Source: an uncultured Clostridia bacterium | GTDB lineage: Bacteria; Bacillota; Clostridia; Christensenellales; Aristaeellaceae | Assembly: GCA_934647235.1 (NCBI GenBank) | Contig: CAKUFG010000009.1 | Location: forward strand, 6,315 to 38,314 | Length of the DNA stretch: 32,000 nt | Reading direction: 5' to 3' | Part shown: piece after piece, positions 1 through 32,000 of the stretch | Position numbering within the stretch: position 1 is the first letter of the stretch | Layout of the letters: every line of letters begins with the position of its first letter | Notes under the pieces: model-generated | What the model was told of the DNA's origin: nothing | The model's input: only the letters and a program-made list of their open reading frames with translations | The model's database searches: none | Made by a program: the position numbers and the translations under genes

Positions 1-72
1 GAGAGTCAGTTTCCAGTTCGCGCGGCGGCTGTGCTTACGAGCCTTGGAGATTTTTCCTTTGGGAAGAGCCAT
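1..72 (-). CDS. rpmF: 50S ribosomal protein L32, N-terminal 24 codons (gene continues left of the window)
   Basis: Reverse complement of 1..72 translates MALPKGKISKARKHSRRANWKLTL, a typical L32 N-terminus. ATG at 70..72. It lies directly downstream of a DUF177 gene, the conserved yceD-rpmF arrangement. Confidence 0.75.
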   Translation of the reverse strand, partial: MALPKGKISKARKHSRRANWKLTL

Positions 73-74
73 GA

Positions 75-590
75 TTATACCTCCTGATCATTCTGATCCT
101 TATTAAACAAGTTTTTGAGCTTAGCGAAAGGATTATCAGCATCCTCCCGGCCAGCCGTGTACTGGGGCGCCATGCGCTTGTATCCGTCGCAATCAGGTCT
201 GCACAGGATACGGATGGGCAGCTCCAGCAGCGCCAATGTGAGCGCCAGGTGATTCAACTCTACCTTGGAATTGGCAAACACCTGACAATCCGGATCGTCC
301 TCCTGCTCGGGCGTTATCTTGTCCACCTGGGTAAACACTTCATGAAAGGGCACTTTCAGGTTTACGGTGGCCATCTCAAGGCAGTTGCAGCAGCGGGAGT
401 GGGCCGTGGCCGTCAGCGTGCCGTCGAGGGTGAGATGAGCGCCGGACATGGAAAAGCAACCTTCAAGGATCACGGGATCCTCGAACGTTACCGTTTCGCC
501 GCAGATATCCTGCGGTTCGATCCGCTCGTGATGGATAAACGGAAACGCCTCGCCAGGCGTTCGCATAGCGCGTGAAACATCCAGCAGCAA
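75..590 (-). CDS. DUF177 / YceD-family protein (large-subunit rRNA accumulation protein)
   Basis: The ORF-track protein (75..650) has the DUF177 architecture, including the C-terminal Cys cluster CRPDCDG and conserved position upstream of rpmF. I place the start at TTG 588..590, preceded by GGGAGGGAG. A consensus promoter lies inside the longer GTG-started ORF (see next feature). Confidence 0.75.
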   Translation of the reverse strand: MLLDVSRAMRTPGEAFPFIHHERIEPQDICGETVTFEDPVILEGCFSMSGAHLTLDGTLTATAHSRCCNCLEMATVNLKVPFHEVFTQVDKITPEQEDDPDCQVFANSKVELNHLALTLALLELPIRILCRPDCDGYKRMAPQYTAGREDADNPFAKLKNLFNKDQNDQEV

Positions 591-618
591 GGCACTCCCT
601 CCCATCGTGAACAGCACT

Positions 619-647
619 ATTATAGTTACGCGGCGCGCTTTTGTCAA
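619..647 (-). promoter_or_regulatory. Sigma-A type promoter for the DUF177-rpmF operon
   Basis: The minus strand reads TTGACA (642..647), a 17-nt spacer, then TATAAT (619..624). Both hexamers match consensus perfectly. Confidence 0.5.
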
Positions 648-762
648 CACTTTATCGCGCGATAATTGCCTTATTTTTGCAGGATTTTGCGTAATGTCCC
701 GATGCGATGCACTATATAATGAATAAATCGTGCCCAGGCAGGCAAAAAATTCTAATTACATG

Positions 763-791
763 TTTACAAACCCGCCCGTCCATGCTACAAT
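763..791 (+). promoter_or_regulatory. Sigma-A type promoter for rpsO
   Basis: TTTACA (763..768), 17-nt spacer ending in TGC, then TACAAT (786..791), giving an extended -10. This leaves a leader of about 105 nt before rpsO. Confidence 0.45.
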
Positions 792-902
792 GGTAAGCGT
801 GGTTTTTAGAACCGTGCGCTCGGGTTTCCGACACTCCAACGGCTTTCTGTGCGTGCGGCGATTGGATACGGGGCGCCACCCCCAAGAAGGAGGATCATTC
901 TT

Positions 903-1160
903 ATGATCAACAAGGCTGAAATTATGCAGACCTACGCCCGCCATGAAGGCGACACCGGTTCCCCCGAAGTACAGGTCGCTCTGCTGACCGCTCGCATCAA
1001 TCACCTGAACGAGCACCTCAAGAGCAACAAGAACGACCATCATAGCCGTCGCGGCCTGCTGCTGATGGTTGGTCAGCGCCGCGGCCTGCTGGAGTACCTC
1101 AAGAAGACCGACATCGAGCGTTACCGCACCCTGGTCGCTCAGCTGGGTCTGCGCAAGTAA
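903..1160 (+). CDS. rpsO: 30S ribosomal protein S15
   Basis: 85-aa product [40 protein letters not shown]... is unmistakably S15. ATG at 903 is preceded by AGAAGGAGGA (887..896). The ORF-track start at 849 is an upstream extension. Confidence 0.95.
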
Positions 1161-1169
1161 GCGCAAAGC

Positions 1170-1220
1170 AAGGCTAACGGGATCGCTTTGGCGTACGTTC
1201 GTCAAACCCCCGTTAGCCTT
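1170..1220 (+). promoter_or_regulatory. rpsO-pnp intergenic stem-loop (attenuator or processing-site candidate)
   Basis: AAGGCTAACGGG (1170..1181) pairs perfectly with CCCGTTAGCCTT (1209..1220) across a 27-nt loop. It is followed by TCTGTT, which is only a weak U-tract. Confidence 0.4.
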
Positions 1221-1288
1221 TCTGTTATGGATACGCGCGCAGGTGCGCCGTATCTGGAAGAAGAAGATGTGGAGGAGAGAGAAAAACA

Positions 1289-3454
1289 ATGGAAAACAAA
1301 ACGTACACGATGGACTTTGCGGGCTATCCGCTGTCGTTCAACTTCGGCCACTACGCCGAGCAGGCTGACGGCTCCGTGCTGGTGCGCATGGGCGATACCG
1401 CCGTGCTGGTAAACGTCTGCGCGTCCGATACCCCCCGCGAGGGCGTCGATTTCTTCCCGCTGGCGGTAGACTTTGAAGAAAAGCAGTACGCCGTGGGTAA
1501 AATTCCCGGCGGCTTCATCAAGCGTGAAGGCCGTCCCACCGAGAAGGCGACCCTGACCTGCCGCCTGATCGACCGTCCTCTGCGCCCGCTCTTCCCCAAG
1601 GGCATGCGCAACGACGTGCAGGTAGTGGCTACCGCCCTGTCCGTCGATACCAACATCCCCCCCGAAATCCCCGCGATGCTGGGCTCTTCCATCGCCCTGT
1701 GCGTCAGCGATATCCCCTGGGCGGGTCCCACGGGTTCCGTGCATGTGGGCATGGTGGACGGCAAGTTCATCCTGATGCCCAATGAGGAGCAGCGCGCCGC
1801 TTCCAAGATCAGCCTGTACGTGGCCGGCACCAAGGACGCCATCATGATGGTGGAAGCCGGCGCCAAGGAAGTCTCCGAGGATGTAATGCTGGATGCGATT
1901 CTCTTCGCGCACGAGGCCATCAAGGAGCTGGTTGCCTTCCAGGAGAAGATCGTGGCGGAAATCGGCAAGCCCAAGCGCGACTTCCCGCTCAACGTGACGG
2001 GCGAGGATATCACCGCCGCCGTCCGCGAGTATGCTTATGATAAGGCCAAGTGGTCCTTCGACACCTTCGACCGTGCCGAGCGCCAGCAGCGTGAGGAGCA
2101 GGTGAAGGCCGAGACCATCGAGCACTTTGCCGATATCTTCCCCGGCCGCGACGCCGAGGTTGCCGACGCCCTGTACTACCTGAACAAGGAAGTCATGCGC
2201 CGCCGCATCCTGGACGAAGGCATCCGTGCCGACGGCCGTAAGATCACCGAGATCCGCCCCATCTGGTGCGAAACCGGCATCCTGGCCCGCACCCACGGCA
2301 GCGCCGTGTTCACCCGCGGCCAGACCCAGGCCCTCACCGTGACCACCCTGGGTTCCCTGCGCGAGGCACAGATTCTGGACGGCCTGTCCAATGAGGAAAG
2401 CAAGCGCTATATCCATCATTATAATATGCCCCCCTACGCCACCGGCGAAGCGGGCCGCATGAAGGCCCCCGGCCGCCGCGAAATCGGTCATGGCGCGCTG
2501 GCGGAACGTGCGCTGGAGCCCGTGATCCCCTCTGAAGAGGAGTTCCCCTACGCGCTGCGTCTGGTCAGCGAAATCCTGTCCTCCAACGGTTCCTCCTCCA
2601 TGGCTTCCGTGTGCGGCAGCACCCTGTCGCTGATGGATGCGGGCGTGCCCATCAAGGCGCCCGTTGCCGGCGTGGCCATGGGCCTGATCAAGGATGATAA
2701 GAGCGACAAGGTGGTCGTTCTGTCCGACATCCAGGGTCTGGAAGACTTCCTGGGCGATATGGACTTCAAGGTGGCCGGCACCATGAACGGCATCACCGCC
2801 ATCCAGATGGATATCAAGATCAAGGGCATCGACCGTGCGATCCTGAGCCAGGCGCTGCGCCAGGCCCTGGAAGGCCGCCTGCACATCCTGGGCATCATGC
2901 TTGAGTGCCTGCCCGCGCCGCGCGCCAAGATGAGCCCCTACGCGCCCAAGATCATTTCCTTCAATATTAATCCCGATAAGATCCGCGAAGTCATCGGACC
3001 AGGCGGCAAGATGATTAACAAGATCATCGCCGAAACGGGCGTGAAGATCGACATCGAGGACGACGGCCGCGTGGCCATCGCCACCCCCGATGAAGAAGCC
3101 GCCGCCAAGGCGCGCCGCATCATCGAGGGCATCGCCAAGGATGTTGAGGTTGGCGAGGTATATCATGGCAAGGTTGTGCGCATCCTGTCTACCATGGGCG
3201 CGTTCGTAGAGCTGCTGCCCGGCAAGGACGGCCTGCTGCACATCTCCAAGCTGGCCAACGAGCGCGTTGAAAAGGTAGAGGACGTGCTCAACATCGGCGA
3301 CGAAGTAGAAGTTAAGGTCAGCGAGATCGACTCTCAGGGCCGCATCAACCTGATCCGCAACGACATCGTCTATACCCGTCCTGTGGGTCCGCGTCCCGGC
3401 AATGGCGGCGAGCGCCGCCGTCCCCCGCGCCGCGAGAGCAGCCACAACGACTAA
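1289..3454 (+). CDS. pnp: Polyribonucleotide nucleotidyltransferase (PNPase)
   Basis: 721 aa with two RNase PH-like domains, a KH domain and a C-terminal S1 domain (GEVYHGKVVRILSTMGAFVELLPGKDGLLHISKL). Shows the conserved rpsO-pnp synteny. Confidence 0.97.
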   Translation: MENKTYTMDFAGYPLSFNFGHYAEQADGSVLVRMGDTAVLVNVCASDTPREGVDFFPLAVDFEEKQYAVGKIPGGFIKREGRPTEKATLTCRLIDRPLRPLFPKGMRNDVQVVATALSVDTNIPPEIPAMLGSSIALCVSDIPWAGPTGSVHVGMVDGKFILMPNEEQRAASKISLYVAGTKDAIMMVEAGAKEVSEDVMLDAILFAHEAIKELVAFQEKIVAEIGKPKRDFPLNVTGEDITAAVREYAYDKAKWSFDTFDRAERQQREEQVKAETIEHFADIFPGRDAEVADALYYLNKEVMRRRILDEGIRADGRKITEIRPIWCETGILARTHGSAVFTRGQTQALTVTTLGSLREAQILDGLSNEESKRYIHHYNMPPYATGEAGRMKAPGRREIGHGALAERALEPVIPSEEEFPYALRLVSEILSSNGSSSMASVCGSTLSLMDAGVPIKAPVAGVAMGLIKDDKSDKVVVLSDIQGLEDFLGDMDFKVAGTMNGITAIQMDIKIKGIDRAILSQALRQALEGRLHILGIMLECLPAPRAKMSPYAPKIISFNINPDKIREVIGPGGKMINKIIAETGVKIDIEDDGRVAIATPDEEAAAKARRIIEGIAKDVEVGEVYHGKVVRILSTMGAFVELLPGKDGLLHISKLANERVEKVEDVLNIGDEVEVKVSEIDSQGRINLIRNDIVYTRPVGPRPGNGGERRRPPRRESSHND

Positions 3455-3468
3455 TCCATAATATCAAG

Positions 3469-3514
3469 CCGCAAAAGACAGGAGCCGCTTATCCGGCTCC
3501 TGCTTGCGGTTATT
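3469..3514 (+). terminator. Stem-loop downstream of pnp (terminator or attenuator)
   Basis: CAGGAGCCG (3479..3487) pairs with CGGCTCCTG (3494..3502). An outer helix pairs CCGCAA (3469..3474) with TTGCGG (3504..3509). TTATT follows. Confidence 0.45.
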
Positions 3515-3525
3515 GAGGGAACAAT

Positions 3526-4764
3526 ATGATTGAGCAATTTACCCTGCCAAACGGCCTGCGCGTGCTGTGCGAACAGCTGCCCCACCTGCGCTCGGTATCC
3601 ATGGGCGTGTGGGTCAAGGCTGGCTCCATCCTGGAGCGTGAGCACGAAAACGGCCTGTCGCACCTGATTGAGCACATGGCCTTCAAAGGCACCGGCCGGC
3701 GCAGCGCCAAACAGATCGCCCAGGAAATGGACGCGGTGGGCGGCTATCTCAACGCCGCCACCAGCAAGCTGTGCACCTGCTACTATGCCAAGGTGATCGA
3801 TGAAAACCTGCCGCTGGCCGCCGATATCCTGTCGGATATCGTGCGCTTCCCGGCGATCGATCCCAAGGAACTGGACAAGGAGCGCAACGTGGTGCTGGAG
3901 GAAATCTCCATGACCGACGACTCGCCCGAGGACGTGGCCTACGATCTGATCGCCTCGGCCATGTTCGGCAAGCAGCCGCTGGGGCAGACCATCCTGGGCC
4001 CGCGCGAGCTGATCGCCAGCTATACGCGGGAGGATATTCTGGCCTTCCGTGCCCGCCATTACAGCCCCATGAACACCTGCGTGGCCATCGCGGGCAACTT
4101 TGATCTGAACCAGGTGAAGGATCTGATGGCGCAGCGCTTTGGCGACTGGACGGGCGGCGCGGGTGAGATTTTCCCCGTCAATGCCGTCAACCAGAACCCG
4201 CAGACGCTGACCGCCGATAAGGATACCGAGCAGGCGCACATCTGCCTGGGCTATCGCGGCAAGCCGCTGGGCGACGCAGACGCTTACCCCATGGCTGTAT
4301 TCAACAGCATCCTGGGCGGCGGTATGTCCTCGCGTCTGTTCCAGCGCATCCGCGAGGAATCCGCCATGGCCTACAGCGTGTATTCCGCGCCATCCGCCTA
4401 CCCGCACTGCGGCGATTTCACCATCTACGCGGCCGTATCCCCCCGCAACGTCAAAACCGTGCTGGCGCAGATCGACGAGGAAACCTCCCTGCTGGTGCGC
4501 GAGGGCGCCACGCAGGAGGAGTTTGACATGGCCAAGGCGCAGCTCAAGGGCGGCTTTATCCTGGGTCAGGAAAGCGCCTATAACCGCATGAACAGCATGG
4601 GCAGCAACATGGCGCTGATGAACCGCGTGATCACCACGGATGAGACCATCCGCCGCATTGAGGCCGTAACGCCCGAGGATGTGCGCCGCGTGGCCGCCGA
4701 AACGCTGGGCAGCCCGCGCTCGCAGGCCTTTGTGGGCAAGAAAATCGCCAGATACCTGAAATAA
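3526..4764 (+). CDS. M16-family (insulinase/pitrilysin-like) zinc peptidase
   Basis: 412 aa with the inverted zinc motif HxxEH (SHLIEHMAFKG). A gene at this position after pnp is typical of Firmicutes. Confidence 0.9.
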   Translation: MIEQFTLPNGLRVLCEQLPHLRSVSMGVWVKAGSILEREHENGLSHLIEHMAFKGTGRRSAKQIAQEMDAVGGYLNAATSKLCTCYYAKVIDENLPLAADILSDIVRFPAIDPKELDKERNVVLEEISMTDDSPEDVAYDLIASAMFGKQPLGQTILGPRELIASYTREDILAFRARHYSPMNTCVAIAGNFDLNQVKDLMAQRFGDWTGGAGEIFPVNAVNQNPQTLTADKDTEQAHICLGYRGKPLGDADAYPMAVFNSILGGGMSSRLFQRIREESAMAYSVYSAPSAYPHCGDFTIYAAVSPRNVKTVLAQIDEETSLLVREGATQEEFDMAKAQLKGGFILGQESAYNRMNSMGSNMALMNRVITTDETIRRIEAVTPEDVRRVAAETLGSPRSQAFVGKKIARYLK

Positions 4765-4783
4765 AAGCACGGAGGAAGCCCCC

Positions 4784-5149
4784 ATGGACAGACTGGATGA
4801 AATTTTCCGCATGCAAAAGGCCCTGAACGACGATATCATCGCCCGCCGCCATCTGGAAGGCATCAGCGATACCGAGTGGCTCCAGAAGCAGACGCTGGCC
4901 ATGCTGTCCGAAATGGCCGAGCTGCTTAACGAGGTCAACTTCAAATGGTGGAAAAACCCCAAGCCCGTGGATGATCACGCCGTCAAAGAAGAGCTGGTGG
5001 ATATCCTGCATTTCTTTGTCAGCATGTGCCTGCGCGCCGGGATGACCCCGCAGGAAATGTATGATATTTATATGGAAAAAAACCGCGAAAATTTCAACCG
5101 TCAGCTGGGCCTGAGCAAAAAAGAGGGCTATAAAGCGCCGGAAGCCTGA
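4784..5149 (+). CDS. All-alpha NTP pyrophosphohydrolase, dimeric-dUTPase (dUTPase_2)/MazG-like
   Basis: 121 aa with motifs NFKWWK and EELVDILHFFVS and a ...KNRENFNRQ tail, which I recognise as the dUTPase_2 family pattern. Family assignment is from memory, not from a search. Confidence 0.6.
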   Translation: MDRLDEIFRMQKALNDDIIARRHLEGISDTEWLQKQTLAMLSEMAELLNEVNFKWWKNPKPVDDHAVKEELVDILHFFVSMCLRAGMTPQEMYDIYMEKNRENFNRQLGLSKKEGYKAPEA

Positions 5150-5171
5150 TTGATATCCAAATATTGATAAA

Positions 5172-5212
5172 AGCGTGTTTCTGTCCTGAACAGACAGGGA
5201 CGCGCTTTTTTG
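5172..5212 (+). terminator. Rho-independent terminator
   Basis: AGCGTGTTTCTGTC pairs with GACAGGGACGCGCT (with G-U pairs) and is followed by a T6 run. Confidence 0.7.
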
Positions 5213-5363
5213 TCATCCCGGCATCTTAAATCATGTATAATTCGGTTTTGTTTTTACAAATAGTGCATTTTGCAATTTGGTGAAACCGCATACATGATGC
5301 CCAATCATAGCGTGTTTTGTCATCAAACACGTTACTTTTTGTCCGCACATTGTCTCAACCAAT

Positions 5364-5372
5364 TGTTATAAT
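5364..5372 (+). promoter_or_regulatory. Extended -10 promoter element upstream of the sugar ABC operon
   Basis: TGTTATAAT matches TGnTATAAT and lies about 65 nt upstream of the ATG at 5438. No good -35 hexamer is present. Confidence 0.4.
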
Positions 5373-5437
5373 ACAAGCATAAGGTACGCACACGTTGTCT
5401 CAGCTGCGTATCAAAAAACTGAAAGGAACCTACCACT

Positions 5438-7012
5438 ATGAAGAAACTGCTCGGTCTGCTCCTGGCGGCGATGCTTGTGCTCTCCCTCTTCAGCGGCGCT
5501 GCCGTTGCCGAGGGCCGCAAGGAATTCACCTTCTGGGCCGCCTACAACCCCACCTACCAGCTTGACTGGGAAGGCATGAAGTGCTGGAAACTGCTTGAAG
5601 AAGCCACCGGCATCCACATCAACTGGGTACTGTACGCCAACTCCGGCGAAATGAAGGAAAAGCTGGCCGTCACGCTGGGCGGCGGCGATACTTCCGTCTT
5701 CCCCGATGCTTTCTTCCGCTGCTCCATCAACGCGAACCAGCTGAAGAAATACGGCCCCGAAGGCCTGTTCATGGACATCACCGACCTGGTGAAGGAATAC
5801 GCCCCCAACGCCTGCGCGGCCATCGATAAGATGGACGGCTGGTCCATCGTGAGCGATCCTGAAACCGGCGCGATCTACTCCCTGCCCTGCATCACCGACA
5901 GCCTGTCCGGCCGTATGCTGCCCAAGCTGTTCCTCAACGTGGAAATGATGCACAATGTGGGCGTGGACAAGATGCCCGAAACCCTGGACGAGTTCTATGA
6001 TCTGCTCGTTAAGGTGCGTGAGAACGACGCCAACGGCAACGGCGACCCCAACGACGAGGTTGGCATCGTCACCAACACCCTGGATCGTTACATCAACCTG
6101 TTCTCCGGCGCGTTCGGCATCCATAACCGCGGCCGTGAAGACATGCTGGTGGACGCTGATCCCACGGACGAAACCAAGATCCGCTTCGTCTACACCACCG
6201 ACGAATACCGCGCTCTGCTGTCCTTCGTCAATCGCCTGTACGAAGAAAAGCTGATCGACCAGAACATTCTGACCCCCTCCACCTCCAACATGGTGGCTCT
6301 GGGCAGCCAGAACCAGATCTTCGCCCTGGCCTACACCAACATGGCCGCTGCGGCTGTGGATGAGAGCAAGTACGAGCCCCTCACCCTGTCCCTGACCGGC
6401 CCTGGCGGCAACGCCTGGAACACCCTGAACAAGGGTATCGGCGTGGGCAACTTCGTCATCTCCAGCACCGTTTCCAAGGAAGACGCCATCACCCTGGTCA
6501 AGTGGGCTGACACCCTGTTCACCCTGGACGGCGCCCGCATGCTGTACTTCGGCGAAGAGAATGTGGACTACACCCTGGATGAAAACGGCTATCCGAACTA
6601 TGTCGATTCCATCCTCAGCCAGGTAAGCACCGACAACCCCTATGACAAGGTTATCTCCGCCATCACCTGCTTCGCCTCCGGCGGTATCCCCGGCTACAAG
6701 GACGACATCTGGAACTGCGGCTCCGAGTGCCGCGGCAAGGCCCTGGAAGCTGCCCAGAATATGGAGCAGTTTACCAACAAAATCACCTGGTCCTTCAACT
6801 TCACCATCGACGAAAACGACGAGCTGTCCGCCCTGAAGACCGACGTCGTCACCAACTGCCACAACGTCTATCGCGCCAAGTTCATCGAAGGCACCCTGGA
6901 CGTGGATGACGACGCTGTATGGAACCAGTATCTGGAAGAAATGCAGTCCGCCGGTCTGGAAGATCTGATTGCGATCTATCAGGCTGCCCTGGACCGTATG
7001 CTGGCCAAATAA
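5438..7012 (+). CDS. ABC transporter extracellular solute-binding protein, LplA/YtcQ-like (family 1, large sugar-binding type)
   Basis: 524 aa with an N-terminal signal peptide (MKKLLGLLLAAMLVLSLFSGAAVA). Size and composition fit LplA-type SBPs, and two cognate permease genes follow. Confidence 0.88.
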   Translation: MKKLLGLLLAAMLVLSLFSGAAVAEGRKEFTFWAAYNPTYQLDWEGMKCWKLLEEATGIHINWVLYANSGEMKEKLAVTLGGGDTSVFPDAFFRCSINANQLKKYGPEGLFMDITDLVKEYAPNACAAIDKMDGWSIVSDPETGAIYSLPCITDSLSGRMLPKLFLNVEMMHNVGVDKMPETLDEFYDLLVKVRENDANGNGDPNDEVGIVTNTLDRYINLFSGAFGIHNRGREDMLVDADPTDETKIRFVYTTDEYRALLSFVNRLYEEKLIDQNILTPSTSNMVALGSQNQIFALAYTNMAAAAVDESKYEPLTLSLTGPGGNAWNTLNKGIGVGNFVISSTVSKEDAITLVKWADTLFTLDGARMLYFGEENVDYTLDENGYPNYVDSILSQVSTDNPYDKVISAITCFASGGIPGYKDDIWNCGSECRGKALEAAQNMEQFTNKITWSFNFTIDENDELSALKTDVVTNCHNVYRAKFIEGTLDVDDDAVWNQYLEEMQSAGLEDLIAIYQAALDRMLAK

Positions 7013-7108
7013 GCTAACCTCACAACCAACCGGGCACGGCGCGGCAGCGTGCCGTGCCCGGACTTTTTCACCCGCTGCACTTTTAGCCTGTACAGGAGGT
7101 TATCCTTC

Positions 7109-8110
7109 ATGAGCACCATGTCCGGCAATGATCTGCGCTATGGCCAGCATCATCAAGCGTCCCTCTGGGTGCGCATCAAGCGCGAAATGTATAACAATTG
7201 GCAGCTGTATCTGCTCGTAGTGCCGGGCGTTGTGTACCTGCTGCTGTTTTCCTACTGGCCGATGCTGGGCGTACAGCTCGCCTTTAAGGATTACAAGCCT
7301 ACCAAGGGCATCTGGCTGAGCCCCTGGGCCTCCCAGCGCGGCACGGTCAACGTTCTCAAGCACTTCCAGCGCTTCCTCAACGCCAAATACTCCATACGTG
7401 TAATCGGCAATACGATCATTCTGAGCCTTTACACCCTGATTGCGAAGTTTCCCTGTGCCATCCTGCTGGCGCTGATGATGAACGAGCTTCGTTCCGTCCG
7501 CTACCGCAAATGCGTGCAGTTTGTCACCTACGCTCCCCATTTTGTATCCACCATCGTGGTCGTAGGTATCATCCAGCAGATTTTCGCCTCCCCCGACGCG
7601 CTGATGCGGACGGGCGGCATTGTCAACACCGTGCTGAACGCCATGGGCCTGCCCACGGTGAAATTTCTTACCAGCGAAGGCGCCTTCCGCCATCTGTACG
7701 TATGGTCCACCGTATGGTCCAGCGCCGGCTGGAGCTCCATCATCTATATGGCCGCGCTGTCGGGCGTAGATCCGCAGCAGTATGAGGCCGCCACGCTGGA
7801 CGGCGCGAGCAAGCTGCAGAAGGTATGGTACATCACCATCCCCGTGCTGATTCCCACGGCGGTGACGCTGTTCATCCTGGATGTCGGCCATATGATGAAC
7901 CTGGGCTTTGAAAAGGCCTATGCCCTGCAGAACGACAGCAACCGCACCACCGGCGAAATCCTGTCCACCTACGTTTACGAGCAGGGTATCCGCGACGGCA
8001 ACTATTCCTTCTCCACGGCTGTCAGCCTGTTCAACTCGATGATCAACCTGGTGCTGATCTGCCTGGTCAATATGATCAGCAAAAAGGTCAGCGAAATCAG
8101 TCTGTGGTAA
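7109..8110 (+). CDS. Sugar ABC transporter permease (LplB-like, MalF-type)
   Basis: Multi-TM protein with an EAA-loop region (YEAATLDGASKLQKVWYITIP). The start is set at ATG 7109, preceded by AGGAGG (7094..7099). The ORF-track start at 7049 is an extension. Confidence 0.9.
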   Translation: MSTMSGNDLRYGQHHQASLWVRIKREMYNNWQLYLLVVPGVVYLLLFSYWPMLGVQLAFKDYKPTKGIWLSPWASQRGTVNVLKHFQRFLNAKYSIRVIGNTIILSLYTLIAKFPCAILLALMMNELRSVRYRKCVQFVTYAPHFVSTIVVVGIIQQIFASPDALMRTGGIVNTVLNAMGLPTVKFLTSEGAFRHLYVWSTVWSSAGWSSIIYMAALSGVDPQQYEAATLDGASKLQKVWYITIPVLIPTAVTLFILDVGHMMNLGFEKAYALQNDSNRTTGEILSTYVYEQGIRDGNYSFSTAVSLFNSMINLVLICLVNMISKKVSEISLW

Positions 8111-8125
8111 AGGAGGGCGACAACA

Positions 8126-9031
8126 ATGAAGCAAAAGCATACGGGCACTGCCATCAAAAGAACGCGCGGCGACGTGGTATTCGATGTGATCAACGTGCTG
8201 CTGCTGCTGATCGTCATGCTGGTGGTTGCCTATCCGCTGGTCTATGCTATCAGCTGCTCCTTCTCCAGCCCCCTGCTGGTGGTGCAGAGCAAGGTTTACC
8301 TGCTGCCCAAGGGGCTGACCACCATCGCCTATGAGCGCGTGTTCAACAATCAGCAGATCCTGACCGGCTATAAAAACACCATTTTCTACACCCTGCTGGG
8401 CACGGCCATCAACATCGTCCTGACCACGATGACCGCCTACCCCCTCTCCCGCCGCGATTTCAAGGCGCGCAGGTTCATCACCTTCCTGTTCACCTTTACC
8501 ATGCTGTTCTCCGGCGGCCTGATTCCCACGTTCCTGGTGGTCCGCGATCTGGGGCTGATGAACACCGTGTGGGCGCTGATCCTGCCCGGCGCAATCAGCA
8601 GCTGGAACATGTTCATCATGAAGAACTACTTCCAGACCAGCATTCCCGGCGAATTGTACGAGGCGGCGCGCATCGACGGCGCAGACAACATGAAGATTCT
8701 CTTCCAGCTGGTGCTGCCCCTGTCCATGCCCATCCTCGCCGTCATGGTGCTCTATTACGGCGTTTCGCACTGGAACTCCTACTTCAGCGCCCTGGTATAT
8801 ATCCGCGATTCCGACCGCTATCCCCTGCAGCTGGTCATGCGCAATTTCTTCAGCGGCCAGGACTATGTGGAGCAGGGCGCGGGCGGCGACGACGCCACGC
8901 AGATGCTGCTGCTGAACGAGACGATGAAGTATGCGCTGATCGTAATCGCCTCCGTTCCCATGCTGATCCTGTATCCGCTGCTGCAGCGCTTCTTCGTCAA
9001 GGGCGTTATGCTGGGCGCAATCAAGGGCTAA
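8126..9031 (+). CDS. Sugar ABC transporter permease (LplC-like, MalG-type)
   Basis: 301 aa, multi-TM, with EAA loop YEAARIDGADNMKILFQLVLP. Confidence 0.9.
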   Translation: MKQKHTGTAIKRTRGDVVFDVINVLLLLIVMLVVAYPLVYAISCSFSSPLLVVQSKVYLLPKGLTTIAYERVFNNQQILTGYKNTIFYTLLGTAINIVLTTMTAYPLSRRDFKARRFITFLFTFTMLFSGGLIPTFLVVRDLGLMNTVWALILPGAISSWNMFIMKNYFQTSIPGELYEAARIDGADNMKILFQLVLPLSMPILAVMVLYYGVSHWNSYFSALVYIRDSDRYPLQLVMRNFFSGQDYVEQGAGGDDATQMLLLNETMKYALIVIASVPMLILYPLLQRFFVKGVMLGAIKG

Positions 9032-9053
9032 GGCAATTTCGGCATATAAGCAT

Positions 9054-9107
9054 AAAAAACACCCCTTCGCATGGTTTTCCGTGCGGAGGGGTGCTGCTTT
9101 GCAGCTT
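9054..9107. terminator. Bidirectional terminator region between the convergent ABC operon and tlyA
   Basis: CACCCCTTCGCA (9060..9071) pairs with TGCGGAGGGGTG (9082..9093). An A-run lies on the left (a T-run for the minus strand). A second small hairpin, GCTGC-TTT-GCAGC followed by TTTTATTT, lies on the right. Confidence 0.6.
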
Positions 9108-9908
9108 TTATTTGTCCAGCGTTTCGTGCGCCTCGCGCACCAGCGCGGCGATCTGCGCGTCGTCCGGCATATCGCCCGCACCGGGACGGATATCGGCCAG
9201 AAACTCGATATTTCCCTTGGGCCCCTTGATGGGCGAATAGGTAAAGCCCGCCACATGCCAGCCGATTTCGGCGGCATATTCGCGCACATTCTGCAGCACG
9301 CGCGCATGCACGGCGGGATCGCGTACCACGCCGTTCTTGCCCACCTGGCCGCGCCCGGCTTCAAACTGCGGCTTTACCAGGGTGAGGAACCTTCCCTGCT
9401 CCCCCATAATGCCCGCCGCCACCGGCAGGATCAGCCGAATGGAAATAAAGGATACGTCCATCACCGTCAGCGTCGGCTGCAGCGGCACCATGTCGGGCGT
9501 CAGCGTGCGGGCGTTGGTACGTTCCATCACGGTGACGCGCTCATCCTGCCGCAGCTTCCAATCCAACTGCCCATAACCCACATCAATGGCGTATACATGC
9601 GCCGCGCCGTGACGCAGCAGTACATCGGTAAAGCCGCCGGCGGCAGCGCCGATATCCATAGCGACCACGCCCGTCACATCCGCGCCGAACACCGTGATCG
9701 CACGCTCAATCTTGTGCCCGCCCCGGCTGGCCAGGGAGTCCACCTCGCCGCGCAGGATCAGCTCCTGATTGTCCTCCACGGTTTCAGAAGCCTTGAGCAC
9801 CTTCTTTTCGCCGATGTAAATCTGCCCGGCCATAATCAGCGCCTGCGCTTTTTCGCGGCTGGCCGCAATGCCCCGGCTTACCAGCGCGCTGTCTACCCGC
9901 GTTTTCAT
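9108..9908 (-). CDS. tlyA: TlyA-family 16S/23S rRNA (cytidine-2'-O)-methyltransferase
   Basis: 266 aa with an N-terminal S4-like domain and an FtsJ-type SAM motif (DIGAAAGGFTDVLL). Its start overlaps the dxs stop (ATGA). Confidence 0.9.
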   Translation of the reverse strand: MKTRVDSALVSRGIAASREKAQALIMAGQIYIGEKKVLKASETVEDNQELILRGEVDSLASRGGHKIERAITVFGADVTGVVAMDIGAAAGGFTDVLLRHGAAHVYAIDVGYGQLDWKLRQDERVTVMERTNARTLTPDMVPLQPTLTVMDVSFISIRLILPVAAGIMGEQGRFLTLVKPQFEAGRGQVGKNGVVRDPAVHARVLQNVREYAAEIGWHVAGFTYSPIKGPKGNIEFLADIRPGAGDMPDDAQIAALVREAHETLDK

Positions 9909-11764
9909 GCTTTGCTCTCCTTACTCCATTGTGCAATGCGGCGTGACGCGCTCTCCGCGTCCAGCCCATGCGCGCGCAGCTGTAATGTATGATCGCCCTG
10001 CGTGGCGCACAAGCCCTCGACGCCCAGCGTCAGCAGCGGCTTGCACACGCCATGCGCGGCACGCCAGGCCGGTACCAGGCTGCTCAGTCCGCCCGATACC
10101 ACGCCTTCCTCCATTGTAACCAGCGGCGTATCCTTCAGCTGATTCAGCACGCTCTCATCCAGCGGCTGAACACAGTCCGCCGCATATACGGCGCAGCCCA
10201 GGCCCTGCTGATCCAGCAGCTCCGCCGCGCGCATGGCCTGCCCGACCATCGCGCCGCAGGCCAGGATGGCCAGATCGTCCCCTGCCCGCAGCAGCGGCCA
10301 CATGGGCGCATAGGTCTTTTCCCGCGGCCAAACAGCCACATTTTCGGTTTCCGTCTTGCCATAGCGAATAGCAGCAGGCGCATCCAGCGTCAGCGCATAG
10401 CGAATCATGGCCTGCAGCTCATCGCATGTGGCGGCGTTGAGCACCGTCAGCCCCGGCATCTGCGTCAAAAACGCATTGCCGTACACGCCCTGATGCGTCA
10501 CGCCGTCTTCAATCAGCCCCGCGCGGTCCACCAGGAAACACACCGGCAGATGCTGCTCGCACACGTCCAGCAGGATCTGATCATACGCGCGCTGCAGAAA
10601 GCTGTCGTAAATCGCCACAAATGGGCGCGCGCCGCCTGCCGCCAGGCCCGCAGCCATGGTGACGGCATGCTCCTCGGCAATGCCTACATCGTACAGGCGA
10701 TCCGGATAACGGCTGGCAAACTCGCCAAGCCCCGTGCTGCCCGTCATGGCGGCCGTCACGGCCACAATGCGGGGATCCTTTGCAGCCAGGGCGCACAGCG
10801 CGCCGCCTGCCGCCCTGCCCATGGATTTGCCCGCAGGGGTGAGCGGCTCGCCGGTATGCACATCGAAGGGCGGCGTGCCGTGCAGGCGGGTCGGATCGCT
10901 CTCCGCCTGGGAATAGCCGCGTCCCTTTTTTGTAACCACATGAATCAGCACCGGCTCGTCCAGCTGCCGCGCGCGGCGGAACAGCCGCTCCAGCCCTGAG
11001 ATATCGCGCCCATCCACCGGGCCAAGATAGTGAAAGCCCAGCGAGTCGAACAGCCGATCCTGCACAAAGATATTGCGCAGCGAATTCTTGATGCGCTGAA
11101 AGAAATCATGCAGGCTGTTGCCAACTACAGGAATACGGCGCAGAAAATCGCCGACTGCGTGCTTGGCCTCAAACCACCCCTTGCTGGAGCGCATGTGCGT
11201 AAGATATCGCGAAACCGCGCCCACGTTGCGCGAGATGCTCATGCCGTTATCGTTGAGCACCACGATCATGCGCAGCTTGCTGCTGCCCGCGTCGCTGAGG
11301 GCCTCATAGCACATGCCGCCCGTCAGCGCGCCGTCGCCCACGACGGCCACCACGTTCTGGCTGCCGCCCGAGAGGTCTCTCGCCCGCGCCATGCCGACCG
11401 CCGCCGATATGGCCGTGGATGCGTGGCCGGTATCGAAGGCGTCGTAGGGGCTTTCCTCCCTGCGGGGGAAGCCCGCCAGCCCGCCGAACTGCCGCAGGGT
11501 GTCAAAGCTGTCCGCGCGGCCCGTCAGCAGCTTATGGGCATAACACTGATGCCCCACGTCAAAAATCAAAGCGTCCTTTGGAAAGTCAAACGCGCGATGC
11601 AGGGCGATGGTCAGCTCCACCACCCCCAGGTTGGAGGCCAGATGGCCGCCGTTGCGCGACACGCTGTCGATGATGCGCGCGCGCAGCTCCTGCGCCAGCA
11701 CGGGCAGCTCCTTGCGGGACAGGCGCCTGACGTCCTCGGAAGAATGAATCCGCTCTAAAACCAT
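9905..11764 (-). CDS. dxs: 1-deoxy-D-xylulose-5-phosphate synthase
   Basis: Motifs GHQCYAHKLLTGR and GDGALTGGMCYEAL (TPP binding) are present. The start is set at ATG 11764 (MVLERIHSSEDV...), preceded by AAGGAG. The ORF-track start at 11944 is an upstream extension. Confidence 0.95.
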   Translation of the reverse strand: MVLERIHSSEDVRRLSRKELPVLAQELRARIIDSVSRNGGHLASNLGVVELTIALHRAFDFPKDALIFDVGHQCYAHKLLTGRADSFDTLRQFGGLAGFPRREESPYDAFDTGHASTAISAAVGMARARDLSGGSQNVVAVVGDGALTGGMCYEALSDAGSSKLRMIVVLNDNGMSISRNVGAVSRYLTHMRSSKGWFEAKHAVGDFLRRIPVVGNSLHDFFQRIKNSLRNIFVQDRLFDSLGFHYLGPVDGRDISGLERLFRRARQLDEPVLIHVVTKKGRGYSQAESDPTRLHGTPPFDVHTGEPLTPAGKSMGRAAGGALCALAAKDPRIVAVTAAMTGSTGLGEFASRYPDRLYDVGIAEEHAVTMAAGLAAGGARPFVAIYDSFLQRAYDQILLDVCEQHLPVCFLVDRAGLIEDGVTHQGVYGNAFLTQMPGLTVLNAATCDELQAMIRYALTLDAPAAIRYGKTETENVAVWPREKTYAPMWPLLRAGDDLAILACGAMVGQAMRAAELLDQQGLGCAVYAADCVQPLDESVLNQLKDTPLVTMEEGVVSGGLSSLVPAWRAAHGVCKPLLTLGVEGLCATQGDHTLQLRAHGLDAESASRRIAQWSKESKA

Positions 11765-11929
11765 AGCTTGCTCCTTGCCGTTTTGCCCGCTTATTATACC
11801 ATACCTGGGCGGCGCTGTAAACGCCCGGCGTTCGCGCGCATTTTCACGCTTTCCGCCCCATTGCAGGATTTTTGGCACACGGTGTAGAATAGATGTATGA
11901 TTCACTTCAGGATCAAGGAGGATCATGCC

Positions 11930-13726
11930 TTGAAATGTCCACAATGCGGGCGCTGGAACCGCGCCACGCTTGAAAAATGCTTTTACTGCGGCGCACCGCT
12001 GCCCAAGCCTGACGCGCAGAGCGCCAACATCTGGCGCAGCGAAAACAGCGATGTGCCCAAGCCGCCATCTACCGTCATTTACTCAATAGAAAACGACGAG
12101 CGCACCGTGCCGCGCCCCGACGAGCGCGATCAGCTGGCCGGCGAAATGCAAAGCCTGCACACCCGCCGCAAACGCGGCGAGGAGCAGCAGCGCCGCATCC
12201 GCCGCGACAGCCTGGCGGGCGGCTATGCGCCAACCTCCCGCAGCGTATACACGCAGTCGCGCTCCACGCGCATATACGACGCGCTGGATGATGTGGACGG
12301 CCGCGATCTGACCCCCGAGGGCGACGTCCGCCCCGACGCCATCCCGGCCCCGCCGCGTCAGGAGCCCTTCCAGTACGATGATATCGAGGAGCCGCCGGCC
12401 TATCAGCCGCTGTGGGATGACAGCTATCGCCCGCGTCCGCGCGCGCACGGCATGTCCCCGCGCAGGATGCGCCATGTCCGCGCCTTCGGCCTGCGGCGCA
12501 TTCTGCCCTATCTGGCGCTTGTGCTGCTCATCGGCGGCCTGCTGGCGTGCGGATATCTGTTCATCCTCAAGCCCGCGCGCGAAAACAAGGCCCCCTCCTT
12601 GCAGGAGCAGGCCATCATTTCCTCCTCCATCATGAACGATATGGCGGCGCACACCATCCTGATTCCCGCCGAAGAGGGCGCGCAGATCTACATCAAGGAG
12701 CTGCGCAAATCCTACATCGTCACCGGCGGCTACGTCACGGTGGAGGTGCCCGATTATCAGTGGTACGAGCTGAACAACAACATCACCACGCCCACGCTGG
12801 ACGTGACGCTGACCCCCTACATCAAAACCAGCGCGGGCGAGCAGAAGCTGATGGAGCCCATTCAGTACACCATCGACGTGCCGCTGTCCCCCATCACGCT
12901 GGTAACGCCCGATACCACCTATGTAAACGTCTCCACCTCGCCCTATGTGATCAAGTTCAAGGTAGAGCAGAACTCCACCGTGTTCATCAACGGCGAGGAT
13001 TATTCCAGCTTCGTCAACACCCAGGATGGCTACATCAGCTACAACGCCACGGTGCAGGCCATTGGCGAAAACAAGTTTGAAATCGTGGTCAACTGCCAGT
13101 ATTACCGCGAAAACCGCATCACGCTGACGCTGTACCGCGCGCCGCAGGATATCCCGCTGGAGCTGAGCTCCACCCTGGGCAGCACCAGCGCCCAAAGCCT
13201 GATGACCATCCGCGGCACGACCATTCCGGGCGCTACGATCACCATTTCCACGCCCTATCAGGATCTGGACACCTCCAGCCTGAACGCCACGGGCGATTTC
13301 TCCTTCCAGGCGCAGTTCAACAAGATCGGCACCAATACCATCATCATCACCGCCGAGAAGGACGGCCACAGCGCCACGCTGACAAAGGATGTGTACTATG
13401 TGCCCTATTCCAGCACCTACACGCCCAAGGCTTGGCCCATGGATGCAACCAACTACATCGAGTATCTGAACAACACTGCCATGCGCGTAGCGCGCACGCA
13501 GATTTATCTGTGCCAGGGCACCATTGTTGAAATCCTGAGCAACAAGCCGCAGCTGGCCCTGATGGATACCGACGAATCCGAAAGCGGCGAACGGCTGGTG
13601 CTGCTTGAAAACATGTCCAGCGATACCTGGGTGGTGGGCGAGCGCTATCGCGTATACGCCGACGCCTACGGCGTGTATGACGGCAAGCCGCGCCTGGTGG
13701 GCCGCTATACCTACGATCCAAGATAA
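11930..13726 (+). CDS. Hypothetical single-pass membrane protein: N-terminal zinc ribbon, disordered R/P/D/E-rich linker, TM helix, extracellular Ig-like beta-rich repeats
   Basis: Contains CPQCGRWNRATLEKCFYCG (a CxxC...CxxC ribbon) and the TM helix ILPYLALVLLIGGLLACGYLFIL, followed by about 370 aa of beta-rich repeats. The likely start is TTG 11930, 8 nt after AAGGAGG. The in-frame ATG at 11897 has no SD. No family is recognised. Confidence 0.65.
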   Translation: MKCPQCGRWNRATLEKCFYCGAPLPKPDAQSANIWRSENSDVPKPPSTVIYSIENDERTVPRPDERDQLAGEMQSLHTRRKRGEEQQRRIRRDSLAGGYAPTSRSVYTQSRSTRIYDALDDVDGRDLTPEGDVRPDAIPAPPRQEPFQYDDIEEPPAYQPLWDDSYRPRPRAHGMSPRRMRHVRAFGLRRILPYLALVLLIGGLLACGYLFILKPARENKAPSLQEQAIISSSIMNDMAAHTILIPAEEGAQIYIKELRKSYIVTGGYVTVEVPDYQWYELNNNITTPTLDVTLTPYIKTSAGEQKLMEPIQYTIDVPLSPITLVTPDTTYVNVSTSPYVIKFKVEQNSTVFINGEDYSSFVNTQDGYISYNATVQAIGENKFEIVVNCQYYRENRITLTLYRAPQDIPLELSSTLGSTSAQSLMTIRGTTIPGATITISTPYQDLDTSSLNATGDFSFQAQFNKIGTNTIIITAEKDGHSATLTKDVYYVPYSSTYTPKAWPMDATNYIEYLNNTAMRVARTQIYLCQGTIVEILSNKPQLALMDTDESESGERLVLLENMSSDTWVVGERYRVYADAYGVYDGKPRLVGRYTYDPR

Positions 13727-13744
13727 AAGCAAAAGCGCTTCATA

Positions 13745-13786
13745 AAAAAGCAGCGGGCGGAGAGTCTTTCTCCGTCCGCTGTTTGC
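13745..13786. terminator. Bidirectional terminator between convergent genes
   Basis: CAGCGGGCGGAGAG pairs with CTCCGTCCGCTG, flanked by an A-run on the left and TTTG on the right. Confidence 0.6.
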
Positions 13787-13794
13787 TGCGCAGT

Positions 13795-15003
13795 TTACTT
13801 GCGCTGCTTCTTCGTCTTTCTGCGGATCACACGAATGATCACAATCACCACGCCCAGCGCCGCCAGCCAGGGCAGCGCCGCCACAAAGAACACCGCGAAG
13901 CCCTGCGCCGCGCGGCCGGCCGCCTCCAGAGAGGCCTTTACCGCGTTGGCAATGCGCTGTCCCAGGGGCACGTTTTCCTCCTCCACGGCCTCGGCGTTGG
14001 ACAGCTCCCGGATGGTCACATACACATAGGAGTTGTTCACGCGGCTGTCATAGCCGTTCAGCTGACCGGTGTAGGAGTCGATCATGTACTGGGTGTCGCT
14101 GATCGCGTTTTCCAGCTCGATCAGGTCGCTGGTCGTCTCGGCCTTTTCCATCAGCTGCAGAAGCCGCGCCATCTTGGTTTTCTGCGTATCCAGGCGGGAC
14201 TGCACATCGTAGTAGGTGTCGCTTACATCGTCGCTGCTATCGGAATAATTGCTCACGCCGCCGATATCGTTGGCCCCAGCCACAAAGGCGTCCAGCTTTT
14301 CAGACGGGATGCGCAGCGTCAGATTGGCCCGGCGCAGGCTGCCCGCGCTTCGATCTCCAGACATGTTCAGGCTTTCCACCGTGCCGCCGTAAGTGCTCAC
14401 CAGCGTGCTCAGCGCCGCGTAGGCCGCATCATACTGCTGGGTGCGGATGGTGAAATTGACCGTGCGGATGATCTTGCTGGTCTGCTCCGCAGCCGCCTGC
14501 GGGGCCGCGCTCTCATTGATGCTGCCCAGGGCGGCGGACTTGAGCATATAGCCGCCCGCGCTTGTATTCTCATCGCTGAAGCCCGCGCCGCTGTCGTAGT
14601 CGGCCGTCATGCTATATTGGTAGGCATCGTCCGATGCACGGTACTGCGCGGCAGGCTTGCTGCTCTCCATCCCCCAGCCGTTCAGCGTGCTGATTGCCGT
14701 GCCGCCCGCCACAAAGATCACCGCCGCTGCGGTGGCCAGCGCGCGCTTCCAGGGGAAACGCCGCTTCTCGTTCTGCTCGTTCATCCGTCTCTCCTCCTCA
14801 CGAATCATGGCTCGCCATCCCTGCGAGAAGGTCTCGGGCACAGTTTCATCCGCATCCATCCCTTGCATATCGCGCTGGATCTGCAGCGCCAGCGCGCAAT
14901 CCGGGCACTGCGCAGCGTGCTGTTCCATTTCATCCCGCTGCGCCTGCGTCAGCTTCTCCCAGGGGGTATCGAGAAGCAAGGCAAATGCTTTACAATCCAT
15001 CAT
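13795..15003 (-). CDS. Anti-sigma factor: zf-HC2-like N-terminus, TM, DUF4349 extracellular domain, C-terminal TM
   Basis: N-terminus has H-x3-C-x2-C (EQHAAQCPDC). The central and C-terminal region (NFTIRTQQYD..., RIPSEKLDAF..., coiled segment, final TM) fits DUF4349. It is translationally coupled (ATGA) to the upstream ECF sigma gene. Confidence 0.8.
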   Translation of the reverse strand: MMDCKAFALLLDTPWEKLTQAQRDEMEQHAAQCPDCALALQIQRDMQGMDADETVPETFSQGWRAMIREEERRMNEQNEKRRFPWKRALATAAAVIFVAGGTAISTLNGWGMESSKPAAQYRASDDAYQYSMTADYDSGAGFSDENTSAGGYMLKSAALGSINESAAPQAAAEQTSKIIRTVNFTIRTQQYDAAYAALSTLVSTYGGTVESLNMSGDRSAGSLRRANLTLRIPSEKLDAFVAGANDIGGVSNYSDSSDDVSDTYYDVQSRLDTQKTKMARLLQLMEKAETTSDLIELENAISDTQYMIDSYTGQLNGYDSRVNNSYVYVTIRELSNAEAVEEENVPLGQRIANAVKASLEAAGRAAQGFAVFFVAALPWLAALGVVIVIIRVIRRKTKKQRK

Positions 15004-15575
15004 TTTTGCCTCCCTTCATTTTCTTTGACGGATGGGCGGCCGTTTTGTTCCGCCTGTTTTACAAAATTTTTCACTTTTTCACGGGCTCGGTTGATGCGGC
15101 TCTTGATCGTGCCCTCAGGCTGCTGCAGGGCGTCGGCGATCTCCTCGTAGGATAGCTGCTGGAACTCGCGCAGCACCAGCGCGGCGCGCTGATCCTCGGG
15201 CAGCTGCTCCATGGCCTGCTTGACCAGTTCACAGCGCTCCTTGTGCTCCAATTGCTCATACGCGCGCTCGGCTGCTGCATCGGGCACGTCGAAGCCGCCC
15301 TCGCGCAGGGTATCCAGCGATACCACGCCGCGCCGGCGGCGCAGCTCATCTATACAGGTATTATAGGCAATGCGATAGAGCCATGTTTTGGGGCTGGCGT
15401 CGTCGCGGAACCGGTCAAAGGCGCGGAACGCGCGCAGCAGCGCCTCCTGGGCGCAATCCTGCGCATCCTCGCGGCTGCCCATCATGCGCAGGCACAGCAG
15501 ATAAATCGGGCGCTCATACTCCGCCGCCATCGCCTCAAACTGCTCCGCGCGGCTGCGCGGATGAAACAGACTCAT
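15000..15575 (-). CDS. ECF-type RNA polymerase sigma-70 family factor
   Basis: 191 aa with region 2 (DAQDCAQEALLRAFRAFDRF...TWLYRIAYNTCID) and region 4 (LREFQQLSYEEIADALQQPEGTIKSRINRAR). The start is set at ATG 15575, preceded by AAAGGAAG. Confidence 0.9.
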   Translation of the reverse strand: MSLFHPRSRAEQFEAMAAEYERPIYLLCLRMMGSREDAQDCAQEALLRAFRAFDRFRDDASPKTWLYRIAYNTCIDELRRRRGVVSLDTLREGGFDVPDAAAERAYEQLEHKERCELVKQAMEQLPEDQRAALVLREFQQLSYEEIADALQQPEGTIKSRINRAREKVKNFVKQAEQNGRPSVKENEGRQK

Positions 15576-15608
15576 GCCGTCACTTCCTTTCTTGCTTACG
15601 GTTTGCTC

Positions 15609-15617
15609 ATTATAGCA
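15609..15617 (-). promoter_or_regulatory. Extended -10 element upstream of the ECF sigma operon
   Basis: The minus strand reads TGCTATAAT about 35 nt upstream of the sigma start. Confidence 0.35.
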
Positions 15618-15649
15618 GAAATCTGCAAAAAGTGCGAGTAAAATGTTAT

Positions 15650-15678
15650 TTGACAATCTCTGCCTGAAATATTATACT
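15650..15678 (+). promoter_or_regulatory. Sigma-A type promoter for galE
   Basis: TTGACA (15650..15655), 17-nt spacer, TATACT (15673..15678). Confidence 0.5.
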
Positions 15679-15708
15679 ATACCCGGATCAAAAAGAGGAG
15701 GGGTTTCC

Positions 15709-16728
15709 ATGCGTTTTTTGCTCACCGGCGGCGCCGGCTATATCGGCTCCCACACCTGCGTCAGCCTGCTGGATGCGGGCCACGAAGTGGTCGTATTGGA
15801 TAATTTTGTCAATAGCTGTCCCGAGGCCATTGCCCGTGTGGAAAAGATCACCGGCAAGTCCATCACCCTGCACGAGGGCGATTGCTGCGACGCGGCGTTT
15901 GTCAGCAGCGTTTTTGATAAGGAGCATATCGACGGCGTGGTGCACTTTGCGGGCCTGAAGGCTGTGGGCGAATCCGTGCGCATCCCGCTCAATTATTATC
16001 AGAACAACCTGGGCGCTACCATGACGCTGTGCCGCGTGATGGCGGAGCACCATGTAAAGCGCATTGTATTTTCCAGCTCCGCCACCGTGTACGGCGACAG
16101 CAAGGAAGTGCCCTTCAACGAAAGTCTGCCCATGGGCGAGTGCACCAATCCCTACGGCTGGACCAAATGGATGAGCGAGCGAATTATGCGCGATATGGCC
16201 TTTGCTGATCCCGAGTGGACGGTGGTACTGCTGCGCTACTTCAACCCCGTCGGCGCGCATGAGAGCGGCCTGATCGGCGAGGATCCCTCCGGTATTCCCA
16301 ACAACCTGATGCCCTTCATCTGTCAGACAGCAGCCGGCGTGCGCGACAGGCTGAGCATCTTCGGCAACGATTATCCCACCCCGGACGGCACCTGCGTGCG
16401 CGATTACATCCATGTGATGGATCTTGCGGACGGCCATGTAAAGGCGCTGGAATACGCCATGGATCATCAGGGCACCGAGATCTTCAACCTGGGCACCGGC
16501 GAGGGCTACAGCGTATATCAGATGGTAGCTGCCTTTGAGCGCGCCAACCACCTGACCCTCCCCCATGTGGACGCGCCGCGCCGGCCGGGCGATATCGCCG
16601 TATCCTATGCCGATCCCGCCAAGGCCAGGGCCGTGCTGCACTGGCAGGCCAAGCGCACGCTGGACGATATGTGCCGCGATGCGTGGAACTGGCAGTCCCG
16701 CAATCCGCACGGCTATCGCAAGGCGTAA
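15709..16728 (+). CDS. galE: UDP-glucose 4-epimerase
   Basis: 339 aa starting MRFLLTGGAGYIGSH (Rossmann GxxGxxG), with catalytic YxxxK (PYGWTKWM). RBS is GAGGAGGGG. The ORF-track start at 15643 is an extension. Confidence 0.95.
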   Translation: MRFLLTGGAGYIGSHTCVSLLDAGHEVVVLDNFVNSCPEAIARVEKITGKSITLHEGDCCDAAFVSSVFDKEHIDGVVHFAGLKAVGESVRIPLNYYQNNLGATMTLCRVMAEHHVKRIVFSSSATVYGDSKEVPFNESLPMGECTNPYGWTKWMSERIMRDMAFADPEWTVVLLRYFNPVGAHESGLIGEDPSGIPNNLMPFICQTAAGVRDRLSIFGNDYPTPDGTCVRDYIHVMDLADGHVKALEYAMDHQGTEIFNLGTGEGYSVYQMVAAFERANHLTLPHVDAPRRPGDIAVSYADPAKARAVLHWQAKRTLDDMCRDAWNWQSRNPHGYRKA

Positions 16729-16769
16729 TCGCTTGCGTTAATCAAACAATCAATCTAAGAATAGCCAAA

Positions 16770-16793
16770 CAGCCATCCCGCTTGGGATGGCTG
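16770..16793. terminator. Bidirectional terminator between galE and the convergent ABC operon
   Basis: CAGCCATCCC-GCTT-GGGATGGCTG is a perfect 10-bp stem, flanked by AAA on the left and CTTATTA on the right. Confidence 0.6.
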
Positions 16794-16815
16794 CTTATTA
16801 TCCGTAATTTTCGCC

Positions 16816-17757
16816 TTACCTTGCCCCTTTATCGTAGGGAACGCCCTCCGCCTTGGGCGCGCGGGAGTTCTTGGAGGTCAGGATCAGCACGATCAGGGAG
16901 AAGATATAAGGCAGCATGTTGTACACGTTGCTGGGCAGGTTCAGCCGCTGCAGGAAATCAAAGCCCGTGTACACATTGCCCAGCGCGCGGAAGAAGCCAA
17001 ACAGCAGCGCCGCCAGGGCGATGCGGATGGGCTTCCACTGGCCGAAGATCATCACCGCCAGCGCCAGGAAGCCAAAGCCGGCCACGCCGTTTTCAAACTT
17101 CCATTCGCTCACGCCTGCGGTGATATACACCAGGCCGCCGATGCCGCCCAGCAGGCCGGAAATCAGCACGCCCGCATAGCGCATCTTATACACATTGATG
17201 CCCACCGAGTCCGCCGCCTGCGGATGCTCGCCGCACGCCTGCAGGCGCAGGCCAAAGCGCGTTTTGTTCAGCACCACATAGCTGGCAATCAGCAGAATCA
17301 GCGCCAGCAGCATGAACCAGTTGAACTCAAAGCTGCCGATATTGACCAGGAAGGCCTTCTTGGCGTTGATATACTGGATGGTGGAGGACACGTTGTCGGG
17401 GTTGGCGGCCGTGTTCAGGGCCTTTACGATGACCGTCGCCAGCGCCGTGCCCATCAGGTTCATCGCCGTGCCAACCAGCGTCTGATCGGCGCTGAAGTTG
17501 ATGGCCGCCACAGCCAGCAGCAGGGAATAAAGCATGCCGAAGATCACCGCAGCCAGGATGGACAGGCTGATTACCGTCAGCGCGGAAGCGCCCACGGGCA
17601 GCCATTTCATCATCAGCGCGCCGCCCAGCGCGCCAAACACCATGATGCCCTCCAGGCCGATGTTGATCACGCCCGAATGCTCGGAGAAGCAGCCGCCCAG
17701 CGCAACCAGCATCAATACGGAAGCAAAGATGAGCATGTACTGAATCAGCAGGATCAT
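16816..17757 (-). CDS. ABC transporter permease (BMP/nucleoside-type, YufQ/NupQ-like)
   Basis: 313 aa, polytopic, and last gene of an SBP-ATPase-permease-permease operon. Its start overlaps the stop of the upstream permease. Confidence 0.88.
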   Translation of the reverse strand: MILLIQYMLIFASVLMLVALGGCFSEHSGVINIGLEGIMVFGALGGALMMKWLPVGASALTVISLSILAAVIFGMLYSLLLAVAAINFSADQTLVGTAMNLMGTALATVIVKALNTAANPDNVSSTIQYINAKKAFLVNIGSFEFNWFMLLALILLIASYVVLNKTRFGLRLQACGEHPQAADSVGINVYKMRYAGVLISGLLGGIGGLVYITAGVSEWKFENGVAGFGFLALAVMIFGQWKPIRIALAALLFGFFRALGNVYTGFDFLQRLNLPSNVYNMLPYIFSLIVLILTSKNSRAPKAEGVPYDKGAR

Positions 17758-18887
17758 TGCTTATCGCCTCCCTTTTCAAGCGCCGCGCGCTTCTCGTTGG
17801 CCTTGGCGATGCGGCTGTTCATAAAGCGGCGGATAAAGAGCACAAAGCCGCACAGGTAGATAATCACAGAGGAAATGAAATCCGAAATCTGGGAGCAGTA
17901 CATGGTCTTATCCACATACGCGCCGCCGTTGGTGATATGCTGGATGAAGAAGGACGCGAAGATCGTGCCGATGGGACTCAGGCCGCCCAGGAAAGCAGCG
18001 GCGATGCCGTTGAAGCCCATCGCCGGGACGGAGGACTGCGTGCAGCTCCACTCCTCAAAGCCGGTCAGATACAGCATGGCCGCGCCCGCGCCCGCCAGCG
18101 CGCCCGCAATGGCCATGGCCAGGATGATATTGAACTTTCCTCGCATGCCGCAGTACTTGGCCGCGTGACGGTTCAGACCCGTGGCGCGCAGCTCGTAGCC
18201 CAGGCGCGTCTTGGCCAGCAGCACCCAGATGGCAATGGCGCACAGGATGGCCAGCGGGATGGCGATGGTCACGTTGGCGTTGTTGTTAAACAGCTTTTCC
18301 AGGCCCAGGCTGGGCAGCGCCGCAGCAGCGTTGGTACGCCTGAGGTTCAGCGTGTAGGGGCTGGTGGGGTCCTTCACCTGGGACAGCAGAGTGTTGACCG
18401 TGTAGAGGCTGATCCAGTTGAGCATGATGCAGGAAATAACCTCGTTTACGTTGCAATACGCCTTGAGCGCGCCGGAGATGGCGCCCAGCATCGCGCCGCA
18501 CACGATGGCCGCCAGCAGGCACACCCACCAGGGCAGCTGCAGCGCCAGCGCACAGTACAGGCTTGCGCCCGCGCCGGCCACATACTGGCCCGCCGCGCCG
18601 ATATTGAACAGGCCTACCTTATAGGCAAACAGCACCGACAGCGCGCACATCAGCAGCGGCGCGGTCTTTACCAGCGTGGAGCCCAGATATTTCAGCTGGG
18701 TCTTGGGGCGGCTGTAGGTCCAGAAATTCTTCAGAACCGTCAGGATGGCCTCCGTCGCGCCGGAGGGATTGATAATCAGCAGCGCGACATAGCCGATCAG
18801 CACGCCTGCGACAATGCACAGCAGCGATGCAAGCAGCGTCTGCACTGCAGGGATCTGCAGCCAAGAAGTATGCTTTTTATTTTGCAC
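17754..18887 (-). CDS. ABC transporter permease (YufP/NupP-like)
   Basis: 377 aa, polytopic. Overlaps the ATPase gene 3' end by 11 nt. Confidence 0.88.
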   Translation of the reverse strand: MQNKKHTSWLQIPAVQTLLASLLCIVAGVLIGYVALLIINPSGATEAILTVLKNFWTYSRPKTQLKYLGSTLVKTAPLLMCALSVLFAYKVGLFNIGAAGQYVAGAGASLYCALALQLPWWVCLLAAIVCGAMLGAISGALKAYCNVNEVISCIMLNWISLYTVNTLLSQVKDPTSPYTLNLRRTNAAAALPSLGLEKLFNNNANVTIAIPLAILCAIAIWVLLAKTRLGYELRATGLNRHAAKYCGMRGKFNIILAMAIAGALAGAGAAMLYLTGFEEWSCTQSSVPAMGFNGIAAAFLGGLSPIGTIFASFFIQHITNGGAYVDKTMYCSQISDFISSVIIYLCGFVLFIRRFMNSRIAKANEKRAALEKGGDKQ

Positions 18888-20430
18888 CTTCCCGCACCTC
18901 CTGTCTCTTGGCGCCGGCCATGTACAGGCCCAGCTCCTCTACCGTGGTGGTTTTGGGGTCCAGCTCGCCCACGATTTCGCCCTCGTACATCACCAGGATC
19001 CGGTCGCTCACGTCCATCACCTCGTCCAGCTCCAGCGAAACCAGCAGCACGGCCTTGCCCGCATCGCGCTGCTCGACGATCTTCTTGTGGATATACTCAA
19101 TCGCGCCCACATCCAGGCCGCGGGTAGGCTGCACGGCGATAAGGAGCTTGGGATCGCGGTCAATTTCGCGCGCGACGATGGCCTTTTGCTGGTTGCCGCC
19201 GGACATGCTGCGCGCCATGGTGACAGGGCCCTGACCCGAGCGGATGTCATACTGCTCGATCAGCTGCTCGGCATAGCCGCGGATCTGCTTGCGGCGAAGG
19301 AAGCCGAACTGCGTAAAATCGCTTTCAAAATAGCGCTGCAGCACGATGTCGTCCTCCAGGCTGTAATCCAGCACCAGGCCGTGCTTGTGGCGATCCTCCG
19401 GAATATGGCTGACGCCGTCCTTGCTGCGCTTGCGGATGGAGGCGTGGGTGATGTCGTCCCCCATCAGGGTGATCTTGCCGCCCGCCAGCGGCTCCAGGCC
19501 CGTCAGGCCGTAAACCAGCTCGGTCTGGCCGTTGCCGTCGATGCCGGCGATGCACACAATTTCGCCCTCGCGCACGTCAAAGGATACATTGCGAACGGCG
19601 TTGTTCTTGTGCAGCTTGGAGGCAACCGTCATGTTTTCCACCTTCAGGATCACCTTGCCGGGCGTTTTAGGCTGCTTTTCCACATGGAAATTGACGCTGC
19701 GGCCCACCATCATGGCGGACAGCTGCTCCATGGAGGTTTCGGCGGTGTTGACCGTGCCGATATACTTGCCCTTGCGCAGCACGGTGCAGCGATCGGCAAC
19801 GGCCATGATTTCGGCCAGCTTATGGGAAATGAACAGGATGGACTTGCCCTCCTGCGTCAGGTTGCGCATGATCTGCATCAGCTCGTCGATCTCGTGCGGG
19901 GTAAGCACGGCGGTGGGCTCGTCGAAGATCAGGATATCGTTATCGCGGTAGAGCATCTTGAGAATTTCGGTTCTCTGCTGCATGCCCACGGTGATGTCCT
20001 CAATCTTCGCGTCCAGATCGACGTGCAGGCCGTAACGCTCGCTCAGGGCGTTCACCTTTTCGCGGGCCTCGGCCTTATTGAGGAAGCCGAATTTGCACGG
20101 CTCCGCGCCCAGGATGATATTATCCAGCACCGTAAAGCACTCCACCAGCTTGAAATGCTGATGCACCATGCCGATGCCCAGGGCGTTGGCGTCGTTGGGG
20201 TCGCGGATCACCACGTCCTTGCCATTGACGCGAATTTTGCCCTCCTCCGGCTGATACAGGCCGAAAAGCACGCTCATCAGCGTGGATTTGCCTGCGCCGT
20301 TCTCGCCCAAAAGCGCGTGAATTTCACCCTTGCGCAATTGCATGGTGATATCGTCGTTTGCGATGATGCCCGGAAATCGCTTGGTGATATGCAGCATTTC
20401 TACGGCGTATTCGTTCCCGTAATTCTCCAA
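18877..20430 (-). CDS. ABC transporter ATP-binding protein with duplicated ATPase domains (YufO/NupO/RbsA-like)
   Basis: 517 aa with Walker A GENGAGKST and a degenerate second P-loop GIDGNGQTE, plus signature-like MSGGNQQK. The start is TTG at 20430 after AGGGAGGG; an internal ATG (MLHITKRF) is an alternative. Confidence 0.92.
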   Translation of the reverse strand: MENYGNEYAVEMLHITKRFPGIIANDDITMQLRKGEIHALLGENGAGKSTLMSVLFGLYQPEEGKIRVNGKDVVIRDPNDANALGIGMVHQHFKLVECFTVLDNIILGAEPCKFGFLNKAEAREKVNALSERYGLHVDLDAKIEDITVGMQQRTEILKMLYRDNDILIFDEPTAVLTPHEIDELMQIMRNLTQEGKSILFISHKLAEIMAVADRCTVLRKGKYIGTVNTAETSMEQLSAMMVGRSVNFHVEKQPKTPGKVILKVENMTVASKLHKNNAVRNVSFDVREGEIVCIAGIDGNGQTELVYGLTGLEPLAGGKITLMGDDITHASIRKRSKDGVSHIPEDRHKHGLVLDYSLEDDIVLQRYFESDFTQFGFLRRKQIRGYAEQLIEQYDIRSGQGPVTMARSMSGGNQQKAIVAREIDRDPKLLIAVQPTRGLDVGAIEYIHKKIVEQRDAGKAVLLVSLELDEVMDVSDRILVMYEGEIVGELDPKTTTVEELGLYMAGAKRQEVREGAK

Positions 20431-20475
20431 GGAATTTGTCCCTCCCTTACGCGGCCGGTTCGCCTGGCACGGCCC

Positions 20476-20549
20476 TTGACAAAAACCCCCGCTTCTTTTC
20501 CGGGAGCAGGGGCTTTTGTCAAAGGCCGGGGAGATTGCCTCTCCCCGGC
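20476..20549 (-). promoter_or_regulatory. Two intercistronic stem-loops between the SBP gene and the ATPase gene
   Basis: Hairpin A (20476..20522) pairs TTGACAAAAACCCCCGCT with AGCAGGGGCTTTTGTCAA. Hairpin B (20525..20549) is GCCGGGGAGA-TTGC-CTCTCCCCGGC. On the minus strand hairpin A ends in a T-run. Confidence 0.5.
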
Positions 20550-20559
20550 GATGATGGTA

Positions 20560-21657
20560 TTACTTGACGTTGCCGTAGTAGGTAACGGTCAGGGCCACTT
20601 CGGGCTCCACCTCGGTGGCGTTGGACACGGTGATGTCGCCAGCGAACATCTTGGCAACCAGCGCAGCGTAATCCTCGGCGGTGAAGCCTTCGGCGTACTG
20701 GGTGGAAGCGGGGATGCCCACGTAGTTAGCGTCCAAATCGGTGCCGGAAACCAGACCCAGAGTTTCCACCTTGCCGCCGTAGTTGGCGAAGTTGCCAGCC
20801 TTGATCTCAGTCAGCAGGGTGTTGACGGTGGCGGCCAGACCCTTCATAGCGGAGGTCACGGTCATGCCCTCGCCATAAGCGTCGATGATGCCAGCCTGGT
20901 CCACGTCCACGCCGATGACCTTGGCGTTTACCTTGGCAGCCGCTTCAGCAGCGGAGCTGTAGATGCCGCCGCCGCAGGCGAACACGGCCTGCACGCCCAG
21001 GGTCTGATACCAGTTGTCCATGTAAGCGGTGATGTCGGCGTCGCCGTAGAACTGACCGCCGTACACATATTCAACGGTAACTTCCTTTTCCTTGCCCAGC
21101 TCAACGGCAGCGGCGTTGCAGCCCTGCACGAAGCCGTAGCCATAGCGGACGACAGCGGGAACCGCCATGCCGCCCAGGAAGCCCAGATGGGTGTAGCCCA
21201 GCTTCACAGCGGCATAGCCGGCCATGTAGCCGCACAGCTCTTCCTGATACACAGCGCAGTACACGTTGGACGCCAGTTCAACGCCGCCCAGGTCGCCCTC
21301 GGACACGTCCAGCGCCACGAACTTGATATCGGAGTAGTCGTTCTGCACTTCGGCGATGGTGCCGCCAAAGGCATAACCGGGCATTACGATCACGTTGTAG
21401 CCTTCTTCAGCGGCCTTTTCGACCATGGCCACGCGCTCGGCAGTGGAGTCGCCAGCGGGCTTGAAGTAGGTGAAATCAACGCCGTTCTCTTCCGCCCACT
21501 TCTTGCAGGCTTCGTAGGTAGTCTGGTTGAAGGACTGGTCGGTGATATCGCCGTAGTCGGTGATCATCGCCACGCGCATCGCGTCTTCAGCGGACGCGAC
21601 AGAAACCATCGCCAGAACCATGACGAGCGCCAGGATCATTGCCAGGAACTTTTTCAT
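20560..21657 (-). CDS. BMP-family (Med/PnrA-like) ABC substrate-binding protein, nucleoside-type
   Basis: 365 aa with a signal peptide (MKKFLAMILALVMVLAMVSVASA) and the BMP pattern ...MITDYGDITDQSFNQ.... First gene of the operon. Confidence 0.9.
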   Translation of the reverse strand: MKKFLAMILALVMVLAMVSVASAEDAMRVAMITDYGDITDQSFNQTTYEACKKWAEENGVDFTYFKPAGDSTAERVAMVEKAAEEGYNVIVMPGYAFGGTIAEVQNDYSDIKFVALDVSEGDLGGVELASNVYCAVYQEELCGYMAGYAAVKLGYTHLGFLGGMAVPAVVRYGYGFVQGCNAAAVELGKEKEVTVEYVYGGQFYGDADITAYMDNWYQTLGVQAVFACGGGIYSSAAEAAAKVNAKVIGVDVDQAGIIDAYGEGMTVTSAMKGLAATVNTLLTEIKAGNFANYGGKVETLGLVSGTDLDANYVGIPASTQYAEGFTAEDYAALVAKMFAGDITVSNATEVEPEVALTVTYYGNVK

Positions 21658-21711
21658 GAGTTGAGCCTCCTATGAAAATATCAAACGACGCGAACACGCC
21701 ATTCGTTTACA

Positions 21712-21740
21712 AGTATAACAAATGAACGGGATTTTTTCAA
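21712..21740 (-). promoter_or_regulatory. Sigma-A type promoter for the BMP ABC operon
   Basis: The minus strand reads TTGAAA (21735..21740), a 17-nt spacer ending in TGT, then TATACT (21712..21717). Confidence 0.5.
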
Positions 21741-21781
21741 TATCTATCGCCAAAATCCAAAAAATTTTTCACCCTTTTGGC

Positions 21782-21831
21782 AAAAAAAGCGAATGTACGC
21801 CGTCTTTTTCGCGGCATACATTCGCTTTTTG
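21782..21831 (-). terminator. Rho-independent terminator after the 21846..22514 gene (usable from both strands)
   Basis: AGCGAATGTACGCCG (21788..21802) pairs with CGGCATACATTCGCT (21812..21826) with one mismatch. An A-run lies on the left and a T-run on the right. Confidence 0.7.
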
Positions 21832-21845
21832 AGTCATTATGTTTT

Positions 21846-22514
21846 TTATCGCCGTACCAGCTGCTTCATCTTGGGCGTTATATAGGCTACGATTGCATCC
21901 AGCTCCTCGCGTTCCGGATACAGCGTCATAAACCGGAATCCCGCCGGGCGGTACAGATCGATGCGGCAGGCGCGCTTGTTCACCTCGTAGCGGCACACAT
22001 CCTCCCACAGGATATGCGCTTCCCCTATGAGCATGCGCGCGTTGCCCTCGTTATCCTTGGCGATGTTATAGCTTTCGTAGGGCAGAAAACGGGCGTAGCA
22101 GCGAATCCGTCCCGGTTCGATCCACTTTTGCAGATGCGCGCCGCTTTTATCCAGCACGTAGTGCATTTCTTCCCGTCCCTGCAGGCCCAGGCAAAGCAGG
22201 ATGATCACCGCGCCCAGGCCGAAGAACACCAGCGCCCAGGGCAGCATGCCGCTGCCCGTCAGCATGGTGAGGGCCATCTGCTTATCCTGCGCCACCAGCA
22301 ATTCACCGATAAAGCAAAACAGGATCAGCAGAATTTCCGCCAGCGCCAGCACCTTCAGCGCGCCCCAGATGCTGCGGGCGTCCCCCAGGGGCACGCGGAT
22401 GGCGCGCCACTTGAAGCGCTCGTTGCTGGACAGGGCGGTAATGGGCTGGCCGCAATGCTCGCAGATGGGCGTCAGGCTGTCCTTTTTGCACTTTTTGCAG
22501 TAGAAAACATGCAT
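21846..22514 (-). CDS. Hypothetical membrane protein with N-terminal zinc ribbon
   Basis: 222 aa with CKKCKKDSLTPICEHCG (CxxC-x9-CxxC) and two predicted TM helices. No family is recognised. Confidence 0.6.
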   Translation of the reverse strand: MHVFYCKKCKKDSLTPICEHCGQPITALSSNERFKWRAIRVPLGDARSIWGALKVLALAEILLILFCFIGELLVAQDKQMALTMLTGSGMLPWALVFFGLGAVIILLCLGLQGREEMHYVLDKSGAHLQKWIEPGRIRCYARFLPYESYNIAKDNEGNARMLIGEAHILWEDVCRYEVNKRACRIDLYRPAGFRFMTLYPEREELDAIVAYITPKMKQLVRR

Positions 22515-22548
22515 GCGCCCACCTTCCTTTCAATGCGGAATTTTGATT

Positions 22549-22557
22549 ATTATAGCA
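22549..22557 (-). promoter_or_regulatory. Extended -10 element upstream of the 21846..22514 gene
   Basis: The minus strand reads TGCTATAAT about 35 nt upstream of the ATG at 22514. Confidence 0.35.
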
Positions 22558-22574
22558 CAGGCCTGCCTGCGCTT

Positions 22575-23057
22575 TCAAGCGCCGCGGAACAGCTGGGCAT
22601 GGGGCTTGAGCGCGCGCAGCAGCACATAGCCCAGCAGCCCCGCCGATACCACCTCGCTGGCAAAGATCAGCCCCACCAGCGCGGGATAGGTGCTGGATAC
22701 GTCGGTATACACATACCGCAGGATCAGCGGCACGGCAATGGTATTGGCAATGATATTGGGCCAGGGCGCAAGCCACCAACTTTTCTTATGCAGAAGCCTG
22801 GCAATATATGCGCCGATCAGCGTAGCCAGGGAGCCAAAAACAACATCCCACAGCGGGCAGCCCGTCAGGATATTGGCCAGCACGCAGCCAACGGTCAGGC
22901 CGGGCACAGCCGCGCCGGTAAAATAGGGCAGGATGCACAGCGCCTCGGAAAAGCGCACTTCCCACAGGCCCGCCATGTTGCTCAGGTAGGTCAGGGCGAC
23001 GTACATGGCGGCGATCAGCGCGGCCTGCACAAGGTAGAGGGTGGTCTTCTTTTTCAT
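22575..23057 (-). CDS. queT: Queuosine-precursor transporter QueT (ECF-type S component)
   Basis: 160 aa, about five TM segments. MKKKTTLYLVQAALIAAMYVALTYL...FSEALCILPYFTGAAVPGLTVGCVLANIL matches my memory of the QueT/DUF988 family. Confidence 0.8.
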   Translation of the reverse strand: MKKKTTLYLVQAALIAAMYVALTYLSNMAGLWEVRFSEALCILPYFTGAAVPGLTVGCVLANILTGCPLWDVVFGSLATLIGAYIARLLHKKSWWLAPWPNIIANTIAVPLILRYVYTDVSSTYPALVGLIFASEVVSAGLLGYVLLRALKPHAQLFRGA

Positions 23058-23180
23058 TTTTCAATTGCTCCTTAGTTTTGATTTATGAGCAAGGACGGCA
23101 ATTGACGCAGCGGGAGGGCGCAGGATTTTTGCGCAGTGCAGGAAGCCGACGCGCAGGCGTACTGGAGGTACGTCAAGCGG
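23058..23180 (-). promoter_or_regulatory. Structured queT leader with an SD-sequestering helix; candidate preQ1-responsive riboswitch, class unresolved
   Basis: The RNA reads 5'-UCAAUUGC-CG-UCCUU-[17-nt A-rich loop GCUCAUAAAUCAAAACU]-AAGGA-GCAAUUGA-3'. This is 23061..23073 pairing with 23091..23105 and ends 3 nt before the AUG. The AAGGAG Shine-Dalgarno is fully paired. The tail AUAAAUCAAAACUAAGGAG resembles the A-rich tail of preQ1-I aptamers. Confidence 0.3.
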
Positions 23181-23505
23181 AAAGCGACGCAGCAATGCGT
23201 GAAAAGCCCAGCCAAAACGCTGTGGATATTGCCGGAATTGCTCAAGGTGAGGAGGATTTCGAACTCACCGGGACGACGAAAATTTTTGTTGGGATAGCTC
23301 GTCCGCCGCGCGGGCATACTGGCTGTGGACGCAATGAGCGCATTCGCCTGATCGCGCGACAGATCGTACAGCCAGGCCCTCCCATGGGGACGGCGGACGC
23401 TGTCATGCACCGCGCGCACCACGCGCATCCCGCCGGGCAGTCTCGCGCGCGAGGGGCTGCCGCGTCCGCCTTTTCCATTTTCTATATGAAAGGAAGGATT
23501 TTTCC

Positions 23506-23676
23506 ATGAGCCATCCCGAATGGAATCAGTGCATCGAGTGCAGCGTCGTATCCTGCAAGCATCACAATGACCACGGCCATTGCAGCCTGGACAAGATCAA
23601 GGTGGAGCCCACCCCCATGGCCTACACCGGCGAAGCGGCCGATGAAAGCATGTGCGGCAACTACAACTGCAAGTAA
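23506..23676 (+). CDS. Small Cys/His-rich DUF1540-like protein (56 aa), not in the supplied ORF track
   Basis: The ATG at 23506, preceded by GAAAGGAAGG, translates MSHPEWNQCIECSVVSCKHHNDHGHCSLDKIKVEPTPMAYTGEAADESMCGNYNCK. This is the DUF1540 pattern (C-x-V-x-x-C-x-H...C...I.V ... C..F/Y.C). A strong terminator follows. Confidence 0.65.
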   Translation: MSHPEWNQCIECSVVSCKHHNDHGHCSLDKIKVEPTPMAYTGEAADESMCGNYNCK

Positions 23677-23690
23677 TTCCAGGAATCAAG

Positions 23691-23722
23691 AGGCTTTGGA
23701 GGTTCGCTCCAAAGCCTTTTTT
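23691..23722 (+). terminator. Rho-independent terminator of the DUF1540 ORF
   Basis: AGGCTTTGGAG-GTTCG-CTCCAAAGCCT is a perfect 11-bp stem followed by a run of six T residues (TTTTTT). Confidence 0.8.
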
Positions 23723-23746
23723 GAATGTCGGCAAAGCCGCCATCCA

Positions 23747-23870
23747 CCGCGAAAAATGATAAAGCATTTTTCGCGGGCTGCAGATTTTCTTGTGAGCCTG
23801 CGGCTCACGGGCAGAAAATCTGATAGGAATGAAAATTTCCTTTCGGAGGGAACCTCCTTCGGAAATTTTC
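23747..23870. repeat. Cluster of three consecutive long hairpins with GAAAAT/ATTTTC-type stems
   Basis: H1 (23747..23776) is CCGCGAAAAATG-ATAAAG-CATTTTTCGCGG. H2 (23781..23822) pairs CAGATTTTCT with AGAAAATCTG, with inner stem GTGAGCC-TGC-GGCTCAC. H3 (23831..23870) pairs GAAAATTTCC with GGAAATTTTC, with inner stem GGAGG-GAA-CCTCC. Confidence 0.45.
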
Positions 23871-23952
23871 TCCTCGCGCCGTACACGCCGCCGCTGCGAA
23901 TTCAGAATACGCAGGATGGCGAAAGCAATGAAGGCTCTGCAAACCCAGAGCG

Positions 23953-26376
23953 TTATTTCAGATGCCAGATCTTCTCGTTATACTCGCGGATGGTGCGGTC
24001 GGAGGAGAAAATGCCGGACTTGGCCGTGTTGATCACCGCCATACGCAGCCACTTGTCGCGATCCTGATAATCGTCGTTCACGCGGCGCTGGGCCATGGAG
24101 TAGCTGCCAAAGTCCTTGAGGACGAAGTAGCGGTCGTCAAAGAGCATATCATGATACAGCGCCTGCAGGGCGGCGGGGTTCTCCGTCATCAGCGTACCGT
24201 CGATCATCTGCGTCAGCGCGCGGCGGATTTCAGCGTTGTTTTCAAAAATCGTCATGGGGTTATAGCCGCCCGCGCTTTCCAGCGCCGCCACGGTATCGGC
24301 GCGCATGCCGAAGATGTAGATATTCTCCGCGCCCACCTGATCGTAGATTTCCACGTTCGCGCCGTCCATGGTGCCGATGGTGACAGCGCCGTTCATCATG
24401 AACTTCATGTTGCCGGTGCCGCTGGCCTCCTTGCCGGCGGTGGAAAGCTGCTCGGACAGGTCGGTAGCGGGCATGATGGCCTCGGCTGCGGACACATCGT
24501 AGTTTTCCACAAAGACAATGCGCAGCATGCGGCTGGCACGGGGATTATGGTTGATCATCCTGCTCAGCGCCAGAATATAGCGGATGATCAGCTTGGCCTT
24601 GTAGTAGCCGGGGCTGGCCTTGGCGGCAAAGATGAACACGCGCGGGGTCATGGTGAAGTTGGGATCGTCCATGATGCGGTTATACAGCACATGGATATGC
24701 AGGGCGTTGAGCATCTGACGCTTATACTCGTGCAGGCGCTTGCACTGCGAATCGAACATAAAGCTCTCGTCCACCTCCATATCCTGCCGCATGGACAGCA
24801 TATGGTTGAACTGATGCTTGTTGAACTGCTTCACCTGGTCGAACTTTTCGCGGAAGGCCTTATCCTCCGCAAAGGGCAGCAGCTCCTCCAGGCGCTCGGG
24901 TTCACGATACCATTTTTCACCGATGGCCTCGTTGATCAGCTCGCGCAGGCGGGTATTGCATGCCATCAGCCAGCGGCGATGGGTGATACCGTTGGTGATA
25001 TAGGTGAACTTTTCAGGTGTCAGGGTATAATAGTCATGGAAGGTATCGTTTTTGAGGATCTCGCCGTGCAGGCAGCTGACGCCATTGACCGCGTAGCTCA
25101 TGGCTACGCACAGATTGGCCATGTGCACCTGATCATACGCCAGGATGGCCATATGGGCGATGCGGTCCCAATCGCCGGGGAAAGCATTCCACAGGCGCTG
25201 GCACAGGCGGCGGTTCATTTCCTCCAGGATCATATAGATGCGGGGCAGCTGCTCGCGCACCATCTGCTGCGGCCAGCGCTCCAGCGCCTCGCTCATGACG
25301 GTATGGTTGGTATAGGCAACCGTCTTGCTGACAATGGCCTGCGCCTCATCCCAGCCCAGGCCCTCCTGATCCATCAGCAGGCGCATCAGCTCCGGAATGG
25401 CCAGGCCCGGATGGGTATCGTTGATCTGGATGGCAATCTTTTCAGGCAGCAGGTTGAAGCGCGTGCCGAAGCGGCGCTTGAAATCCTTGATTGCATACTG
25501 CAGCGACGCGCTGGTAAAGAAATAATGCTGGGTCAGGCGCAGCTTTTTGCCCTCGTAATGGTTATCCTCGGGATAGAGCACCTTGCTGATCACCGCGGCC
25601 ATATCGGACTCGAGCGCCTTTTCGTAATTACCGGCAGAGAACGCGCCAAAGTCCAGATTATTGTGCGGGCTGCGCGCGCTCCACATGCGCAGGGTATTGA
25701 CGGTATCGCAATCATAACCGGCGATAGGCATATCATAGGGCACAGCCAGCACGGTCTGATAATTCCTGGTGACAAAGTTGGTGCGGCCGTTTTCCTGCAC
25801 GGGCTCTACATAGCCGCCGAAGTGCACCTCCATCGTATCCTCAGGATCGGGCACCTCCCAGATATTGCCGTTATCCAGCCAGTTATCGGGCACCTCTACC
25901 TGCTGGCCATCCACAATGCGCTGGCGGAACAGGCCGTATTCATAGCGGATGGTGCAGCCCATAGCAGGCAGCTCAAGCGAAGCCAGGCTATCCATAAAGC
26001 ACGCGGCCAGACGCCCCAGGCCGCCGTTGCCCAGGCCCGGTTCAGGCTCCTCGCGGATGACATGGCGCCAGTTGATGCCCAGCTCCATCAGCGCGTCGCG
26101 CACGTTTTTCATCGTGCACAGGTTGACGGCGTTGCAGTGCATGCTGCGCCCGGTCAGGAACTCCACCGACAGGTAATACAGGCGCTTGCCCATATAGGTT
26201 TTATCGCGTTCGCGCGCGGCCACCCACTTTTCCATGATCTGATCGCGGATGGTAGAGGCCACGGCGTAATAGATCTGCTGCGGGGTCGCGTCCGCAAGGG
26301 TGCGGCCGTTATAGCGCTGGATCTTGCCGATAATGGATTGCTTGATGGATTCCTTATCAAACGATGCGTGTGCCAT
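23953..26376 (-). CDS. glgP: Glycogen/maltodextrin (alpha-glucan) phosphorylase
   Basis: 807 aa with the PLP-lysine motif EASGTGNMKFMMNGA. The start is set at ATG 26376 (MAHASFDKESIKQSI...), preceded by GGAGGA. The ORF-track start at 26535 is an extension. Confidence 0.95.
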   Translation of the reverse strand: MAHASFDKESIKQSIIGKIQRYNGRTLADATPQQIYYAVASTIRDQIMEKWVAARERDKTYMGKRLYYLSVEFLTGRSMHCNAVNLCTMKNVRDALMELGINWRHVIREEPEPGLGNGGLGRLAACFMDSLASLELPAMGCTIRYEYGLFRQRIVDGQQVEVPDNWLDNGNIWEVPDPEDTMEVHFGGYVEPVQENGRTNFVTRNYQTVLAVPYDMPIAGYDCDTVNTLRMWSARSPHNNLDFGAFSAGNYEKALESDMAAVISKVLYPEDNHYEGKKLRLTQHYFFTSASLQYAIKDFKRRFGTRFNLLPEKIAIQINDTHPGLAIPELMRLLMDQEGLGWDEAQAIVSKTVAYTNHTVMSEALERWPQQMVREQLPRIYMILEEMNRRLCQRLWNAFPGDWDRIAHMAILAYDQVHMANLCVAMSYAVNGVSCLHGEILKNDTFHDYYTLTPEKFTYITNGITHRRWLMACNTRLRELINEAIGEKWYREPERLEELLPFAEDKAFREKFDQVKQFNKHQFNHMLSMRQDMEVDESFMFDSQCKRLHEYKRQMLNALHIHVLYNRIMDDPNFTMTPRVFIFAAKASPGYYKAKLIIRYILALSRMINHNPRASRMLRIVFVENYDVSAAEAIMPATDLSEQLSTAGKEASGTGNMKFMMNGAVTIGTMDGANVEIYDQVGAENIYIFGMRADTVAALESAGGYNPMTIFENNAEIRRALTQMIDGTLMTENPAALQALYHDMLFDDRYFVLKDFGSYSMAQRRVNDDYQDRDKWLRMAVINTAKSGIFSSDRTIREYNEKIWHLK

Positions 26377-26484
26377 GCAATTCCTCCAGGCTGCGCCAGG
26401 GCAGCGAAAAATGGCGGACGCGCACGCGGCGATCAGCCTGCGGCAATACGTCCGGGGAAGGGCAAGCGTGCGCTTGCTTCTTCT

Positions 26485-26493
26485 ATTATAGCA
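26485..26493 (-). promoter_or_regulatory. Extended -10 promoter element for glgP
   Basis: The minus strand reads TGCTATAAT about 110 nt upstream of the glgP ATG. The leader begins with the near-palindrome GCAAGCG-CA-CGCTTGC (26462..26477). Confidence 0.45.
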
Positions 26494-26772
26494 TAGTTTT
26501 CCCGCGCCATAAATAGCCATTTCGGTCAATATCATGTCTGAATCAACATAAAATGCGCCATTTCGACGTATTTTTTGATTTGCGGCGCAGTCAGCGGCGC
26601 GGCGCGGCGCTTTTGCGTCAATTATGGTTGCTCATCAATTCATTTATATTATTTTATGGTTCTCTACTGTCAGTAGAATGGCTCATTTTCTCTCTACGCG
26701 CCATAGAATGCACTTTCCACGTTTCGTAGGGCGCAGCTTTCCTTGCCGGTAGAATCAGAATAACCCGTTATG

Positions 26773-26781
26773 TGCTATGAT
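26773..26781 (+). promoter_or_regulatory. Extended -10 promoter element for the SGNH hydrolase gene
   Basis: TGCTATGAT lies about 30 nt upstream of the ATG at 26811. RBS is AGGAGG at 26796..26801. Confidence 0.4.
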
Positions 26782-26810
26782 GGCTGCATCGTATCAGGAG
26801 GTTTTTCAGG

Positions 26811-27479
26811 ATGACTGACAATCAGCTTTTTATTTTCGGCGATTCCATTTCCTGCGGCGTCATGTATGATGAAGCCGCCCATCGCTATACCCTTTGCCGC
26901 AATACCTACGACCGCGTCCTGCGCACGCAGGGCGTTGCCGTTAAAAGCTACGCCAAGCCCGGCTGCACCGCCGCCGACGCCGTGCGCATGCTGGATAAGG
27001 CCGAGCCGCTGCCCGGCGCTCCCTGCGTGATTGAATTCGGCGGCAACGATTCCGACCTGAACTGGGAGGAGGTGGCCGCACAGCCCGATCTTCCCCACGA
27101 GGCCAAGGTCTCTCTGTCTGATTTTCACGATTCGCTGCTGCGGCTGATCGCCTATGCCCGTGACAACGGCATGCGCCCCGTCGTCAGCATTCCCCTGCCC
27201 GTAGTGCCCGATCGCTACTTTGAGTGGGTATCGCAGAAGCTGGATCGGGACGCGATTCTGCACTATCTGGGCAGCCCGGAGTACATTTATCGCTGGCAGG
27301 AGCGCTACGCCTATGTAGCCCTCAAAACGGCTAACGAAGCCAACTGCCCCATCTTTGATCTGCGCGGGCTGTTCCTGGATCAGCGCGATTTCCGCGATAT
27401 GATGTCGCGGGACGGCATTCACCCCAACGAGGCGGGCTACGCCATCATCCGCGAGGCCGCTCTCAAGCGCTGGCATTAA
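26811..27479 (+). CDS. SGNH/GDSL-family hydrolase (lipase/acylhydrolase-like)
   Basis: 222 aa with block I FGDSIS, block III FGGND and block V DGIHPN (DxxH). Confidence 0.85.
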   Translation: MTDNQLFIFGDSISCGVMYDEAAHRYTLCRNTYDRVLRTQGVAVKSYAKPGCTAADAVRMLDKAEPLPGAPCVIEFGGNDSDLNWEEVAAQPDLPHEAKVSLSDFHDSLLRLIAYARDNGMRPVVSIPLPVVPDRYFEWVSQKLDRDAILHYLGSPEYIYRWQERYAYVALKTANEANCPIFDLRGLFLDQRDFRDMMSRDGIHPNEAGYAIIREAALKRWH

Positions 27480-27499
27480 TCGATATAATCCTTCTTTTC

Positions 27500-27531
27500 G
27501 CCCTGCTTATCCCATATGCAGGGCTTTTTCT
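27500..27531 (+). terminator. Rho-independent terminator
   Basis: GCCCTGC, an 11-nt loop, GCAGGGC, then TTTTTCTTT. Confidence 0.7.
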
Positions 27532-27619
27532 TTGCCTGCCGGCGTTTGAGATTTTCCCACTTTTATGGTATAGTGGATGCGGCGCCTGCATCAGCGCCGC
27601 AGACAGAAAGGAAACCGCC

Positions 27620-28558
27620 ATGTTTGAAGAAATCAGAAAGCTGATTGAACGTTATGATACCATCATCCTGCACCGTCATCTCAAGCCGGACGGCGACGCG
27701 CTGGGCAGCCAGATCGGGCTGAAGCACTTAATCCTGGATAATTATCCCGGCAAGCAGGTTTATATGGTGGGCGATGAGGCCGGGCGCTATGCCTTTATGG
27801 CCGACTGCACCATGGATACCGTGGCCGACGCGCAGTACGCTGGGGCGCTGGCGATCCTGCTGGACACCTCCGCGCCGCAGCTGATCAGCGATACGCGCTG
27901 CACCCTGGCTGAGGCTACCGCGCGCATCGACCACCATCTTTTCCTGGGAAAAATGTGCGATGTGGAAGTGATTGACAGCAGCTTTGAAAGCTGCTGCGGG
28001 CTGATCGCGGCCTTCGCTCAGGAAAGCGGCTATACGCTCTCCCCCCTCGCCGCGCGTTCGCTGTTTACCGGCATGGTCACTGATTCCGGCCGCTTCCGTT
28101 ATGACGCGGTATCGGCGCGCACCTTCCAGCTGGCCGGTTATCTCATGCAGCAGCCCATCGATACCAACGCGCTGTACGGCAGCCTGTACGCCATGGATTA
28201 TGAACAAGCCCGCCAGCGCGCCCACTATATGCTGAAAATGCAGCTCACCCCGCACCGCGTGGGCTATATCTACACGGCGCGTGACGAGCTGCAGGGGCAG
28301 GATCCCGCCGCCATCTCGCGCGGCATGGTTAATGTGATGGCCGATATCGCGGGCGTGCACATCTGGGTCAATTTTACCGAGTCGGATGCGGGCGTGCTGT
28401 GCGAGCTGCGCTCGGACAGATTTAACATCAACCCTGTAGCGGTCGCCTTCGGCGGCGGCGGGCATCAGAAGGCCAGCGGAGCCACCGTGGCAGACCGGGA
28501 AACGGCCATGCGCATGCTGGACGCGCTGGACAAGCTGGCAGCGGAGGATCAGGCATGA
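27620..28558 (+). CDS. DHH/DHHA1-family phosphoesterase (NrnA-like nanoRNase/pAp phosphatase), paralogue 1
   Basis: 312 aa with HRHLKPDGDALGS, LLDTS, IDHH and the DHHA1 motif GGGGHQKASGA. Confidence 0.85.
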   Translation: MFEEIRKLIERYDTIILHRHLKPDGDALGSQIGLKHLILDNYPGKQVYMVGDEAGRYAFMADCTMDTVADAQYAGALAILLDTSAPQLISDTRCTLAEATARIDHHLFLGKMCDVEVIDSSFESCCGLIAAFAQESGYTLSPLAARSLFTGMVTDSGRFRYDAVSARTFQLAGYLMQQPIDTNALYGSLYAMDYEQARQRAHYMLKMQLTPHRVGYIYTARDELQGQDPAAISRGMVNVMADIAGVHIWVNFTESDAGVLCELRSDRFNINPVAVAFGGGGHQKASGATVADRETAMRMLDALDKLAAEDQA

Positions 28559-29535
28559 ACACGCAAGCATTAACGCCCATATTGGATAAAATCAAGGCAT
28601 ATGATCATATCATTCTGTTCCGGCATCGCCGCCCGGATGGCGACTGTCTGGGCGCAAGCAAAGGGCTGCAACGCATCCTGCGGCTGTCTTTCCCGGGAAA
28701 AGTGATCGATCTTCCCGAGAGCGATACGTCCGATTATCTGGCTTTCCTGGGGCCCGACGATCCCGCGCTTCCTGACGAGGCCTATCAGAACGCCCTGGGC
28801 ATCGTAGTGGATACGGGCGACGCGGAGCGCATCTCCAACCCCAAATACGCCCTGTGCCGCGAGCTGATCAAGATCGACCATCACCCCGACCGCGATGCTT
28901 ACGCGGGCCTTTCCTGGGTGGAGGAGCACAGCGCCTCCTGCTGCGAGATGATCGCGGCGTTCTATACGCATTTCCAGCATGAGCTGCGCATGGATCAGCA
29001 GGCCGCCGCGCTGTTGTACACGGGCATTGTCACCGATTCCGGGCGCTTCCGCTATCCCGAGGTCAACGGCGATACCCTGCGCTATGCCGCAGCGCTGCTG
29101 GACGCGGGCGTGGATACGCAGCGGCTGTTTGCCCAGCTTTATCTGCGGGACGCAGCCTCCTTCCGTTTTCAGGCGTATGTATACGAGCACCTGCAGCTTA
29201 CTGAAAACGGCGCAGCCTATCTGCACATCGACATGCAGACGCAGCAGCGCTTCGGCCTGTCCTTTGAGGACGCCAGCGCGGCCATCGGCTATCTGGATTC
29301 CATCCGCGGCTGCCTGTGCTGGCTGGCCTTTATCGACGCGCCGGATGATACCATCCGCGTGCGGCTGCGCTCGCGCTTCGTGGCCATCAACACCCTGGCT
29401 GAGCGCCACCACGGCGGCGGCCATGCCTTTGCCAGTGGGGCGACGGTGTACAGCAGGGAAGAAATCCAATCCCTGATCGCCGAAGCCGACGCGCTGGTGC
29501 GCGATTACAAAGCCGCGCATTCGGACTGGCTGTAA
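28555..29535 (+). CDS. DHH/DHHA1-family phosphoesterase (NrnA-like), paralogue 2
   Basis: 326 aa with FRHRRPDGDCLGA, VVDTG, IDHH and GGGHAFASGA. Its start overlaps the stop of paralogue 1 (ATGA). Confidence 0.85.
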   Translation: MNTQALTPILDKIKAYDHIILFRHRRPDGDCLGASKGLQRILRLSFPGKVIDLPESDTSDYLAFLGPDDPALPDEAYQNALGIVVDTGDAERISNPKYALCRELIKIDHHPDRDAYAGLSWVEEHSASCCEMIAAFYTHFQHELRMDQQAAALLYTGIVTDSGRFRYPEVNGDTLRYAAALLDAGVDTQRLFAQLYLRDAASFRFQAYVYEHLQLTENGAAYLHIDMQTQQRFGLSFEDASAAIGYLDSIRGCLCWLAFIDAPDDTIRVRLRSRFVAINTLAERHHGGGHAFASGATVYSREEIQSLIAEADALVRDYKAAHSDWL

Positions 29536-29545
29536 CGGATAAAAA

Positions 29546-29596
29546 GCAGCGGGGCCTGCCTTCTGCGCATTGCAGATCACAAGCCCCGTTTTTTTA
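29546..29596. terminator. Bidirectional terminator between the DHH pair and the spoVT 3' end
   Basis: CGGGGC (29550..29555) pairs with GCCCCG (29583..29588), with an inner TCTGC/GCAGA hairpin. T7 lies on the right and an A-run on the left. Confidence 0.6.
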
Positions 29597-30058
29597 CTGC
29601 TCCATCTGACGGCCGACGATACCCGCCGCGGTTTCGGCCACCTTGACCTCGGTATCCCCCATACGCGCGCCCTGCTCGCGGGACAGCAGCAGCACCGCGC
29701 CGATGGCCTCGCCATCGGCAATGATGGGCGATACCACCTGCGCCGTATAGCCGCCGTTATCGTCCTCGTTGGTCACGCTCATCACCTTGCCGCCTGTCTG
29801 GCGGTTATAGGTCTGCGTCTGGCGGCTGGCGATGGCCTGCTCCAGATCGTGGCTGATGGGTTTATCCCACAGCTCCTTTTTGTTTACGCCGCTGGCCGCC
29901 ACCACCTGATCCCGGTCCACAATACAGGCGATGTGCCCCAGGGAGCGGAAAATCGACTCGGTGTAATCCTTGGCGAAGGAGGACATTTCCCCAATGGGCG
30001 AGTATTTTTTCAGAATTACCTCGCCGTCCCTGTCCGTATAGATTTCCAGCGGGTCGCC
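29594..30058 (-). pseudogene. spoVT: 3' fragment of spoVT (about residues 31-178 of the stage V sporulation regulator), lacking its own start and the first half of the AbrB-like domain
   Basis: The translation GDPLEIYTDRDGEVILKKYSPIGEMSSFAKDYTESIFRSLGH...PIIADGEAIGAVLLLS...VKVAETAAGIVGRQMEQ* is colinear with B. subtilis SpoVT as I recall it (...REGDPLEIFVDRDGEVILKKYSPISELGDFAKEY...AVETAAGFLARQMEQ*). The preceding residues (...EKPVTVVSG) do not match SpoVT. Confidence 0.8.
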
Positions 30059-31762
30059 GCCGCTGACAACAGTGACCGGCTTTTCGGACGCGGCGCTGTG
30101 CGCGGGGGGCGAATAGCGCAGGCCCTGGGCATGCTGCGCCGGCGCATCGATGCGGCCGCCGGCCCGCAGCAGCGCGTCGATATCGGCCTTGAGCTGAATA
30201 TCGATGCGATCCTCGTACACCGTGATGCGCTCAATCAGAAATTCCAGATCCTGCTTGTTCAGCCTGTCCTTCTGCAGGATTTCATCAAAGATTTCCAGCA
30301 CGGTTTTGGATACGCGGTTCAGGCGGATCACGCTATTGCGATGATCGGCATACAGCGCCAGCTGCGCCTCCAGCCCCCTGAGCTTGGCCAGCTCCTCGTT
30401 TTCCAGCGCGTCGTAGGTTTCGTTGATCAGGGTTTCCTGCTCCGGGCGGCGGGCAAGCTCGCTCAGCTTCTGACGGGCCAGACGCCTGAGCTGCTCCTTG
30501 CCCTGCTCAATCTGACGGTTGAGCAGCAGCAGCGCCTTCTCCCCCTGGGCGATGGCGTCCGGCTCGCTGCGGATGGCCTCCTGGAGCGCGTCGATCATGC
30601 CCGCGCTGTTCTCCCTGATCCTGCGGATGTACATTTTCAGCAGATCGTCCAGCAAGTCCACACGGGTGTGGTGGGCGGTGCAGCCCTTGCGCCCCCGCCG
30701 GTGATAGCTACCGCAGGTGTAGGCCGGGGCCAGATCATTGCGGCTCAGGGCGAACATGGGGCTGCCGCAGTCGCCGCAGAACAGAAAGCCGGTATAATGG
30801 TGATCGTATTTGCTTACGCCCCGATAGGCGCTGGTGGTACGCTTTTTGATCTGCTCCTGCGTATAATGAAAGGTACGGTAATCGATAATGGCCGCATGAT
30901 GGTTTTCAAACACGATGTGGCTGTCCGCGTCGGTCCTGAAATCCTTGCCGTTGATGCCCTTGCGGGTATACTTGCCCTGGCGCAGGGTGCCCATATAGAA
31001 ATCATTCTGCAGCATGCCCTGAATGGTGATGATGCTCCATTCCGGCCTGGCCTTCAGATGGCAGACCGTGCCGTCCGCCTCGATGCGGGCCTTTTCAGCC
31101 ATGCGCGGCGTGGGGATGCCCTGCTCGGTGAGATAATTGGCGATCCGCTTATACCCCCAGCCCTCGTTATAGCGCTGAAACACCAGGCGCACCACCTCCG
31201 CCGCCGGGCCGTCCACCTCATAGGTCATGTTTTTGCGATTGGTGATGACATAGCCATAGGGCACGGAGCACACCCATTTTCCATCCTGCTGGCGGCGCCT
31301 GATGACGGATTTTACCTTCTGGCTGGAATCGGTGACGGGCATTTCGTTAAGCAGAAAGCGCAGGCGGATGTTGGTCCAGTCGTCGCGGGTGGGATAATCG
31401 ATACTGTCGCCGATGGCGATGATGCGCAGGCCAGCGTCCCGCAGATCCTCCAATTCCACCAGGCCGCGCGAGTTGCGGCGGCTGAAACGGGACAGATCCT
31501 TGACGATCATAATATCATAATCGCCCAGCATCAGGCGCGGGCGCATTCTCTGATAGCTTTCCCGCTGCTCAAAGGTATAGCCGCTGCGGTCGCGGTCCAC
31601 ATAAAAATCCAGGCTGCTGCCCGGAAAGCGCTTCTGCACATAATCCTGAATAATGGCCTTCTGGTTTTCAATGCTGGTGTTATCCCGGTCCGCCTCCACA
31701 TCGACGGAGATGCGGCAGTACCCGGCCACCCGATAGCGCTTGGGCTCGGCTTGCGCTTGCAT
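29594..31762 (-). CDS. Chimeric ORF: complete large serine recombinase (TndX/TnpX-like; resolvase, recombinase, zinc-ribbon, coiled-coil and DUF4368-like domains) running in frame into the 3' part of spoVT
   Basis: The N-terminus YRVAGYCRISVDVE... carries the catalytic Ser, followed by DRDRSG, VKDLSRFSRR and the zinc ribbon CGDCGSPM...YTCGSYHRRGRKGCTAHH. A coiled-coil region and LEFLIERITVYEDRIDIQL follow. From about residue 569 the sequence is SpoVT (see next feature). RBS is AGGAGGG, 7 nt before ATG 31762. Confidence 0.9.
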   Translation of the reverse strand: MQAQAEPKRYRVAGYCRISVDVEADRDNTSIENQKAIIQDYVQKRFPGSSLDFYVDRDRSGYTFEQRESYQRMRPRLMLGDYDIMIVKDLSRFSRRNSRGLVELEDLRDAGLRIIAIGDSIDYPTRDDWTNIRLRFLLNEMPVTDSSQKVKSVIRRRQQDGKWVCSVPYGYVITNRKNMTYEVDGPAAEVVRLVFQRYNEGWGYKRIANYLTEQGIPTPRMAEKARIEADGTVCHLKARPEWSIITIQGMLQNDFYMGTLRQGKYTRKGINGKDFRTDADSHIVFENHHAAIIDYRTFHYTQEQIKKRTTSAYRGVSKYDHHYTGFLFCGDCGSPMFALSRNDLAPAYTCGSYHRRGRKGCTAHHTRVDLLDDLLKMYIRRIRENSAGMIDALQEAIRSEPDAIAQGEKALLLLNRQIEQGKEQLRRLARQKLSELARRPEQETLINETYDALENEELAKLRGLEAQLALYADHRNSVIRLNRVSKTVLEIFDEILQKDRLNKQDLEFLIERITVYEDRIDIQLKADIDALLRAGGRIDAPAQHAQGLRYSPPAHSAASEKPVTVVSGGDPLEIYTDRDGEVILKKYSPIGEMSSFAKDYTESIFRSLGHIACIVDRDQVVAASGVNKKELWDKPISHDLEQAIASRQTQTYNRQTGGKVMSVTNEDDNGGYTAQVVSPIIADGEAIGAVLLLSREQGARMGDTEVKVAETAAGIVGRQMEQ
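30062..30074 (+). repeat. Direct repeat copy A, GCTGACAACAGTG, at the recombinase-tail/spoVT junction
   Basis: Exact 13-mer identical to 31784..31796. It lies 4 nt from the first SpoVT-like codon. Confidence 0.6.
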
Positions 31763-31783
31763 GGCAGGCCCTCCTTTCCTTGG

Positions 31784-31796
31784 GCTGACAACAGTG
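31784..31796 (+). repeat. Direct repeat copy B, GCTGACAACAGTG, 22 nt upstream of the recombinase ATG
   Basis: Exact 13-mer identical to 30062..30074, located just upstream of the recombinase Shine-Dalgarno. Confidence 0.6.
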
Positions 31797-31859
31797 TAAG
31801 GGAGAATCGGCGCGGCGGCAAGATAAATTGCCGTTTTTTGTCATGGGAATTGCTGCCGT

Positions 31860-32000
31860 TCAGCGATTGCAGCGCAGCAGCCCGGCCGCGCATTCCATCA
31901 GGCTTTCCTGCCCGGAGCGGAACACCGCCACCCGATAGGGCGTGCCGCGATACTGCCGGCAGAGCGGCTCCAGCAAATCGCCGTCCGTCTCGCCGCCGGC
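31860..32000 (-). CDS. 3' end of a hypothetical element-borne ORF (partial, continues beyond the window)
   Basis: An open frame from the window edge, with strongly GC-rich third positions, ends ...LLEPLCRQYRGTPYRVAVFRSGQESLMECAAGLLRCNR* with TGA at 31860..31862. No family is recognised. Confidence 0.4.
   Translation of the reverse strand, partial: AGGETDGDLLEPLCRQYRGTPYRVAVFRSGQESLMECAAGLLRCNR

Follow-up and report, generated by a model that had tools for sequence, protein, structure and literature searches.

A family of mobile islands integrated in the forespore gene spoVT of gut Clostridia, with the serine recombinase reading frame fused to its target at the right junction

To our knowledge, the characterised gene-intervening elements of sporulation, which reside in sigK, spsM, spoVFB, spoVR, gerE, and yabG, all interrupt genes of the mother cell, and it is the accepted view that their excision is harmless there because the genome of the mother cell is discarded. 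Outside sporulation, the comK prophage of Listeria (A118/phi10403S) is a serine-integrase element in a regulatory gene that excises and reintegrates with survival of the cell, and myxophage Mx8 carries its attP within the coding sequence of the integrase (intP), such that integration alters the C-terminus of the enzyme. [quoted passage not shown] The gin element in gerE of Bacillus cereus (GirC-GirX) is a non-phage island carrying restriction-modification and other cargo, serine recombinases, and a small recombination directionality factor (RDF) (PMC5595907), and the yin element in yabG of C. botulinum illustrates that new target genes are still being found, the concept of “active lysogeny” being cited in the same work (PMC10747680). 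Skin elements have been described as sharing their recombinase around otherwise unrelated cargo (Galperin preprint). In C. difficile, spoVT is dependent on sigma-F/G and required for the formation of heat-resistant spores (PMC3789822). An earlier note on the DNA analysed here had set known elements in mother-cell genes against a spoVT expressed in the forespore, in agreement with the literature on both counts (PMC3789822, PMC5595907, PMC10747680); its further statement that spoVT was not a described target likewise agrees with the searchable literature, in which no report of spoVT as the target of an intervening element was found.

The window, that is, the whole 32,000-nucleotide stretch of DNA that was analysed, carries on its minus strand a 722-aa ORF (29594..31762) composed of a complete large serine recombinase (LSR), a linker of variable sequence, and SpoVT residues 31-184 in host numbering. 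The ORF had been described from the letters alone, and the description was borne out by Pfam, TIGR02851, and 2w1t matches far beyond chance; a reading-frame check showed that it starts with ATG and ends at the native spoVT stop. The recombinase proper (residues 1-533; 30164..31762, minus strand) contains a resolvase catalytic domain (PF00239, 12-163, 1.3e-14), a recombinase domain (PF07508, 188-308, 5.4e-23), a zinc ribbon (Zn_ribbon_recom, PF13408, 324-379, 2.2e-11), and, embedded in the zinc-ribbon domain, a long coiled coil, with long helices at 368-497 of the AF2 model, followed by closing beta strands and the C-terminal ...DIDALLR. Judged by its catalytic serine domain, recombinase domain, zinc ribbon, and coiled coil, this part is predicted to be a large serine recombinase; R17 and S19 of the catalytic motif YCRISVD do not vary among 52 homologues, and SprA/YokA of SPbeta (9dxh, E 8e-15) is its closest relative of solved structure. 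The linker or tail (residues 534-568; 30059..30163, minus strand) is variable, element-encoded, in frame in every case, and modelled by AF2 with low confidence (disordered). The SpoVT-derived sequence begins with GDPLEI at ORF residue 569, from window position 30058 downward, and its host 3' part (codons 37-184 plus stop; 29594..30040, minus strand) matches the intact gene of a relative, L009, collinearly at ~96% identity.

Homology of residues 569-722 to SpoVT, another claim of the earlier note, was secured by NCBIfam TIGR02851 (spore_V_T), of whose 180 profile positions 28-180 cover ORF residues 567-721 (E 5.1e-53), by SpoVT_C (PF15714; the C-terminal GAF-like domain) at 592-721 (3.2e-43), and by the SpoVT structure 2w1t, residues 28-178 of which align to ORF residues 566-722 (E 8e-36), with 2w1r matching too. 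The TIGR02851 score of 179.6 bits lies below the full-length cut-off of 235.9, in keeping with the truncation of the SpoVT part; this part is an independently folding module in the structure model. The 722-aa ORF is not a SpoVT protein, given that the complete AbrB-type swapped-hairpin domain (residues 1-~50) is absent. An assembly chimera was considered and rejected, as the identical 722-aa protein is found on at least seven contigs from independent samples and its architecture is shared by more than 120 clusters. In public records, fusion proteins of this kind are mis-annotated as “stage V sporulation T C-terminal domain-containing protein” or “recombinase family protein”.

The 722-aa ORF constitutes the attR, or right junction, of a mobile island that an LSR has inserted into the host spoVT at codons 31-36. 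Insertion rather than domain fusion had been proposed beforehand and is upheld by an empty attB (L009), an attL (L030), an attP-like site (L003), the decoupling of the two halves, and the variable cargo; the breakpoint, previously put at about codon 30, was sharpened to an 18-bp common core GGCGACCCGCTGGAAATC (30041..30058, minus strand) encoding GDPLEI, spoVT codons 31-36, with which the SpoVT portion begins. The core is common to all four att-type sites, which come from different genomes: it is the same in the attR of the window and the attB of L009, and it differs by two changes in the attL of L030 and by one in the attP-like site of L003. Comparison with an uninterrupted spoVT, as advised in the earlier note, was afforded by L009, a relative ~96% identical in DNA to the window, the intact 184-aa spoVT of which supplies attB (containing RIREGDPLEIYTD) and the homology of which to the window begins exactly at the first base of the core. 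In L030, another gut genome, the spoVT promoter and codons 1-36 run into unrelated DNA of 43% GC that carries Fic, a RhuM-like gene, and the C-terminal end of HsdR. In L003, the same recombinase is followed by the core and then by unrelated sequence, of which the first 14 nt past the core repeat, in inverted orientation and imperfectly, the arm on its 5' side (dyad symmetry). The arm GTCACTGTTGTCAG in the linker (30063..30076, minus strand) is conserved, with the family consensus GTCAMnnnnnTCAG, and is taken to be the putative P half-site of attP. We infer that crossover takes place near the central CC of the core.

Unfused relatives of the recombinase stop soon after a V-x-V-V motif; in all of the top 120 homologues, the frame stays open as far as the spoVT stop, even though the linker carries in-frame indels. 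In the island family, attP lies inside the 3' end of the frame that encodes the recombinase itself, and integration therefore always yields a chimera (120 of 120 homologues share the architecture). Integration swaps the short natural tail for SpoVT residues 37-184, so that the 722-aa chimera arises automatically. A degenerate junction pattern was scanned over viral contigs and metagenomes. The viral contigs yielded only complete ~100-aa phage AbrB/SpoVT-N-like genes, and the metagenomes yielded the same phage genes, an intact spoVT in which Ile follows the core, and one true left junction, that of L030. A single attP-like contig stands against hundreds of attR contigs, and attL and attR were found together on one contig in none of the genomes. 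Binding of the recombinase to its own promoter through a 13-nt repeat (30062-30074 and 31784-31796) was also considered; the repeat is significant only in the window lineage (0.007) and absent in ten other lineages, and was thus rejected as a family feature.

More than 120 protein clusters, the most distant at 52% identity, share the recombinase-SpoVT architecture, and some of them hold hundreds to more than 1000 member sequences. According to the earlier note, the same architecture as a stand-alone gene devoid of element genes would have spoken against insertion; the clusters were found always beside variable cargo, which leaves the insertion reading standing. The recombinases of L005 and L018 are 97% identical (dS 0.155) and their SpoVT parts 59.7% identical (dS 0.885), and the presence of a 97% identical recombinase in spoVT genes of ~60% identity denotes recent horizontal transfer. 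Across the 120 homologues, the identities of the recombinase half and the SpoVT half are decoupled, and the two halves evolve independently. The frame of the spoVT 3' fragment is intact in 119 of 120 homologues, with dN/dS mostly 0.01-0.18, and the fragment is undecayed even at L007, where the recombinase is broken; as the element is horizontally mobile, the low dN/dS may largely reflect history before insertion.

Apart from the recombinase and a small ORF beside it, the islands have nothing in common. The remaining cargo varies from SIR2/AAA/Phd-ParE/primase-DUF5906 in one set to AbiEii, a tyrosine integrase, and HsdR in a second and RhuM, a polysaccharide cluster, and an RHS toxin in a third, its classes being defence systems, toxin-antitoxins, primase, and polysaccharide or metabolic genes, and its GC lies up to 15 points below that of the host. 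[quoted passage not shown] No phage structural, packaging, or lysis genes were present in the recombinase-proximal cargo of 11 lineages, up to 10 kb (~1.4-7.5 kb in L005, L007, and L008), and no relatives occurred among 2.9 million viral contigs. Like the gene-intervening elements, the island interrupts the coding region of a sporulation gene and has a serine recombinase at its edge; unlike theirs, its target is not a mother-cell gene, spoVT being forespore-dependent (PMC3789822).

The spoVT 5' part of the window genome had been expected past position 32000, and none was found within 10 kb. Searches by regular expression and tblastn detected no spoVT 5' fragment in the window, in L001 (which extends 10 kb beyond the window), or at the other fusion loci, and no left junction within 10 kb across 11 fusion-bearing lineages. 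Upstream of the recombinase, the window lineage presents a rearranged patchwork of cellular-type genes, and the yitT block is inverted in L001 relative to the intact L009; on account of these cellular genes and the inverted block, a clean insertion is not demonstrated for the window genome. A simple inversion of the yitT-to-recombinase segment was rejected, since the reversed spoVT 5' part that it predicts next to yitT is absent in L001. The X side of L003 showed no homology to the synteny breakpoint of L001 at ~4475, and the TrmL-like gene beside the attP-like site of L003, when used as a handle, was found elsewhere with other neighbours and no spoVT fragment. The 95% relative of the 662-aa gene on the window's contig is L034.

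Directly upstream of the recombinase, the window contains the 3' part of a small 62-aa ORF (last 46 codons plus stop; 31860..32000, minus strand), the start and promoter of which fall just past the window end. This ORF is conserved at 62-88 aa in 10 of 11 lineages, being missing beside the recombinase in L026, and represents a candidate recombination directionality factor; profile searches against known directionality factors, PDB, and PHROGs returned no similarity and no solved-structure match. A promoter weight matrix trained on eight intact-spoVT promoters only assigned the regions upstream of the small ORF empirical p values of 0.0008-0.005 at six of ten loci and below 0.035 at nine of ten, with null windows that are mostly coding DNA and hence flatter intergenic sequences. 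Under the same matrix, p was 0.75 for the region upstream of the recombinase and 0.05-0.39 for five further upstream regions. The resemblance of the small-ORF promoter to the forespore-type promoter of spoVT suggests forespore-timed excision. Upstream of the recombinase start lies a conserved sigma-70-like stretch, TTGCCG-N17-TACACT (31793..31821, minus strand), which is weak here (8/12, under the scan threshold) and reads TTGCCA in relatives (9/12).

The reading favoured here, and held to be reasonably probable, is that of a spoVT island with an attP-in-ORF recombinase that is excised or flipped at forespore time by means of the small-ORF directionality factor. The recombinase would be produced constitutively, and its 62-88-aa neighbour, acting as the directionality factor, would be transcribed from a forespore (sigma-F/sigma-G-type) promoter like that of spoVT. 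During sporulation, the island would be excised from, or inverted in, the forespore chromosome, restoring spoVT when it is needed; the excised circle would be retained in the spore, because the forespore neither divides nor replicates, and the recombinase alone could reinsert it after germination. In all likelihood, the SpoVT moiety attached to the recombinase is a passenger, although it may have a regulatory role. A bolder proposition, which should be regarded as tentative and rather doubtful, is that this constitutes the first programmed DNA rearrangement in the “germ line” of bacterial sporulation, in which a forespore directionality factor brings about the removal or flipping of the island, spoVT is turned on, and the non-replicating circle travels within the dormant spore until the recombinase alone reinserts it after germination. 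The GAF domain of SpoVT, attached to the recombinase only when the island is integrated, might then help to set directionality or timing, and the island would gate spore maturation yet not be lost.

Among the alternatives, the one that survives best is a knock-out of sporulation with no developmental repair, in which the 5' end of spoVT, being extremely conserved, merely serves as a dependable landing site across many hosts, carriers form no mature spores while the island is in place, and excision is a rare event for transfer or loss. In the same host species, spoVT is also hit at codon 10/11 by a second, unrelated triple-recombinase element, so that two unrelated recombinase systems target the same conserved 100 bp of spoVT, as would suit a choice by sequence conservation, and the N-terminal coding sequence is near-identical at all intact loci. 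The excess of attR contigs over the lone attP-like contig and the occurrence of empty and occupied sites within one species group are consistent with such a knock-out, and with recent horizontal movement, intact spoVT fragments need not signify long-term function. It leaves unexplained, however, why the small ORF is conserved and has a promoter like that of spoVT; the loss of spoVT, which deprives C. difficile of heat-resistant spores, would be costly for gut spore-formers, yet some of the fusion clusters are large; and the 3' fragment persists undecayed even beside a broken recombinase. The knock-out is considered unlikely, if still worth serious attention.

A reversible inversion switch, proposed for the window's clade, is distinctly improbable. 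The recombinase would have ceased to excise a discrete island and would instead flip a chromosomal segment between the spoVT site and a chromosomal attP, with spoVT off in growth and on in the forespore and no DNA lost. Such a switch would suit the neighbours of the recombinase in the window, L004, and L018, which are ordinary cellular genes with a small GC dip, as well as the TrmL/HAD/RluD-like genes within 175 bp of the attP-like site of L003, which are chromosomal in other strains; the orientation of the yitT block relative to the spoVT 3' part, opposite between L001 and L009, and the lack of a spoVT 5' fragment within 10 kb point the same way. Integration of a circle, however, gives directly repeated sites, such that an additional rearrangement would be required, the reversed 5' part expected beside yitT was not seen in L001, and distant members of the family carry typical island cargo. 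The notion of a selected fusion protein, in which a domesticated recombinase uses the GAF-like domain of SpoVT as a sensor or dimerisation module in a stand-alone host gene, could draw on the breadth of the fusion clusters with their frame open across a variable linker and on the independent folding of the SpoVT part in the model, but is largely refuted and deserves hardly any credence given that the two halves differ in evolutionary history, the junction is the edge of homology to intact spoVT, left-junction and attP-like sites were found, a normal spoVT neighbourhood lies downstream with variable cargo on the other side, and only half of the AbrB-type DNA-binding domain is kept.

The spoVT island family, large and horizontally mobile, resides in a forespore gene and so breaks the mother-cell-only rule. 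Either the islands are widespread blockers of sporulation in gut Clostridia, with a bearing on the transmission and persistence of spore-forming commensals, or, as the favoured reading of forespore-timed excision or inversion would have it, a germ-line-compatible cycle of excision and reinsertion, or of inversion, exists. The family furthermore offers a clean natural case of attP inside a serine-integrase gene and, for genome engineering, serine integrases whose 18-bp-core target is defined and highly conserved, together with a candidate new family of directionality factors.

[quoted passage not shown] The sigK target, however, belongs to the mother cell and spoVT to the forespore, SpoIVCA is a separate ORF whereas the recombinase of the spoVT island is fused to its target, and the excision of skin has been shown by experiment whereas that of the spoVT island is a proposal. 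SPbeta, with SprA-SprB in spsM, has a common core of 16 bp as opposed to 18 bp here, and its constitutive recombinase and small sporulation-driven directionality factor follow the logic proposed for the spoVT island; SPbeta is a functional phage, whereas the spoVT loci have no phage genes in the cargo seen, and sprB is specific to the mother cell, whereas for the spoVT island the candidate factor has a putative forespore-type promoter and no sequence similarity to known factors. The gin and yin elements occupy mother-cell targets, their recombinases do not read into the target gene, and they are confined to a few strains, whereas the spoVT family spans many uncultured gut Clostridia. The Listeria comK prophage resembles the proposed cycle as a reversible germ-line switch inside a regulatory gene, reversibility being hypothetical for the spoVT island; it differs in its trigger (the phagosome and not sporulation), in host and gene, and in being a true phage. 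The attP-in-integrase arrangement of Mx8 is a precedent for the chimera itself, although the Mx8 Int is a tyrosine recombinase and the new C-terminus it acquires is not a folded host-regulator domain, unlike that of the spoVT chimera.

A single recombinase-SpoVT ORF of 722 amino acids, starting with ATG on the minus strand at window 29594-31762 as the earlier note had claimed, was confirmed by the ORF call, Pfam, NCBIfam and crystal-structure alignment. Its large serine recombinase part is complete according to Pfam, with Resolvase (ORF residues 12-163), Recombinase (188-308) and Zn_ribbon_recom (324-379) domains, and SpoVT_C (E 3e-43) occupies residues 592-721. The match to the NCBIfam SpoVT equivalog spans residues 567-721 and profile positions 28-180 of 180, with a score below the full-length cut-off, and the alignment with the B. 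subtilis SpoVT crystal structure begins at structure residue 28. In the AF2 model (pTM 0.34), the SpoVT part folds on its own, joined to the recombinase domains by a linker modelled with low confidence (537-569). The remaining window is ordinary chromosome, encoding PNPase, an M16 peptidase, a sugar ABC transporter, an ECF sigma factor, glycogen phosphorylase, a GDSL lipase and two DHH phosphoesterases.

An intact spoVT (184 aa) is carried by L009, the ~96% identical locus of GTDB genome Clostridiales bacterium W1P21.023, and its DNA homology to the window starts exactly at GGCGACCCGCTGGAAATC (window 30058-30041), encoding GDPLEI at codons 31-36. On the attP-like contig L003, a recombinase copy is 97.5% identical to that of fusion locus L018, with identity running through the same 18-mer and divergence thereafter. 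As the L009 homology starts and the L003 identity ends there, these 18 bp are a common core, comparable to the 16-bp core of SPbeta, which bears out, and sharpens, the breakpoint proposed near codon 30. A conserved arm, GTCAMnnnnnTCAG, lies 5' of the core, and an imperfect inverted copy of it, CTTATTCATTTCAC, makes up the 14 nt directly after the core in L003, rendering this attP dyad-symmetric over ~50 bp about the CC of the core. The CGTAT...ATACG symmetry of attB has the same centre, and the att sites are probably centred on this CC. An exact 13-nt repeat, CACTGTTGTCAGC, was also observed on the minus strand at window 30062-30074 (att arm) and 31784-31796 (recombinase -10 region/5' UTR), being significant in the window lineage (0.007) and in none of ten other loci. 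A core-like GGCGACGTGCTGGAAATC with 2 mismatches, encoding GDVLEI within an RluD-like pseudouridine synthase gene (L003 4209, minus strand; L022 6005), lies ~2.2 kb from the L003 attP-like site; it is probably a coincidence, though a pseudo-site is conceivable.

ORF residue 533 is the last of the recombinase proper. Beyond it come a linker variable in length and sequence, with in-frame indels across homologues, and then a conserved motif, V-x-V-[VI]-S-x, which the P arm encodes and which runs into the core. Since this motif is retained ahead of unrelated tails in the unfused relatives P0364 and P0373 and in L003, attP lies within the 3'-terminal part of the recombinase reading frame, where integration exchanges the tail for SpoVT 37-184. 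Chimera formation is taken to follow automatically from such an arrangement.

The architecture recurs in >120 protein clusters (recombinase part 52-100% identical), all keeping the frame and 119 reaching the native SpoVT stop. The two halves are decoupled, one homologue being 55% identical in the recombinase and 97% in SpoVT and another 77% and 51%, and they have unlinked histories. The recombinases of fusion loci L005 and L018 are 97% identical (dS 0.155), whereas their host spoVT genes are 59.7% identical (dS 0.885), a pattern that means recent horizontal transfer, with one and the same spoVT codon hit in divergent hosts. Upstream of the recombinase, nothing is common to the lineages except a small ORF. 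The cargo, typical of islands, comprises SIR2, an AAA ATPase, Phd/ParE and a DnaG-type primase/DUF5906 in L026 (45% GC versus 60% in the host), AbiEii and a tyrosine integrase in L007, HsdR in L008, and elsewhere RhuM, a polysaccharide cluster and an RHS toxin; neither phage genes in the island loci nor relatives in viral contigs were seen. Downstream of the L026 fusion lies the canonical spoVT neighbourhood of MurJ/SpoVB-like, MazG/YabN and HU genes. A true left junction was recovered by a degenerate-pattern scan in L030, a human-gut contig, in which a spoVT promoter with the first 36 codons, up to the end of the core, gives way to 43%-GC DNA containing Fic, a RhuM-like gene and an HsdR C-terminus on the opposite strand. 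Natural domain fusion, deemed unlikely in the earlier note, was rejected on the unlinked histories, the variable cargo and this left junction, which together with the L009 attB bear out insertion of a mobile element. For the spoVT fragment, dN/dS is low (0.01-0.18; 0.04 against L009), which may mostly be a legacy from before insertion, because the element is mobile. In the MAG locus L007 (4662-6253), the recombinase gene carries a frameshift and three in-frame stops beside an intact spoVT 3' part, reflecting either enzyme decay (a locked insertion) or an assembly error.

The window lineage itself does not fit so readily. Its left junction, and with it the spoVT 5' fragment expected past the window end, was not found within 10 kb of the extended contig (L001), and the DNA upstream is mosaic. 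L001 1-4475 shares synteny with a relative, L034, 4476-6223 (HipA_C, LOG) is unique, 6224-7786 (the yitT block) matches the block immediately preceding intact spoVT in L009 (7710-9083), and 7787-11704 is again unique. The HipA_C kinase-toxin-like and LOG-family genes (L001 4595-5656), just past the window, form the left part of a lower-GC stretch beside the synteny breakpoint at ~4475. The yitT block (yitT, a 160-aa gene and a methyltransferase 5' part) has opposite orientations relative to spoVT-3' in L001 and L009, and is only 90% identical between them, whereas the flanks are 96% identical; L009 has a broken 160-aa gene and a methyltransferase cut off at codon 27. In L003, chromosomal-type genes occur within 175 bp after the attP-like site. 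An inversion-type switch, a paralogous captured block and loss of the 5' spoVT fragment are each conceivable in this lineage.

The 90% cluster of the window protein also holds 'SpoVT' proteins of 178-186 aa, foreign at the N-terminus (MTQA…, MKFFLCEYLTRS…), which come from the same host species (shared downstream genes; 98.9% identical to L009). They stem from a second, unrelated element inserted at spoVT codon 10/11, a site that precedes the window-type core by 60 bp, with no in-frame fusion (L043 378-5993, L046 4517-10561; also L044, L045, L047 and L048). Its genes include three large serine recombinases in tandem (560, 569-571 and 517-524 aa) and DUF6870, with sigma/HTH, ParM-like and DUF3854 genes further up. 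Because two different elements insert there, the spoVT 5' region is a recurrent serine-recombinase target. Separately, IMG/VR phage contigs 130 kb and 64 kb long carry genes for complete AbrB-type proteins of ~100 aa (L028 3208-3268, equal to L031; L029 5477-5800, equal to L032), whose first 36 residues are near-identical to SpoVT (MKATGIIRRIDDLGRVVIPKEIRRTL.IREGDP.EI) before diverging.

The small ORF, a candidate directionality factor of 62-88 aa, immediately precedes the recombinase gene in 10 of the 11 lineages examined (last 46 codons at window 31860-32000), bears the signature …W[LM]…Y.V.[VF][FIY].SG..L……LL..N, and shows no detectable relationship to PDB or PHROGs entries; in L041, two copies (8816-9001 and 9711-9890) precede a single recombinase gene. 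In L001, a terminator-like hairpin stands ahead of its promoter region, which reads GCATA-N17-CACACTG (CACAATA or CAAAATA in close relatives); intact spoVT promoters of the same lineages, at equal distance from the start, read G[CT]ATA-N17-[ACG]ACAATA or CATACTA. Scored with a weight matrix trained on eight spoVT promoters only, small-ORF upstream regions gave empirical p of 0.0008-0.005 in six loci and <0.035 in 9 of 10, against 0.75 for the recombinase's own upstream region and 0.05-0.39 for five others. [quoted passage not shown] Given these regulatory precedents and the spoVT-like small-ORF promoter, the most economical model is that the recombinase would be constitutive and the directionality factor forespore-expressed, restoring spoVT specifically in the forespore. 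As the forespore neither replicates nor divides, the excised circle would be retained there and could be re-integrated at outgrowth by the recombinase alone.

Full-text searches (spoVT with serine recombinase, recombinase, prophage/integration or attB; gene-intervening elements) returned no report of spoVT as a target, in agreement with the earlier note, and the targets in the key papers and a 2023 summary on gene-intervening elements are all mother-cell genes. Gene-intervening serine-recombinase islands are already known, and the novelty is rated as residing in a forespore gene as the target and in an attP inside the integrase ORF.
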